This document shows positions 1 to 64,000 of a stretch of DNA of 64,000 nucleotides, piece by piece (the stretch's first letter is position 1; each line of letters begins with the position of its first letter). The stretch spans positions 66,920-130,919 of the forward strand of contig CALOBA010000038.1 of NCBI GenBank assembly GCA_942491465.1, read 5' to 3'. The DNA comes from an uncultured Gammaproteobacteria bacterium (GTDB taxonomy: Bacteria; Pseudomonadota; Gammaproteobacteria; Chromatiales; Chromatiaceae). The notes beneath the pieces were generated by a model. That model was given only the letters and a program-made list of their open reading frames with translations, did not search any database and was not told the DNA's origin. The translations under genes and the position numbers were made by a program.

Positions 1-41
1 TCAGTTGCGGCTGCGCCGGATAAGTTGAAGTAGAGACCCTT

Positions 42-653
42 ATGACACCGACAACCACTGCCTGGTCCCGCATCGGGACCGCTCTCCTGCTGTTGACGCT
101 GCCCGCGCTGGCCGCGGCCCATGCCGAGACCGGCGTGGCCGGGGGCCTGGTCAGCGGCTTCCTGCATCCGATCTTCGGACTGGATCATCTGGTCGCCATG
201 GTCGCCGTCGGCCTCTGGGGCGCCCAGCTCGGGCGTCCCGCGATCTGGCTGCTGCCCATCACCTTCCCGACACTGATGGCCCTGGGCGGCGTGCTCGGGG
301 TGCTCGGGGTGCCGATGCCCTTGGTGGAGATCAATGTTGCCCTGTCCGCCATCGTGCTTGGGCTCATGGTCGCGCTGAGCGCCCGGCCGCCGCTGTGGGT
401 CGCGGCGATTCTGGTCGGCCTGTTCGCCGTCTTTCACGGCTATGCCCACGGTGCCGAACTCCCGGGTGCGGCCAATGCGCTGGCCTACGGCGTCGGCTTC
501 GTCATCGCCACCGGCCTGCTGCACCTGGCCGGTATCCTGATCGGGCTGCTGATCGCCTGGCCCTTGGGTGCGCTGGCGGTGCGCGGCGGCGGCCTGGTCA
601 TTGCCGGACTGGGCTGCTGGTTCCTGCTGCTGCATGCCGGGTTCTTGGAATGA
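42..653 (+). CDS. hupE: HupE/UreJ family metal (Ni/Co-type) transporter membrane protein
   Basis: 203-aa ORF. Signal peptide (LPALAAAHA) is followed by the family signature GFLHPIFGLDHLVAMVAVG and several Gly/Ala/Leu-rich helices. Confidence 0.85.
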   Translation: MTPTTTAWSRIGTALLLLTLPALAAAHAETGVAGGLVSGFLHPIFGLDHLVAMVAVGLWGAQLGRPAIWLLPITFPTLMALGGVLGVLGVPMPLVEINVALSAIVLGLMVALSARPPLWVAAILVGLFAVFHGYAHGAELPGAANALAYGVGFVIATGLLHLAGILIGLLIAWPLGALAVRGGGLVIAGLGCWFLLLHAGFLE

Positions 654-1276
654 GCCCACGGCGCGGCGCAGCAGCGGCGCTGCTGCTCGCGACACTCGCG
701 CTCCCGCGGGGGGCCTCGGCGCACCTGGTGACGACCCGCTTCGGCGACTTCTATGGCGGCCTGCTGCATCCATTGACGGCGTTGGAGCACTGCATTCCCT
801 GGCTCGCACTGGGGCTCTTGGCGGGCTGGCAGGGGGCGCGCAGCGGGCGCTGGACGCTCTTGGCATTCCCGATTGCGCTGCTGTGCGGCACCCTCGCCGG
901 GGGCTGGCCACCGCCGCCGCTGTCGCCCGGGCTGCCGGTGGCGGAGATCAATATCGGCTCGTTCGTAGTCCTCGGCGCTCTGTTGGCCTTGGCCTGGCGG
1001 TTTCCGCTGGCGCTGATGGTGCTGCTGGGTCTGCTGTTCGGCCTCAGCCACGGCCTCGCCAATGGGACCGCCGCGCCGACCGCCGGCAGCCCCCTGCCCT
1101 TCGCCGTCGGCGTTGCAACGGCCGGCTATCTGATGGTCGCGCCGAGTGCGGCGGCGGCCGTGGTCATCGCCCGCCACCCCGGCTGGCCGCAGATCGCACT
1201 GCGCACCGCCGGCAGCTGGATCAGCGCAATCGGCATCATGATGCTGGCGCTCATCCTGGCGCCGGCTGCCGGCTGA
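650..1276 (+). CDS. HupE/UreJ-like membrane protein (divergent paralog)
   Basis: ATG at 650 overlaps the upstream stop (ATGA). Signal peptide MSPRRGAAAALLLATLALPRGASA, then GGLLHPLTALEHCIPW (variant of the HP..DH motif) and multiple hydrophobic helices. Lies in the frame of track ORF 395..1276. Confidence 0.65.
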   Translation: MSPRRGAAAALLLATLALPRGASAHLVTTRFGDFYGGLLHPLTALEHCIPWLALGLLAGWQGARSGRWTLLAFPIALLCGTLAGGWPPPPLSPGLPVAEINIGSFVVLGALLALAWRFPLALMVLLGLLFGLSHGLANGTAAPTAGSPLPFAVGVATAGYLMVAPSAAAAVVIARHPGWPQIALRTAGSWISAIGIMMLALILAPAAG

Positions 1277-1390
1277 GCGCCCACCCCACCCATGGGCGGA
1301 AACCACTGGCTTGGACAACGCCGCCGACCCGAGCGAGACCCACCACCGATGTCTGATCCCAAACCGCGCCTGAGCGCCGATCCCAGCGCC

Positions 1391-1714
1391 ATGCGCAGGA
1401 CGCGGCTGCGCGCCCTGCTGATCGGCGCGGTCTCGGTCACGCCGCTGGCCGCGCAGCCACTGCCGGTGGACAATGACGCCACGGTGGCCCGCGCGCTGGT
1501 CGCGGCCGGCCAAGCCTTGCCGCTGCAACAGGTGATCGACCGCGCCCGCACCCGGCAGCCGGGGCGGATGATCGACGCCGAGCTCTACCGCGACCGCGAC
1601 GATGGGCGCTTCATCTACGAGATCTACATCCTCGACGGCGCCGGCGACATCTGGGAGCTGGAGTACGACGCCGCGACCGGCGCCTTGATCGAGCACGAGC
1701 AGGAGGACCACTGA
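1391..1714 (+). CDS. PepSY domain-containing periplasmic protein
   Basis: Signal-like [17 protein letters not shown]-terminal [44 protein letters not shown] fits the PepSY pattern. Sits immediately before a response regulator, a common arrangement. Start chosen at ATG 1391 (ORF opens at 1292). Confidence 0.6.
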
Positions 1715-1716
1715 CC

Positions 1717-2400
1717 ATGCGCTTGCTGCTGGTCGAAGACGACCATGACCTCGCCGACGGCCTCAAGGGCGCTCTCGGCGCCGCCGGCTTCGCCGTGGAC
1801 CATGCCGACAACGGCATCGACGGCGCCTTCCTCGGCACCGAGACGCCCTACGACTGCATCATCCTCGACCTCGGCCTCCCGGGCCGGCCGGGGCTTGAGG
1901 TCCTGCGCGAATGGCGCATCGCGGGGCTGCACACCCCGGTGCTGATCCTGACCGCCCGCGACGCCTGGCACGAGCGCGTCGACGGCCTCAAGGCCGGCGC
2001 CGACGACTATCTCGGCAAGCCGTTCCACGTCGAGGAGCTAAGCGCGCGCATCCAGGCCCTGGTACGCCGCGCCGCCGGCAACCCGGCGGCCAAGCTCAGG
2101 GTTGGCGACTTGACCCTCGACGAGGACCGCCAGCGCGCGATCCTGCCCGACGGTGCCGACGTCGAGCTGACCGGCACCGAGTTTCGGCTGCTGCGCTACT
2201 TCATGCACAACCCCGACAAGGTGCTGTCCAAGGAGCGACTCACCGACCACCTCTACGATCAGGACGCCGAGACCGGCAGCAACCTGATCGAGGTCTACGT
2301 GCGCCGGCTGCGCGAGAAGCTCGGCCGCGAGCGCCTGCTGACCCAACGCGGCCAGGGCTATGTGCTGCCATCCAGCCCACCCCAGGCGCCCGCGCCATGA
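1717..2400 (+). CDS. OmpR/PhoB-family response regulator
   Basis: Receiver domain MRLLLVEDD...IILDLGLPG...ILTARD...[11 protein letters not shown]-terminal winged helix [25 protein letters not shown]...RGQGYVL. Confidence 0.95.
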
Positions 2401-3776
2401 CCCTCAAGTCCCTCGCCAGCCGGCTGCACCTGGCCCTCGGCATCAGCCTGACCATCCTCATCGCGCTGGCCTGGTGGCTTGGCCACGATGCCCTGCACCG
2501 CAGTGCCGAGGCCTTCGTGCTGCATCGCCTCCAGCACGACGCCGAGGCCCTGCTCGGCGTCATCGCCCTGGAGCCGGTGGCGCTGCGCGACGGCGCCATG
2601 CCGATCTACCGCCAGCCGTTCTCCGGGCACTATTTCGAGCTGCGCTGGGACGACGGGCGGGTGCTGCACTCGCGCTCCCTCTGGGACCAGCAGCTGGACA
2701 TCGCACCGCTGCCGCCGGGGGAGGTCGCCATCCGGCAGGCCCCCGGACCCGATGGCCAACAGCTGTTGGTGCGCAGCGCCGGCTACCAGCTCGACGGGCA
2801 GCGGCTGACCCTGGCCGTCGCCGAGGACCTGCTGCCGATGGGGGCGGTGATGGGCGGCTTCGAGCGCTGGTTCGCCGTGCTCGCCATCGGTGGGCTGCTC
2901 GCGACCCTGATCGCCGCGCGCTGGATCGTCCGCCGCGCCTTCCGCTCCCTCGACCCGGTCTACCGCGATATCGACGCCCTCGAGCACGGCACCACCCGCA
3001 CCCTCGGCAACAACGTCCCCACCGAGATCCTGCCGCTGGTCAACAAGCTCAACGGCCTGCTCGCCGTCTACGACAAGCGCCTGGAGCGCTCGCGCAACGC
3101 CGCGGGCAACCTCGCCCATGCCCTGAAGGGACCGCTGATGCTGATGCGCCAGCAGCTCGAGCGCGGCGACGCCGCGCTGTGGGCGGACGACCGCCGACTC
3201 TGCGGCCAACAGGTCGAGCGCGTCCATGCGCTCCTGGAGCGCGAGCTCAAGCGCGCCCGCATCGCCGGCGGCGGCACCGCGGGCTCCCTGTTCGACCCGG
3301 CCGAAGAGCTGCCGGTGCTGCGCGACCTGCTCGGGCGGATGTACGCCGACAAGGCCCTGCGGATCGACTGCCGCCTCGCCGATGTCGGCGCGCTGGCCGC
3401 CGATCGCCAGGACCTGCTGGAGCTCGCCGGCACCCTGCTCGACAACGCCTGCAAGTGGGCGCGCAGCCGGGTGCGCTGCAGCATGGAACACGCCGACGGC
3501 GGCATCCGCCTGCGGGTCGAAGATGACGGCCCCGGCTGCGACGACGACGCACTCGCCGGCCTCAGCGCCCGCGGCGCCCGCCTCGACGAGAGCGTCACCG
3601 GCCACGGCCTCGGCCTCTCCATCGCCAACGAGATCGTCGAGCTCTACGGCGGCACCCTGACCCTCGGCCGCTCCGAGCGCCTCGGCGGCTTCGCCGCCAC
3701 CGTCACGCTACCGCTGCCGGAGGCCGCGTTCAGCTTCAGTTCAGCACCGCCTGCTAGCCTGACAGTCAACCAATAG
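2397..3776 (+). CDS. sensor histidine kinase (partner of the preceding regulator)
   Basis: ATG 2397 overlaps the regulator stop (ATGA). N-terminal TM segments, H-region [15 protein letters not shown]-box [10 protein letters not shown]-boxes EDDGPG and [13 protein letters not shown]. Confidence 0.9.
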
Positions 3777-3801
3777 GCCACCCGCCTGCTCGGAGACTGC
3801 C

Positions 3802-4206
3802 ATGCCATCCCCCACCATCAAGCGCCTGCTGCTCGCTGCCCTCCTCGCCACCGCCGCCCTGCCCGCACTGGCCCACAAGGCCAGCCACGCGATCCCGCTG
3901 ACCTTCACGGCCGACACCTCCGGCAGCCTCGCGCCGACGCGACTCCAGCACGACTGGACGGCGGACGGACTGAAGATCAGCGGCCGGATCGAGAAGCAGC
4001 ACATCCGCCGCGGCCGCATCCTGGGCCATGTCGAGCTGGAGCTGCTCGATGCCGAAGGCCAGGTGCTCGGACGCCACACCGGCAGCATGCACCACTTCAG
4101 CCCAAGCCGGCGCAACCCGGACTTCGCCGCCTTCACCGCGACCATCGAGCAGGTCCCAGACAGCGTCACTACGGTGCGGGTCTACCACCAAATCGGCACT
4201 CGCTGA
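3802..4206 (+). CDS. hypothetical secreted protein
   Basis: 134-aa ORF with a clear signal peptide (LLLAALLATAALPALAHK). No recognisable domain. Confidence 0.55.
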   Translation: MPSPTIKRLLLAALLATAALPALAHKASHAIPLTFTADTSGSLAPTRLQHDWTADGLKISGRIEKQHIRRGRILGHVELELLDAEGQVLGRHTGSMHHFSPSRRNPDFAAFTATIEQVPDSVTTVRVYHQIGTR

Positions 4207-4379
4207 GCCCGTCACGCCCCGCGTCTGGCGGCTGGGCGCACCCGATGCGCCGCGGTCTGGAAATCGGGATTTTGAGGAGCAATAACGGCGCTTCGCGCCG
4301 AGGCCGGCAAGATGCCGGCGCTCCCAGGCGCCGCTGCGCGGCGTCGGATGCACAATCGGCGGCAATTCTTGCGCAGTCG

Positions 4380-4533
4380 CTAGGGCCCCGTTGCGGAAGT
4401 CCCAAGACCGCCGGCATGCCCACTCGGTGCTGTGGGAGCGACTTGCAGTCGCGACTTCCGCGTCGCGGCGGTCGCGATTGCAAATCGCTCCCACAGCTAC
4501 GGGCGGTCTCGGAATTTTCGCGGCAAAGCACTA
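4380..4533 (-). mobile_element. MITE-like palindromic element, family A (diverged copy)
   Basis: Reverse-oriented homolog of 27496-27650, 37462-37616 and 53382-53536. Carries the core CTGTGGGAGCGA..TCGCGAC...GTCGCGA..TCGCTCCCACAG. Ends in CTAG / CTAAG. Confidence 0.75.
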
Positions 4534-4694
4534 AGGCGATTGCCGGAAACTTTCATACCAGATGACGCAGGATTGACGTTCGCCTTCAAGGAGGGCTGGC
4601 GAGAGCATAGCGCGCTATGTGACCGCCAGCCCGACGCCGAAGGCGGGCGTCAAGACAAGTCAGATGGTATGAAAGTTGACAGAAATCGCCTAAG
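4531..4694 (+). mobile_element. MITE-like element, family C
   Basis: Imperfect ~45-bp terminal inverted repeats (CTAAGGCGATTGCCGGAAACTTTCATACCAGATGAC / GTCAGATGGTATGAAAGTTGACAGAAATCGCCTAAG). Second copy at 30472-30636 in reverse orientation. CTAAG at both ends. Confidence 0.8.
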
Positions 4695-6138
4695 GCCCCG
4701 CTGCTCCACCGTCACCGGCATCGACCACCGGCCAGCACAGGGTAAAGCAGGTCCCTTCCCCGGGCGTGCTGTAGCAGTGCAGCTCCCCGCCGGCGGACTG
4801 CACCAGCCCGAGGGACACCGACAGGCCCAGACCGGTGCCGCGCCCCGTGGGCTTGGTGGTAAAGAACGGGTCGTAGATATGCATCAGATCCTTCCGCTCG
4901 ATGCCGGCGCCGGTGTCGCAGATGCGCAGGCGCAGCGCGCCGGGGCCGCAGGGTTTGACGTGGAGCTGGACAGCGATACGGATGCGGCGCTCGGCGCGCC
5001 CCTCCATGGCGTCCAGCGCATTCACCAGCAGATTCATCAGCACCTGCTGCAGCGCGGTGCCGCGGGTCGGCACCGGCGGCAGACCGGCGGGCAGGTCTTG
5101 GGCGACCTCGACGTCCTCCTTCGACAGGCGGTAGTCCAGCAGCCGCAGGGTGCGGTCGAGCACCGCGGCGATGGGTTCCCGGCCCTCGTCCCGGGCCGGA
5201 TCACCGCCGCGGGAGAACAGCAGCAGGTCGCGGACGATGTCGGCGCAGTGGCGGGTGGCGTGCTCGGCCTTGTCGAGGACATCTTTTAGCGGGCGGTCGC
5301 CGTCGACCCGCCCGGCCACATGCTGGATGTAGTTGAGGAGGCCCATCAGCGGATTGTTCAGCTCATGGGCGACCCCGGCGGCCAGCGCGCCGATGGCGCT
5401 CAGTCGCTCGGACTGCACCAGCTGCTGCTGCGTCTCGCGCAGCTCGCGGTTCGCCGCATGCAGGGCCTCGGTATGGCGGCGCTCGCGCAGCAACAGCACC
5501 AGGAACGCCGGCACCGAGGCGAGCAGCAGCAGCAGGGCCGAGCCCATGGATTGGGCCAGCTGGCGGCGGAGCTGGGCGTTGACGGCGGCGATATCCAGCT
5601 CGGCACCCGTCACGTAGTCTCGCCCCTCGGGGCTCTGCTGCGGCAGCAGCACCGCCCGGAAGGTCCCCCAGCGATCGGTATAGGTGCTGTAGCGCGGCTC
5701 CCCGGCGTCGAGTGCGGCGTGGGCGCGGGGCAGGGCCTCGTTGTAGTCATGCCAATAGCGCACCTCCTCGCCGGCGGACAGCTCGTCCTCGGACGCGTTG
5801 CTGGAGGTCAAGTAGAGCGCGTCGGCATCGCGCACCATGGTGAAGACGAAGGCGAAACCGGAGGCCTGCGCCAGCTGCGAGAGGTTGCGGATGTTGCGCC
5901 AGTCCTCGTCCGCACTGATCGCATCCGGCCCCAGGGCGCGATCGTGAAAGTCCTCCGCCAGCACCCAGCGCACGGCATGGGCCCCGAGCAGCAGCTCCTC
6001 ATCGATGGTGTCGAGCAGCATGTTGCGCGTGTCGGCGTAGTGATAGGCCGCGCTGGCGGCCAGCACCGCGATGTACAGCAGCAGGGCCGAGACCAGGAGT
6101 GGCCAATGCAGGCGTCGTTCGAGTTTCATTGTTTTCAT
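4690..6138 (-). CDS. sensor histidine kinase with periplasmic sensor domain
   Basis: Start at MKTMKLERR (ATG 6138). TM, ~190-aa extracytoplasmic domain, TM, then H-box AAGVAHELNNPL, N-box LLVNALDAM, DTGAGI and GTGLGLSV. Confidence 0.85.
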   Translation of the reverse strand: MKTMKLERRLHWPLLVSALLLYIAVLAASAAYHYADTRNMLLDTIDEELLLGAHAVRWVLAEDFHDRALGPDAISADEDWRNIRNLSQLAQASGFAFVFTMVRDADALYLTSSNASEDELSAGEEVRYWHDYNEALPRAHAALDAGEPRYSTYTDRWGTFRAVLLPQQSPEGRDYVTGAELDIAAVNAQLRRQLAQSMGSALLLLLASVPAFLVLLLRERRHTEALHAANRELRETQQQLVQSERLSAIGALAAGVAHELNNPLMGLLNYIQHVAGRVDGDRPLKDVLDKAEHATRHCADIVRDLLLFSRGGDPARDEGREPIAAVLDRTLRLLDYRLSKEDVEVAQDLPAGLPPVPTRGTALQQVLMNLLVNALDAMEGRAERRIRIAVQLHVKPCGPGALRLRICDTGAGIERKDLMHIYDPFFTTKPTGRGTGLGLSVSLGLVQSAGGELHCYSTPGEGTCFTLCWPVVDAGDGGAAGP

Positions 6139-6546
6139 CGGGCTCCACCCGTAGGGATCATCGAGCAGGCAGGGCCAAGGCGGCGGTTCACCGACCTGTT
6201 GCCCCGGCCCATACACGGAGAGCGTCATCTCTCCGCCCCAAGTCTAGACGATCTGCCCACAACGCCGCTCAGCCGCGACCGCGCCGCGCCCACCGCACCA
6301 AGGCAAGACCATGCCCCCTCACCGTCCACCAGGGAGGCGACTCGCCCGAAAACGCCCCCGACCCCAGCGCGTCGCCTACCTTGAACCTAGAAAGAGCGGT
6401 TGACCGCTCTGAGGCAAGTTTGGCTGGTTCCACCGTAATGCGACGGGCTGCACCCGTGTGCCATCATTGAATCGCTTGGCGCTGGACTCGCGACCAGATG
6501 TGCCAAGTATCTTAACTTCAGCAATCCAATCCTGGAGACAGAATCC

Positions 6547-6750
6547 ATGAATATCGCCGTTGATTTGCCGGATGACGTGGCTGGTCTTGTGGCGGCGCAG
6601 CCCGACCGGCGCGGTTTCTTGATCGATGCGATCCGTCGCGAGTCGGATCGGCGAGACGCCTTGGCGCAGCTCATGGGCTTGAGTGAGCGGGTCTCCGCAC
6701 GATCTGGGGGGCTGAGCGACGAGGCGCTGGAGGCCCTGGTGCGTGACTGA
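6547..6750 (+). CDS. putative type II antitoxin (VapB-like)
   Basis: 67-aa ORF overlapping the downstream PIN gene by 8 nt. Small acidic/Arg-rich protein. Assignment rests mainly on position. Confidence 0.55.
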   Translation: MNIAVDLPDDVAGLVAAQPDRRGFLIDAIRRESDRRDALAQLMGLSERVSARSGGLSDEALEALVRD

Positions 6751-7165
6751 GCACCGCCTTCGCGTCGTCGTCGATACGAATGTCCTGTTGAGTTTTCTCA
6801 TCAAGCGAGACTCGGTGCCCGGCGCTGTTGTGCGGCGGGTGCTCGAAAACCACGAACTTTTGCTGTCCGAGCAGGTACTGGATGAGCTTGCCGCCAAGTG
6901 CGAGAAGGACAAGTTCCGACGGTATTTCAGTCGAGCAGAGGGCGAGCATTTGGTACTGCTCTTGGCGAAGGTTGGAGAACGGATCGTAATCCCCGAAGAG
7001 GTCAAGCGCTGTCGCGATCCCAAAGACGACGTATTTCTGGCCCTTGCGCTTTGCGGCAACGCCGATCTTATCGTTTCAGGGGACAAGGACCTGACCGACC
7101 TACGACAGATCGAACATATCCCTATCTTGTCGCCAAGGGCCGCCGCGTTGCTCTTGGAGGTATAA
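6743..7165 (+). CDS. PIN-domain toxin (VapC-like, putative toxin-antitoxin system toxin component)
   Basis: RVVVDTNVLLSFL (first acidic residue), SEQVLDEL, DDVFLALAL and ADLIVSGDKDL give the PIN acidic quartet pattern. 140 aa. Confidence 0.8.
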   Translation: MTEHRLRVVVDTNVLLSFLIKRDSVPGAVVRRVLENHELLLSEQVLDELAAKCEKDKFRRYFSRAEGEHLVLLLAKVGERIVIPEEVKRCRDPKDDVFLALALCGNADLIVSGDKDLTDLRQIEHIPILSPRAAALLLEV

Positions 7166-7195
7166 CCAGGCGGCCCGCGATCAATTGCCTGGTCG

Positions 7196-10100
7196 CTATG
7201 CGGCGGTCGCGGGTTCCGCGCCGGGCACCCGCCGCCCCACCACCCGCAGCACCAGCGACAGCATCGCCGGCATGAAGGTCAGCGTCACCAGGGTCGAGAA
7301 CAGCAGCCCGAACAGCACGATGGCGCCCAGGCCGCGGTAGAGCTCGGTGCCGGCGCCGGGGTTGAAGACCAGCGGGGACAGGCCGGCGACGGTGGTGACC
7401 ATGGACATCATGATCGGGCGCAGGCGCACGCGCACGGCCTCGGTGACGGCGTCGATGACGCTCAGGCCGCGCTCGCGCAGGTTGGTGATGGCCCGCTCGA
7501 CGATGAGGATGGGGTTGTTGACCACGGTGCCGATCAGGACCAGGAAGCCGAGCATGGTGATCATGTCGAAGGGCTGTTGGATCGGGTAAAGACCGATCCG
7601 GTCCAGATGCGCGCCGGTGACGTTCAACAGCCAGAGCCCGGCGATGCCGCCGCTGATGCCGATGGGGACGCTGGTCATGATCAGCAGCGGCCAGCCCCAG
7701 TGGCTGAACACGGCGACCATGAGCAGGTAGGCGATCAACAGGGCCACGGCGAAGTTGCCGGCCAGGGCCTCGCGGGTCGCCTCCAGGCGGTCGCTGGCGC
7801 CGCTGAGGTCCAGCTGGATGCTGTCCGGCAGCGCGCCGGCGGCGGGCATGCCGGCGATGATCTCGGCGCGCACCCGGCGCACGCCCTCCTCCAGCGGCAC
7901 ATCCTTGGGCGGGATGATGCTCATGGTGATGGTGCGGTCGCCGTCGACCCGGCGGATGGTCTCGGTGTTGACCGTCTCGATCAGGCGGGCGACGGCGGCG
8001 AGCGGGACGATGCCGCCGCTCGGGGAGTAGAGCATCAGCCGCTCCAGATCCTGGGGGCGCTCGATGTTGCCGGCGGTGCTGTAGAGGAAGATGTCGATCT
8101 CGTCATCGTCCAAGAAGAATTCGTCGACGAAGGCGCCGTCGGAGTAGGCCCAGACGCTGTAGCCGAGATCGCCGGGGGCGATGCCCAGCTCCGCGGCGCG
8201 CTCCCAGTCCGGGTGGACCTCCAGCATGGGCTGGCCCAGGGTCAGGTTGGAGGGCTCGGATTTCACCCGCGGGTTGTCGAAGATGGCCTTGGCCTTCCCC
8301 TGGACCTTGGAGGCCGCATCGAACAGGGTCACCAGGTCCGGCCCGCTGATCTCGATGTTGATGGAGCGGGTGCCGCCGAAGTTGCTGGAGAAGATCGAGC
8401 CGCGGCTGGAGAAGCTGAACAGGCCCGGCAGCGCGCGGGTCTTCTCGGTGGCCACGGCCATCAGGGCCTCGGTCTGGCGTCGGTCCGTGGCCTCGCGCAC
8501 GGTGAAGACGCGGCTCTCGGTGGCGAAGCCGATGGTGAAGTTGAGCGCCGGGACATCGGTCTCGCCGGCGGCGAACAGGGCCGGGTCCTGGCCGACGGCG
8601 GGATAGAACTCGGCGTCCACGCGCTGGAAGGCCTCGCGCATCATGTCGATGTTGTAGCCCGGCGGGGCGAACATCAGGGTGAAGATCTTCGACTCCTCGC
8701 CCTCGGGCAGGTACTCGGCGTCCGGCGTCAGCCAGACGATGATGGCGGCGGCGGTGCCGAGCACCAGGGCGATGACCAGCAGCGAGCGCCCTACCCCGGC
8801 GCTGATCCAGTGCACCAGGGTGATCACCCGGCGCGCAAAGCCGGCGCCGAGCCGGCTCAGCAGCGGCGGGCGCTGCCCGGGGGGCGGCAGCTTGAGGAAG
8901 CGCCCGGCCGCCGCCGGCACCAGCGTAATGGCGATCAGCATCGACATCAGGATCGACGCCGAGATGGCCACGGCGATATCGGAGTAGAGCTGTCCGGCCT
9001 CCTCTTCGACGAAGATCACCGGCAGGAACACCGCCACCGTGGTCAGCGTCGAGGCCAGCACCGCGGGCCAGACCTCGCGCACGCCCTCCAGCGCCGCGGC
9101 CAGCCGCGCCCGGCCCCGATCGCCGGCGAGGGCGAGGTGGCGGACGATGTTCTCCAGCACGACGATGTTGTTGTCCAGCGTCATGCCGATGGCGAAGGCG
9201 ACGCCGGCCAGGGAGATGACGTTGATGGTGCGCCCGGTCAGCAGCAACCCCAGAAACGCGGCCAGGGTGCAGATCGGGATGCCCACGGCGCCGATCAGCG
9301 TCGCCGGCACCGAGCGCAGAAACAGGAACAGCACCAGCACGGCCAGCCCCGCACCGATGGCCAGGTTGCGCTCCACCACCCGCACCGCATCGGTCACATA
9401 GACCACGTCGTCGGCGGTGCGCACCAGCTTCAGGCCCTTAGGTGCCAGCACGTCGCGGTTCAGCTCGGCGACCGTCTCCATCATCGCCTCCTTGATGGCG
9501 ATGACGTTGCTGCCGATCTGGCGGCCCACGGCGAAGGCGAGGATCGGCTTGCCTTCGGAGTAGGCGTAGCTGCGCACCTCGGCGAAGCCCAACTCCGCGT
9601 GACCCACGTCGCGCAGCCGGATGAAGGCGCCGTCGCGCTCGGCGATGACCAGGTCTTCCAGTGCCTCGGGGCTGTCGAAGCGGCCGATGGTGCGCAGCAG
9701 GTAGCGGCGCTTGCCGCTGTCGAGGTCGCCGCCGGAGACGTCGCGGTTGCGTGCGCGGATCGCCTCGCGCAGCTCGCTCAGGCGAATCCCGCGCTCGGCC
9801 AGCCGCACCGGGTCCACGTAGACCTGCATCTGTCGCTCGGCGCCGCCGCGCAGCTCCACCTGCGAGACACCGGGCACCCGCTCCATGGGCGTGACCACAT
9901 ATTCCTCGACCCAATCGCGCAGGGCCAGGATGTCCGCCTCGGTAAAGGCCCCGGTCTCCGGCATCAGCCGAAAGTACATGAACGAGTTCGACGAAAACGC
10001 CTCGGCGCGGATGCTCGGCTGATCGACGTTCTCCGGGTAGGCCGGCACCTGCGAGAGCGCATTGTTGACGTTGAGCAGGGCCTCCTCGATGGGCACCGAG

Positions 10101-10384
10101 AACGCGAATTCCAGCTCGATCTCGGCCTTGCCGGTGTTGGCCGTCGAAACCATCCGCTCCAGCCCCGGGATGCGGCCCAGGTACCGCTCCTGCTCCACCA
10201 GGATCTCCTTCTCCACGTCCTGGGGCGCGGCCCCCGGCCACTGGGTGCCGACGGTGATGATGCGCGCATCCAGGTCCGGGATCATCTGCACCGGCACACT
10301 GAAGATCGCAAGCGCCCCGAACAGGGTCAGGATCAGGACCGCCACGGTGAGGATCACCGGGCGGTCGATGGCGAGCTTGAACAT
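7196..10384 (-). CDS. RND efflux transporter permease (AcrB/AcrD/AcrF family)
   Basis: 1062 aa. N-terminus MFKLAIDRPVILTVAVLILTLFGALAIFSVPVQMIPDLD and 12-TM / two large periplasmic loop organisation typical of HAE-type RND pumps. Confidence 0.95.
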   Translation of the reverse strand: MFKLAIDRPVILTVAVLILTLFGALAIFSVPVQMIPDLDARIITVGTQWPGAAPQDVEKEILVEQERYLGRIPGLERMVSTANTGKAEIELEFAFSVPIEEALLNVNNALSQVPAYPENVDQPSIRAEAFSSNSFMYFRLMPETGAFTEADILALRDWVEEYVVTPMERVPGVSQVELRGGAERQMQVYVDPVRLAERGIRLSELREAIRARNRDVSGGDLDSGKRRYLLRTIGRFDSPEALEDLVIAERDGAFIRLRDVGHAELGFAEVRSYAYSEGKPILAFAVGRQIGSNVIAIKEAMMETVAELNRDVLAPKGLKLVRTADDVVYVTDAVRVVERNLAIGAGLAVLVLFLFLRSVPATLIGAVGIPICTLAAFLGLLLTGRTINVISLAGVAFAIGMTLDNNIVVLENIVRHLALAGDRGRARLAAALEGVREVWPAVLASTLTTVAVFLPVIFVEEEAGQLYSDIAVAISASILMSMLIAITLVPAAAGRFLKLPPPGQRPPLLSRLGAGFARRVITLVHWISAGVGRSLLVIALVLGTAAAIIVWLTPDAEYLPEGEESKIFTLMFAPPGYNIDMMREAFQRVDAEFYPAVGQDPALFAAGETDVPALNFTIGFATESRVFTVREATDRRQTEALMAVATEKTRALPGLFSFSSRGSIFSSNFGGTRSINIEISGPDLVTLFDAASKVQGKAKAIFDNPRVKSEPSNLTLGQPMLEVHPDWERAAELGIAPGDLGYSVWAYSDGAFVDEFFLDDDEIDIFLYSTAGNIERPQDLERLMLYSPSGGIVPLAAVARLIETVNTETIRRVDGDRTITMSIIPPKDVPLEEGVRRVRAEIIAGMPAAGALPDSIQLDLSGASDRLEATREALAGNFAVALLIAYLLMVAVFSHWGWPLLIMTSVPIGISGGIAGLWLLNVTGAHLDRIGLYPIQQPFDMITMLGFLVLIGTVVNNPILIVERAITNLRERGLSVIDAVTEAVRVRLRPIMMSMVTTVAGLSPLVFNPGAGTELYRGLGAIVLFGLLFSTLVTLTFMPAMLSLVLRVVGRRVPGAEPATAA

Positions 10385-10472
10385 CGATAGGGCTCCGTTG
10401 GGAAGGTGCCGGGTCTCGGGCGGTCATCCCCCGCGACGACCCGGCTGGACGCCGATGCAGCACAACCACAAA

Positions 10473-10537
10473 GACGCGAAGGACGCGCAAAGGACGCGAA
10501 GGACGCGAAGGACGCGAAGGACGCGAAGGACGCGAAG
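10473..10537. repeat. 9-bp tandem repeat (GACGCGAAG), 5 perfect + 2 variant units
   Basis: Perfect units at 10493-10537, variants at 10473-10492. Lies in the divergent region between the RND pump start (10384) and the 10629 gene. Confidence 0.9.
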
Positions 10538-10628
10538 CCGCACAGGATAACGGAACGCTTGAACCGCAACGTTGTGCGCCGACAACGATCTATTTTCTCG
10601 GCCCCTTTGTGACGTTAAGATCGGCTAA

Positions 10629-11147
10629 ATGCAAGCGAGGAGACCGGAGCAGCGGCTGGCCGATCAGCGCCGCCAGGAGGAATGGAACCAGCGCTGGGAG
10701 GAGAATCAGGCCGAGCTCGAGCGCCTGCACCACGAGGTTATGGCCGTGGCCAAGCGCCATGACCGCACCGTCGGCGCGCGCTGGGGGCTGCAATCGGAGC
10801 GCGCCTTCCGCGACGCCCTGGCGGCGATCCTGGAGGAGAGCTTCGGCGCCCGGGTGCAGAACATCAACGAGATCGACGCCGAGGGCATCGTCTTCGGCCG
10901 TCCGGACCAGATCGAGCTGGACCTGGTCATCACCAACGGCCAGCTGCTGCTGTGCGAGCTGAAGTCGTCCGTCGACAAGGCCGCCATGCACATCTTCCAC
11001 CGCAAGGCCAGGTTCTACGAGACCCGGCACGGTGGCAAGCCCGACCGGCTGATCGTCGTCTCGCCGATGATCGAGCTCAAGGCCCGGCAACTGGCCGAGC
11101 AGTTGGGGATCGAGACCTATGGGGACTCGATGGACGTGCCGGTTTGA
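10629..11147 (+). CDS. hypothetical protein with coiled-coil N-terminus and PD-(D/E)XK-like core (DUF3782-like)
   Basis: 172 aa. Charged helical N-terminus (RRQEEWNQRWEENQAELERLHHE). C-terminal DQIELDLVITNGQLLLCELKSS resembles a D...(D/E)xK nuclease motif. Family name is from memory, not searched. Confidence 0.55.
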   Translation: MQARRPEQRLADQRRQEEWNQRWEENQAELERLHHEVMAVAKRHDRTVGARWGLQSERAFRDALAAILEESFGARVQNINEIDAEGIVFGRPDQIELDLVITNGQLLLCELKSSVDKAAMHIFHRKARFYETRHGGKPDRLIVVSPMIELKARQLAEQLGIETYGDSMDVPV

Positions 11148-11168
11148 TCCCCGATCATCCCCGGCGGA

Positions 11169-12080
11169 TCACTCTTCGGAGAAAAAGTCGCTATCGATGC
11201 GCTTGATCTCGTAGCTCGACTCAATGCTGACGCCGAGGTTGTGGTCGATCATCAGCCGAACCAGCGTCTCTCCGTCGATAAGGATCACCCGCGGGTCGAT
11301 ACGGCGGACATACTCCAGCGCTTCTCGCGAAAAATGGCTGGTCGTGATGAAGATGCCTTTACGCGCACGCTGGCCGTGCAGCGCGCCCACGAAACGGTGG
11401 ATCTCAGGCCGACCAACCACGTTCTCCCAGCGCTTGGCTTGCAGATAGATGACATCCAGGCCCAGCTCATCCTCGTTGATCACGCCGTCGATCCCCTCAT
11501 CGGCTCCGGCAGACCTGTTGTCATCAGCCGGATCGGTTGGGCCGCCGTAACCCATTCGCCGCAGCAATCGGATGACAACACTCTCGAAAAAGCGTGGATC
11601 GGACGCCTTGAGTCGCGACAACAGCTCAGCAGCGAGCGTGCTTCGCATCTGCTCATAAGCCTGCTCCAATCGCTCCAACGGCGTGTCGTTGGCCGCGTCG
11701 GCTGCTATGTGCTCGGTCGCATCGGGCTCGTCTCCATGCTCTCCGCGAAATTCCCGAAATTCCTGAAACCGCATCAGGAATGCGAGATCGAGTCGATCGG
11801 GGGGCGCGTTCAGCACTGACCGGCCCCGATCCGTAATGGTGAACCAGCCTCGCTTGGGCGTTTCCAGCAGCCCGGCCTTTGCCAGATGGACCTTGGTCCA
11901 AGCAATGCGATTCGCGAAGCGCGTCTGGCGCCCGCTAGGCAACATTTCCGCGCAGTCGGCCTCTGTGAGCGCGAAGCGCTCGGCCAACTGCTCGCGGGCA
12001 TTCGTCATGCTGTGCTCTTTGCCGTCGCCGGCAAGCTCCAGCATGGGCAGGAAAAACTCCTGAAATCCAGGTACAGCCAT
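11169..12080 (-). CDS. mrr: Mrr-family restriction endonuclease (type IV-like)
   Basis: Start at MAVPGFQEFFLPMLE (ATG 12080). N-terminal winged-helix Mrr_N-like region (RFANRIAWTKVHLAKAGLLE). C-terminal nuclease core GIDGVINEDELGLDVIYLQAKRW...GIFITTSHFS. Visibly lower GC than neighbours. Confidence 0.85.
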   Translation of the reverse strand: MAVPGFQEFFLPMLELAGDGKEHSMTNAREQLAERFALTEADCAEMLPSGRQTRFANRIAWTKVHLAKAGLLETPKRGWFTITDRGRSVLNAPPDRLDLAFLMRFQEFREFRGEHGDEPDATEHIAADAANDTPLERLEQAYEQMRSTLAAELLSRLKASDPRFFESVVIRLLRRMGYGGPTDPADDNRSAGADEGIDGVINEDELGLDVIYLQAKRWENVVGRPEIHRFVGALHGQRARKGIFITTSHFSREALEYVRRIDPRVILIDGETLVRLMIDHNLGVSIESSYEIKRIDSDFFSEE

Positions 12081-12126
12081 TGGTTTGCTCCCTATCTCGC
12101 CGTGAAATTCTTGACCCGAGCCCTTT

Positions 12127-13293
12127 TTAACGGCGACTGGCGGGGACTGCGGGCTCCGTACGAGGCGCCACCCGCTGCCCCGCCCGCAGGCGCTCGTTGC
12201 CGAGCAGGACAACCTGATCCCCGGCGCCCAGATCGTCGCCGATGACCTCGACGCGATCACCGCTGGCGCGGCCGATCTCGATGGTCAGCGGCTGCACGGT
12301 GGGGCCATCGTCACCGTCGCGCAGCCGCCAGACCTGGCGGCTGCCGTCGCTCTTGGCGACCACGGCATCCCGCGGCACGGTCAGCGCGGCGACGGGCGCG
12401 CCGTCGAGGTCGACGCGCACCCGCGCCGACATGCCGGGGGCGAGCAGGCGGTCCGGGTTCGGCAGGTCGATCAGCAGCGGGAAGCTGCGGGTGCGCGGGT
12501 CGCCGCTGGCGATGCGGGCCGCGACCTCGCCGTCGAAGGTGCGCTCGGGCACGGCGTCGAGGCGCACGCTGACCGGGCTGCCGGCGGCGACCCGGTTGAA
12601 GTCGCGCTGGGGCAGGGTCGCGCGGATGCGCAGCCGCTCCAGCGCCACCAGTTCCACGGCGGCCTCGTCGCGCTTGGCCCATTCGCCGACCTCCAGTTGA
12701 CGGGCGACGACCATGCCGGCGAAGGGCGCGGCCAGGGTATGCCGATCCACCAGCTCCTGCACCCTTGCCAAGGCCGCGCCCTCGGCGCTGAGGGCGGCGG
12801 CGGCCATCTCCACATTGGCGATGGCGGTCTGGGTCTCGGTCTCGGAGGCGTGGCTGCCGCGCTTGAGCGACAGCAGCTCGTCGCGGATGCGCATCGCGTC
12901 CTGGTGGCGGGCCTCGGCCTCGCGCACGCGGGCCGCGGCCGCGTCGTGCTCCAGCTCGGCGAGCCGGGCGTCCAGGCGCAGGATCGGCGCGCCGGCCTCC
13001 ACCAGGCTGCCGTCGTCCACCTCCAGCACCATGACCAGGCCGTCGACCCGCGTCGACAGTTCCGCACGCCGCCAGGCCGTGGTGGTGCCGGTCAGCTCGA
13101 CCTGCTCGCGCAGCTGCTCGCTGGTCACCTCGGCGAGGGTCACCGGGCTCGGGGGTTGGCCCTCGGCACCGACCGTGGCTGACAGCAGCAGCGCCAGCAC
13201 GGCGATGGCGCGGGCGAGGCCGTTCCAACCTTCGGGGGCCCGGAGAGACCTGGGGCGGACTAAGCGGCGGGAGGAGGACGGGGGGTAAAACAT
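12127..13293 (-). CDS. efflux RND transporter periplasmic adaptor (MFP) subunit
   Basis: Start at MFYPPSSS (ATG 13293). Signal/anchor, then the barrel-sandwich/coiled-coil pattern (VTLAEVT..., VDGLVMVLEVDDGSLVEAGAPILRLD, long Ala/Glu-rich hairpin, LAAPFAGMVVARQLEVGEW). Confidence 0.9.
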   Translation of the reverse strand: MFYPPSSSRRLVRPRSLRAPEGWNGLARAIAVLALLLSATVGAEGQPPSPVTLAEVTSEQLREQVELTGTTTAWRRAELSTRVDGLVMVLEVDDGSLVEAGAPILRLDARLAELEHDAAAARVREAEARHQDAMRIRDELLSLKRGSHASETETQTAIANVEMAAAALSAEGAALARVQELVDRHTLAAPFAGMVVARQLEVGEWAKRDEAAVELVALERLRIRATLPQRDFNRVAAGSPVSVRLDAVPERTFDGEVAARIASGDPRTRSFPLLIDLPNPDRLLAPGMSARVRVDLDGAPVAALTVPRDAVVAKSDGSRQVWRLRDGDDGPTVQPLTIEIGRASGDRVEVIGDDLGAGDQVVLLGNERLRAGQRVAPRTEPAVPASRR

Positions 13294-13489
13294 GATCCTT
13301 GGGGGAACGCGGTGGGGATGAGCCGGGTGTTGGGGCCTATGGTAGCAATCCGGGGGACCTTGGTTGTCGCCGGCGGTGGCGATACCGAGGTGGAAAACGA
13401 CCATCTCGAATCCGGCGCGGGTCGGCTTTTCGGAGGTCGGCGGATGCAGCGGGTATACTTTCGGCCTTTGCCCGACCAGGTACCGCAGC

Positions 13490-14059
13490 ATGTCCATCAA
13501 GTCCGACCGCTGGATCCGCGAAATGGCCCAGTCCCAGGGGATGATCGAGCCCTTCATCCCCGGCCAGGTGCGCGAGGCCGACGACGGCACCCGGCTGATC
13601 TCCTACGGCACCTCCAGCTACGGGTACGACATCCGCTGCGCCGACGAATTCAAGATCTTCACCAACATCAACTCCGCCATCGTCGACCCCAAGGCCTTCG
13701 ACTCGTCCAGCTTCGTCGATCTGAAGGCCGACGTCTGTATCATCCCGCCCAACTCCTTTGCCCTGGCCCGCACGGTGGAGTATTTCCGCATCCCGCGCAA
13801 GACTCTGACCATTTGTCTAGGCAAGAGCACGTACGCACGTTGCGGAATCATCGTGAACGTAACGCCCCTGGAACCCGAGTGGGAGGGCCATGTGACGCTG
13901 GAGTTCTCCAACACCACGCCGCTGCCGGCGAAGATCTACGCCAACGAGGGCGTGGCGCAGATCCTGTTCTTCGAGTCCGACGAGGTCTGCCAGCAGTCCT
14001 ACCGCGACCGCCGGGGCAAGTACCAGGGCCAGCGCGGCGTCACCTTGCCGAAGCCCTGA
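13490..14059 (+). CDS. dcd: dCTP deaminase
   Basis: 189 aa starting [79 protein letters not shown] and [11 protein letters not shown] match the short (Pseudomonas-type) Dcd as I recall it. Confidence 0.95.
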
Positions 14060-14083
14060 CGCTCGGCCATCGCCCGTTCGCCC

Positions 14084-14267
<184 letters not shown>

Positions 14268-14302
14268 CCTCGCGGCCTCCGACGTCATCCGGCGCAAAGC
14301 AA

Positions 14303-15013
14303 TCACCGCCGACGGACGGCCCCGCACCGACTCTCGCGCAGCTCGCGCTTGATCAGGTCGCGGATGCGCCGCTCCTCGTCGACGAGCTGGCGCGACAGCG
14401 GCGGCGAGCGCTTGAGCAGCATCTCGGCCTGGCGCAGGTCGGGGCAGCGTGCGCGCCCCTCGGGCTTCAGCGATGCGCGATAGACATAGGCCGAGGCGCC
14501 GTAGAGGTAGCCGAGGCCGCTGCCGGGGACCTCTCGACGGGTGTCCTGGGCGGCCCGCAACAGCTTCTCGTTCTCGCGGTCGAGCTTGCGCTCCTTGGTG
14601 CCGACATCGAGGCGGTTGCGCCGCTCGCTCAGCGTCAGCAGCAGCCCGCCGTGGTAGGAGATCCGGCTCGGGGCGGTCTTCGTCGGGGACTTCTCCAGCG
14701 CGCGGCGGTAGGCTTCCTCGGCACAATCGAGCAGCTTGCGGGTGTTCTTGTCGTCCGCCGAGGCGCTGGTGGGCTGCTGGATGACCAGCCGCAGACAGGC
14801 ATCGCCCTTGATGGCGTGCTCTTTGGCGCAGGCCTCGGTGCGGCCACCGCAACGCACGCTCTGCTCGGTGATGGCGCGCCACTGACCGGCCTCGGCCAAG
14901 GTTTGCAGGGCGCTCTCGCTCTCGACGGTGGCCGTCGGCGCACAGCCGCCGGTTCCGACCAGCAGGGCGACGATGGTGATCTGGGCCAAGCGGCCTCTAC
15001 TCCTCGCTGACAT
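14303..15013 (-). CDS. hypothetical lipoprotein
   Basis: 236 aa. Signal peptide with lipobox LLVGTGGC. No recognisable domain. Confidence 0.6.
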   Translation of the reverse strand: MSARSRGRLAQITIVALLVGTGGCAPTATVESESALQTLAEAGQWRAITEQSVRCGGRTEACAKEHAIKGDACLRLVIQQPTSASADDKNTRKLLDCAEEAYRRALEKSPTKTAPSRISYHGGLLLTLSERRNRLDVGTKERKLDRENEKLLRAAQDTRREVPGSGLGYLYGASAYVYRASLKPEGRARCPDLRQAEMLLKRSPPLSRQLVDEERRIRDLIKRELRESRCGAVRRR

Positions 15014-15122
15014 CCCGACGATTCCTCAGGGCATGCGGTTGATCCCGCGGACTACAGGATTCGGCCGGTCGCCATCGACCGGCCGATATGGCCTCCGCCC
15101 GGCGCGCCCCGCGGTTGCATGA

Positions 15123-16739
15123 TCACGACGGCGGGCGGGCAGAGGGCGATGATAGGGCGGAATCGTCCCCGGTGCGAGTCCGTTGATAGCGGTAGAGCCG
15201 CCAGACGTGCAGCGGCTGCGGACAATGGGCGCCGCGGTGATAGTCCTGCGCGCCCTCGAGCACCCGCATCGGCTTGCCGCGACAGTCGTAGAGGGTGCGC
15301 GTGGCATGGGCGGCGAAGCCCGGAATCTGCGGCGCCTGGAACTTGCGCGCCAGCAGCCAGAACCCGGTCTGCTGCAGGTCGGCGAGCCGCGGCAGGGGCA
15401 CGATGCGACCGCGCAGGTACTCCGACGGCCGGGTGATCCCCGGCCACTGCACCACCGCCAGCTGCGGCTGGTAGAAGTTGATCATGGCCGCGAACGGGTA
15501 GCGATCGGCGATCACCGGCGCGGACAGGCCCGCCAAATAGTCGGCCAGGTCATCGAAGCCGTGGGTGTCGCGCAGGATGCGCTCTTGGCTCGACGGCAAC
15601 GGCAGCGCATCGGTGGCGGCGTGGAAGGCGTAGAGCGTCACCAGCAGCAGGTTGGCGCAGGCCGCGGCCAGCACCCAGCGGCCGAGGGGGCGCAGCGCCA
15701 GCGCCGCCATCGGCGCCGCCGCGCTCAGGTAGATCGCCGCCCAATTCGCCTCCACGTCGCTGCCCAGGGCCACCCAGGCGAACAGCAGCAACGGGAACAG
15801 CGTCGCGGCCGTGAACAGCACCCGCGCCGGGCGGGTCAGCGTCTCGGCCAGCGCGCGGGCAATCCGCCGCGCCCCCCCCGCAACGACCAGCGTCGCCGCC
15901 AGCGGCACCAGCAGCAGCCCCCAAAACGCCAGCTCGCTGCCGATGAAGCCGCCGAGCCCGGCCAGCCGGTTGCCCAGCCCGGACACCGCCTCAGGCCCCG
16001 GCGAGCCGGGCACGCCCACCGCCGCCGGCAGCAGCCGCTCGGCGGCCAGCACCACCTCACCGGTGTCGGTGGCGAAGCCGTGGCCGAACTGGAAGCGCAG
16101 CGTCAGCCAATCGTTATCGGCATTCCAGAGCAGATTCGGCAGGAACAGCAGCAGGGCGAGCAGGCCGCCCAGATAGGGCCAGGGCGTGGCCAGGGCGCGG
16201 CGGTCGACGAGCAGGATCGCCCACAAAAACACCGGCCCGATGAGCACCATGGTGTACTTGCCGAGCAGCCCGAGCCCGGTGGCCACGCCGGCACCGAGCC
16301 AGCGGCGGCGATCGCCTTCCAACGCCGCCAGGGCCTCGTGCAGCGCCAGCGCCCAGCACAGGGCCAGGGGCGTGTCCGGGGTCAGGATCAGGCCGGCGGC
16401 GAGCCCCGGGAAGGTGGTCGCCGCCAGCACCAGCGCCAGCAGCAGACCCCGACCGGGTGCCAGACCGGCGCGCCGATACAGCCGCCACAGCACCCCCAGC
16501 GTCAGCGCGCCGGCGAGCATCGCCCCGAGGCGCCCGGCCAGCGCCGACGCGGGCTCCAGCAGCGCGCCGACGGCCAGCAGGGCCACCCCCGGCGGGTGAT
16601 CGAAATAGCCCCAGTCCAGCGCCCGCGCCCAGTTGAAATAGTAGGCCTCGTCCTGCGTTACCGGGATCAGCACGGCGAGCAGCAGGTGCCAGAGCAGCAG
16701 GCCGCCGATGAGCAGCCAGGGCCAGCGATCGGCGCGCAT
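15123..16739 (-). CDS. glycosyltransferase family 39 (ArnT/PMT-like, lipid-linked sugar transferase)
   Basis: Start at MRADRWPWLLIGG (ATG 16739, 1-nt overlap with the upstream stop). VTQDEAYYFNWARALDWGYFDHPPG motif and ~11 TM helices, as in ArnT-type enzymes. Confidence 0.85.
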   Translation of the reverse strand: MRADRWPWLLIGGLLLWHLLLAVLIPVTQDEAYYFNWARALDWGYFDHPPGVALLAVGALLEPASALAGRLGAMLAGALTLGVLWRLYRRAGLAPGRGLLLALVLAATTFPGLAAGLILTPDTPLALCWALALHEALAALEGDRRRWLGAGVATGLGLLGKYTMVLIGPVFLWAILLVDRRALATPWPYLGGLLALLLFLPNLLWNADNDWLTLRFQFGHGFATDTGEVVLAAERLLPAAVGVPGSPGPEAVSGLGNRLAGLGGFIGSELAFWGLLLVPLAATLVVAGGARRIARALAETLTRPARVLFTAATLFPLLLFAWVALGSDVEANWAAIYLSAAAPMAALALRPLGRWVLAAACANLLLVTLYAFHAATDALPLPSSQERILRDTHGFDDLADYLAGLSAPVIADRYPFAAMINFYQPQLAVVQWPGITRPSEYLRGRIVPLPRLADLQQTGFWLLARKFQAPQIPGFAAHATRTLYDCRGKPMRVLEGAQDYHRGAHCPQPLHVWRLYRYQRTRTGDDSALSSPSARPPS

Positions 16740-17410
16740 CAGCACCGCCGCCAATCCCCCGCGCACAGCCAGGCCGAGAGCATCATCCAGCCGATGCCGA
16801 CCAGGAACATGGAGGTCACCGCATCGCTCAGCCAATGCCCGCCGGCGCCGACGCGTACCAGCGCGATCAGCAGCGTGTAGGCCAGGGCCAGGGCGATCCA
16901 CAGCAGCCGCCCGTTGCCGAGCACCGCCGCCACCGCCACCAGATAGGCCGCCGCGGCCACATGCCCGGAGCTGAACGCGCCGCCGCCCTGATCGACGCGC
17001 ACGAACCCCGGCGAGAACTGGCGATAGCCGCCGAACTCTTGGACCTTCACCGGCCGCGCCCGCCCCCAATGCTCCTTGAGCAGGCCGTTCACCAGCAGCC
17101 CCGGCACCAGCACCAGCAGACACAGCAGCAGCGCCAGCCTGCGCCCGGTGAAGCCCAGCAGCCGGCGCCCGCAGTGGCGGTTGTAGCGCCACAACCCGAT
17201 CAGGCCCAGGTTGACGCCCACCATCAGCCAGGGGACCGAGTGGTAGCCGATGCGCTCCCACCAGAGGTCGCGCAGCACAAAGCCGTCCCCCGGCCGGTAG
17301 AACCAGCCGGACACGGCCAGGTCGATCTCGGGGTAGGCGAGCATCAGATTGGCGAAGCCGACGAAGCCGATCCAGAGCCAGATCGGCACGCCGAGCAGGC
17401 GGTCATTCAT
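16739..17410 (-). CDS. PAP2-family phosphatase (lipid phosphate / lipid A phosphatase-like)
   Basis: Start MNDRLLGVPIW (ATG 17410). Motifs KEHWGRARP, SGH (AFSSGHVAAA) and GGHWLSDA fit the PAP2 KxxxxxxRP / SGH / SRxxxxxHxxxD scheme. Confidence 0.85.
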   Translation of the reverse strand: MNDRLLGVPIWLWIGFVGFANLMLAYPEIDLAVSGWFYRPGDGFVLRDLWWERIGYHSVPWLMVGVNLGLIGLWRYNRHCGRRLLGFTGRRLALLLCLLVLVPGLLVNGLLKEHWGRARPVKVQEFGGYRQFSPGFVRVDQGGGAFSSGHVAAAAYLVAVAAVLGNGRLLWIALALAYTLLIALVRVGAGGHWLSDAVTSMFLVGIGWMMLSAWLCAGDWRRC

Positions 17411-18332
17411 AGGGATAACCCAGCTGGTCCAGCGGCAGCGCCCAGCGCGCGGCCAGCGCGCGATTGGCGCCGGTGAAGCGGCCGGCGATCTCGTCGGCAA
17501 GCGCGTCGCCGAGCAGCGCCCGCGCCGACTGCCGCGGCCCGCCGAGCCCGGCCCGCATGAGCCACAGCGGCGGGTTGCTGCGCAGCTTGTTGGAGATGGC
17601 CCGCAGCCACCAGTGCTTGTCGAGCACGCTGCGATAGCTGAACCGGTTCAACACCCGGCCGAGCCCCAGGGCCAGGCTGCCGAGTCCCTCGTTGTCGGGC
17701 CGATAGTCGAGCGCGGCCAGGTCCACATCGAGCCCCAGCCGTTCGCAATAGTCGGCGACAAAGCCCGGCGGATCGGCCCGAAACGCCTCGAACGGGAAGA
17801 CATGCACGCGCGCATCGCCGAACAGCCGCGCATAGTGCGCGATCGCCCCGCGGTAGTCGAGGTGGCCGAGGTCGAACACCGGGAACTTGAACGGGTGCCG
17901 CGCCACATCGGTGCGATAGCGCGCCGGCAGCAGATAGCGCCGCGGCCCGTAGGTGCCGCCCTCGCGGACATAGTGCCGATACAGGGCCGCGGCCAGGTCC
18001 ACCTGATTGCGGATGAAGATGACCATCTCGGCCTCGGGCAGGGCGGCGGCGATGCGCTCGGCGACGTCCTTGGTCTGGGCACCGCGCATCCCGGCCGAGT
18101 GCGGGTTGCCGCTCAGCTCCTCCTCGCACAGGATCAGCGGCCGGTCCGCCTCATCCGCACCCAGCGCCCGTCGGGCCGCCGCGGCATCGAAGGCGAAGGT
18201 CGACGGCAGCAGCAGCGCCTCCTGCACCAGCCGCCGCGGCAGCGCCCGATGGCCGCGCACGGCGGGATACAGCCGCTTCTGAAACCAGGTCGTGCCGGTC
18301 TTGTGATAGCCGATGTGGACGAGGGTCTGCAT
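17403..18332 (-). CDS. sulfotransferase family protein
   Basis: 309 aa. N-terminal HIGYHKTGTTWFQ resembles the PAPS 5'-phosphosulfate-binding loop. Overlaps both neighbours (1 nt and 8 nt). Confidence 0.7.
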   Translation of the reverse strand: MQTLVHIGYHKTGTTWFQKRLYPAVRGHRALPRRLVQEALLLPSTFAFDAAAARRALGADEADRPLILCEEELSGNPHSAGMRGAQTKDVAERIAAALPEAEMVIFIRNQVDLAAALYRHYVREGGTYGPRRYLLPARYRTDVARHPFKFPVFDLGHLDYRGAIAHYARLFGDARVHVFPFEAFRADPPGFVADYCERLGLDVDLAALDYRPDNEGLGSLALGLGRVLNRFSYRSVLDKHWWLRAISNKLRSNPPLWLMRAGLGGPRQSARALLGDALADEIAGRFTGANRALAARWALPLDQLGYPYE

Positions 18333-19507
18333 CAGATCCCGCCCGCCCGCGCGGGGTCGAGGCCCAAGGCGACCAGATAGTCCCGCGCGCTCTGCGCGAT
18401 GCGGTAGGGCGCAACGGCGGCGGCCAGGTCCGCGGGGTCGGGGCGCTGGTCGAGCCAGCGGGCGATGCCCGCGGCCATGGCCGCACTGTCGCCGATGGGG
18501 ACCAGGGTACCGCAGCCACCGCCGGCCAGGACCTCGGCGGGGCCGCTAGGGCAGTCGGTGGACACCGCCGGGGTGCCGGCGGCCAGGGCCTCCACCAGGG
18601 CCACCGGCATCCCCTCCCAGCGCGAGCTGAGCACGAACACCCGGGCGCGGGCCATGTAGGCGTAGGGGTTCGGGTCGAAGCCGGGCAGGTCCACATCGGC
18701 GCCGACCCCGAGCCCGTCGGCCAGCGCCCGCAGCCGCCCCTGCCGGCGTCCGCGACCGAGGATGATCAACCGGCAGGCCCGCTGCCGGCGGACCAGGGCG
18801 AAGGCCCGCACCAAGGTCTCGAAGTCCTTGCGAAAGCCGAGCTCGCCGACGCCGAGGATTATCGGCGGCGCGGCGGCGGCGAACCAGGGATGATCCACCG
18901 GCGCCGCCGCCAGCTCGGCCAACCGCGGCGTGACGATGGGACTACGCACCACCCGCACCAGCGCCGGGTGGAGCCCGGCCCAAGCGACCAGATCGTCGGC
19001 GGCCCCCCGCGACGGCACGATGACGGCATCGGCACGGGGATAGAGGTGGCGGATCGATGCCCGCTGCAGCATCCGCTCCAGCCGGCCGCGATCCGCCAGG
19101 TTCACCGATACCGTGGTGCCGAGCCGCAGCGCCAACCGGGTATCCACCCCGGCCAGGGCCCGCGCCAGCACCGCCATGCGGTTGACCCGATCCTTGTCCG
19201 TCAGCAGCGCCGCCGGCCGCTCCCGGCGCAGCCAGCGCACCAGCGCCGGCAGGGCACCGTTGACATGGCGGCAGCCCAAGTCCACCGCCCGCGCAACGTT
19301 CAATGCGGCAACATCCACCTCCGGCCCATGCCCGCGCACCCGCAACAGATCGACGCCGACCCCCCAGGCATCGAGCTGGCCGGTCAGGTTGCGCACCACC
19401 CGATCGACCCCGCTGTGCCCCGAGGTCGCCGCGAAGATCGCAACACGCCCGACGCCGCGACCGTCACCCTGCGCACAGCCCTCATCAATGGGATTCCCGT
19501 TGGTCAT
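18332..19507 (-). CDS. glycosyltransferase family 4 (GT-B, group 1)
   Basis: Start MTNGNPIDE (ATG 19507). C-terminal VFVLSSRWEGMPVALVEALAAGTPAVSTDCPSGPAEVL is the GT4 E-x7-E region. The 5' extension to 19786 in the track is repeat read-through. Confidence 0.85.
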   Translation of the reverse strand: MTNGNPIDEGCAQGDGRGVGRVAIFAATSGHSGVDRVVRNLTGQLDAWGVGVDLLRVRGHGPEVDVAALNVARAVDLGCRHVNGALPALVRWLRRERPAALLTDKDRVNRMAVLARALAGVDTRLALRLGTTVSVNLADRGRLERMLQRASIRHLYPRADAVIVPSRGAADDLVAWAGLHPALVRVVRSPIVTPRLAELAAAPVDHPWFAAAAPPIILGVGELGFRKDFETLVRAFALVRRQRACRLIILGRGRRQGRLRALADGLGVGADVDLPGFDPNPYAYMARARVFVLSSRWEGMPVALVEALAAGTPAVSTDCPSGPAEVLAGGGCGTLVPIGDSAAMAAGIARWLDQRPDPADLAAAVAPYRIAQSARDYLVALGLDPARAGGI

Positions 19508-19513
19508 GAATGC

Positions 19514-19968
<455 letters not shown>

Positions 19969-20077
19969 ATTCATCATCACCCCCCCCAACGACGAATCAT
20001 CGTCGCAGCCATTACTAAGGATTCAAAAAAATGAGCATATCGATTCAACCCGCGAGCCGGACAGTCTGTAGGGTGGA

Positions 20078-20351
<274 letters not shown>

Positions 20352-20402
20352 CGCAGCGCATCCACCAATCGCCGTCGGTGGATGCGCTGCGCTTAATCCA
20401 CC
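20352..20402. repeat. REP-type palindrome (right part); its left arm, 20068-20081, is split off by the MITE
   Basis: CGCAGCGCATCCACC-N10-GGTGGATGCGCTGCGCTTAATCCACCC. Joining 20068-20081 to 20352 rebuilds GGGTGGATAAGCGCAGCGCATCCACC, the mirror of the right arm. Similar units at 22738-22765 and 27678-27711. Confidence 0.8.
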
Positions 20403-20440
20403 CGGCACCGCATGTGTTTCAATTGTTATCGAATCGCTAC

Positions 20441-21577
20441 TCACCGCGCATCCTCAAGACCAACCCCAAGCACCTCCAGATACCCCTGCACACTCCGCCG
20501 CAGCTCAAAGCGCGCCGCCCCGGCCCGCAGCAGCTCCCGCGACGGCGGCGAGCGCAGGGTGGCCGCCATGGCATCGGCCAGGGCGCGGGCGTCGTTCACC
20601 GGCACCAGCGGCCCCAAGGCGCCCTCCTCCAGGATCTCCCGCGGGCCGCTGGGACAGTCCGTGGCCACGCAGGGCGTGCCCAGGGTCACCGCCTCCATCA
20701 GCGCATTGTTGGCCCCTTCAAACAGCGATGAGACCACGAACAGATCGGCGGCGGCCACCAGCGGGAACGGGTTCGCCAGGTGGCCCACCAGATCCACATC
20801 ATCGGCCACGCCCAGCCGGGCGGCCAGCCGCTGCAGGCGCTGGCGCTGGCGCCCCTCGCCGCAGAGGATCAGCCGGCAGCGCCGGCGCCGCCGCAGCCGG
20901 GCGAAGGCGCGGATCAGGAGCCGGTAATTCTTGGCCGTCACCAGCCGCCCGACGCTGACGATCAGCGGCGCCTCGGGCCGGCCGATCCAGCGGTGCGCGT
21001 AGGCATCCCGAGACTGGGCCAGCAGCGCGGACCGATCCACCGGGTTCCAGACCGTGGCCAGCCGCGGGTGCGGGCCGGGCAGCGGGCGCAGCATCCGCCC
21101 CAGGGCCTCGGTCACCCCGGGGGAGATGCCGAGCAGCGCGTCCGCCTCGGCCAACACCCGCGCCAGCCGGCGCTGCCGAACCCAGGCCGTCAGCAAGCCC
21201 TGCTGGCGCAGCTTCGCCGGCAGGTTGGTGCCGACGCGGAACACCGTCCACGGCCGCGCCGGGCCGAGCCCCGCGCGACCCAGCAGCGCATTGGTCTGGT
21301 CCTTGTTGCTGAGCAGCGCCGCCGGGCGCTCGGCATCGAGATAGCTGGCGAGCTGCACCCGGGCACTGTCGGCGCGCTCGGCATCCAGGGGGAAGCGGCG
21401 CAGACCGGCGCGACCGTCCAGCGGCACCAGGTCCGGGTGCTCGCCGCTGGGCAGCAGCAGGTCCACGGCCAGGCCGTGGTCGAGCAGGCCGGTGATCAGA
21501 TTGATCATGACCCGCCCGACGCCGCCGGGGCCGGGGCGAAAGCCGAGCAGGGCCAACCGCGGTGCCGCCCCGGTCAT
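20441..21577 (-). CDS. glycosyltransferase family 4
   Basis: 378 aa. LFVVSSLFEGANNALMEAVTLGTPCVATDCPSGPREIL is the GT4 signature. ATGA overlap with the upstream GT4. Confidence 0.85.
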   Translation of the reverse strand: MTGAAPRLALLGFRPGPGGVGRVMINLITGLLDHGLAVDLLLPSGEHPDLVPLDGRAGLRRFPLDAERADSARVQLASYLDAERPAALLSNKDQTNALLGRAGLGPARPWTVFRVGTNLPAKLRQQGLLTAWVRQRRLARVLAEADALLGISPGVTEALGRMLRPLPGPHPRLATVWNPVDRSALLAQSRDAYAHRWIGRPEAPLIVSVGRLVTAKNYRLLIRAFARLRRRRRCRLILCGEGRQRQRLQRLAARLGVADDVDLVGHLANPFPLVAAADLFVVSSLFEGANNALMEAVTLGTPCVATDCPSGPREILEEGALGPLVPVNDARALADAMAATLRSPPSRELLRAGAARFELRRSVQGYLEVLGVGLEDAR

Positions 21578-22698
21578 GGCGCAGCCCCGAGCAGCAGCAC
21601 ACGATAGCGCTCGGCCACCCGCGCCGGCGCGAAGTCAGCGGCGCGCGCGCGCAGCGCATCGGCAGATACGCCGGGGGCGCGCAGTTCGGCATCGATGGCT
21701 GCCGCCAGCGCCGCCGGGTCCCCGGGTGGCACCAGCGCGCCGAGGGCGCCGTCGCGCAGGATCTCCCGCGGACCGCTCGGGCAATCCGTCGACACCACCG
21801 GCGTGCCCGTCGACATCGCCTCCACCAGCACGTTGCCGAACCCCTCCCAGTCCGACGACAGCACAAACAGCCGCGCCCGCGCCATCTGCGCGCGCGGATT
21901 GGCCACAAAGCCCGGCAGCGCCACCCGCTCGGCCACGCCCAACTCGGCGGCCAGCCGCAGCAGCGGCCCGCGGTCGCCGCCCTCGCCCAGGATCACCAGC
22001 CGCGGCGGGGGCGTTGTCGCAACCAGCGCCAAGGCCCGCAGCAGCGTCGCGAAGGCCTTCTGCCGGGTCAGCCGCCCGACACCCAAGATCACCGGCGGCC
22101 CGTCGTCGGCGAGCCACGGATGCGCCGGCGGCCCGCCCGGCTCCGTGGTCACCACCGGGTTGTGGATCACCTGCAGTCGCCCCGGCGGCAGCGGCACCAA
22201 TGCCGCCAGATCCGCCGCCACGCCGGCGGAGACGCAGATCACGCCATCGGCGCGCGGATACCAGCGCCGCATCGCCCGCAGCCGCCCCCAGCGCCGCAGC
22301 GGCCCCATCTCCTGGAGCCCCGCGCTCGACGCATTGTGCACGCCGAGCAGGATGCGCGTCGCCGCCCCCTCCGCGCCCCGGTCGGCGGCACAGCGCGCCG
22401 CCAGCAGATTCGCCCGATGCCCGGCGGCCAGCAGCGCCCGCGGACGCTCCCGGCGCAGATAGGCGCGCAGCATCCCGAGATGCCGCCGCCGACCACCGAC
22501 CCCCAGGTTGCATACCCCCAGCCGCGGATCGAGCCCCGGCACCAGCAGCCGCGGGTCCTGCGGCGCGAACGTCACCAGCGTCACCTCCAGCCCCAGGGCG
22601 CACAGGGCCGCACCCAGCGCCCCCACCACCGGCGTAATCCCACCATGCCCGGCCCCACCACCACGGCCAAGAGGACTAAACAAGGCAATATCGGTCAT
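21574..22698 (-). CDS. glycosyltransferase family 4
   Basis: Start MTDIALFSPLGRGGG (ATG 22698). LFVLSSDWEGFGNVLVEAMSTGTPVVSTDCPSGPREIL signature. Confidence 0.85.
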   Translation of the reverse strand: MTDIALFSPLGRGGGAGHGGITPVVGALGAALCALGLEVTLVTFAPQDPRLLVPGLDPRLGVCNLGVGGRRRHLGMLRAYLRRERPRALLAAGHRANLLAARCAADRGAEGAATRILLGVHNASSAGLQEMGPLRRWGRLRAMRRWYPRADGVICVSAGVAADLAALVPLPPGRLQVIHNPVVTTEPGGPPAHPWLADDGPPVILGVGRLTRQKAFATLLRALALVATTPPPRLVILGEGGDRGPLLRLAAELGVAERVALPGFVANPRAQMARARLFVLSSDWEGFGNVLVEAMSTGTPVVSTDCPSGPREILRDGALGALVPPGDPAALAAAIDAELRAPGVSADALRARAADFAPARVAERYRVLLLGAAP

Positions 22699-22734
22699 CG
22701 TCGATGGATCTGGAACGCGCTGTTGGTAAAGGAA

Positions 22735-23610
22735 AAGGGTGGATAAGCGCAGCACATCCACCGCCGGCGCTGGCGCACCGCTGCGGAAGTCCTGAGACCG
22801 TTCCCAACCTCACCTCGCCTGCTGACCCGTGTCGGCCTGGAGGTCGACACTCCCGGGTCGAAACTCCCTCGCCGACGCCCCCGCCGCGGACCGCATTGGA
22901 AGAAGCGGCCGGGTGCCCCCGGGAGGGTCGCCCTCCAGGGCGACCCGTATTCGCCGCGGACGGCGAACGGCATCAGGACCTCTGCATCCAAGGCGATTGC
23001 CGCTCGAAGATGCGCCCGGAAGGGTACAGCAATCCGTCACCGAAACGCCATGCAGTTGGAGCCACGGCCCGCCGCGAAGCACCAGGCCGGCTTGGTAGTG
23101 GAGGTCTTCCTGCCAGCGCACCTAGGCGCGGCGCTCGGTCTCGGGGAGCTTCATGATGTCCAGCTTGGTCTCGGCCTCGCCGGGGTGCTCGACCAGGGTC
23201 TTGGACAATGCCGTTAAGTTAAGCCGTGGGAGCGGTTTCCAGCCGCGACGCTCTGCGCGCGAGCCGAGTCGCGGCTTGAAGCCGCTCCCACAGGTGCCGC
23301 CGGTCTCGTCAGTTTCGCGGCAAAGCCCTAGGCTGTCCAAGTCCGTCGATCCAGCCGACCATCCTCCGCCTGGCATTTGGCTTTTCGCCTACGGGGCGAT
23401 TGCCGGAAGAAGCACGCACCGGTACACCGCTTGCTTACGGCAGGCCGGCTGAGGCTCGGTGTCCGGGCAGCCCTTTCGGCGCGTCGGGGACGATCGCTAC
23501 TTTTTGGAACTCCGCAACACGCGAAAGACACGGAAGGGTTCAGCGGCGAGCCACGGGGGGACTGATGTATCCTTGGGCCTGCGTCCCATCCTGTATTTCG
23601 GTCCTAACCG
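22735..23610. repeat. ~0.9-kb intergenic patchwork of REP/MITE fragments
   Basis: Contains a REP unit (22738-22765), a segment homologous to 30250-30362, a family-D unit (23206-23293), a solo family-A terminus (TTCGCGGCAAAGCCCTAG about 23313-23331) and family-C terminus-like GGCGATTGCCG motifs. Confidence 0.7.
23206..23293 (+). repeat. REP-like palindromic unit, family D
   Basis: CAATGCCGTTAAGTTAAGCCGTGGGAGCGG.TTCCAGCCGCGAC...GTCGCGGCTTGAAGCCGCTCCCAC. Second copy at 30363-30446. Confidence 0.8.
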
Positions 23611-24565
23611 TTGAACGCTCGCCCGCCCCCCAACACTGCTCCTCAGGCCGACTGCGCGCCAGACGTCGAACCCCGGCTCGCATCCGCCGACACCGACCAC
23701 CTGCCCACCGGACGCTGCATCGGCGAGCATCCCGATGCCGCCCAAGCGCAAGCCGGCCCGCCGGCAGACCTGCTGATCGTTGAGGACGACCGCGACAGCC
23801 TGATGCTGCTGGAGGCCCTGCTGCGGGACGACGGGTTCGTCATCCGCACCGCCGCCTCCGGTGGCGAAGGGCTTGAGCGCTGCCGGCAGCGCGCGCCGGA
23901 CCTGATGCTGCTGGACATCGGCATACCGCCGCCGGACGGCCTTGCCGTGCTCCGCGAGCTGAAGGCGGATGCGAGGCTTCGGCAGATCCCGGTGCTGCTG
24001 CTGACCGGCCGCGTCGACCCGGCCAGCAAGGCCCTGGCCTTCCGGCTCGGCGCCCACGACTACCTGACCAAGCCGGTCGAAGAGACGGAGCTGCGGGCAC
24101 GCCTCAGCCACCACCTGAGCCAGGCCCGACTCAACCAGGGGCTCATTCGGCGCCTCGCCGCCTACCAGGCGCGCTTCGGCGCACTCGACGAGCGGGCGTT
24201 GCCGAAGGGCGCCGACGAGCGCGCCGCCGGCCAAGTGGCGCAGCTCTGGCGGGCGCGGGACCTCATCGAGCGCCACCTCGCCGCGCCGCGCTCGCCCGCC
24301 GAACTGGCCACCGCGGTCGGCCTGAGCCAGCGGGCGCTCGCGCGGGGCTTCGCCACGCTGTTCGGCACCAGCATCCACGGCCACCTCCGCGAGGCCCGGC
24401 TGCAGCGCGCGCGGCGGCTGCTGCTCGGCACCGACCTGCTGGTGAAGACCATCGCGCTGGAGGTGGGCTATCGGCAGACCGGCGATCTGACCCGCGCCCT
24501 GGTGGCCCGCTTCGGCGCCACGCCGACGCAGCTGCGCGAGGGCGCCGGTCGCGACGGCGCCCGCG

Positions 24566-24576
<11 letters not shown>
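23611..24576 (+). CDS. response regulator with AraC-type HTH output domain
   Basis: Receiver LLIVEDDRDSLMLLE...DLMLLDIGIPPPDG...LLLTGR...GAHDYLTKPV. C-terminal AraC HTH ELATAVGLSQRALARGF...IALEVGYRQTGDLTRALVARFGATPTQ. Start codon uncertain. Confidence 0.85.
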
Positions 24577-27431
<2,855 letters not shown>

Positions 27432-27495
27432 GGCCGTCGGCTCATCGCCGGGTCTCGTTCCTCAACCCAGCCTGCGCGCTGCTGGCGGATCGCGC

Positions 27496-27650
27496 CTAGT
27501 GCTTTGCCGCGAAAATTCCGAGACCGCCCGCAGCTGTGGGAGCGATTTGCAATCGCGACCGCCGCGACGCGGAAGTCGCGACTGCAAGTCGCTCCCACAG
27601 CACCGAGTGGGCATGCCGGCGGTCTTGGGACTTCCGCAGTGGTGCACTAG
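27496..27650 (+). mobile_element. MITE-like palindromic element, family A
   Basis: 155 bp, CTAG at both ends (CTAGTGC...GCACTAG). Near-identical to 37462-37616 and 53382-53536. Central near-perfect palindrome. Confidence 0.85.
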
Positions 27651-27677
27651 GCTCTGCCGGCGGATCGCGCCTAAACG

Positions 27678-27711
27678 GTAGGGCGGATAAGCGATAGCGC
27701 ATCCGCCCTAC
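27678..27711. repeat. REP-type hairpin
   Basis: GTAGGGCGGAT-AAGCGATAGCGC-ATCCGCCCTAC, 11-bp stem. Same motif class as 20068-20402 and 22738-22765. Confidence 0.75.
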
Positions 27712-27751
27712 GGCTTGCGAAACCCAGCATTCGGCATAGCGCCGAAGTGAC

Positions 27752-27893
27752 CCCTCAAACGCAACAACTCAGGCGCTCAAACGCAACAGCTTCTGGCGCG
27801 CGGGCAACCGCCTGTCGGTAAGCTCCCGCGATGGGGCCACGCTTGCGACCCAAGCGCAAACGCTCGCGCCCACCAAGACGCATCACCCATGAC
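27752..27893 (+). promoter_or_regulatory. conserved upstream module of PEP-CTERM gene 1 (candidate promoter/operator)
   Basis: About 140 bp paralogous to 29086-29224. The first ~72 nt are almost identical, including a 13-bp direct repeat CTCAAACGCAACA spaced 22 bp (27754 and 27776). Confidence 0.35.
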
Positions 27894-28094
27894 CGAGGCG
27901 CCGACGCCCGTTCTTGCTCGTGCCGGGGCAGAGCCCCGGCACGCCGTCTTGGCGGCTCTGCCGCCGGTGCGCGAGCGTGCGCTGCTCCGCGGCGGATCGG
28001 CGGCAGAGCCGCCAAGATCCGGTACCGAGGCGGAGCCTCGGCACCAGTGCCCAATCGGTCTCCTTCAAACCCATCCACAACCGAGGTGATCACC

Positions 28095-28826
28095 GTGAAA
28101 CCAACGTCTCTCGCGCTGTTCCTGTTGACCCTGCTACCTATTGCCGGGCAGGGAGCAATCGTTGCGAACTATACCTTCACCAACGGTGTTTCGAGCAGCG
28201 ACACCGAGCCCCTGACCACCGCGGGGGATTTCCTGAGCCAAGCGACGGGCACCTTTGCCAGCGAGTTTGGCGTGCTTGGCACCCCGGCAGGCGCGAGTAG
28301 CCAAGCCGATGCGTGGAATGCGCGCGCCAACCAGAATGCCACCAGCAGCTGGTTCGACTTCACCCTCGCCCTTGCGCCCGAGACCAGCCAGGTCAGCTTC
28401 AGCTCCCTCGACTTCACCGCCTATGTCTTTCATACCCTCGGCCTCACCACCGCGTTCAACTACAACCTCTACTGGGATGTGGACAGCTTTACCGACCCGA
28501 TCGCCTCTGCGACAGGCCCGAGCATCTCCGGCGCTGCTAATACCTCCGATAATGCCAGCCAAGCGCTGAGCTTCGACCTATCCGCGCTACCCGCCCAAAC
28601 GACGGACCTAACCTTCCGCTTAGATCCGGTCTTCGCAACGGGCTCCAGCACGAACGGCGGCGGCGCCGTCGAAACCAGTCAGCGTGGCGGCGCCGTGGAC
28701 AACGTCGTTCTCAACGCAACGGTGACGGCGTCCGTGGTCCCGTTGCCGCCGACCATCCTCCTGCTCGCGGCGGGCGGCCTGGCGCTCGCGGCCAGGCAAC
28801 GGGTCGGGCGCCGGTGCCGGGGCTAA
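28095..28826 (+). CDS. PEP-CTERM sorting-domain secreted protein
   Basis: GTG 28095 preceded by GAGGTG. Signal peptide KPTSLALFLLTLLPIAGQG. C-terminus VPLPPTILLLAAGGLALAARQR gives a PEP-like motif + TM + basic tail. Confidence 0.7.
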   Translation: MKPTSLALFLLTLLPIAGQGAIVANYTFTNGVSSSDTEPLTTAGDFLSQATGTFASEFGVLGTPAGASSQADAWNARANQNATSSWFDFTLALAPETSQVSFSSLDFTAYVFHTLGLTTAFNYNLYWDVDSFTDPIASATGPSISGAANTSDNASQALSFDLSALPAQTTDLTFRLDPVFATGSSTNGGGAVETSQRGGAVDNVVLNATVTASVVPLPPTILLLAAGGLALAARQRVGRRCRG

Positions 28827-28951
28827 CAGCGTCATCGACATCGGCGGCACACCCGGACGATGTGAAGTTTGAAGTGCCGTAGGCTGGGTTGAGCTTGCGA
28901 AGCCCAGCATTCGGGGGGCCAAGTCAGGGCTGGGTTTTTACTCAGCCCAGC

Positions 28952-29070
28952 CTACGCTCAAGCGCTGCAAACGCGACCGGCGCGAAGTCGTTGTCGTGGC
29001 GATCGTTGTCCGGTGCGGACCCGACAACGACAACGACAACGACAACGAGCAGACTTGCCGGCGACACTTA
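28952..29070 (+). repeat. hexanucleotide-hairpin element (subfamily 2, short)
   Basis: GTCGTTGTCGTGGCGATCGTTGTC - loop - (GACAAC)4 GAG. The right flank GCAGACTTGCCGGCGACACTTAGGCGC resembles the right flank at 53348-53373. Confidence 0.7.
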
Positions 29071-29085
29071 GGCGCCGCACTGCCC

Positions 29086-29224
29086 CCTCAAACGCAACAA
29101 CTCAGGCGCTCAAACGCAACAGCTTCTGGCGCGCGGGCAACCGCCTGTCGGTACGCTCCCACGTTGCATCCACGCTTGCGCCCCGAGCGTAAACGCTCGC
29201 GCCCACCAAGATGACTCACCCACA
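29086..29224 (+). promoter_or_regulatory. conserved upstream module of PEP-CTERM gene 2
   Basis: Paralog of 27752-27893 with the same CTCAAACGCAACA direct repeat. Lies ~30 nt upstream of ATG 29253. Confidence 0.35.
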
Positions 29225-29252
29225 CCCACCTACCACGTCGAGACCAGCAACC

Positions 29253-29828
29253 ATGATCAACACAAGAACCTCCTCCCTGCGTCGCCACGCCCTCGCCGCC
29301 GGAGCGGCACTGCTGCTGGGCTCCGCCGCGGCCCCCGCGGCGATTGTCACCATCGACTTTCCCGCCGGCAACGTGGAGACCTTCGATCTCAGTGCCGGCG
29401 GCGCGACCGTGTCGTTCTTCAATGTGGCGCCGCGCTCGAACTTCCTCAGGAACCCCAGCGGGCTGGGATTTGGCCCGACCGGAGTCAACACTACGTCGTT
29501 CGACTTCGTCTTCGATCAAGACGTCGAACTCCTCTCCTACACCGGGTCGATCGGTTCCGGCACGCCAAACTTCGATATCAACGGACTGGGTGTCTCGTCC
29601 TTGGGCACTGCAGCGGCCAGCGGCGACTTCGCGGGGCAGCCACTGTCGCTGACCAGTGGAGAGACCTACACCCTATCCCTCAGTTCCGGCGGGAGTGGTT
29701 TCCGTTACTTCAAGAGCTGGACGTTCGATGTCGACACGGGGCCGACGCCGGCCCCTGCGCCCGCTCCGCTGGCGCTCCTGCTGACCGGCGTGGGCGCGCT
29801 CGGCTGGCTGCGGCGTCGCCGCAGCTAG
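29253..29828 (+). CDS. PEP-CTERM-like sorting-domain secreted protein
   Basis: Start MINTRTSSLRRHALAAGAALLLGSAAAPA. C-terminus PAPAPLALLLTGVGALGWLRRRRS (Pro-rich motif + TM + Arg tail). ORF opens at 29211. Confidence 0.6.
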   Translation: MINTRTSSLRRHALAAGAALLLGSAAAPAAIVTIDFPAGNVETFDLSAGGATVSFFNVAPRSNFLRNPSGLGFGPTGVNTTSFDFVFDQDVELLSYTGSIGSGTPNFDINGLGVSSLGTAAASGDFAGQPLSLTSGETYTLSLSSGGSGFRYFKSWTFDVDTGPTPAPAPAPLALLLTGVGALGWLRRRRS

Positions 29829-29930
29829 TCAAGGTTCAGAAACAAGTGGTGCAGACGCAACCACGAAATGGCCAATCAAAAGGTTCAGCGAGCGGGCGTC
29901 TGCGCCACTTGTTTCTGAACCGATCCTAAG
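29825..29930 (+). mobile_element. MITE, family B
   Basis: 27-bp terminal inverted repeats GGTTCAGAAACAAGTGG(T/C)GCAGACGC. CTAG / CTAAG at the ends. The TAG stop of the upstream gene lies within the left CTAG. Confidence 0.85.
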
Positions 29931-30177
29931 CCGGGCCCTGCGCCATTCATCGCGGCACCCGTCGGTGCCGCGCGGCGATGTGTCCAGATCGCGAAGCTGT
30001 CGCTTCGCGATTTGGCACATCGCGCACCGCTGCCACAAGAGAGACTCCCTGCTGAAGTTCGCGCGCGACCGCGGGCGATGGCTGCACTGGCTGCTCGAGG
30101 CAAAGAAGCGCTTCGGGCTCCAAGTGCTCAACGTCAGGGTCACCTGCAACGTGCCAACATGCCGTGGCTGAGCACGA

Positions 30178-30250
30178 TGTAGGTGCGGCTTCAGCCGCAC
30201 AGCTTCCCATTGAGACGGGCGGACGCCGTGCGGCTGAAGCCGCACCTACA
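30178..30250. repeat. REP-like palindrome with 23-bp arms
   Basis: TGTAGGTGCGGCTTCAGCCGCAC ... GTGCGGCTGAAGCCGCACCTACA. Confidence 0.8.
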
Positions 30251-30362
30251 GCTGGCGCGCCTGGAGGTCGACGCTCCCGGGTCGACGCTTCCGGGTCGAC
30301 ACTCCCAAGGCCGACGCTCCCGCCGTGGAGCGCATTGGACGGAGTGGCCGGGGGTTCCCGGG

Positions 30363-30446
30363 CAATGCCGTTAAGTTAAGCCGTGGGAGCGGCTTCCAGC
30401 CGCGACGGTCGCCGCGCGAGCCGAGTCGCGGCTTGAAGCCGCTCCC
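30363..30446 (+). repeat. REP-like palindromic unit, family D
   Basis: Homolog of 23206-23293. Confidence 0.8.
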
Positions 30447-30471
30447 CCAAAGCGCTCCCATCGCTCGCTAA

Positions 30472-30636
30472 CTTAAGGCGATTTCTGTCAACTTTCATAC
30501 CATCTGACTTGTCTTGACACCCGCCTTCGGCGTCGGGCTGGCGGTCACATAGCTCGCTCAGCTCCCGCCTGCCCTCCTTGAAGGCGAACGTCAATCCTGC
30601 GTCATCTGGTACGAAAGTTTCCGGCAATCGCCTTAA
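30472..30636 (-). mobile_element. MITE-like element, family C
   Basis: Reverse-oriented homolog of 4531-4694 with the same inverted termini. Confidence 0.8.
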
Positions 30637-30682
30637 CTGCCTTTCAGCTTGAATTCATCCAGCCACCCTAGACTCCGGCAGG

Positions 30683-31942
30683 ATGATCCCTGTCCCCATT
30701 ACACGCCTGTTGCGCCCATGGGCACTGCCCTGCCTGTGCACCCTGATCGCCGTTGCCATGCCGGCATCCCCCGTCTCGGCTGCGTCCCTCGGCGAGACGG
30801 TCACGGCCGCGCTCACGCTGGGCGGTCAACAACAGCGCGTCGCGGCCCTGCGCGATGAGCGCAGTGCGGTGCGCGATCAGGCCGGCAGCCTGATCGCCGA
30901 AGACCCCGCGCTGCGCCTCAAGGTGCTGTCCGACCGCATGACCGAGAACGACGGCGCCTATGAGCTGGAGGCCATGGTGGACATGCCGTTGTGGATGCCC
31001 GGCCAGCGCAGCGCCCGCGTCGCGGTGGCGGAATCCTTGGGGCTGCGCGCGGACGCCCTGCAGCGCCTGCTGCGCTGGGAGGCCGCGGGAGAGGTGCGCG
31101 AGGCGGCCTGGGGGGCGGCGCTGGCCCATGGGCAGCTACGCCAGGCCGCGGCGGCCCTGCAGGCGGCCCGATCGCTGGAGGCCACCGTGGCCAAGCGCGC
31201 CGCCGCCGGCGAGCTGGCGCGCATGGAACTGCTGATGGCGCGCCAGGAGACGGCCGCCCGCAACGTGGATCTGTCCGCGGCGCAGCTCGGCTATGACCAG
31301 GCCATCGCCGCCTTCGTGCTGCTGACCGGCCAATCGCGGCTGCCGGAGCCCTTGCTCGAGGCCGTACCCGAGGCTAGGGCGGCCGGTACCACCGGCATGG
31401 CGCTGCCGCCGAACCATCCGTTGCTGGCCAGCGCGGACGGGGCCCTTGCCCAGGCCCGCGCCGAACGTGACCGGGCCGGGGCCGAGCGCCGCGGTCACCC
31501 ATTGTTGAGCCTGGGCGGCAAGCGCGCCCGCGATGACCGCAGCGTCGACCCGCTGGACGCCGTACAACTAGAGATCAGCCTCCCGTTCGGACTGAAACGC
31601 CAGGCGGCGCCCATGCTGGCCGGTGCCGAGCGCGAATACACCGATCGCATGACCGAATTGCACCAAGTTCGCCGCGGGGCCGAACGCGACCTGAAGGCCG
31701 CGGCATTGGCCCACCGCGGTGCCGGCGATGCCCTGGTTCTGGCACGGGAGCGGGCGCGGCTGGCGGGGGATGCGCTGGGCATCACGCGGCGCGCGTTCGA
31801 TCTCGGCGAGGCCGACCTGGCCGCATTGCTGCGCGCCGAAGAGCGTGCCCGCGATGCCCGCCTGGCCCTGGAGCTGCGCAGTCTTGAACGGGGCCGCGCC
31901 GTGGCCCGGCTCAATCAAGCCCTTGGAGTGGTACCCGAATGA
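30683..31942 (+). CDS. czcC: outer-membrane efflux protein (CzcC/TolC family)
   Basis: 419 aa. Signal peptide, then two Ala/Leu/Arg-rich coiled-coil repeats typical of OMFs. First gene of an OMF-MFP-RND operon with overlapping junctions. Confidence 0.8.
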   Translation: MIPVPITRLLRPWALPCLCTLIAVAMPASPVSAASLGETVTAALTLGGQQQRVAALRDERSAVRDQAGSLIAEDPALRLKVLSDRMTENDGAYELEAMVDMPLWMPGQRSARVAVAESLGLRADALQRLLRWEAAGEVREAAWGAALAHGQLRQAAAALQAARSLEATVAKRAAAGELARMELLMARQETAARNVDLSAAQLGYDQAIAAFVLLTGQSRLPEPLLEAVPEARAAGTTGMALPPNHPLLASADGALAQARAERDRAGAERRGHPLLSLGGKRARDDRSVDPLDAVQLEISLPFGLKRQAAPMLAGAEREYTDRMTELHQVRRGAERDLKAAALAHRGAGDALVLARERARLAGDALGITRRAFDLGEADLAALLRAEERARDARLALELRSLERGRAVARLNQALGVVPE

Positions 31943-33162
31943 CCGTCCGCCGCGATCACCTTGCCCTGGCCATGTCTCATCGTCCGTCCAGCCCCTATCC
32001 GTCCGCCCCGGGAAGCCGGGTCCGGCAGTTGCTTTGCGCGGCGCTGATCGCCTTTAGCGCGCCGCTCGCGCCGGCCGCGGAACCCGCGCTGGTGGCGATC
32101 ACCCCGGACCAGCAACGCGCATTTGGCGTCGAGCTGGCCGCACCGACGGCCGCGGAAGACACCCTGACCCGCCGCTATCCGGCCCAGGTCGCGGTGCCGA
32201 ATCCCCAATTGCGCGTGGTATCGACGCCCCAGGCCGGCGTGATCGAGGCGTTGCTGGTGGCCGAAGGTGAGCGCGTTGTGCCCGACCAGGTGCTGGCACG
32301 CCTGCGCAGCCCGGAGCTGGTAGACACGCAGAGCAATTACCTGGAGGCAGTCACGCGCCTGGCGCTGGCCGAGAGTCAGCTCGCCCGCGACCGCAAACTG
32401 CACAACGAGGGCGTTATCGCCCAACGTCGGCTGCTGGAGAGCCAGGCCAGCCAGCGGGAACTGGCGACCATGGTCGACCAGCGCCGCCAGCTGCTGCAAC
32501 TGTCTGGCTTCTCGCCGGCCGACATCGACGCCCTGACCCAGAGCCGACAGCTCTCGAGCAGCCTGCCGGTGCACACCCCCATCGGCGGCGTGGTGCTGGA
32601 GCAGATGGTCAGCACCGGCCAATCGGTGGCCGCCGCCTCACCGCTGTACCGGGTCGCGGAGCTGAAGCCGCTGTGGGTGGAGGTGCATGTGCCGGTGGAG
32701 GGCCTCGGGGGCCTGCGGCTGGGGGCGACGGTGGTGCTGCCGGCGCTCGGCATCGCGGGCCAGATCATCACCATCGGGCGCATGGTGCATGCCGAGGATC
32801 AGGGCGTGCTGGTGCGTGCCGAGATCCAGGTCGGCACCGAGAAGCTGCGTCCGGGCCAGTTTGTCGAGGTGCAGCTGAGCGCGGCGCCGACGGAAGGCGG
32901 CAGCTGGCGGGTGCCCTCTGCGGCGGTGGTGCGCTACGCCGGCAGCGCCTATGTCTTCGCGGCCCGTAACAAAGGCTTTGCCGCGCTGCCGGTCGAGGTG
33001 CTGGTGGAGGAAGACCGCACCGCGGTCATCGGCGGTAATCTCACCCGGTCGGACCGGGTCGCGATCAGCGGCGTGGTGGCGCTGAAGGCGGCCTGGCTGG
33101 CCGGGGCGGATGCCGGTGCCGATGCTGATTCTGGCGCCGGCTCCGAAGGCGGCGCCAACTGA
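31939..33162 (+). CDS. czcB: heavy-metal efflux RND adaptor subunit (CzcB/CusB family)
   Basis: ATGA overlap with czcC. AQVAVPNPQLRVVSTPQAGVIEALLVAEGERVVPDQVLARL lipoyl-like segment, helical hairpin and beta-barrel region. Confidence 0.85.
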   Translation: MTVRRDHLALAMSHRPSSPYPSAPGSRVRQLLCAALIAFSAPLAPAAEPALVAITPDQQRAFGVELAAPTAAEDTLTRRYPAQVAVPNPQLRVVSTPQAGVIEALLVAEGERVVPDQVLARLRSPELVDTQSNYLEAVTRLALAESQLARDRKLHNEGVIAQRRLLESQASQRELATMVDQRRQLLQLSGFSPADIDALTQSRQLSSSLPVHTPIGGVVLEQMVSTGQSVAAASPLYRVAELKPLWVEVHVPVEGLGGLRLGATVVLPALGIAGQIITIGRMVHAEDQGVLVRAEIQVGTEKLRPGQFVEVQLSAAPTEGGSWRVPSAAVVRYAGSAYVFAARNKGFAALPVEVLVEEDRTAVIGGNLTRSDRVAISGVVALKAAWLAGADAGADADSGAGSEGGAN

Positions 33163-36100
33163 TGCTCGCGCGACTGATCCAATTCTCGCTGACGCAGCGG
33201 CTGCTGATGCTGCTGCTGATGCTGTTGTTGGTCGGCGGCGGCTGGCAGGCCTTGAAGACCACGCCCATCGACGCCTTTCCCGATGTCTCCACCACCCAGG
33301 TCAAGATCATCGTCAAGGCGGCGGGCATGACGCCCGAGGAGGTCGAATCGCGCATCACCAGCCTGATCGAGGTGGAGATGCTCGGCATCCCGCGCCAGAC
33401 CATGCTGCGTTCCATCGCCAAGTACGCGCTCACCGACATCACCGTCGACTTCGCCGAGGGCACCGACATCTACTGGGCGCGCCAGCAGGTGGCCGAGCGC
33501 CTGGCCGCGATCTGGGGCGACCTGCCCGCCGGCATCGAGGGCGGCATCGCGCCGATGACCACGCCGCTGGGCGAGATGTTCATGTTCAGTATCGAGGGCG
33601 GGGGCCTAGACCTCTACGAGAAGCGGGATCTGCTCGATTGGACCATCCGCCCTGCCCTGCGCTCGGTGCCCGGTGTCGCCGACGTGAATTCCTTGGGCGG
33701 CCTGGTCACCACCTTTGAGGTGGTCCCGGACAATGGCCGCATGGCCGCCAACGGCATCCAGCTCAGCGACCTGCAGGACGCCATCGCCGCCAACAACGGC
33801 AACGACGGGGCCGGTCGCTTGGACGAGGGCGAGGAGGCGCTGTTGGTGCGAAGCCAGGGCGCCATTGCCACCCTCGATGACCTGGCCGCCGTCGTCGTCG
33901 GCGGCAATGCGCAGCAGCCGGTGCGGGTCGCCGATATCGCCGAGGTGCGCCTGTCGGCGCTGACCCGCTATGGCGCCGTCACCCGCAACGGCGAGGGCGA
34001 GGCGGTGGAGGGCCTGGTGCTCGGGCTGCGCGGCGCCAATGCCCGCGCCGTAGTCCAGGGCGTACAGGCCAAGCTCGACGAGATCTCCATCGGTCTGCCG
34101 GACGGCGTCACCATCGATGTGTTCTACGACCGCGGCGTGCTGGTGAACAAGGCCGTGCACACCGTGGTGAAGGCCCTGATCGAGGCCGTGGTGCTGGTGC
34201 TGGTGCTGCTGGTGCTGTTCCTGGGCGACCTGCGCGCGGCGCTGACCGTGGCGCTGATCCTGCCGCTGTCGGCGCTGGCCACCTTCATCCTGATGCGTCA
34301 GTTCAACCTGACGGCGAATCTGATGTCCCTGGGCGGCCTGGCCATCGCCATCGGCATGTTGGTGGACGCGGCGGTGGTGGTGGTGGAGAACATCGTCACC
34401 CAGCTCGCGCACGCCGGCAGCAAGGGGCGGCTGCCGCGGCTGCATCTGATCTATCGCGCCACCCGCGAGGTGGCGGTGCCGGTGTCCTCGGGCATCCTGA
34501 TCATCATCATCGTGTTCCTGCCGCTGCTGACCTTGCAGGGGCTGGAGGGCAAGCTGTTCGTGCCGGTGGCACTGACCATCGTGTTTGCGCTGGCCAGTTC
34601 GCTGCTGTTGTCGCTGACCATCATCCCGGTGTTGAGTTCGTTCCTGTTGGGCAAGGTCTCCCACGAGGAGCCCTGGGTGGTGCGGCAACTGCTGCGTGTC
34701 TACGGCCCGGTGCTGGGTTGGGGCCTGCGCAACCAGTGGATCGTCATCGTTCTGGCCCTGGCCCTATTGGTGGGCGCCGGTGCGCTGTATACCCGCATCG
34801 GCAAGGCGTTCATGCCGAGCCTGGACGAGGGCGACCTGATCGTGCAATTGGAGAAGCTGCCGTCCATCAACCTGGCCGAGTCGCTGGCCATCGACCTCCG
34901 CGTGCAGCGCGCCATCCTGGACGAGGTGCCGGAGGTTACGTCCATCATCGCCCGCACCGGCTCCGACGAGCTGGGCCTCGACCCGATGGGCCTGAACCAG
35001 ACCGACAGCTTCCTGGTGCTGGCTCCCATGGAGGAATGGCGCTTCGACACCAAGGACGACCTGATGGAGGCGATCCGCGTCGTGCTGGAGCGCTTCCCCG
35101 GCGTCGACTATGCCTTCACCCAGCCCATCGAGATGCGCGTCTCGGAGATGCTGACCGGCGTGCGCGGGGATCTGGCGGTGAAGATCTTCGGCAACGAACA
35201 AGACCAACTCAACCGCATCGCCGAGGCAATTGTCGGCGTGCTCGAGGGCATCACCGGCTCGCAGGACGTCTATACCCCCCGCAATGACGGCGCACAGTAC
35301 CTGAACCTGACGGTGGACCGGCTGGAGGCGGGTCGGCTCGGCATCGATGCCGATGCCCTCGCGGCGGTGCTGCGTGCCCAGGTGGAGGGGCTGCGGATCG
35401 GCACCGTCTACCGCGAGGGCAAGCGCCTACCGCTGGTGGTGCGTGGGCCGGAGGCCTTGCGCACCTCGCCGTCGCGCTTCAGCGGGCTGCAGCTCGCGCT
35501 GCCGGACGGGCGCTCGGTGCCGCTGGCCAATCTGGTGCAGATGGAACGCATCGAAGGCCCGGTGGCGCTCTCGCGTGAGCGCGGCAACCGCATGGCCGTG
35601 GCCATCGCCAACGTCGACGGCCGCGACCTGGTGGGCTTTGTCGAGGAGGCACGCGCGGCGGTCACCGAGCAGGTCGACATGCCCACCGGCTACTGGCTGG
35701 AATGGGGCGGCGAGTTCGAGAATCAGCAGCGCGCCGCCGCACGCCTGGCGCTGGTGGTGCCGGTGGCCGTGGGGCTGATCTTTCTGGTGCTGTTCTCCAC
35801 CTTCCGCTCCGTCAGTCAGGCGGCATTGGTGCTGGCCAACGTCCCCTTCGCCCTGATCGGCGGCATCGTCGGCTTGGCCATCACCGGGGAATACCTGTCG
35901 GTGCCCGCCTCGGTGGGCTTCATCGCCCTGCTCGGCATCGCGGTGCTGAACGGCGTGGTCATGGTCACCTGGTTCAATCAGCTCAAGGCCCTGGGCCGGC
36001 CCATGGCCGAGGTGGTCATGGAGGGCGCCAAGCGCCGACTGCGACCGGTGCTGATGACCGCCAACATCGCCGCCTTCGGTCTGGTGCCGCTGCTGTTCGC

Positions 36101-36218
36101 CACCGGCCCCGGCTCCGAGATCCAGCGCCCGCTGGCCATCGTGGTCATCGGCGGCCTGCTGTCCTCCACCGCACTGACGCTGATCCTGCTGCCGATCCTG
36201 TATCGGCGCTTTGGATGA
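33162..36218 (+). CDS. czcA: CusA/CzcA-family heavy-metal efflux RND permease
   Basis: 1018 aa. MLARLIQFSLTQRLLMLLLMLLLVGGG...IDAFPDVSTTQVKIIVKAAGMTPEEVE N-terminus typical of HME-RND pumps. Start overlaps the czcB stop. Confidence 0.95.
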   Translation: MLARLIQFSLTQRLLMLLLMLLLVGGGWQALKTTPIDAFPDVSTTQVKIIVKAAGMTPEEVESRITSLIEVEMLGIPRQTMLRSIAKYALTDITVDFAEGTDIYWARQQVAERLAAIWGDLPAGIEGGIAPMTTPLGEMFMFSIEGGGLDLYEKRDLLDWTIRPALRSVPGVADVNSLGGLVTTFEVVPDNGRMAANGIQLSDLQDAIAANNGNDGAGRLDEGEEALLVRSQGAIATLDDLAAVVVGGNAQQPVRVADIAEVRLSALTRYGAVTRNGEGEAVEGLVLGLRGANARAVVQGVQAKLDEISIGLPDGVTIDVFYDRGVLVNKAVHTVVKALIEAVVLVLVLLVLFLGDLRAALTVALILPLSALATFILMRQFNLTANLMSLGGLAIAIGMLVDAAVVVVENIVTQLAHAGSKGRLPRLHLIYRATREVAVPVSSGILIIIIVFLPLLTLQGLEGKLFVPVALTIVFALASSLLLSLTIIPVLSSFLLGKVSHEEPWVVRQLLRVYGPVLGWGLRNQWIVIVLALALLVGAGALYTRIGKAFMPSLDEGDLIVQLEKLPSINLAESLAIDLRVQRAILDEVPEVTSIIARTGSDELGLDPMGLNQTDSFLVLAPMEEWRFDTKDDLMEAIRVVLERFPGVDYAFTQPIEMRVSEMLTGVRGDLAVKIFGNEQDQLNRIAEAIVGVLEGITGSQDVYTPRNDGAQYLNLTVDRLEAGRLGIDADALAAVLRAQVEGLRIGTVYREGKRLPLVVRGPEALRTSPSRFSGLQLALPDGRSVPLANLVQMERIEGPVALSRERGNRMAVAIANVDGRDLVGFVEEARAAVTEQVDMPTGYWLEWGGEFENQQRAAARLALVVPVAVGLIFLVLFSTFRSVSQAALVLANVPFALIGGIVGLAITGEYLSVPASVGFIALLGIAVLNGVVMVTWFNQLKALGRPMAEVVMEGAKRRLRPVLMTANIAAFGLVPLLFATGPGSEIQRPLAIVVIGGLLSSTALTLILLPILYRRFG

Positions 36219-36268
36219 TCATGGACGACGCGGCAGAAGCAAGGTGAAATTTACCGCGGACATAAGAC

Positions 36269-36356
36269 GAACTACGAAACACGCGGAATACGCGAAAAAA
36301 GAAAAATTCTATTTCCGAATCAAAATTTTTCGCGATTTTCGCCTGTTTCGTAGTTC
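36269..36356. repeat. AT-rich 88-bp palindrome (31-bp imperfect arms)
   Basis: GAACTACGAAACACGCGGAATACGCGAAAAA - 26 nt - TTTTTCGCGATTTTCGCCTGTTTCGTAGTTC. The outer 13 bp are perfectly complementary. Confidence 0.85.
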
Positions 36357-36418
36357 AAGAATCGTTGTCCCGCTTGTTGTTGGATCTTGCCTACGAAAGC
36401 TTAAGCTGAGACAGGACC

Positions 36419-36721
36419 ATGGCTAACTGCCTGCTGAATCTGATCGTCACCCCCCAGGTCGAGGATGCCCTGGCCGAATGGTTGCTGGAGCGCGACGACG
36501 TCCCCGGCTTCTCCAGCATGCCCGTCGCCGGGCATGGCTCATCGGAGAACTCCATGACCCTGGCCGAACAGGTCGCCGGCCGCAGCCGCCGCGTGATGTT
36601 CGTCACCCATGTGCCATCGGACACGGCCAAGGCCCTGCTCGACGATCTGCGCGCCGCGTTCGCCGGCAGCGGGCTACATTATTGGGTGGTACCGATCTCG
36701 GACTTTGGGCGGCTCGACTGA
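36419..36721 (+). CDS. DUF3240-like small protein commonly found downstream of czcCBA
   Basis: 100 aa. LLNLIVTPQVEDALAEWLLERDDVPGFSSMPVAGHGSS...HYWVVPI pattern and position after czcA. Family name is from memory. Confidence 0.65.
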   Translation: MANCLLNLIVTPQVEDALAEWLLERDDVPGFSSMPVAGHGSSENSMTLAEQVAGRSRRVMFVTHVPSDTAKALLDDLRAAFAGSGLHYWVVPISDFGRLD

Positions 36722-36751
36722 GCCGGTTCGGTTTCGGCCTGCGGGGGGCGG

Positions 36752-37366
36752 TTACAGATAGAGCAGAATCGCGAAATAGTGGCTGACGCTTCCGCCTAGC
36801 ACGAACAGATGCCAGACGCCGTGGCACCAGGGCCGGGCGTCACTCAGCGCGTAGAAGATCACGCCGAAGCTGTACAAGAGGCCACCCCCCAACAGCAGTC
36901 GAAAGCCGGTTGGCGGCAAGGCGGCAATGATGGGATCGAGGGCGAACACGATCAGCCAACCCATGGTCAAGTAGATGATCGCCGACAGGACGCCCCCACC
37001 CTTGCCGCGCAGCGTATCGATGGCGATACCCAGCACGGCCAGCCCCCAGATCGCGCCAAACAACCACCAGCCGATCGGGCCGCGGAGGGCCACCAGGCAG
37101 AAGGGCGTATAGGAGCCTGCGATCAATAGGTAGATCGCGTAGTGATCCAACACCTGGAACACCCGTTTCGCCCGCCCGCGCAGGCTGTGGTACAGCGTCG
37201 AGACGAGATACAGCAGGACCAGGGTGAGCCCGTAGACACTGAAGCTCAGGATGCGCATCGCCCCGCCGTGAACGCCCGCAAGGGACACCAGCACAGCGGT
37301 CCCGCTCAGTGCCAGCACTGCGCCGACCAGATGGGTAATACTGTTGAAGCGCTCACCTTCGTACAT
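36752..37366 (-). CDS. hemolysin III / PAQR family channel protein
   Basis: 204 aa, 7 TM. ERFNSITHLVG..., DHYAIYLLIAGSYTPF and HLFVLGGSVSHYFAIL motifs. Confidence 0.9.
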   Translation of the reverse strand: MYEGERFNSITHLVGAVLALSGTAVLVSLAGVHGGAMRILSFSVYGLTLVLLYLVSTLYHSLRGRAKRVFQVLDHYAIYLLIAGSYTPFCLVALRGPIGWWLFGAIWGLAVLGIAIDTLRGKGGGVLSAIIYLTMGWLIVFALDPIIAALPPTGFRLLLGGGLLYSFGVIFYALSDARPWCHGVWHLFVLGGSVSHYFAILLYL

Positions 37367-37461
37367 CTTGTCTGGACCCTTGCGTTCGGTGGTATTTCGC
37401 CCCTTGCCCGGGAAACCTTGAACAAATCATCGAAGACATTTCGATAGCGCTTTCCTTGGCT

Positions 37462-37616
37462 CTAGTGCTTTGCCGCGAAAATTCCGAGACCGCCCGCAGC
37501 TGTGGGAGCGATTTGCAATCGCGACCGCCGCGACGCGGATGTCGCGACTGCAAGTCGCTCCCACAGCACCGAGTGGGCATGCCGGCGGTCTTGGGACTTC
37601 CGCAGCGGTGCACTAG
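37462..37616 (+). mobile_element. MITE-like palindromic element, family A
   Basis: CTAG-bounded 155-bp copy, near-identical to 27496-27650. Confidence 0.85.
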
Positions 37617-37763
<147 letters not shown>

Positions 37764-37805
37764 CACTGCCCTTGAGCAGGCCCTTTGGTGCCGGTCGCGC
37801 CGGGG

Positions 37806-38711
37806 TCAGCCCTTTCCGCGTGTCCGCGTGTTGCCGGCGGCCGCGCGTTTCTCGATGAATTCGATCACCAGGCCGGCGATATCCTTGCCCGTCGAACCTT
37901 CGATGCCTTCCAGCCCCGGTGAGGAGTTCACCTCCATGACGACCGGTCCATGGTTGGAACGCAGCAGGTCGACGCCGGCGACGTTGAGCCCCATGGTCTG
38001 GGCGGCGCGCACGGCGGTGGAGCGCTCCTCCGGCGTGATGCGGACCACCGTCGCGCTACCGCCACGGTGCAGATTGGAGCGGAACTCACCTTCCTTACCC
38101 TGGCGCTTCATCGTCGCCACCACCTTGTCGCCGACCACGAAGCAGCGCAGGTCGGCGCCACCGGCCTCTTTGATGAATTCCTGCACCAGGATATTCACGT
38201 TCAGGCCCATGAATGCCTCGATAACGCTCTCGGCGGCCTGTTGCGTCTCCGCCAGCACGACGCCGATGCCCTGGGTACCCTCGAGCAGCTTGATCACCAG
38301 CGGGGCACCGCCGACCATCTTGATCAGGTCTGGAATGTCGTCCGGTTTGTTGGCGAAGCCGGTCACAGGCAGCCCGATGCCCTTGCGCGAGAGCAATTGC
38401 AGCGAGCGCAGTTTGTCCCGGGAGCGGGTCACTGCAACCGATTCGTTGAGAGGGAACACCCCCATCATTTCGAACTGCCGCAACACCGCGGTGCCGTAGA
38501 AGGTCACCGATGCGCCGATGCGTGGGATGACCGCGTCGAACCCCTCAAGCTGCTCGCCGCGGTAGTGGATCTGTGGGCGCATCGACGTGATGTTCATGTA
38601 ACAGCGAAGCACGTCCAAGATCCGCACCTCATGTCCTTTCGCCGTAGCGGCCTCGGCGAGGCGGCGGGTTGAATACAGTTTCGGGTTTCTAGATAGGATC
38701 GCGATCTTCAT
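37806..38711 (-). CDS. rimK: ribosomal protein S6 L-glutamate ligase
   Basis: 301 aa. [18 protein letters not shown]..., ATP-grasp motifs and strong overall resemblance to RimK. Confidence 0.95.
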
Positions 38712-38772
38712 GAATAACCTGGGTTCTCGGTGGCCTTGATCATGGTTCCGCCCAACACCGGTTGAACGACAC

Positions 38773-38810
38773 CTAAGTCAAGGTCCAGAAACAAGTGGTG
38801 CAAGCCAACC
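38773..38810 (+). mobile_element. solo end of a family-B MITE
   Basis: CTAAGTCAAGGTCCAGAAACAAGTGGTGCAAGCC matches only the left terminus of family B. Confidence 0.6.
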
Positions 38811-38947
38811 TTAAAGTAGGAAGCGCGCCGGGAGACGGCCATGGGTGACTGTAGACGAGATGCCTGCGCCTTGCCAGCGCCGTTCGTGCCGCTGCGGAAT
38901 TCGGCGCCGAGCGGTCAGGCGTCGCGGCTTCGCGTAAAACACGCGGG

Positions 38948-40273
38948 CTAACGCTCAAACACCGCCATCGACTCGACATGGGCGGTATGCGGGAACATGT
39001 CCATGGCGCCGGCGGCGGTCAGGCGGAAGCCCAGGCCGTGGACCAGGCGCTCGGCGTCACGGGCCAGTGTGGAGGGATAGCAGGAGACGTAGACCAAGCG
39101 GCGCACCCCGGCCTCGGCGATCAGGTCGAGCACCTCCAAGGCGCCGCTGCGGGGCGGGTCGAGCAAGGCCTTGTGGAAGGTCTGGCGGCGCCAGGGGGCG
39201 AGCTCGATGTCGCCGTAGAGGTCGGCGCGGTGAAATTCGGCGTTGCTGATGGCGTTGCGCTCGGCGTTGCGGGCCGCGCGGGCGACCAGGCCGTCGTCGC
39301 CCTCGACGCCGACCACCCGTGCCGCCCGGCGCGCGATGGGCAGCGTGAAGTTGCCGAGCCCGCAGAACAGGTCCAGTACCTGCTCGTCGGGCTGCACGTC
39401 GAGCAGTTCCAGGGCCTGGTCGACCATCAGCCGGTTCAGCTCCAGATTGACCTGGGTGAAGTCGGTGGGCTCGAAGGCGATGCGCACGTCGTGCCGCGGC
39501 AGGCTGTAGTCCAGGTCGATGCCCTGGCCCGGCAGCGGCCGAACGGTCTCCACGCCGCCCTCCTGCAGATAGACATGAAAGCCGGTCTCGGCGGCAAACT
39601 CCACCAGTAGGGCCAGGTCGGCCTCGGTGGGCGGGTCGAGCACCCGCAGGATCAGCACCACCGGTCCATCGCCCTGGGCGACCTCGATCTGCGGCAGCCG
39701 GTCGCAGATGCTCAACTGGCCGATCAGCGCCGACAGCGCCTCCAGGCGTTCGCCGACCGCGGGCGTGAGCACGTCACAGCGGGTCATGTCGGCGATGAAC
39801 GCGGAGCCGCGCTCGCGAAAGCCCACCAACACCCGCCCCTTCTTGGGCACATGGCGCACGCCGAGCCGGGCCTTGCGCCGGTAGCCCCAGTGTTCCGCCG
39901 CCAGCGGCGCCAGCCAGCGCTCGGGCTCGACCTTGCCGATGCGCCCGAGCACGTCGCCCAGGGTCTGCTGCTTCATCTCGACCTGAGCGGCGGCATCGAG
40001 GTGTTGCAGGCTGCACCCGCCGCAGGTGCCGAAGACCGCACATCGGGGTGCGACCCGGCCGGCGGCCGGCGTCAGCACCGACTCGACGACGGCCTCGTCG
40101 AAGCGCCGCTGGACCTTGGTGTAGCGCATGGATACGCGCTCGCCGGGCAGGGCTCCGAAGACAAAGACGGTCTTGCCGTCCACATGGGTCAGCCCACGGC
40201 CGTCGTGGCTCAGGCCCTCGATCTCCACCTCCACCGGCTCCGCCGGGAGGGGCTTGCGCTTCTTCTTTCCCAA
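38948..40273 (-). CDS. rlmD: 23S rRNA (uracil-C5)-methyltransferase RlmD
   Basis: 441 aa. TRAM domain, Cys cluster (CAVFGTCGGCSLQH), SAM-binding DLFCGLGNFTLP, and DPPRSG...VYVSCYPSTLARD. Confidence 0.9.
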   Translation of the reverse strand: MGKKKRKPLPAEPVEVEIEGLSHDGRGLTHVDGKTVFVFGALPGERVSMRYTKVQRRFDEAVVESVLTPAAGRVAPRCAVFGTCGGCSLQHLDAAAQVEMKQQTLGDVLGRIGKVEPERWLAPLAAEHWGYRRKARLGVRHVPKKGRVLVGFRERGSAFIADMTRCDVLTPAVGERLEALSALIGQLSICDRLPQIEVAQGDGPVVLILRVLDPPTEADLALLVEFAAETGFHVYLQEGGVETVRPLPGQGIDLDYSLPRHDVRIAFEPTDFTQVNLELNRLMVDQALELLDVQPDEQVLDLFCGLGNFTLPIARRAARVVGVEGDDGLVARAARNAERNAISNAEFHRADLYGDIELAPWRRQTFHKALLDPPRSGALEVLDLIAEAGVRRLVYVSCYPSTLARDAERLVHGLGFRLTAAGAMDMFPHTAHVESMAVFER

Positions 40274-40326
40274 GGACTGCTCCTGTTGACCAAAATTCCG
40301 AAGTCTTCAGCGACGGATGCTGCACG

Positions 40327-41229
40327 TCAAGCCGGGAACACCCCGGTGGACAGATAACGGTCGCCGCGATCGCAGATGATGACAACGATGACGGCGTCGG
40401 GCATGCGCTCGTCGACCTCGCGGGCCAGCCTCAGGGCCGCGGCCACGGCGCCGCCGGAGGAGATGCCGGCGAAGATGCCCTCGCGGGTCGCCAGGGCGCG
40501 GGTGGTCTCCTCGGCCTCGGCCTGGGAGACGTCGATGATCCGATCCACGCGACTGGCGTCGTAGATCTTGGGCAGATACGCCTCCGGCCAGCGACGGATG
40601 CCGGGGATGCTCGAGCCCTCCTCCGGCTGCACGCCGACGATCTGCACCGCCGGGCTCTGTTCCTTCAGATAGCGGCTGGTGCCCATGATGGTGCCGGTGG
40701 TGCCCATGGCGCTGACGAAGTGGGTCACGCGCCCGTCGGTGTCGCGCCAGATCTCCGGGCCGGTGGACTCGACATGGGCCTCGGGGTTGTCCGGGTTCGA
40801 GAACTGGTCCAGGCGCAGCCCCTCGCCGGCTGCCTCCAGCTCGCGGGCCAGATCGATGGCCGCCTCCATGCTGCCCTCGCGCGGGGTCAGCCGGATCTCG
40901 GCGCCGTAGGCGGCCATGGCCTGGCGGCGCTCGATACTCATGTTCTCGGGCATGATCAGCAGCATCCGATAGCCCTTGATGGCCGCGGCCATGGCCAGCG
41001 CGATGCCGGTATTGCCGCTGGTGGCCTCGATCAGGGTATCGCCGGGGCGGATGGCACCCCGCGCCTCGGCCCGCCGGATCATGCTCAACGCCGCCCGGTC
41101 CTTCACCGAGCCCGCCGGGTTGTTGCCCTCCAGCTTGGCCAGTACGGTCACCTTCAAGTCGCCGGTGAGCCGTTGCAGCCGCACCAGCGGCGTGTTGCCC
41201 ACCAGGGATTCAATCGTCGAAAACGCCAT
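40327..41229 (-). CDS. cysM: cysteine synthase B (PLP-dependent)
   Basis: Start MAFSTIESLVGNTPLVRL (ATG 41229). KLEGNNPAGSVKDRAA (PLP lysine), SGNTGIALA and GTTGTIMG motifs. Confidence 0.9.
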   Translation of the reverse strand: MAFSTIESLVGNTPLVRLQRLTGDLKVTVLAKLEGNNPAGSVKDRAALSMIRRAEARGAIRPGDTLIEATSGNTGIALAMAAAIKGYRMLLIMPENMSIERRQAMAAYGAEIRLTPREGSMEAAIDLARELEAAGEGLRLDQFSNPDNPEAHVESTGPEIWRDTDGRVTHFVSAMGTTGTIMGTSRYLKEQSPAVQIVGVQPEEGSSIPGIRRWPEAYLPKIYDASRVDRIIDVSQAEAEETTRALATREGIFAGISSGGAVAAALRLAREVDERMPDAVIVVIICDRGDRYLSTGVFPA

Positions 41230-41404
41230 GCCGATGCTGTGCGGCCCAAGCCGCTGCCCCCCACGTATGCTTGCAAAATGAGGACGCGATTGTGCACCAG
41301 CGCAGGCCATCGAGAAAGCGGCGTTTGCCGACGGCGCTCACCGACCAGCCCCCAGCCCCCCCCGACACTCCAGCAGCAAAGCCCCATCAAGTACCGCATC
41401 CACC

Positions 41405-42868
41405 GCCTGCGGCGGCCCGCCGCTGCTCCCCGGAGCGGGGGCGTCCCGCCCCCGACTAGCATGGGGGGAGTCCCGCCCCCCAGCACAGCACGTCGGCGAG
41501 ACGCCGACGATCCCAGTCAGCGGCGGGACGCCGCTGCTCCCCGGAGCGGGGGCGTCCCGCCCCCGACTAGCATGGGGGAAGTCTCACCCCCCAGCACAGC
41601 ACCTCGACAAGACGCCGACGACCCCAGTCAGCGGCGGGACGCCGCTGCTCCCCGGAGCGGGGGGCGTCCCGCCCCCGACTAGCATGGGGGGAGTCTCACC
41701 CCCCAGCACAGCACCTCGACAAGACGCCGACGATCCCAGTCAGCGGCGGGACGCCGCTGCTCCCCGGAGCGGGGGCGTCCCGCCCCCGACTAGCATGGGG
41801 GGAGTCTCACCCCCCAGCACAGCGCACCTCGGCAAAACGCCGACGATCCCAGTCAGCGGCGGGACGCCGCTGCTCCCCGGAGCGGGGGCGTCCCGCCCCC
41901 GACTAGCATGGGGGAAGTCTCGCCCCCCAGCACAGCACGTCGGCGAGACGCCGACGATCCCAGTCAGCGGCGGGACGCCGCTGCTCCCCGGAGCGGGGGC
42001 GTCCCGCCCCCGACTAGGATGGGGGGAGTCTCCCCCCCCCAGCACAGCGCACGTCGGCGAGACGCCGACGATCCCCGTCAGCGGCGGGACGCCGCTGCTC
42101 CCCGGAGCGGGGGCGTCCCGCCCCCGACTAGCATGTCGGGAGTCTCGCCCCCCCAGCACAGCACGTCGGCGGGACGCCGACGATCCCAGTCAGCGGCGGG
42201 ACGCCGCTGCTCCCCGGAGCGGGGGCGTCCCGCCCCCGACCAGCATGGGGGGAGTCTCCCCCCCCAGCACAGCGCACGTCGGCGAGACGCCGACGATCCC
42301 AGTCAGCGGCGGGACGCCGCTGCTCCCCGGAGCGGGGGCGTCCCGCCCCCGACTAGGATGGGGGGAGTCCCGCCCCCCAGCACAGCACGTCGGCGAGACG
42401 CCGACGATCCCAGTCAGCGGCGGGACGCCGCTGCTCCCCGGAGCGGGGGCGTCCCGCCCCCGACTAGCATGGGGGGAGTCTCACCCCCCAGCACAGCACG
42501 TCGGCGAGACGCCGACGATCCCAGTCAGCGGCGGGACGCCGCTGCTCCCCGGAGCGGGGGCGTCCCGCCCCCGACTAGCATGGGGGGAGTCTCGCCCCCC
42601 AGCACAGCACGTCGGCAAAACGCCGACGATCCCAGTCAGCGGCGGGACGCCGCTGCTCCCCGGAGCGGGGGCGTCCCGCCCCCGACTAGCATGGGGGGAG
42701 TCTCGCCCCCCAGCACAGCACGTCGGCAAAACGCCGACGATCCCAGTCAGCGGCGGGACGCCGCTGCTCCCCGGAGCGGGGGCGTCCCGCCCCCGACTAG
42801 CATGGGGGGAGTCTCGCCCCCCAGCACAGCACGTCGGCGAGACGCCGACGATCCCAGTCAGCGGCGGG
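41405..42868 (+). repeat. tandem array, 13 copies of a 111-114 bp hairpin-rich unit
   Basis: The GACTAG(C/G)ATGG landmark recurs at 41454, 41565, 41677, 41788, 41901, 42012, 42126, 42238, 42351, 42462, 42573, 42684 and 42795. Each unit holds 3-4 GC-rich hairpins. Confidence 0.95.
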
Positions 42869-43147
42869 GCGAGGAGGAGCCGGCCAGCGGTCTTGATTCG
42901 TTCGCCAGGTTTGGCCAGATCCTCCAAACCGCAATCGGTAGGGGCACTGCACTTGAGTTCTGCCCCCCCTGGTTGATCTCGGCGCATCGCTGCTTGGGCC
43001 TGATGCTGCTCGGCTGGTGGCAGAACACCGCATCCCAGCGCTTTACATCGACGAGCGTCCGACCTAACGTGCCTGTTTGCCGATCCCGCCCGCAGGCCGC
43101 CGATCCCATCGGTCGCCGCCCACGGGCACCCTAGGAGCATTACCCTC

Positions 43148-43891
43148 ATGTCCGTTAATCTGACCATCCTGTTCGACAACGAGCCCGGCCGGCCCGATCT
43201 GGAGAGCCTCTGGGGCTTTGCCGCGCTGATCGAGGCCCGGGGCCAGCGCATCCTGTTCGACAGCGGCAGCAACGGCCGCGTGCTGCTGCGCAACATGGAG
43301 CGCCTGGAGATCGACCCGGCGACGCTCGATCTGATGTTCTTCTCCCACGCCCACTGGGACCACATCGGCGGGCTGGATTCGGTGCTGGAGCTGGCGCCGC
43401 AGGCCACGGTGGTGGTGCACAGCGGCTTCTCGAAGCATCTGCTCGCCGATCTGGAGCGGCTCTGTGCCCGGCTGATCGTGGTCGATACGGCGCCGCTGGA
43501 GATCTCGCCGGGGCTGCTCAGCACCGGCCTGCTGCCGTCGGAGCCGCCGGAGCACGCGCTGATCATCGACGTGGACGACCCCGAGGCGGGCGACACCGCC
43601 ACCGCCCTGGTCACCGGCTGCGCCCACCCCGGCATCGCCGAGCTGACCGCGCGCGCCGCCGAGGTGGCGGGCCGGCCGGTCACCTGGGCCATCGGCGGCT
43701 TCCATCTGATGTATTCCGACCAGAGCGCCATCGCCGCCACCGCCGACCAGCTCCGCGCCCAAGGCGTGCGGCGGCTGCTCGCCACCCACTGCACCGGACC
43801 CGCCGCCCGCAGCATGCTGGCCGCGCGCTGGGGCATGGACTTCATCGACGCCGGTCTGGGCCAGAGCGTCCGCCTGCTGCCCGTCGGCTGA
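43148..43891 (+). CDS. MBL-fold metallo-hydrolase
   Basis: 247 aa. FFSHAHWDHIGGL (HxHxDH) plus downstream His/Asp ligands (TGCAHPG, GGFHL). Confidence 0.8.
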   Translation: MSVNLTILFDNEPGRPDLESLWGFAALIEARGQRILFDSGSNGRVLLRNMERLEIDPATLDLMFFSHAHWDHIGGLDSVLELAPQATVVVHSGFSKHLLADLERLCARLIVVDTAPLEISPGLLSTGLLPSEPPEHALIIDVDDPEAGDTATALVTGCAHPGIAELTARAAEVAGRPVTWAIGGFHLMYSDQSAIAATADQLRAQGVRRLLATHCTGPAARSMLAARWGMDFIDAGLGQSVRLLPVG

Positions 43892-43916
43892 ACACCAACC
43901 CTGGAGAATCCGACCC

Positions 43917-45044
43917 ATGACCGCCCCCGATCCCGCCCGCCCCAGCCCCGACGCCGTCGTCGACCGCGCGGTGGACATCGCCGTCCGCCTCGGCCTGATC
44001 GCGGCAATGCTGACCTTCTGCTTCATGATCGTGCGCCCCTTCCTGGTGCCCGTGGCCTGGGCCGTCATCATCGCCGTCGCCGTCTATCCCGGTTACCAAA
44101 AGCTGTTGCGCCGGACAGGCGGGCGCCGCAAGCTCGCATCGGTGCTGTTCCTGCTGTTGGCGCTGGTGGCGCTGATCCTGCCGGTGGCCATGCTCAGCGG
44201 CACCATGGTCCAGGGCGGCGAGCATATCGCCCATGCCCTTGAGCAGGGCGCGCTGCATGTGCCGCCGGCGCCGGACGCATTGACGCAGATCCCGTTGATC
44301 GGCACCCCGGTGCATGATTTCTGGAACCAGGCATCGTCCAATCTCGAAGCCGCGCTGAAGCTGATCGAGCCGCAGATCCGGGCCTTCGGCACCTGGGCGC
44401 TGTCGCTGGCGGCCTCCGCCGGCTTGGCCATGCTGCACCTGCTGGCGGCCATCATCATCGCCGCCGTGCTGCTGGCCAAGGGCGAGTCCGCCGCCCGCAC
44501 GACGCTGGAGCTGGCCGAGCGCGTGGCCGGCCAGCGCGGTCGCCAGCTCGCCGAGCTGTCCGAGGCGGTGGTGCGCAGCGTCTCCCGCGGCATCCTCGGC
44601 GTGGCGCTGATCCAGTCGCTGCTGGCCGGCATCGGCATGCTCGTCGCCGGCGTGCCGGGGGCCGGACTCTGGGCGCTGGTCGCGCTGCTGCTGAGCACGA
44701 TCCAGGTCGGCGTCTTCCCGGTGATGATCCCGGCGCTGATCTACCTGTTCTATACCGGCAGCACCACCACGGCGGTGCTGTTCCTGATCTGGACGGTGAT
44801 CGTCGGCTCGCTGGACAACATCCTCAAGCCTTTGTTGCTCGGTCGTGGCGTCGAGGTGCCGATGGCGGTGATCTTTGTCGGTGCCATCGGCGGCTTCCTC
44901 ACCGCCGGCATCATCGGGCTGTTCCTCGGCGCCGTGGTGCTGGTGCTCGGCTACGAGCTGTTCCTGGCCTGGCTGCGGATGGAGCGGAAGGCGGAAGCCG
45001 CCGCGGCCGCGGCGAGCGCACAACCGTCCGACGGCAAGCCGTGA
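43917..45044 (+). CDS. AI-2E family transporter (PerM/UPF0118)
   Basis: 375 aa, ~8 TM. FMIVRPFLVPVAWAVIIAVAVYP and LDNILKPLLLGRGVEVP motifs. Confidence 0.85.
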   Translation: MTAPDPARPSPDAVVDRAVDIAVRLGLIAAMLTFCFMIVRPFLVPVAWAVIIAVAVYPGYQKLLRRTGGRRKLASVLFLLLALVALILPVAMLSGTMVQGGEHIAHALEQGALHVPPAPDALTQIPLIGTPVHDFWNQASSNLEAALKLIEPQIRAFGTWALSLAASAGLAMLHLLAAIIIAAVLLAKGESAARTTLELAERVAGQRGRQLAELSEAVVRSVSRGILGVALIQSLLAGIGMLVAGVPGAGLWALVALLLSTIQVGVFPVMIPALIYLFYTGSTTTAVLFLIWTVIVGSLDNILKPLLLGRGVEVPMAVIFVGAIGGFLTAGIIGLFLGAVVLVLGYELFLAWLRMERKAEAAAAAASAQPSDGKP

Positions 45045-45088
45045 TCCAGGATCGGCCCGGTGCGGCGGATGCGCGTTGATCATCCGCC

Positions 45089-45824
<736 letters not shown>

Positions 45825-46171
45825 CGCCGCCGGCCGAGGGCGACCCACCGGCAGCGTCCGCAAGGCGAGACCGCGGCCCCGCCCCTGCTGCCACCAGGCT
45901 GCGCCGGCTTCAGCCGGCACGGGCAGGCGGCACCAAGCACCGGCACAACACGCACCACCCTGGTGCGCCGGGGATTGAAGCGGGGCCGCACCCGGCGTAG
46001 CATTCAGCCACCGGCGCCGGTCGCGATGACGGCGCGCGGGGATGTGCGCTCGGTGCCGGCTGCGCAGCGGCGGCTGCCGACCTGCCAGGCCCCGACCCGC
46101 ACGGTGGCGGCTGTTGTCCGCACATCGACCGACTCGGACTCCATTTCGGACCAGACCAGAGGCGCGCCGGC

Positions 46172-46738
46172 ATGTTCTCGCTTAAACCCCGCCATATCCC
46201 CAACATGATCAGCATCCTGCGCCTGGCCGCGGTGGTGCCCATCCTGTATCTGCTGATGGATCACGCCTTCGGCTGGGGGCTGACGCTGTTCGTACTGGCG
46301 GGAATCTCCGACGGGATCGACGGCTGGCTGGCCAAACGCTATGACTGGCAGTCGCCGCTGGGCGGGCTGCTCGATCCGGTCGCCGACAAGATCCTGCTGG
46401 TCTGCTCCTTTCTGGTGCTGGGCGCACTGGATCTGATCCCGATCTGGCTGGTGGCGGCGGCGGTGCTGCGCGATCTGATCATCCTCGGCGGTGCGCTGTT
46501 GTACAACTTCGGGATCGAGGCGGTGGAGGCCGAGCCGCTGGTGACCAGCAAGCTCAACACCGTGGTGCAGATCCTGCTGGTGGTGGCCGTCATCGCCAAT
46601 GCCGGCCCGCTGCCGCTGCCGGGGCCGGTGCTCGAGCTGCTGGTCTGGGGCTGCCTGCTGACGGTGCTGGTCAGCGGCAGTCAGTATGTCTGGATCTGGG
46701 GGCGGCGGGCGCGGAGCCTTGGCTGGGGGCCGGATTGA
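46172..46738 (+). CDS. CDP-alcohol phosphatidyltransferase family protein
   Basis: 188 aa. SDGIDGWLAKRYDWQSPLGGLLDPVADK fits D-G-x2-A-(R/K)-x7-8-G-x3-D-x3-D. Confidence 0.85.
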   Translation: MFSLKPRHIPNMISILRLAAVVPILYLLMDHAFGWGLTLFVLAGISDGIDGWLAKRYDWQSPLGGLLDPVADKILLVCSFLVLGALDLIPIWLVAAAVLRDLIILGGALLYNFGIEAVEAEPLVTSKLNTVVQILLVVAVIANAGPLPLPGPVLELLVWGCLLTVLVSGSQYVWIWGRRARSLGWGPD

Positions 46739-46745
46739 CCTTGCT

Positions 46746-46943
46746 TCACCGTCCCTCAGGCTCGGCTGCCTGATCTGCCACCGGGTCAAGCGATGAGCCC
46801 GCCGCAGGGTCCAGGGGCCGGGCCGGGTCGAGGTAGCGGGCGAGCACACCGGCGAGTTCATCACGGTTGATGGGCTTGGAGAGGTAGTCGTCCATGCCCG
46901 CGCCCCGGCAGGCGTCGGCAGCTTCCTTGAGGGCGTCAGCTTT
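46746..46943 (-). pseudogene. C-terminal remnant of a response-regulator receiver domain
   Basis: Only the last receiver elements are present (ACRGAGMDDYLSKPINRDELAGVLARYL). Upstream residues are non-homologous and the ORF runs into arfB. Confidence 0.45.
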
Positions 46944-47001
46944 GCGTCGCGGCGGTGGGCGCGGGTCGCCACTTGCCCGTTGCGAAACGGGCATCCGTCC
47001 G

Positions 47002-47424
47002 TCAATCCCGGTCCGAGACCCGCCCGCGCAGCCGCTTGGTGCCCGCCCGCCGCTTCTTGTCATCGACACGGCGTGCCCGGGCGGAGCGCGACGGTCGGGT
47101 CGGGCGCCGCGGCTTGGGGGTATGGGCGGCCTGACGGATCAGCGCGGCGAGCCGCTCGCGGGCATCGATGCGGTTGCGCTCGCGGCTGCGGTGGCGATGG
47201 GCGTGGATGGTGAGGACGCCGTCGGTATCCACGCGGCTGCCGGCGAGCAGCAGCAGCCGCGCGCGCACGGGGGGCGGCAGCGACGGCGAGCGGCGCACGT
47301 CGAAGCGCAGCTGCACCGCCGTGGAGACCTTGTTGACATGCTGACCGCCCGGCCCCGGCGAGCGGGTGAACTGCTCGGTCAGCTCGGCCTCGTCGATGCG
47401 GATCTGTGCCGTTACCTGAAGCAT
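47002..47424 (-). CDS. arfB: alternative ribosome-rescue factor ArfB (peptidyl-tRNA hydrolase, GGQ)
   Basis: Start MLQVTAQIRIDEAELTEQFTRSPGPGGQHVNKVSTAVQLRF. The GGQ position and basic C-terminal tail (KPRRPTRPSRSARARRVDDKKRRAGTKRLR) align with E. coli YaeJ as recalled. Confidence 0.9.
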   Translation of the reverse strand: MLQVTAQIRIDEAELTEQFTRSPGPGGQHVNKVSTAVQLRFDVRRSPSLPPPVRARLLLLAGSRVDTDGVLTIHAHRHRSRERNRIDARERLAALIRQAAHTPKPRRPTRPSRSARARRVDDKKRRAGTKRLRGRVSDRD

Positions 47425-47595
47425 GGGCGAGAGCATACCAGGCACGGCCGGCGCCGACGCCTTGACGTTGCCGTCCGCAGCGCCGGGCCGAGGCCGATTT
47501 ACCGGCTATACTGACCCGATTCGTCGGGGCGGCGCTCGGGCCGATCGCCGCCGAACACGCCCACTACCGATCCCGCGCCCATCGTCACCACAACC

Positions 47596-49266
47596 ATGCA
47601 ACCCGCCCCGAAGCACCCGAGAGAAACGGCGCGCATCGCGCAGCTGAAGGCGCTGCAGATCCTGGATACCGATGGCGAGGCCGCCTACGACGAACTGACC
47701 CGGCTGGTGACGCTGGTCCTCGGCACGGAGATCGCCCTGGTGTCGCTGATCGACGAAGACCGCCAGTGGTTCAAGTCGCGCTGCGGCCTGGACGCCACGC
47801 AGACCCCTCGCGACCTTGCCTTCTGCGCCCATGCCATCCTCGATCCCGACGCGCTGTTCGTGGTCGAGAACGCCCTCGACGACGCCCGCTTCGCCGACAA
47901 CCCGCTGGTGACCGGGGCGCCCCAGATCCGCTTCTACGCCGGCATGCCGATCAAGGCCCCCGACACCGAGCTGCCGCTGGGCACGCTGTGCGCGATCAGC
48001 GCCAGCCCCAAGTCGCTGACCGCCACGCAGCGCGAGCAGCTCACCCTCATCGCCCGCCAGGTCGAGCGGCTGCTGGCCATGCGCCGGAACCAGATGCAGC
48101 TGATCGCCGCCCGCGAACTGGCCGAGCGGGCCAGCATGAGCAAGACCCGCTTTCTGGCCACCATCAGCCACGACATGCGCACCCCGCTGAACGGGATGCT
48201 CGGCACCGTCGACCTGCTGCTCGACTGCGAGCACCCGCCGCAGATTGCCGAGCAGCTGGAGGTGGCCAAGGCCTGCGGGATGACGCTGAGGGCGCTGGTC
48301 AACGAGACCCTGGACCTGTCGAAGCTGGAGAGCGGCACGCTGCAGCTGCGCCCCGAGGCATTCTCGCCGAGGCAGCTGATCGCCGACCTGGCCATGGTGG
48401 TGCGCGCGGTACTCAAGCCCGAGATCGCGCTCGCGGTGGAGGCCGGCGACCAGCTGCCGGCGCTGCTCCTAGGCGATGCCGGGCGCTGCCGGCAGATCGT
48501 CCTCAATCTTGCCAACAATGCCGCCAAATTCACGCTGCGGGGCCGCGTCAGCATCCGCTCGGCCTACCGCGACGGCAACTGGGAGATCCAGGTCGCGGAC
48601 ACCGGCGTCGGCATCCCCGGCGACAAGCTCGGCCAAGTCTTCGAGCCGTTCTGGCAAAGCCCGGAGGGGCAACGGGTGGACGACACCGGTGCCGGCCTGG
48701 GCCTGAGCATCTGCAAGCGCATCAGCGATGCCATGGGCGGCGACATCGACGTGGCCAGCACCCCCGGCGCGGGCAGCTGCTTCAGCGTCCGACTGCCGTT
48801 GCCCGTTGCCACCGGCAGCACGGCGGTCGCCGCCGTCGTCCCGCCCGGCCTGCGCGTCCTGCTCGCCGAGGACGACACGGTGAGCCGGCAGATTGCCGTC
48901 GCCCATCTGACCAAGCTCGGCTGCGCGGTGCAGGCGGTCGCCGACGGTGCCGATGCCCTCGAAGCCCTGCGCCATCGGACCTGGGACCTGGTGATCCTGG
49001 ATTTCCACATGCCGCGCCTGTCCGGCCCCCAGGTCACCGAGCAATACCGCGCCCGCGCCGGCGGCCATCCGCCCATCATGATCCTGACCGCGAGCAACTT
49101 CGCCGACGAGCACGCCCGCTGCATCAGCGCCGGCGCCGACCGCGTGATGACCAAGCCCTTCCGCAGACCGGAGCTGGCCGCGGCGATTGCGGCGCTCTGT
49201 GCGTCCACGCCGAGCGCGGCAGGAGCGACCCGACCCTCGCCGCGGCGATTGCCACGTCCGCGCTGA
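47596..49266 (+). CDS. GAF-domain hybrid sensor histidine kinase with C-terminal receiver
   Basis: GAF (IAQLKALQILDTDGEAAYDELT...FYAGMPIKAPD), H-box FLATISHDMRTPLNGM, N-box LNLANNAAKFT, DTGVGI, GAGLGLSICK, and receiver VLLAEDD...LVILDFHMP...VMTKPF. Confidence 0.9.
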   Translation: MQPAPKHPRETARIAQLKALQILDTDGEAAYDELTRLVTLVLGTEIALVSLIDEDRQWFKSRCGLDATQTPRDLAFCAHAILDPDALFVVENALDDARFADNPLVTGAPQIRFYAGMPIKAPDTELPLGTLCAISASPKSLTATQREQLTLIARQVERLLAMRRNQMQLIAARELAERASMSKTRFLATISHDMRTPLNGMLGTVDLLLDCEHPPQIAEQLEVAKACGMTLRALVNETLDLSKLESGTLQLRPEAFSPRQLIADLAMVVRAVLKPEIALAVEAGDQLPALLLGDAGRCRQIVLNLANNAAKFTLRGRVSIRSAYRDGNWEIQVADTGVGIPGDKLGQVFEPFWQSPEGQRVDDTGAGLGLSICKRISDAMGGDIDVASTPGAGSCFSVRLPLPVATGSTAVAAVVPPGLRVLLAEDDTVSRQIAVAHLTKLGCAVQAVADGADALEALRHRTWDLVILDFHMPRLSGPQVTEQYRARAGGHPPIMILTASNFADEHARCISAGADRVMTKPFRRPELAAAIAALCASTPSAAGATRPSPRRLPRPR

Positions 49267-49272
49267 AGGCAT

Positions 49273-49379
49273 CCTAGGGATCGATTCAAAAACAAGTGGT
49301 GCAGACGCCCGCTCGCTGAACCTTTTGATTGGCCGTTTCGTGGTTGCGTCTGCACCACTTGTTTCTGAACCTTGACTAG
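49273..49379 (-). mobile_element. MITE, family B
   Basis: Reverse-oriented copy. CTAGG direct repeat at both ends (49273-49277 and 49375-49379). Confidence 0.85.
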
Positions 49380-49416
49380 GCTTTAGGGCGATGCTGAAAA
49401 ATGCCGTCCTGGCAGA

Positions 49417-50094
49417 TCAGTCGCCGTCCTCACCATCGACCCCGAGGTCCTGGCGCAGCAGCGCACCGAGGGTGGTGCGGTCATGGCGGCCGGCCAGGCG
49501 CAGCAGGCGCAGAAAGACCTGGGCGGTGAGGAAGGCGTCGCCGGCGGCGGTGTGGCGGTCGTAGGGGAGGATGTCGAAGCGGGCGCAGAGGGCGTCGAGG
49601 GTGACGTGACGCAGCTTGGCCTGCTCCGGGAAGGCGCCGTCCTGCTCCAGCTGCAGGGTCAGCAGGCCGGTGTCGAGGTGGCGGTTGCGCAGGCCGAGGC
49701 CGAAGTTGCGCTCCAGCGCGGCGTTGATCATGCCCAGATCATGGCCGATGTGGTGGCCGACGATGACGCCGTCGCGCAGATAGCCGAGCAGGGCGGCGAT
49801 GGCCTCGGGCTCGTCGAGGCCGTTGCGGGTCTCGTAGCGGGTGATGCCGTGCACCGGCGTGGTCTCGGTATTGTGGCGCACCCGAAGCAGGGCCTCGAAG
49901 GTGTCGGAGAGGTCGATCTGGGCACCGTTGACGGCGATGGCGCCGATGCTGACGATGCGGTGGCGGCGGGGGTCGAGGCCGGTGGTCTCGCAGTCGAGGA
50001 CGACGAAGCGCACGCCGTCGAGGGGCTCGGAGTCGGACCAGCTGGCCTCGAAGGCCTCCCGGTAGTAGGTGAGGATGCGTGCGAACGGCTGCAT
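49417..50094 (-). CDS. DEDDh 3'-5' exonuclease (DnaQ/epsilon-like)
   Basis: Exo I FVVLDCETTGLD, Exo II GHHIGHDLGMIN, Exo III HTAAGDAFLTAQVF. Confidence 0.85.
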   Translation of the reverse strand: MQPFARILTYYREAFEASWSDSEPLDGVRFVVLDCETTGLDPRRHRIVSIGAIAVNGAQIDLSDTFEALLRVRHNTETTPVHGITRYETRNGLDEPEAIAALLGYLRDGVIVGHHIGHDLGMINAALERNFGLGLRNRHLDTGLLTLQLEQDGAFPEQAKLRHVTLDALCARFDILPYDRHTAAGDAFLTAQVFLRLLRLAGRHDRTTLGALLRQDLGVDGEDGD

Positions 50095-50098
50095 GGAC

Positions 50099-52027
50099 TC
50101 AGCGCCTCAGCGACAGGCCGTAGCGTTTGGCGAGGTACTCCATCAGCCGCAGCACGGTGCGGAAGCCGGACTTGAGCAGGTTCTGCTCCAACCTTGTGAG
50201 CTTCGCGGGGTCCACCCGGCTGCCGTCGTTGTCGTTGGCCAGGCCATTGCGGGCGCGGTGGTAGAGGGCGATGCGGAAGGCCTCGGCGGCCTCGGCGATC
50301 AGCGAATCCGCGCCCTCCACCTGGGGGGCGACGGCCGCCAGACGATCGAGCGTGCCCTTGGCCGTGTAGATGCCGTGTCCCAGGGCCAGTGCCCGGGCCA
50401 GGTCCACCAGCGGTTGCAGGGCGGCGCGCTGCAGATCGAGCACGTCGCTGTAGGTGCTGGCGTCGTCCCCGGTGAGTCCGCGGAAGAAGGTCATCGGCGG
50501 CAGGTTGGCCATGGAGTCGTCCACCAGCAGCGGGACGAAGAGCTTGTTGTCGCGCTCCTCGCCCACGATGTGCTGCTCCAGCTGCGCCACCAGTTGGCAG
50601 TCGCCATACACCGGGCGGATGTCGAAGAACGACATGGCGCGGTAGGTGCAGTTGACCGCCGGGTCGCGAATCCAGCCACTGAAGGCATGACCCCACTCGC
50701 CGACGGCGCGGCAGGCGCTCGGGTGGCCGGCGACGATGGCCTTGGCCGTGGTCACGAAGCCGCAGGCAGCCAACCCCGCGCTGACCCGGCGGCCCAGTTC
50801 CAGGAACCAGCTACGGGCGATCCGGGCCTGGTCCGCGGGCGGGTCCGCGTAGATCAGGCCGTGATCCAGATCGTAGACGGTCATCAGCTCGCTGCGGCCG
50901 GCCGAACCGAAGAACACCCAGCAGTGCTCCAGCCCCGGGTTCTCCAGGCCCTCCTCCTCCAGGCCGCCCTCGACCAGCATCACCAGCCGGCGCAGCACGG
51001 CGGCATCGAAGGCGGTGGCCATCGGCGCCAGCCAGCGCACCGCATCGGCCCCGGTGAGCGCCGCGGCAATCATACCCGTGGCCTGGGTGCGCAGCCGGGC
51101 CAGCTCGCCCACCTTCCAGGCGTTGCCCATGTCCTCGACGATGGCCAGCGATGCGGCACCCTCGACCCGGGTCAGGTCCCGCCGCGAGACCAGGCCGAGG
51201 AACTGGGAATGGGAGGTGCCGTCGGCAGTGAGCAGGATCTGGTCGGTCTGGTGGTCCAGCATCCGCGTCAGATAGGCGCCCGCCTCCAGACCGGGCACGG
51301 CGATCGGCGGCAGTCCGGCCATGATCTCGCGGGCCGGGGCATCGAGGGGAAACCGGCCGCTGGCGATCTTGCCGCTGAGCAGCCGCGCGGTCAGCAGGCC
51401 CTGGGCATGGCCGTCGCGACCGAGCACCACGGCGGTGGTGGCGCCCTGACGGTCGAGCAGGGTCGCGACCTCCCGCGCCCCGGTCTCGGGCTCGCAGATG
51501 ACCGGGCGCTGGGGGGCGGTGACATGACGCGTCATCCAGTCCACCGGGCGGCGGCCGATGCGCAGCTCATCGCCGCGGGGCTGCTGGGTTTCCAGGCCGC
51601 TCGGGCTGATGGCGACGGAGAAATAGGCGGCCAGGAAGCGGCTCGCCCGCGGGTGCGCCTTGACCAGATCCCAGAACATGTCCGCCGGCAGCGCGTAGAG
51701 GATGGTGTCGGTCTCGGTGCGGGCCGTGTACAGGTGATCGCTGATGCCGAGATAGCGGCCGACGCCGAGCAGGTCGCCCTCGCCGCGGACATCGCGCAGC
51801 TCCGGTCCTTGGGGGGTCTCCTCCACCAGCCGCACCGTGCCCTGCTGGATCACGTAGACGTAGGGCCGGCGCGGACGGCCCTGCTCGAAGACCATCTCGT
51901 CGTTCTCGTGGAACAGCACCCGGCCGCCGCCGGCCAGCTCCAACAGCTCCGGGTCGCTCATGTAGTGGAAGGGGGGCCAGCGCCGCAGGAAATCCACGAC
52001 ACGGTAGGCGATGGTTGCTGTCTTCAC
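50099..52027 (-). CDS. cNMP-binding / tandem CBS / DUF294 nucleotidyltransferase signal-transduction protein
   Basis: 642 aa. N-terminal cyclic-nucleotide-binding fold (VLFHENDEMVFEQGRPRRPYVYVIQQGTVRLVE), a CBS pair, then the nucleotidyltransferase core (FFGSAGRSELMTVYDLDHGLIY) and a substrate-binding-like C-terminus. Confidence 0.8.
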   Translation of the reverse strand: MKTATIAYRVVDFLRRWPPFHYMSDPELLELAGGGRVLFHENDEMVFEQGRPRRPYVYVIQQGTVRLVEETPQGPELRDVRGEGDLLGVGRYLGISDHLYTARTETDTILYALPADMFWDLVKAHPRASRFLAAYFSVAISPSGLETQQPRGDELRIGRRPVDWMTRHVTAPQRPVICEPETGAREVATLLDRQGATTAVVLGRDGHAQGLLTARLLSGKIASGRFPLDAPAREIMAGLPPIAVPGLEAGAYLTRMLDHQTDQILLTADGTSHSQFLGLVSRRDLTRVEGAASLAIVEDMGNAWKVGELARLRTQATGMIAAALTGADAVRWLAPMATAFDAAVLRRLVMLVEGGLEEEGLENPGLEHCWVFFGSAGRSELMTVYDLDHGLIYADPPADQARIARSWFLELGRRVSAGLAACGFVTTAKAIVAGHPSACRAVGEWGHAFSGWIRDPAVNCTYRAMSFFDIRPVYGDCQLVAQLEQHIVGEERDNKLFVPLLVDDSMANLPPMTFFRGLTGDDASTYSDVLDLQRAALQPLVDLARALALGHGIYTAKGTLDRLAAVAPQVEGADSLIAEAAEAFRIALYHRARNGLANDNDGSRVDPAKLTRLEQNLLKSGFRTVLRLMEYLAKRYGLSLRR

Positions 52028-52265
52028 GGCTGTTGATGGGGGTTCCGGCAGGCCCGATCAGCCGCCGGGAGGCCCGTGCCAAGGCGGAGAGGCACAGCGT
52101 GCACGACGGATCGACGGCTTGAACCCTGGACTGGCCGGGCGGATGCGCAGAGCGAAGACATCGGAGTTTTATGCAGGAAAGCTGAGGATTTGTCCAGCAG
52201 AAAAGGCCGAGCGAATGCGCCGGCGCGGGGGCCATGGCGCCGGCCGGCAGCGCGCTTGTGACTGA

Positions 52266-53120
52266 TCAGGCCGCATCCGGCTCCGGCGCCTCCTCCGCCC
52301 CCGGCTCGGCCAGGCGCAGTCGGACATGGATGGGCGCATAGGCCTCGGACTGAACCAGCTCCAGGATGGATGCCTTGATCAGCTCCAGTATGGCGAGGAA
52401 GCTGACGACGACGCCGGCGCGGCCTTCGGTGACGTCGAACAGCTCGGTGAAGCGCACGAAGTCGCAACCGTGCAGCCGCTCCATGACCAGCGACATGCGC
52501 TCGCGCAGCGACAGCGATTCGCGCTCGATACGGTGACTGGTGAACAGGTCGGCCCGGGCCAGGACCTCGCGTAGGGCGCCGAGCAGCTCCGGCAGCTCGA
52601 CCTTGGGCGGGATCCGGCGCACGTGTCCCGGGGGGACGGCGGCATTGGTCGGGAACAGGTCGCGCTCCAGCCGCGGCAGCTCGTCCAGGTCGAGGGCGGC
52701 CTGCTTGAAGCGCTCGTATTCAAGCAGCCGACGGATCAGCTCGGCGCGCGGGTCGTCTTCGTCGTCATCGGCGCTTTCGGGGCGCGGCAGCAGCATGCGC
52801 GACTTGATCTCGCAGAGCATGGCGGCCATGACCAGATACTCCGCGGCCAGCTCCAGCTTGATGTCCTTCATCAGCTCGACGTACTCCATGTACTGGTCGG
52901 TGATGACGGCGATGGGGATATGGAGGATATCCAGGTTCTGCTTGCGGATCAGATACAGCAGCAGGTCCAGCGGCCCCTCGAAGGTGTCGAGGAAGACCTC
53001 CAGCGCGTCCGGCGGGATGTAGAGGTCCTGCGGCAACTCCAGCAGCGGGGTGCCGTCGACGATGGCGAGCGGGACCGTCGGCTGCTCGGCACCTGCCGTT
53101 GCTTCTTGGACGTCGGTCAA
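52266..53120 (-). CDS. scpA: segregation and condensation protein A
   Basis: 284 aa. LDTFEGPLDLLLYLIRKQNLDILHIPIAVITDQYMEYV is the ScpA N-terminal signature. Confidence 0.9.
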   Translation of the reverse strand: MTDVQEATAGAEQPTVPLAIVDGTPLLELPQDLYIPPDALEVFLDTFEGPLDLLLYLIRKQNLDILHIPIAVITDQYMEYVELMKDIKLELAAEYLVMAAMLCEIKSRMLLPRPESADDDEDDPRAELIRRLLEYERFKQAALDLDELPRLERDLFPTNAAVPPGHVRRIPPKVELPELLGALREVLARADLFTSHRIERESLSLRERMSLVMERLHGCDFVRFTELFDVTEGRAGVVVSFLAILELIKASILELVQSEAYAPIHVRLRLAEPGAEEAPEPDAA

Positions 53121-53141
53121 GGCTGGGACCTCTTTCCGTAC

Positions 53142-53370
<229 letters not shown>

Positions 53371-53381
53371 GCGCACGGGTA

Positions 53382-53536
53382 CTAGTGCTTTGCCGCGAAA
53401 ATTCCGAGACCGCCCGCAGCTGTGGGAGCGATTTGCAATCGCGACCGCCGCGACGCGGAAGTCGCGACTGCAAGTCGCTCCCACAGCACCGAGTGGGCAT
53501 GCCGGCGGTCTTTGGACTTCCGCAGCGGTGCACTAG
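53382..53536 (+). mobile_element. MITE-like palindromic element, family A
   Basis: CTAG-bounded 155-bp copy, near-identical to 27496-27650. Confidence 0.85.
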
Positions 53537-53574
53537 CCGGCGATGGTTGCGCTAAGAGACAACAACAACAACGC

Positions 53575-54831
53575 TCAACGCTGATTCAACGACATCGCAT
53601 GCCGGACCTCTTCCATGGTCTCGCGGGCCACCTCGCGGGCGCGGTCGCTGCCCTCGTCGAGGATGCTGCGCACCACCTCGGGCTGCGCCTCCAGCTCGCG
53701 GGCGCGCTGCTGGATGGGCTCAAGCTCGGCGCGCACGGCATCGACAATCGGCTGCTTGCACTCCAGGCAGCCGATATCGGCGCTGCGGCAGCCCTGCTGG
53801 ACCCAGTCGCGGCGGGCGGCGTCGGAGTAGACCTGATGGAATTGCCACACCGGGCAGACCTCGGGGTTGCCGGGATCGGTGCGGCGCACGCGGGCCGGGT
53901 CGGTGGGCATGGTGCGCAGCTTCTGCTCGACGTCTTTGGGATCATCGCGCAGCGCGATGGTATTGCCGTAGGACTTGGACATCTTCTGCCCGTCCAGGCC
54001 CGGCATCTTCGCGGCCTTGGTCAGCAGCGGCTGGGGCTCGGGCAGGATGACCCGACCGCCGCCCTCCAGATAGCCGAACAGGCGCTCGCGGTCGGCCACG
54101 GTGATGTTGGCCTGGCCGTCGAGCAGCGCGCGGGCCACCTCCAGCGACTCCTGATCGCCCTGTTCTTGATAGGCCCGGCGCAGGCGGTCGAACAGCTTGG
54201 CGTTCTTCTTGCCCATCTTGCGCTTGGCCTGCTCGGCCTTGTCTTCGAAGTCCGGCTCGCGACCGTAGATGTGGTTGAAGCGCCGGGCGATCTCGCGGGT
54301 GATCTCCACATGGGCCACCTGATCCTCGCCCACCGGGACCATGCCGGCGCGGTAGATCAGGATGTCGGCGCTCTGCAGCAGCGGGTAGCCGAGGAAGCCG
54401 TAGGTGGCCAGGTCCTTCTCCTTGAGCTTCTCCTGCTGGTCCTTGTAGCTGGGGATGCGCTCCAGCCAGCCCAGCGGCGTGATCATCGACAACAGCAGGT
54501 GCAGCTCGGCGTGCTCGGGCACCCGCGACTGCACGAACAGCGTCGCCGAGCCGCCGTTGATGCCGGCGGCCAACCAGTCGATGACCATGTCCCGGCTCGA
54601 CTGCGGGATCCCCGACGGATCATCGTAGTCCGTGGTCAGGGCATGCCAGTCGGCGACGAAGAAGAAGCACTCGTACTCGTGCTGGAGTTCGAGCCAGTTC
54701 TTCAGCACGCCGTGGTAGTGGCCCAGGTGGAGCCGGCCGGTGGGACGCATGCCGGAGAGCACGCGGGCATGTTGCGCAGGGACAGGGGTCAAGGGGTGCC
54801 TCCATCGGGGGCGGGTTGAATGAGTGGGCAA
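53575..54831 (-). CDS. trpS: tryptophan--tRNA ligase
   Basis: RVLSGMRPTGRLHLGHYHGVL (HIGH-type) and KMSKS (GQKMSKSYGN). The start codon may be downstream of 54831. Confidence 0.9.
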   Translation of the reverse strand: MPTHSTRPRWRHPLTPVPAQHARVLSGMRPTGRLHLGHYHGVLKNWLELQHEYECFFFVADWHALTTDYDDPSGIPQSSRDMVIDWLAAGINGGSATLFVQSRVPEHAELHLLLSMITPLGWLERIPSYKDQQEKLKEKDLATYGFLGYPLLQSADILIYRAGMVPVGEDQVAHVEITREIARRFNHIYGREPDFEDKAEQAKRKMGKKNAKLFDRLRRAYQEQGDQESLEVARALLDGQANITVADRERLFGYLEGGGRVILPEPQPLLTKAAKMPGLDGQKMSKSYGNTIALRDDPKDVEQKLRTMPTDPARVRRTDPGNPEVCPVWQFHQVYSDAARRDWVQQGCRSADIGCLECKQPIVDAVRAELEPIQQRARELEAQPEVVRSILDEGSDRAREVARETMEEVRHAMSLNQR

Positions 54832-54913
54832 AAACGGACGCGGGCGTCAGGCCGCCGTGCCGGCCATTGCCGCGACAGGCGCCAAGGATACCGAAGCGCG
54901 GCCCACGGCGCTG

Positions 54914-55600
54914 TCACATCGGAAACAGCTCGCGCACCACGCCGGCGCCGGGGATCAGCAGCAGCGCGACGGAGATGGCCGGCAGCAGCAGCTTGCCAAG
55001 GATGCCGGTGAACAGCAGCGCCAGCAGGATGATCAGCCCGTAGGGCTCCAGCCGGGAGAAGCCGTAGGCGAGCCGCGGCGGCAGCAGCGACGCCAGCACC
55101 CGCCCACCGTCCAACGGTAGCAGCGGGAACAGGTTCAGCGTCATCAGCACCAGGTTAATCAGCACGCCGGCGGCGCCCATGTAGACCAGCGGCATCGCCA
55201 CCCAGTCCGAGACGCCGATCAGCAGCACGCCGAGCTTGATCATCAGCCCCCAGAACAGGGCCATGACCAGGTTGGCCCCCGGCCCGGCGATGGCCACCAG
55301 GGCCATGTCGCGGCGCGGACGGCCGAGGTTGCGCCAGTCCACCGGCACCGGCTTGGCCCAGCCGAACAGGAACGTGGCCCCGCCCAGCGAGGACAGCAGC
55401 AGGATCGACAGCGGCACGAGGATGGTGCCCACCGGGTCGATATGCTTGATCGGGTTGAAGGTCACGCGACCGAGCATGAACGCCGTGTGGTCGCCGAGGC
55501 GGTTGGCCACCCAGCCGTGGGCGGCCTCGTGGACGGTGATCGCAAACAGCAGCGGCAATGCCAGCACGGCGATCAGTTGAACGATCTGGTTCAGATCCAT
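54914..55600 (-). CDS. site-2 protease family (peptidase M50) membrane protein
   Basis: HEAAHGWVANRLGD (HExxH) in the first TM region. 228 aa, polytopic. Confidence 0.85.
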   Translation of the reverse strand: MDLNQIVQLIAVLALPLLFAITVHEAAHGWVANRLGDHTAFMLGRVTFNPIKHIDPVGTILVPLSILLLSSLGGATFLFGWAKPVPVDWRNLGRPRRDMALVAIAGPGANLVMALFWGLMIKLGVLLIGVSDWVAMPLVYMGAAGVLINLVLMTLNLFPLLPLDGGRVLASLLPPRLAYGFSRLEPYGLIILLALLFTGILGKLLLPAISVALLLIPGAGVVRELFPM

Positions 55601-55634
55601 GGGGTTTCCGTAGGGTTGGGCGCGGCCCGTCGGC

Positions 55635-56258
55635 TCAGTCTTGGAACAGGGAGATGTCGCCCTTGCCGGCGCGGACCACGGCGGGTGGGTCTTGCGTCAT
55701 GTCGATGACGCTGGTGAGGTCGACCCCACAGGGACCGCCGTCGATGATCAGGTCGACACAGTGGCCGATCTCCTCGCGGATGTCGTAGCTGTCGTTCAGC
55801 GGCACGCTGTCGCCGGGGAGGATCAGCGTCGTGCTCAGGATCGGCTGCCCGAACTCGCCGAGCAAGGCGCGGCAGATCGGTGTGTCCGGCACGCGGATGC
55901 CGATGGCGCGCCGCTTCGGGTGCAAAAGCCGCCGGGGCACCTGTTTGGTGGCCTGGTAGATGAAGGTATAGGGGCCGGGGGTCAGGGACTTCAACAGCCG
56001 ATAGCCCTGATTGTCGATCTTGGCGTAGGTGGAGATCTCCGACAGGTCGCTGCACACCAGGGTGAAGTTGTGCTTGTCGTCGAGCCGACGAATCATGCGG
56101 ATACGCTCCAGCGCGGACTTCTCGCCGATCTGGCAGCCGAGCGCATAGCTCGAATCGGTGGGGTAGGCCACGACACCGCCGCCGGCGATGATCTCCATCG
56201 CCTGGGCAATCAGCCGCGGCTGCGGATTCTCCGGGTGGATCTCGAAATACTGCGCCAT
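55635..56258 (-). CDS. yciO: YciO / Sua5-YrdC-YwlC family (threonylcarbamoyl-AMP synthase-like) protein
   Basis: 207 aa. GGVVAYPTDSSYALGC, LKSLTPGPYTFI and IRVPDTPICRALL motifs. Adjacent to trpH as in enterobacteria. Confidence 0.9.
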   Translation of the reverse strand: MAQYFEIHPENPQPRLIAQAMEIIAGGGVVAYPTDSSYALGCQIGEKSALERIRMIRRLDDKHNFTLVCSDLSEISTYAKIDNQGYRLLKSLTPGPYTFIYQATKQVPRRLLHPKRRAIGIRVPDTPICRALLGEFGQPILSTTLILPGDSVPLNDSYDIREEIGHCVDLIIDGGPCGVDLTSVIDMTQDPPAVVRAGKGDISLFQD

Positions 56259-56270
56259 CGACGGGTCGTC

Positions 56271-57134
56271 CTAAGCGGCCATGGCGCGGATGCGCGCCGG
56301 CAGGTCCCAGTCGGCCCAGATCGGGCGACAATCCGGCGGCATCGGCGGCAGCCGGCCGAGCTCGACCCAGGGGCTTTCCGGGCCGTGATAGTCGGAGCCG
56401 GCGGAGGCCAGCAGGCCGGTCTCGCGGGCGTGGCGCGCGGCGGTGAAGCTATCGTCGCGGCTGTGGCTGCCGCAGAGGACCTCCAGGCCATGGCCGCCGC
56501 ATTCCTTCAGCTCGCCGAGCAGCCGCAGCATGCGGGTGCGGGTCAGGCCATAGCGGGCCGGATGCGCCAGCACCGCCTGCCCGCCCGCGGCGCGCACCCA
56601 GGCCACCGCATCCTCCAGCGGGGTCCATTCCCCGGCCACATGGCCGGGCTTGCCGCTGACCAGGAAACGCTGGAAGACCCCGCGCACATCGCTTGCCGCC
56701 CCGCGGGAGACCAGGAAGCGGGCGAAGTGCGTGCGGCTGATCAGCCGACCGTTGGACAACGCCTTGGCGCCCTCGTAGGCACCGCTGTGGCCGGCCTTGT
56801 CCAGGCGCCGGCCCATCTCCTCGGCGCGCCAGTCGCGGAACCGCCGCAGCGACGCCAGCCCATCGGCGAGCACGCCGTTGTCGGGGTCCACGTTCAGGCC
56901 CACCAGATGGATGGTCCGCCCGCCCCAGCTGACCGAGATCTCGACGCCGGGGATCGACAGGACGCCGGTCTCGGCGGCGGCCCGCGCGGCCTCGGCAAGG
57001 CCCTCGGTGGTGTCGTGATCGGTCAGCGCAAGCACCTCGACCCCGGCGGCGGCGGCGCGCTGCATCAGCGCGGTGGGGGTCAGGGTGCCGTCGGAGGCGG
57101 TGGAGTGGCTGTGGAGGTCGGGGGTCGGCATCAT
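56271..57134 (-). CDS. trpH: PHP-domain phosphoesterase (TrpH/YciV family)
   Basis: DLHSHSTASDGTLTP...LALTDHDT N-terminal PHP motifs. 287 aa. Confidence 0.85.
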   Translation of the reverse strand: MMPTPDLHSHSTASDGTLTPTALMQRAAAAGVEVLALTDHDTTEGLAEAARAAAETGVLSIPGVEISVSWGGRTIHLVGLNVDPDNGVLADGLASLRRFRDWRAEEMGRRLDKAGHSGAYEGAKALSNGRLISRTHFARFLVSRGAASDVRGVFQRFLVSGKPGHVAGEWTPLEDAVAWVRAAGGQAVLAHPARYGLTRTRMLRLLGELKECGGHGLEVLCGSHSRDDSFTAARHARETGLLASAGSDYHGPESPWVELGRLPPMPPDCRPIWADWDLPARIRAMAA

Positions 57135-57238
57135 GGCGGCATTCTAGCCGATCCAACCCCGCGGCGGTCAGGCGAGGTGGGATATGACCCGGCGATCCCT
57201 ATATGCTCGGATAAGGTTCAAGAATATCGACACTGCGC

Positions 57239-57973
57239 ATGCTCCCTGCCGTTGATACCATCGCCATTCGAGACGAGGTGGTCCGCCTCGCCGCCTGCTC
57301 GCGCGACGTCTTCGACGACTTGGGCGAGACCGACGAGCCGCCGCCGGACGTCTTGGCGGACGCCTTGACCGAGACCATCGACGCCGTGCAGCGCCTCGCC
57401 GACGACGATCGGCAAGAGGCGAACCCCTCCGGCAATCGGCACCTTGCCCGGCTGTGCGACCACGGCATCGGCCTGCTCGCCGATCTATCGACACAGGCCG
57501 CCCGGCTCGGGCGCGCCGACCTGGCCGCGGACTGGGAACAGCTCGCCCTGCCCTACGCCTGCTGCGCCGCGCGACACGGCGGCGAGATCGGCCACCTGGC
57601 GCCGGTGGCCAATGCGGCAGCGGGTCTCGCCCACCGGCTCGGCGACAAGCACGATCTGGAGGGCCTGCACGGGATGCTCGACCAGATCGTCCAGGCCGCC
57701 AGTCCAAAGGCCAGCGAGGCCACGGCCGACTCCGCGGCCGGTCGCGCCTGGCGCAAGCTGCTCCTCAATCACGCCATGGTCGCCAACCGCACGCAGCAGC
57801 CGGCCCTGATGCAAGCCGCCTTCGACGCCCTCGTCGACCAGATCCCCGACGCCGCCCCCGACTTTTTCCGCGAATGCATGGCGCAGATGCAGGCTGCGGA
57901 CTGTCCGCCCACCGCCGCGGACATGCTGCGACGCTACTGTGATGCTTGGTGTCGGGCGCGGCATCTGCACTGA
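57239..57973 (+). CDS. hypothetical protein
   Basis: 244-aa ORF with coding-like composition, Ala/Asp/Leu-rich and helical. No recognised domain. Confidence 0.45.
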   Translation: MLPAVDTIAIRDEVVRLAACSRDVFDDLGETDEPPPDVLADALTETIDAVQRLADDDRQEANPSGNRHLARLCDHGIGLLADLSTQAARLGRADLAADWEQLALPYACCAARHGGEIGHLAPVANAAAGLAHRLGDKHDLEGLHGMLDQIVQAASPKASEATADSAAGRAWRKLLLNHAMVANRTQQPALMQAAFDALVDQIPDAAPDFFRECMAQMQAADCPPTAADMLRRYCDAWCRARHLH

Positions 57974-58198
57974 ACGGGGTCTGCCTTGCGGTCATGCAGT
58001 GATGCGCGAAGCGCGCGACGACAACGACAACGCGCATACTCGGTACTTCGGTGCCAATGCACCGGACGCCGCGATCATGCCGATACCGGCTATGATGCAC
58101 GGCTCGCGGGTGGCGGCCGATGATCGACGCCTGTGCCCACCCCCCTCCCAGGCGCCGATCGGCGCCGCGCAATCCCGTCCCGACGACCAGCCGCGCCG

Positions 58199-58885
58199 AT
58201 GAAATTCCTCACCGACTTCTTCCCCATCATCCTGTTCTTCGTCGCCTACAAGCTCTACGGCATTTACTGGGCGACCGGGGTGGCCATCGTCGCCTCGGCG
58301 GTCCAGGTCGGCTGGACGCGGCTGCGACGGGGCCGCGTCGAGCGCATGCACCTGATCACGCTCGGCCTGCTGCTGGTGTTCGGCGGGCTGACGTTCGCGC
58401 TGCACGACCCGATCTTTATCATGTGGAAGCCGACCATCGTCGACTGGCTGTTCGCCGCTGCCCTGCTCGGCAGCCAGTTCATCGGCGAGCGCACGCTGAT
58501 CGAACGGCTGATGGACGAGGCGGTGGACGTCCCGCGCCGGATCTGGCGCCGGCTGAACCTGGCCTGGGTGGGCTTTTTTGTCGTCTCCGGCATCCTCAAC
58601 CTGCTCGTGGTCTACTGGTGGAGCGGCTTCCATCAGGCCAAGCAGGCGTTGGTCATGGCCAGCGGCGACCCGGAGATCGACCTCGCCCACTGCGCCGAGC
58701 GCTTCACCGATGGCCTGCTCGGGCTCTGCCAGGCCGCCCAGGCCGGCGAAGAGGTCTGGGTCAACTTCAAGCTCTTCGGTATGATGGCGCTCACACTTGT
58801 GTTCGTCGTCGCCCAGGCCTTCTATCTGGCCCGGCATATCCGCGACGACGATGCCGACGCGACGGCCCCGACGGAGACCAACTGA
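58199..58885 (+). CDS. yciB: intracellular septation protein A (YciB/IspZ) with a C-terminal extension
   Basis: Start MKFLTDFFPIILFFVAYKLYGIYWATG (ATG 58199). 5-TM YciB pattern. Roughly 50 aa longer than the ~180-aa proteins I recall. Confidence 0.85.
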   Translation: MKFLTDFFPIILFFVAYKLYGIYWATGVAIVASAVQVGWTRLRRGRVERMHLITLGLLLVFGGLTFALHDPIFIMWKPTIVDWLFAAALLGSQFIGERTLIERLMDEAVDVPRRIWRRLNLAWVGFFVVSGILNLLVVYWWSGFHQAKQALVMASGDPEIDLAHCAERFTDGLLGLCQAAQAGEEVWVNFKLFGMMALTLVFVVAQAFYLARHIRDDDADATAPTETN

Positions 58886-58886
58886 C

Positions 58887-59189
58887 GTGCTCTATGCCAT
58901 CATCGCCACCGACCGGCCGGATACCCTCGCCGCCCGCCTCGAAGCCCGCCCGGCCCACCTCGGTCGCCTGCGCGCCCTGCAGGAACAGGGCCGTCTGCTG
59001 CTCGCCGGGCCGCACCCGGCGATCGACAGCCCGACGCCCGGCGAGGCCGGCTTCACCGGCTCGCTGATCGTGGCCGAGTTCGACGACCTCGCCAGCGCCC
59101 AAGACTGGGCCGACGCCGACCCGTACAAGCAGGCCGGCGTGTTCACCGAGATCCGGGTCAAGCCCTTCGTCAAGGTGCTGCCGGCCTGA
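58887..59189 (+). CDS. yciI: YciI family protein
   Basis: GTG 58887 start, 1 nt after the yciB stop. VLYAIIATDRPDTLAARLEARPAHLGRL...GSLIVAEFDDLASAQDWADADPY fits YciI-like proteins. Confidence 0.8.
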   Translation: MLYAIIATDRPDTLAARLEARPAHLGRLRALQEQGRLLLAGPHPAIDSPTPGEAGFTGSLIVAEFDDLASAQDWADADPYKQAGVFTEIRVKPFVKVLPA

Positions 59190-59304
59190 GCGGACCGCAT
59201 CGGCCGTTCGGGGGATCGGCGCGCGGGCCTTTGTCCGGGCACCGATCCCGCCGACGACCTGTTTCATCGCTATCATCCTCGCAACCCAGTAAGGACTCCA
59301 CCGC

Positions 59305-60171
59305 ATGCAAAAGCTCTCCCTCGCCCTGTCCCTGACCGCGCTGCTTTCCGCACCGCAGCTGCTGCTCGCCCAGAATGACGACGCCGCGGCGCAAGACGCC
59401 GACACCGTGATTGCGACCGTCAACGAGACGCCCTACGCCCTCGACGTCTTCCGCGCCTTCTTCAACGAGCGCCTGACCCAAAGCCGATCGCAGAACTCGC
59501 CCGAATTCCAAGAGCAGGTCTTCAACGAATTCCTGAACCTGACCGTCGCCGCCCAGGAGGCGGAGAAGCGCGACCTCATCGACAACCGCGAGGTCAAGGC
59601 CGCCGTCGAACTGCAGCGCATGATGGTGCTGTCCGCCGCGGTGCTGCAGCAGATCGCCACCGAGGCCGAGATCAGCGACGCGGAGTACGCGGACGCCTAC
59701 GAGCAGCTCAAGCAGGGCACCAAGCGCACCGAGTACAAGGCGCGCCACATCCTGGTCGACGACCAGGCCAAGGCCGAGGCGCTGATCGCCAACCTCGACA
59801 AGAGCAAGGGCAAGGACTTCAACCAGCTGGCGAAGGAGAACTCCCTCGGTCCCACCGCGGAAAAGGGCGGCGATCTCGGCTGGTTCGATGCCCGACAGAT
59901 GGTCAAACCGTTCTCCGACGCCGTGGCCGCGCTCGAGCCCGGCAGCTACACCGAAAAGCCGGTGCAGACCCAATTCGGCTGGCATGTGATCATGCTCGAA
60001 GAGACCCGCGACGCCGAGCCGCCGTCGATGGAGGACGCCAAGCCGACGCTGGAGGCCGCCCTCCGCCGCCAGAAGGTCTCCGATGCCCTGACCGAGATGC
60101 GCAGCGAGGCGACCATCGAACTCAACACCGACGTCGTCAAGCTCAAGGACGACGAGGCGGAGAGCGAATAG
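59305..60171 (+). CDS. periplasmic peptidyl-prolyl cis-trans isomerase (parvulin/PpiC type)
   Basis: Signal peptide. Parvulin domain YKARHILVDDQAKAEALI...GGDLGWFDARQMVKPFSDAV...QTQFGWHVIMLEE. Confidence 0.85.
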   Translation: MQKLSLALSLTALLSAPQLLLAQNDDAAAQDADTVIATVNETPYALDVFRAFFNERLTQSRSQNSPEFQEQVFNEFLNLTVAAQEAEKRDLIDNREVKAAVELQRMMVLSAAVLQQIATEAEISDAEYADAYEQLKQGTKRTEYKARHILVDDQAKAEALIANLDKSKGKDFNQLAKENSLGPTAEKGGDLGWFDARQMVKPFSDAVAALEPGSYTEKPVQTQFGWHVIMLEETRDAEPPSMEDAKPTLEAALRRQKVSDALTEMRSEATIELNTDVVKLKDDEAESE

Positions 60172-60218
60172 CGGCCCGCCCGGCGCGGCGCATCGGCGAC
60201 GCGCCCGGGGGCGCTCCA

Positions 60219-61103
60219 ATGCACCCGTTCCACACCATCGGCATCGTCGCCAAGCGCGACGACGAGCCCCGGCTGCGCTCCACCGTGGAGCGTCTGCGCG
60301 CGCACCTCGGCCACCGCGGGCTGGCAATGCTGCTGGACCCGGACACGGCCGAGCTTGTGCAGCCCGGCCATTCCGGCTATGACTGCGCCGACTTGGGCAG
60401 CCGCTGCGACCTGATCATCGTCGTCGGCGGCGACGGCACCTTCCTCAGCGCGGCGCGCACCATGGCCCCCCACGGCGTCCCGCTGGTGGGCATCAACCTG
60501 GGCCGCCTCGGCTTCCTGGTGGACGTCTCCCCCGATCACCTGGAGGCGAATCTGGATCGCATCTTAGACGGCGACTATGCCGTCGACGACCGCGCCGTGC
60601 TCGAGGCCACGGTGGACGGCTCCGACCACATCGAATGGGCCCTGAACGACATCGTCATCCACAAGTGGAACACGGTGCGCATGGTGGAACTCGGCACCTT
60701 CGTCGACGGCCACTTCGTCAACGCCCAGCGCTCCGACGGGCTGATCGTCTCCACCCCCACGGGCTCCACCGCCTACGCCCTGTCCGGGGGCGGGCCGCTG
60801 GTGCATCCGGCGCTGGATGCGCTGTTGCTGGTGCCGATCTGCCCCCACACCCTGTCCAACCGACCGCTGGTGATCGGCGGCGAGAGCCTGATCGAGCTGC
60901 GCCTGTGCCACCAGCAGTCCGGCCAGGTGCGTCTGACCTGCGACGGCCAGAGTCACCTGCCCCTCGACGCCGGCGCCCGGGTGCGCATCCGCCGCAGCCC
61001 GCACCGGGCCAGGCTGCTGCATCCGCCGGGACACGACCACTACGGCATCCTGCGCGCCAAACTTGGCTGGGGCGGCCACCCCCAGCACGCATCCCCCTGC
61101 TAA
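60219..61103 (+). CDS. nadK: NAD kinase
   Basis: 294 aa. VVGGDGTFL, NLGRLGFL, NDIVIHK and STPTGSTAYALSGGGP motifs. Confidence 0.95.
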   Translation: MHPFHTIGIVAKRDDEPRLRSTVERLRAHLGHRGLAMLLDPDTAELVQPGHSGYDCADLGSRCDLIIVVGGDGTFLSAARTMAPHGVPLVGINLGRLGFLVDVSPDHLEANLDRILDGDYAVDDRAVLEATVDGSDHIEWALNDIVIHKWNTVRMVELGTFVDGHFVNAQRSDGLIVSTPTGSTAYALSGGGPLVHPALDALLLVPICPHTLSNRPLVIGGESLIELRLCHQQSGQVRLTCDGQSHLPLDAGARVRIRRSPHRARLLHPPGHDHYGILRAKLGWGGHPQHASPC

Positions 61104-61206
61104 GTCAAGGTTCAAAAACAAGTGGTGCAGACGCAACCAAAAAACGGCCAATCAAAAGGTTCAGCGAGCGGGCGTCTGCGCCACTTGTTTCTGAACCGAT
61201 CCTAAG
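61100..61206 (+). mobile_element. MITE, family B
   Basis: CTAAG direct repeats at 61100-61104 and 61202-61206. The nadK TAA stop (61101-61103) lies inside the left repeat. Confidence 0.85.
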
Positions 61207-61221
61207 CCGGGCCTTAACGCC

Positions 61222-62901
61222 ATGCTAAGCCACATCTTCATCAAGGATATGGTGATCGTCAGCCGGCTGGAGCTCGACCTCGGGCCCGGTATGACGGCCC
61301 TGACCGGCGAGACCGGCGCCGGCAAATCCATCCTCATCGACGCCCTCGGCCTGGCCCTCGGCGACAAGGCCGATGCGAGCATGATCCGCACCGGCTGCGA
61401 CCGCGCCGAGGTCTCCGCCAGCTTCGACCTGGCCCGCTGCCCGGCGGCGCTGGAGTGGCTGCGCGAGCAGGCCCTCGACGACGGCGACGACTGTCTGCTG
61501 CGCCGGGTGCTGGTGCGCGGCGGGCGCGCCCGCGCCTTCATCAACGGCCAGGCCGCCAGCAACGCCCAGCTCCAGGCCCTCGGCGACCTGCTGGTGGACA
61601 TCCACGGCCAGCACGCGCACCAGTCGCTGCTGCGCCCGGCGGCGCAGATCGGCCTGCTCGACGGCTACGGCGGGCTGGCCGAGCAGGCGGCGGCCGTTGC
61701 CCGCGCCTTTCAGCAATTCCGCTCCCTAGATCGGCGCTGGCAGGCGTTGACCTCGGCCCGTGACGAGCGCGCCGCGCGCATGGACCTGCTGGCGTTCCAG
61801 GTCGGCGAGCTGGATGAGCTGGCCCTGGCCGACGGCGAGCTCGACGCCCTGGACGCCGAGCAGCGCCGGCTCGCCAACCTCGACGGCCTGCAGGGCACCA
61901 CGGCAAGCCTGGTGGATCTGCTCTACGACGGCGAGCCGGCCCTGCGCGACCAGCTCGGCCACGCCGCCGCCGAACTCAGCGGACTGACCCGGCTCGACCC
62001 CAAACTCACCGAGACCGCAGAACTGCTGGAAGCGGCCACCGTTCAGGTGGCAGAGGCGGCCGGCAACCTGCGCCAATACCTCGATGTCCTGGAACTGGAC
62101 CCGGCGCGGCTGGCGGAGGTCGAGGCCCGTCTCGGGCGCATCCACGAGCTGGGGCGCAAGTACCGCATCCTGCCCGAGCAGATCCCGGACAGCCTGGAGC
62201 AGCTGCGCGCCGAGCTGGCCGAGCTGGAACGCGCCGACGCCGACCTGGGCAGCCTGGAGCGCGACCGCGAGGCGGCCCGCGCCAGCTTTATGGAACAGGC
62301 CACAAAGCTCAGCAGCGCCCGCCGCGACGCCGCCGCCCGGCTCGCGGACACGGTCACCGAGGCCATGCAGAGCCTCGGCATGGCCGGCGGTCGTCTCGAT
62401 GTTGCCGTGGAGACCGGCGATGAGGCATCCGCCGGCAGTCAGGGGCTGGACCGCATCGGCCTTCAAGTCAGCGCCAACCCCGGCCAGCCGCTGCAGCCCC
62501 TGGCCAAGGTCGCCTCCGGCGGTGAGCTCTCGCGCATCAGCCTCGCCATCCAGGTCGCCACCGCCGAATGCGGCAGCGTGCCGACGCTGGTCTTCGACGA
62601 GGTGGACGTGGGCATCGGCGGGCGGGTCGCCGAGATCGTCGGCCGCCTGCTGCGCCGCCTGGGCGATGCCCGTCAGGTGCTGTGCGTCACCCACCTGCCC
62701 CAGGTCGCCGCCCAGGGCTACGCCCAGCTACGCGTGGCCAAGCAGGCGGTGGACGGGCAGACCTTTACCGACATCACCGCCCTGTCCGCCGCCGAGCGCA
62801 TTGACGAGATCGCCCGCATGCTCGGCGGCACCGAGATCACGGCCACCACCCGCGCCCATGCCGAGGAGATGCTCGGCGGCAACGGCCAAGCGTCCGCTTA
62901 G
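61222..62901 (+). CDS. recN: DNA repair protein RecN
   Basis: 559 aa. Walker A LTGETGAGKSIL, long coiled-coil, ASGGELSRISLAIQ signature and Walker B LVFDEVDVGIGG. Confidence 0.95.
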   Translation: MLSHIFIKDMVIVSRLELDLGPGMTALTGETGAGKSILIDALGLALGDKADASMIRTGCDRAEVSASFDLARCPAALEWLREQALDDGDDCLLRRVLVRGGRARAFINGQAASNAQLQALGDLLVDIHGQHAHQSLLRPAAQIGLLDGYGGLAEQAAAVARAFQQFRSLDRRWQALTSARDERAARMDLLAFQVGELDELALADGELDALDAEQRRLANLDGLQGTTASLVDLLYDGEPALRDQLGHAAAELSGLTRLDPKLTETAELLEAATVQVAEAAGNLRQYLDVLELDPARLAEVEARLGRIHELGRKYRILPEQIPDSLEQLRAELAELERADADLGSLERDREAARASFMEQATKLSSARRDAAARLADTVTEAMQSLGMAGGRLDVAVETGDEASAGSQGLDRIGLQVSANPGQPLQPLAKVASGGELSRISLAIQVATAECGSVPTLVFDEVDVGIGGRVAEIVGRLLRRLGDARQVLCVTHLPQVAAQGYAQLRVAKQAVDGQTFTDITALSAAERIDEIARMLGGTEITATTRAHAEEMLGGNGQASA

Positions 62902-63003
62902 GATCGGTTCAGAAACAAGTGGTGCAGACGCCCGCTCGCTAAACCTTTTGACTGGCCGTTTCGTGGTTGCGCCTGCACCACTTGTTTCTGAATCTTGACT
63001 TAG
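62897..63003 (-). mobile_element. MITE, family B
   Basis: CTTAG direct repeats at 62897-62901 and 62999-63003. Contains the recN TAG stop and the TAA stop of the convergent gene. Confidence 0.85.
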
Positions 63004-63458
63004 CCGATGAAATACCAGCGAATCCCGCGCACGATGAACAGCACCGCGACGAACACCACCATGATCTTCATGGAGAAGAACAGGAAGCTGCCGAACGGGC
63101 GCAGGTCGGCCATCTCCACCGGACGTTCGTCCCTCTCCCCCGGCGGTCCCTCCAGCCCGACGCCGGACTCGGCGCCATCGGCCGCGGCGGCCTTCTGCGC
63201 AGGCGCGGTACCCCCGGCGGTGATCGGCCGCGGGTCGGCGGGCTTTACGCTGTAGGGATTGGTGCCGACGACGCGATAAAACCGCGTGGCGCGATCATCC
63301 TCATCGCCCTCATCCTCGATCACCACCAGTTCCACCGCCTCGGCGAGGGTGCGCGACTCGGCAAAGCCCAGCGCAAACGCCTTCGCGCTATCGGCCTCAC
63401 CACGATCCTCCCACTGCGCCGGCATCTTCGGCCAGATTCTCTTGACTGCAAACTTCAA
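63000..63458 (-). CDS. hypothetical tail-anchored membrane protein
   Basis: 152 aa. Acidic soluble N-terminal part and a single C-terminal TM (FLFFSMKIMVVFVAVLFIV). Confidence 0.45.
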   Translation of the reverse strand: MKFAVKRIWPKMPAQWEDRGEADSAKAFALGFAESRTLAEAVELVVIEDEGDEDDRATRFYRVVGTNPYSVKPADPRPITAGGTAPAQKAAAADGAESGVGLEGPPGERDERPVEMADLRPFGSFLFFSMKIMVVFVAVLFIVRGIRWYFIG

Positions 63459-63857
63459 CGATCGATCTCCATCAGGGGTTGGGTTGTTGGATCGGCGATC
63501 TGGCGACCACCGCGGCTAATCATTCCGAGAGTGCTGATTGTAGACCTTCCCGCCGCGCACGGTCGCCCCCTGAACGGCAACTGGGCGCGGCTAATCGGGA
63601 ATCCGCTCCCCTTGCTTCTTGTCGCTGCGCCAATGCTCGAATCCGATCCGAGATTGGCGGCGAGCGGGGTCGCCGTCGACTTGCGGCGGCGCGCGGTCGC
63701 GGGTCACCAAACCGCAACCACACGGCAACGGCGGGGCAACAGTCGGCGGGTACTCTAGCCCCCGCTCAACCACCCCGACACCCGCAAGCCCGCGCGCTCC
63801 GGCGCGTTGGGCTCGCGTGCGCTTGTCCGTCCCTGCAAAATCTCCACGGAGCCGTCC

Positions 63858-64000
63858 ATGTTCATCAAGACCCGTCTTCATGTCGCCATCGCCGGCGCCC
63901 TCGCGCTGGCCGGCGGTAGCCTGCACGCCGGCAGCCTCCTGCCCGAAGGTATCGACGCGCCCCAGCCGCCGGCGTCGGTGCCGGACCCGGCCGTCGAAAA
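63858..64000 (+). CDS. partial ORF for a secreted protein (runs off the window)
   Basis: ATG 63858. MFIKTRLHVAIAGALALAGGSLHAG looks like a signal peptide. Open to the window end. Confidence 0.35.
   Translation, partial: MFIKTRLHVAIAGALALAGGSLHAGSLLPEGIDAPQPPASVPDPAVE

Follow-up and report, generated by a model that had tools for sequence, protein, structure and literature searches.

Ordered tandem arrays of REP- or REPIN-containing units have been described in Pseudomonas fluorescens SBW25 (Bertels & Rainey 2011, PMC3116915). These clusters are extragenic and consist of nearly identical tandem units, built of short GC-rich palindromes with their flanks and including inverted doublets that give a long hairpin (REPINs). 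Their periods are ~110-184 bp, and arrays of 12 REPs were reported there (PMC3116915). The BIME-2 and atypical BIMEs of Escherichia coli and the REP clusters of Xanthomonas and Stenotrophomonas (PMC2817692, PMC3333891) are intergenic as well, with regularly spaced imperfect palindromes and a tandem basic module. The MIRUs of Mycobacterium tuberculosis (PMC3635867) are intergenic, non-coding and lineage-specific tandem repeats with units of tens of bp or more. Here, we have analyzed a stretch of 64,000 nucleotides from an uncultured gammaproteobacterium of the Chromatiaceae (the window), in which these traits recur in a single array with a similar period, 111 bp. Thirteen head-to-tail, hairpin-rich units of ~111 bp form a real, non-coding block of 1.46 kb. 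It does not look like a gene, a known RNA or a transposon, and it resembles a locally amplified minisatellite of the REP/BIME type. We regard as the probable explanation an orphan non-coding minisatellite of REP-like palindromes that was amplified in place.

Organization of the array and variation between its units

Tandem Repeats Finder (TRF) reports one array, at 41409-42868, with a period of 111, 13.1 copies, 95% matches and 1% indels, in agreement with the 13-copy tandem array of a preliminary description made from the sequence. The spacings given there (111, 112, 111, 113, 111, 114, 112, 113, 111, 111, 111 and 111 bp) are identical to the start-to-start distances on CCCGAC[CT]AG. The boundary landmark itself was slightly overstated: GACTAG(C/G)ATGG was said to recur 13 times, and we find 11 exact matches to GACTAGSATGG (0.01 expected), while the two other boundaries deviate from it (unit 7 has GACTAGCATGTCGG and unit 8 has GACCAGCATGG). 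Similarly, CTAG is present at 12 of the 13 unit boundaries and not at every one. The parts of the array are the following.

41407-42868, no strand: tandem array (from TRF, unit cuts, unit alignments and covariance-model matches)
41407-41456: partial edge unit
41457-42797: 12 full units of 111-114 nt each
42798-42868: truncated last unit

The 12 full units score 112-134 bits with a covariance model of the unit. Both ends of the array lie in the same mid-unit phase, with GCGGCGG at 41409 and again at 42862-42868. A higher-order period of 450 nt scores about the same in TRF as that of 111 nt (94% against 95% matches); we rejected it as weak, since few units are alike at that lag, the likeness being limited to units 1, 5 and 9 and to units 4 and 8.

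Each unit holds four related 19-nt palindromes, with an 8-bp stem, a 3-nt loop and the core GGCG-NNN-CGCC, placed 27-29 bp apart. All the hairpins named per unit in the preliminary description are present, and a single unit folds as DNA at -42.9 kcal/mol (z = -6.4). We take unit 10 as the reference.

42465-42575, plus strand: reference unit (unit 10), used for palindrome coordinates, core-motif count and folds
42471-42489: palindrome P1, GGGGGGAG-TCT-CACCCCCC
42499-42517: palindrome P2, CGTCGGCG-AGA-CGCCGACG
42526-42544: palindrome P3, CAGCGGCG-GGA-CGCCGCTG
42555-42573: palindrome P4, CGGGGGCG-TCC-CGCCCCCG
42523-42576: inverted doublet of a 26-nt REP-like element (AGTCRGSGGCGGGACGCCSCYGCTCC) forming a long hairpin, with arms at 42523-42548 (plus) and 42551-42576 (minus)

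From P1 to P4 the loop orientation is - + + -, and the core GGCGRGACGCC occurs four times per unit. P3 and P4 make up the REPIN-like inverted doublet, whose long hairpin has a folding energy of -23.1 kcal/mol as DNA (z = -4.3). The pattern of its 26-nt element has 24 matches in the window, 12 on the plus strand and 12 on the minus strand, where 0.01 would be expected; all are within the array and none outside. Palindromes of the 8-3-8 type are concentrated in the same way: 49 lie in the array (33 per kb) and 72 in all the remaining DNA of the window (1.15 per kb); for perfect ones the counts are 32 and 5. Even the stretches of 8-10 nt between the palindromes are themselves repeated in every unit.

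Variation between units is unevenly distributed. It had been ascribed mainly to the first hairpin, and the CGTCGGCG hairpin indeed varies, but so do the G6/C6 hairpin and the spacer. Sixteen of the 17 variable columns fall within the first 62 of the 115 alignment columns (nominal binomial P ~4e-4, with the boundary chosen post hoc and all units from one genome). Across the 12 full units the doublet is invariant save for one G insertion in unit 2, and substitutions in it are confined to the partial edge unit, while hairpins P1 and P2 tolerate disruptive changes. The invariance of one half and the variation of the other could reflect selection on the doublet, conversion tracts centered there or a mutational bias.

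Could the array be an artifact, with one or few units expanded by the assembler? Units 11 and 12 are identical, and with a shift of 111 the sequence matches itself exactly over as much as 219 bp (from 42509), a stretch uncountable with short reads, so that the number of units at the end of the array (the last three or four) depends on reads longer than ~330 nt. In addition, the source is represented only once in the protein collection (a cluster of 1), on a contig of 137 kb. Yet ten of the 12 full units each have a sequence of their own, and substitutions are common to non-adjacent units in mosaic patterns. Assembler loops do not produce such patterns, which indicate that the copies are real and exchanging. 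The contig also passes through other long repeats, such as a 440-bp hexamer array at 19516-19955, and its genes are intact at full length (AcrB, for example, over model positions 1-1019 of 1021), so base-level quality looks good. We consider an expansion by the assembler extremely doubtful.

Flanking genes and lineage-specific insertion

The array lies among chromosomal housekeeping genes and, as previously noted, fills most of a divergent intergenic region of ~1.9 kb; this region (41230-43147) has 1918 bp, of which the array takes up 1460. The region and its two genes are arranged as follows.

40327-41229, minus strand: cysM-like PLP enzyme gene, 300 aa (open reading frame [ORF]; relatives 77-79% identical), transcribed away from the array
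41241-41319, minus strand: conserved block adjoining cysM, containing GATTGTGCACCAGCG (aligned with contigs L081 and L083)
41320-41406, no strand: left unique flank of the lineage-specific insertion, absent from syntenic relatives and not repeated in the window
42869-43038, no strand: right unique flank of the lineage-specific insertion, absent from syntenic relatives and not repeated in the window
43039-43130, plus strand: conserved block adjoining the MBL-fold gene (from the alignment of relatives)
43148-43891, plus strand: MBL-fold hydrolase gene, 247 aa (ORF; homologues with PF00753/PF12706), transcribed away from the array

The identity of 77-79% is that of the best CysM relatives among the matches listed in species representatives, and the cysM orthologue of L083 carries PF00291. 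The gene order is kept in four metagenomic contigs (L081, L082, L083 and L084), which stand for three distinct relatives, L083 and L084 being nearly identical. Their spacers are ~210-520 bp long and contain no unit-like sequence. The alignment of L083 with the window runs at 86% identity up to 41319 and resumes at 43039, with ~28 bp of L083 in place of 1719 bp; the break points of L081 are identical to those of L083. In L085, the third contig belonging to the L083 type, the gap between called genes is likewise 152 bp. By these alignments, the two conserved blocks beside the genes are separated by a lineage-specific insertion of ~1.7 kb that includes the array. The closest relative of the MBL-fold gene (84% at the amino acid level) is in L086, a contig that ends 321 bp upstream of the gene, with unrelated sequence there, and speaks neither for nor against an array in its lineage.

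The two blocks presumably contain the regulatory sequences of their genes. The cysM-side block, 80% identical to L081 754-827 and situated inside the 86% alignment to L083, is presumed from its conservation to be the cysM promoter or leader. The MBL-side block is presumed to be the promoter of the MBL-fold gene: CGCTTTACATCG is invariant there in four lineages, and TTTACA-17 nt-TAACGT is found at 43042-43070, a pair that our consensus scan did not call. Several ORFs drawn over the array (41684-42976, 41908-43134 and 42481-44007) are spurious and should not be annotated as genes.

Coding, RNA and transposition as alternatives

An in-frame coding repeat had been named in the preliminary description as a finding that would overturn its reading. 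The array is not a coding repeat. Although 111 is a multiple of 3, the frame is lost in the units of 112, 113 and 114 nt. The GC content of the array is 0.72-0.78 at all codon positions in the six frames, against ~0.7/0.5/0.9 in the real genes of the window, and Pfam gave no match above cut-offs over the array.

The suggestion of a multi-copy structured RNA locus was not supported. Tandem small-RNA gene arrays exist. NsiR1 of Nostoc reportedly has a 12-repeat organization, each repeat is said to have its own promoter and terminator, and its RNA has reportedly been detected. By analogy, the unit or the whole array would be transcribed and processed to hairpin RNAs of ~110 nt, and the array does resemble NsiR1 in its roughly twelve tandem units, which lie upstream of a gene for a protein. 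A single unit folds strongly as RNA (-73.3 kcal/mol, z = -6.6 for the plus strand; z = -4.9 for the minus strand), and the long hairpin is invariant. However, the palindromes fold equally on either strand, as a symmetry at the DNA level predicts. Promoter, terminator and covariation were not found in the array. A consensus scan of 41000-43400 revealed no promoter-like (sigma-70-like) site anywhere and no terminator-like site, i.e., hairpin plus T run, within the array, and the unit lacks a T run. Since both flanking genes point outward, there would be no read-through into the array either. In a comparison of low power, among copies of one genome that are 95% alike, we found compensatory changes in 0 of 35 predicted pairs, and wherever a paired position varies the pairing is lost. 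Unit 2 has lost hairpin P2 altogether (z = -1.9). Rfam has no match in the array at gathering thresholds, and a permissive search gave only sub-threshold matches, to eukaryotic miRNA-precursor hairpins and to an archaeal snoRNA model. Furthermore, the array is absent from all relatives examined. We thus hold an RNA locus to be quite improbable.

Transposition is suggested by the unit boundaries. Elements of the IS630 family use TA as their insertion site, which is duplicated, and CTAG is reported to be preferred (PMC2170065; Tenzen & Ohtsubo 1991, by its title). The array could then be a pile-up of a 109-nt MITE of the IS630/Tc1 type, formed as one copy after another entered the TA in the CTAG at the element's own end, much as the preliminary description proposed when it envisaged self-insertion into this tetranucleotide. 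CTAG at 12 of the 13 junctions would agree with such a process, and the window holds a TA-flanked MITE family with terminal inverted repeats of ~30 nt. Against it, the unit has no terminal inverted repeats (score 7 versus 5.5 +/- 1.1 for shuffles, equalled by 74 of 500), and its ends match better in direct orientation (score 11) than inverted. The array starts and ends at the mid-unit GCGGCGG and not at TA or CTAG. No transposase, RAYT (Y1 transposase) or partition protein was found among the 30 larger ORFs of the window that were scanned. Solitary units, sought in the 64 kb by BLAST, pattern search and covariance model, were not found, whereas the other REP-like and MITE families have 4-6 copies each in the same 64 kb.

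Searches beyond the array agree with this absence of relatives. The covariance model had no match above 18.4 bits outside the array in the window. One BLAST similarity of 54 nt at 28645-28695 was rejected as chance, as it is part of a coding ORF (27831-28826) and reaches only 18 bits with the covariance model. An exact 23-mer of the invariant hairpin (GGGACGCCGCTGCTCCCCGGAGC) had 0 matches in genome, metagenome and viral contig collections. A second probe, from the spacer between P2 and P3 (CGACGAYCCCMGTCAGCGGCGG), had 8 matches in metagenomes, which we took as chance: none extends more than 4 nt past the probe, seven look like ordinary coding-type sequence and one lies across a start codon. 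The two unit-derived probes hence yielded no real copy in the genome, metagenome and viral collections, and three units compared with plasmids by blastn had no match. Given these results, a pile-up of MITEs appears very improbable.

Other classes of repeats were considered and rejected. In a CRISPR array the repeats would be separated; here units abut, there are no unique spacers, and no cas genes are among the ORFs scanned. Inspection by eye revealed no GTTRRRY core of an integron attC in the unit (nor is there an integrase among the ORFs scanned) and no boxes matching oriC/DnaA-box or parS-like readings, with no par genes among these ORFs.

Origin, possible function and relation to known palindrome clusters

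The preliminary description had also mentioned a satellite or BIME-like array, and this suggestion is supported by the non-coding, satellite-like organization and the clustered palindromes. As in minisatellites (VNTRs), the repeats are non-coding and head to tail, with a unit in the range of tens to ~100 bp or more and a local origin. How could such an array arise? A foreign segment of ~370 bp would have landed between the conserved gene-proximal blocks of a short divergent intergenic region, bringing four related 19-nt palindromes, two of them as a REPIN-like inverted doublet; no donor was found in the window or in the collections searched. A 111-bp stretch of this segment would then have multiplied in situ to ~13 copies. 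The likely route is replication slippage or unequal sister-chromatid exchange, seeded by the GCGGCGG microhomology and helped by the hairpin-forming, internally repetitive sequence. Unequal recombination, proposed earlier as one way of growth, fits the mid-unit phase shared by both ends, as array boundaries of this kind are consistent with tandem duplication. It also fits the long hairpin having diverged only in the edge unit, a pattern consistent with homogenization of the interior. Point mutations, small indels and exchange between units may afterwards have generated the present mosaic. If the array acts at all, it would do so at the DNA level, as a 1.46-kb spacer of cruciform-capable palindromes on either side of which both promoters stay beside their own genes. 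We take it to be, most likely, neutral or almost neutral. What counts against this explanation is that the doublet is invariant, because pure neutrality of a satellite does not predict uneven variation.

That invariance could instead point to a functional cis element at the DNA level. Negative supercoils accumulate between divergent promoters (twin-domain model), and the array lies exactly between two outward-facing conserved gene-proximal blocks. The ~50 palindromes, and above all the invariant doublet, might have been selected as cruciform sinks for these supercoils, insulating cysM from the MBL-fold gene, or as binding sites for gyrase, IHF or another nucleoid protein. For example, strong binding of DNA gyrase has been reported for BIME-2, and binding of IHF for BIME-1 (PMC2817692). 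The doublet half is invariant while P1 and P2 accept disruptive changes, as this alternative would have it. Still, relatives manage with a palindrome-free spacer of ~210 bp, no candidate binding protein was found nearby among the window ORFs scanned, and beyond the array the core motif is no commoner than expected by chance, with 12 matches there and 16 expected over the entire window. The invariance itself comes from one genome with a boundary chosen post hoc. We therefore consider a cis element unlikely. A stronger version, in which the array is a selected regulatory device, seems distinctly unlikely: gyrase or a nucleoid protein would load or cleave at the 54-nt doublet, or the doublet would serve as a supercoil sink; the array would buffer or uncouple the two promoters, and its copy number could tune them. 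A function of the doublet as a unit-length hairpin RNA of a new family is still less likely than such a device.

A minisatellite amplified in place would make this locus a natural experiment. The "before" state, a spacer of ~210 bp, is known from relatives, both promoter-proximal blocks are intact, and the palindromes are outside any detectable dispersed family. The array hence sets apart two routes to BIME-like structures, local amplification and transposition. If selection proved to be the cause of the doublet's invariance, the locus would also be a tractable test case for palindrome arrays as topological insulators between divergent genes.

The comparison with known systems places the array close to the REP-type clusters, with clear differences. 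It shares with REPs, REPINs and BIMEs the GC-rich imperfect palindromes and the inverted doublet (P3/P4). In contrast, neither GTAG nor GTGG, the REP head tags, occurs on either strand of the unit, and where such families are dispersed in tens to more than 100 copies per genome, there is no copy outside the array in the 64-kb window. The REP families of the SBW25 arrays are dispersed in hundreds of copies and linked to RAYTs, whereas the palindromes of this array lack a GT(A/G)G head, and the larger ORFs scanned include no RAYT. The palindromes of BIMEs alternate strictly, and the REP families from which they come have more than 100 copies across the genome; the palindromes of the array follow the order - + + - at 27-29 bp and, unlike those of BIMEs, differ in their outer stems, the family being at one locus within the window and the collections searched. 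The GTAG- and CGTC-tagged REP superfamilies (Di Nocera et al. 2013, PMC3733652) also have 8-bp GC-rich stems and short loops, and one palindrome of the array (P2) starts with CGTC. However, the tag is unpaired in these superfamilies, while in the array CGTC pairs with GACG as part of the stem. The loops are of 3 nt instead of the 4-5 nt of the CGTC families (PMC3733652), and the array has neither the CCA tail nor the A/T at the first stem positions.

A GTAG-headed tandem cluster in a metagenome-assembled genome of the Thiohalomonadaceae (contig L080, 3924-4321; 3.3 copies of 121 nt) illustrates what the ordinary kind looks like in this bacterial group. The MIRUs, which like this array are presumed to vary in copy number by slippage or recombination, are loci of a family interspersed around the genome (PMC3635867), while the unit described here has been found at one locus so far and has a strongly palindromic sequence. 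Among 1.4 Mb of other bacterial loci, mostly of Proteobacteria, the largest long-period array has 3.3 copies. The array is one more case of intergenic regions gaining and amplifying palindromic repeats, unusually large and clean: its ~50 palindromes in 13 units exceed the largest REPIN cluster of SBW25, which comprises four REPINs in just over 700 bp.

The array and its repeat unit

Our analysis confirms the tandem array that the preliminary description had placed between a cysM-like gene and a gene for an MBL-fold hydrolase. Tandem Repeats Finder (TRF) reports 13.1 copies of period 111 with 95% matches, and the array occupies 1460 bp of an intergenic span of 1918 bp. Cutting at CCCGAC[CT]AG returned exactly the spacings already described (111, 112, 111, 113, 111, 114, 112, 113, 111, 111, 111 and 111). 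The landmark GACTAGSATGG had been reported at 13 sites; it is exact at 11 junctions (0.01 expected) and altered at two (GACTAGCATGTCGG in unit 7, GACCAGCATGG in unit 8). Similarly, CTAG, said to mark every boundary, is found at 12 of the 13 junctions and is missing from one.

Features of the array and its neighbours
Start 41229, minus strand: cysM-like gene, left neighbour
41409-42868: tandem array
Start 43148, plus strand: MBL-fold hydrolase gene, right neighbour
P1, first palindrome of the unit: GGGGGGAG-TCT-CGCCCCCC
P2, second: CGTCGGCG-AGA-CGCCGACG
P3, third: CAGCGGCG-GGA-CGCCGCTG
P4, fourth: CGGGGGCG-TCC-CGCCCCCG

Folding one unit gives three hairpins: the RNA of the plus strand reaches -73.3 kcal/mol (z = -6.6), that of the minus strand has z = -4.9, and the DNA reaches -42.9 kcal/mol (z = -6.4). 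The unit contains four related 19-nt palindromes, each with an 8-bp stem, a 3-nt loop and the common core GGCG-NNN-CGCC, whose centres lie 27-29 bp apart and whose loops are oriented - + + -. With their flanks, P3 and P4 repeat a single 26-nt element, AGTCRGSGGCGGGACGCCSCYGCTCC, in opposite orientations, and the pattern of this element has 12 matches per strand in the window, all within the array (0.01 expected). This inverted doublet makes a long hairpin, hence its likeness to a REPIN. Palindromes of the 8-3-8 type with at most one mismatch number 49 in the array (33 per kb) versus 72 in the remaining 62.5 kb (1.15 per kb), and perfect ones 32 versus 5. On the minus strand (41405-42856), a covariance model built on the plus strand of the unit scores 42-67 bits as well, its matches being shifted in phase by ~52 nt. 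Since the unit is pseudo-twofold symmetric, its structure does not reveal its strand.

Insertion between conserved gene-proximal blocks

Metagenomic relatives keep the gene order of the locus: an rlmD-like gene, the cysM-like gene, then the divergent MBL-fold and AI-2E transporter genes. One syntenic contig, L083, gives an 86% alignment with the window up to 41319 and again from 43039, with about 28 bp in place of 1719 bp of the window; its MBL-fold protein belongs to a 78%-identity cluster. A second contig, L081, has both break points of L083, and a third, L082, has a 519-bp spacer of different sequence. None of 35 related loci contains unit-like sequence. The insertion is lineage-specific and comprises the array with unique flanks of 87 bp (left) and 170 bp (right). 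Blocks next to the genes are conserved on both sides, GATTGTGCACCAGCG adjoining cysM and CGCTTTACATCG adjoining the MBL-fold gene (with TTTACA-17-TAACGT at 43042-43070). Judging from this conservation, the presumed promoters of both genes would lie outside the array and face away from it. In the relatives an RNase J-like gene (467 aa in L083) follows the AI-2E transporter gene; the window retains only a remnant (45129-45805), with residues ~1-30, 324-383 and 387-460 detectable and a hexamer-repeat block interrupting it at ~45394-45590.

We think it likely that the array is an orphan palindromic minisatellite. It would have begun with the insertion of some 370 bp of foreign DNA bearing a small cluster of REP-like palindromes, from which a 111-bp stretch would then have been amplified in place, by slippage or by unequal sister-chromatid exchange. 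The product may now be a largely passive and nearly neutral spacer that separates two outward-facing promoters by 1.46 kb of DNA able to form cruciforms.

The array does not encode a repeated protein: units of 112-114 nt put the reading frame out, GC is 0.72-0.78 at every codon position in all six frames (versus about 0.7/0.5/0.9 in the genes of the window), and the long spurious ORFs have no Pfam match above cut-offs. That it could be a tandem locus of structured RNAs, as had been proposed, is quite improbable. Rfam at gathering thresholds has no match anywhere in the window, and a permissive search matched only models of eukaryotic miRNA-precursor hairpins and one of an archaeal snoRNA, all below threshold. 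Scanning 41000-43400 revealed neither a sigma-70-like promoter nor, inside the array, a hairpin-plus-T-run terminator. In the alignment of the 12 full units, none of the 35 predicted pairs shows a compensatory change, every variable paired column being a broken pair, and unit 2 has lost hairpin P2 entirely. These results also exclude a known RNA.

The preliminary description had further suggested self-insertion at CTAG, and a pile-up of MITEs of this kind is very improbable. The 111-nt unit lacks terminal inverted repeats (score 7 versus 5.5 +/- 1.1 in shuffles), and its two ends resemble each other more when read in the same direction; both ends of the array fall mid-unit, at GCGGCGG and not at CTAG. 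The window does hold a MITE family of ~100 nt with terminal inverted repeats of ~30 nt (GTTCAGAAACAAGTGGTGCAGACGC), flanked by TA and often within CTAG or CTAA. Its flanks appear as expected of IS630/Tc1-type elements, which insert at TA (PMC2170065); no transposase was found among the window ORFs scanned.

Variation among copies and dispersal

All 16 variable columns of the 12-unit alignment lie within the first 62 nt, i.e., in P1, the spacer, and the 5' arm and loop of P2 (nominal P ~4e-4, for a boundary picked after the fact). No column of the 53 in the P3-P4 doublet varies among the 12 units, a single G insertion in unit 2 apart; substitutions there are limited to the partial edge unit (41407-41456). 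Units 11 and 12 are identical, and variants are shared by non-adjacent units in a mosaic pattern.

Variants shared among units
C at column 39: units 2-4
A at columns 45 and 47: units 4, 11 and 12
GC insertion: units 4, 6 and 8

Tandem duplication via microhomology, with unequal exchange or conversion afterwards, would account for the phase common to both ends, for the diverged edge copy and for the mosaic interior; a higher-order period of 450 nt in TRF is weak. An assembly artefact is the least probable explanation, since unit-specific, shared substitutions argue for real copies, although a 219-bp exact run makes the count of the last units depend on long reads. The strict invariance of the doublet, against the variable other half of the unit, is not what a purely neutral minisatellite predicts. 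This invariance would favor a selected DNA-level element, with protein-binding sites or a role as a supercoil sink, as might the analogy with BIME-2 elements, for which gyrase binding has been reported (PMC2817692); we regard such an element as unlikely.

Within the 64-kb window, the unit is confined to the array: BLAST and two pattern searches found it nowhere else, nor did a covariance model. The model, built from the 12 full units and run with filters off, scored them at 112-134 bits and its best outside match at 18.4 bits, and the core motif does not rise above background outside the array. Searches for a 23-mer of the invariant hairpin found no exact copy among 185,579 species-representative genomes, among 241 million metagenome records or among viral contigs; a second unit-derived probe gave chance matches only, and a plasmid search with array units gave none. 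The MBL-fold protein of the window is the sole member of its 90%-identity cluster.

Other repeats are dispersed in the window. Hexamer microsatellites, (CGACAA)n / (TCGTTG)n, occur at at least 8 sites (longest 74.7 copies), some within larger repeated blocks (14085-14268 versus 20078-20352, 99-100% match), which suggests a mobile or recombining element carrying them. In units 2 and 3 (41602-41612, 41714-41724), P2 reads CCTCGACAAGA versus the consensus CGTCGGCGAGA; these three substitutions create TCGACAA, the motif of this microsatellite, and may be coincidence or a templated change. Two REP-like palindrome families, CTGTGGGAGCGAYTTGCARTCGCGAC... and GTGGGAGCGGYTTCCAGCCGCGAC..., are unrelated to the array palindromes. 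The ORF at 27831-28826 has no Pfam match, and its end, read by eye, resembles a putative PEP-CTERM sorting signal (VPLPPTILLLAAGGLALAARQR).

Other repeats of the window
14166-14216, 19516-19955, 20159-20300, 26394-26451, 29022-29048, 37666-37762, 45442-45503, 53174-53309: hexamer microsatellites
29828-29927, 49278-49377, 61104-61203, 62901-63000; partial copy near 38776: MITE family
4420-4506, 27524-27610, 37490-37576, 53410-53496; also 23196-23292, 30353-30449: REP-like families

Relation to known repeat systems

The satellite, BIME-like and unequal-recombination readings first proposed all hold. The closest described systems are BIME-2 elements and the ordered tandem REP/REPIN clusters of Pseudomonas fluorescens SBW25, which have periods of ~110-184 bp and up to 12 REPs (PMC3116915); the array works like these, or at least is built like them. 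However, it differs from REPs as they are defined (PMC3733652): the palindromes lack an unpaired head of GT(A/G)G or CGTC, the CGTC that is present being base-paired, and they have 3-nt loops and no CCA tail. Nor is the array dispersed in the 64 kb of the window, in which other repeat families of the genome number 4-6 copies, and no RAYT was found among the 30 larger ORFs scanned there. The ordinary form of such arrays is seen in a Thiohalomonadaceae metagenome-assembled genome (L080, 3924-4321), whose intergenic array of 121 nt x 3.3 copies has a GTAG-headed palindrome in each unit (GTAGGTCACGT...ACGTGAC) and is a typical REP/BIME-type cluster. Among loci from other bacteria totalling 1.4 Mb, only three arrays reach both 40 nt in period and 2.5 copies, and the largest has 3.6 copies. 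With 13 copies, the array is unusual in size and not in kind: it probably belongs to the intergenic palindromic minisatellites, a kind already known, and the strict invariance of its REPIN-like doublet is the one feature that could raise its interest.
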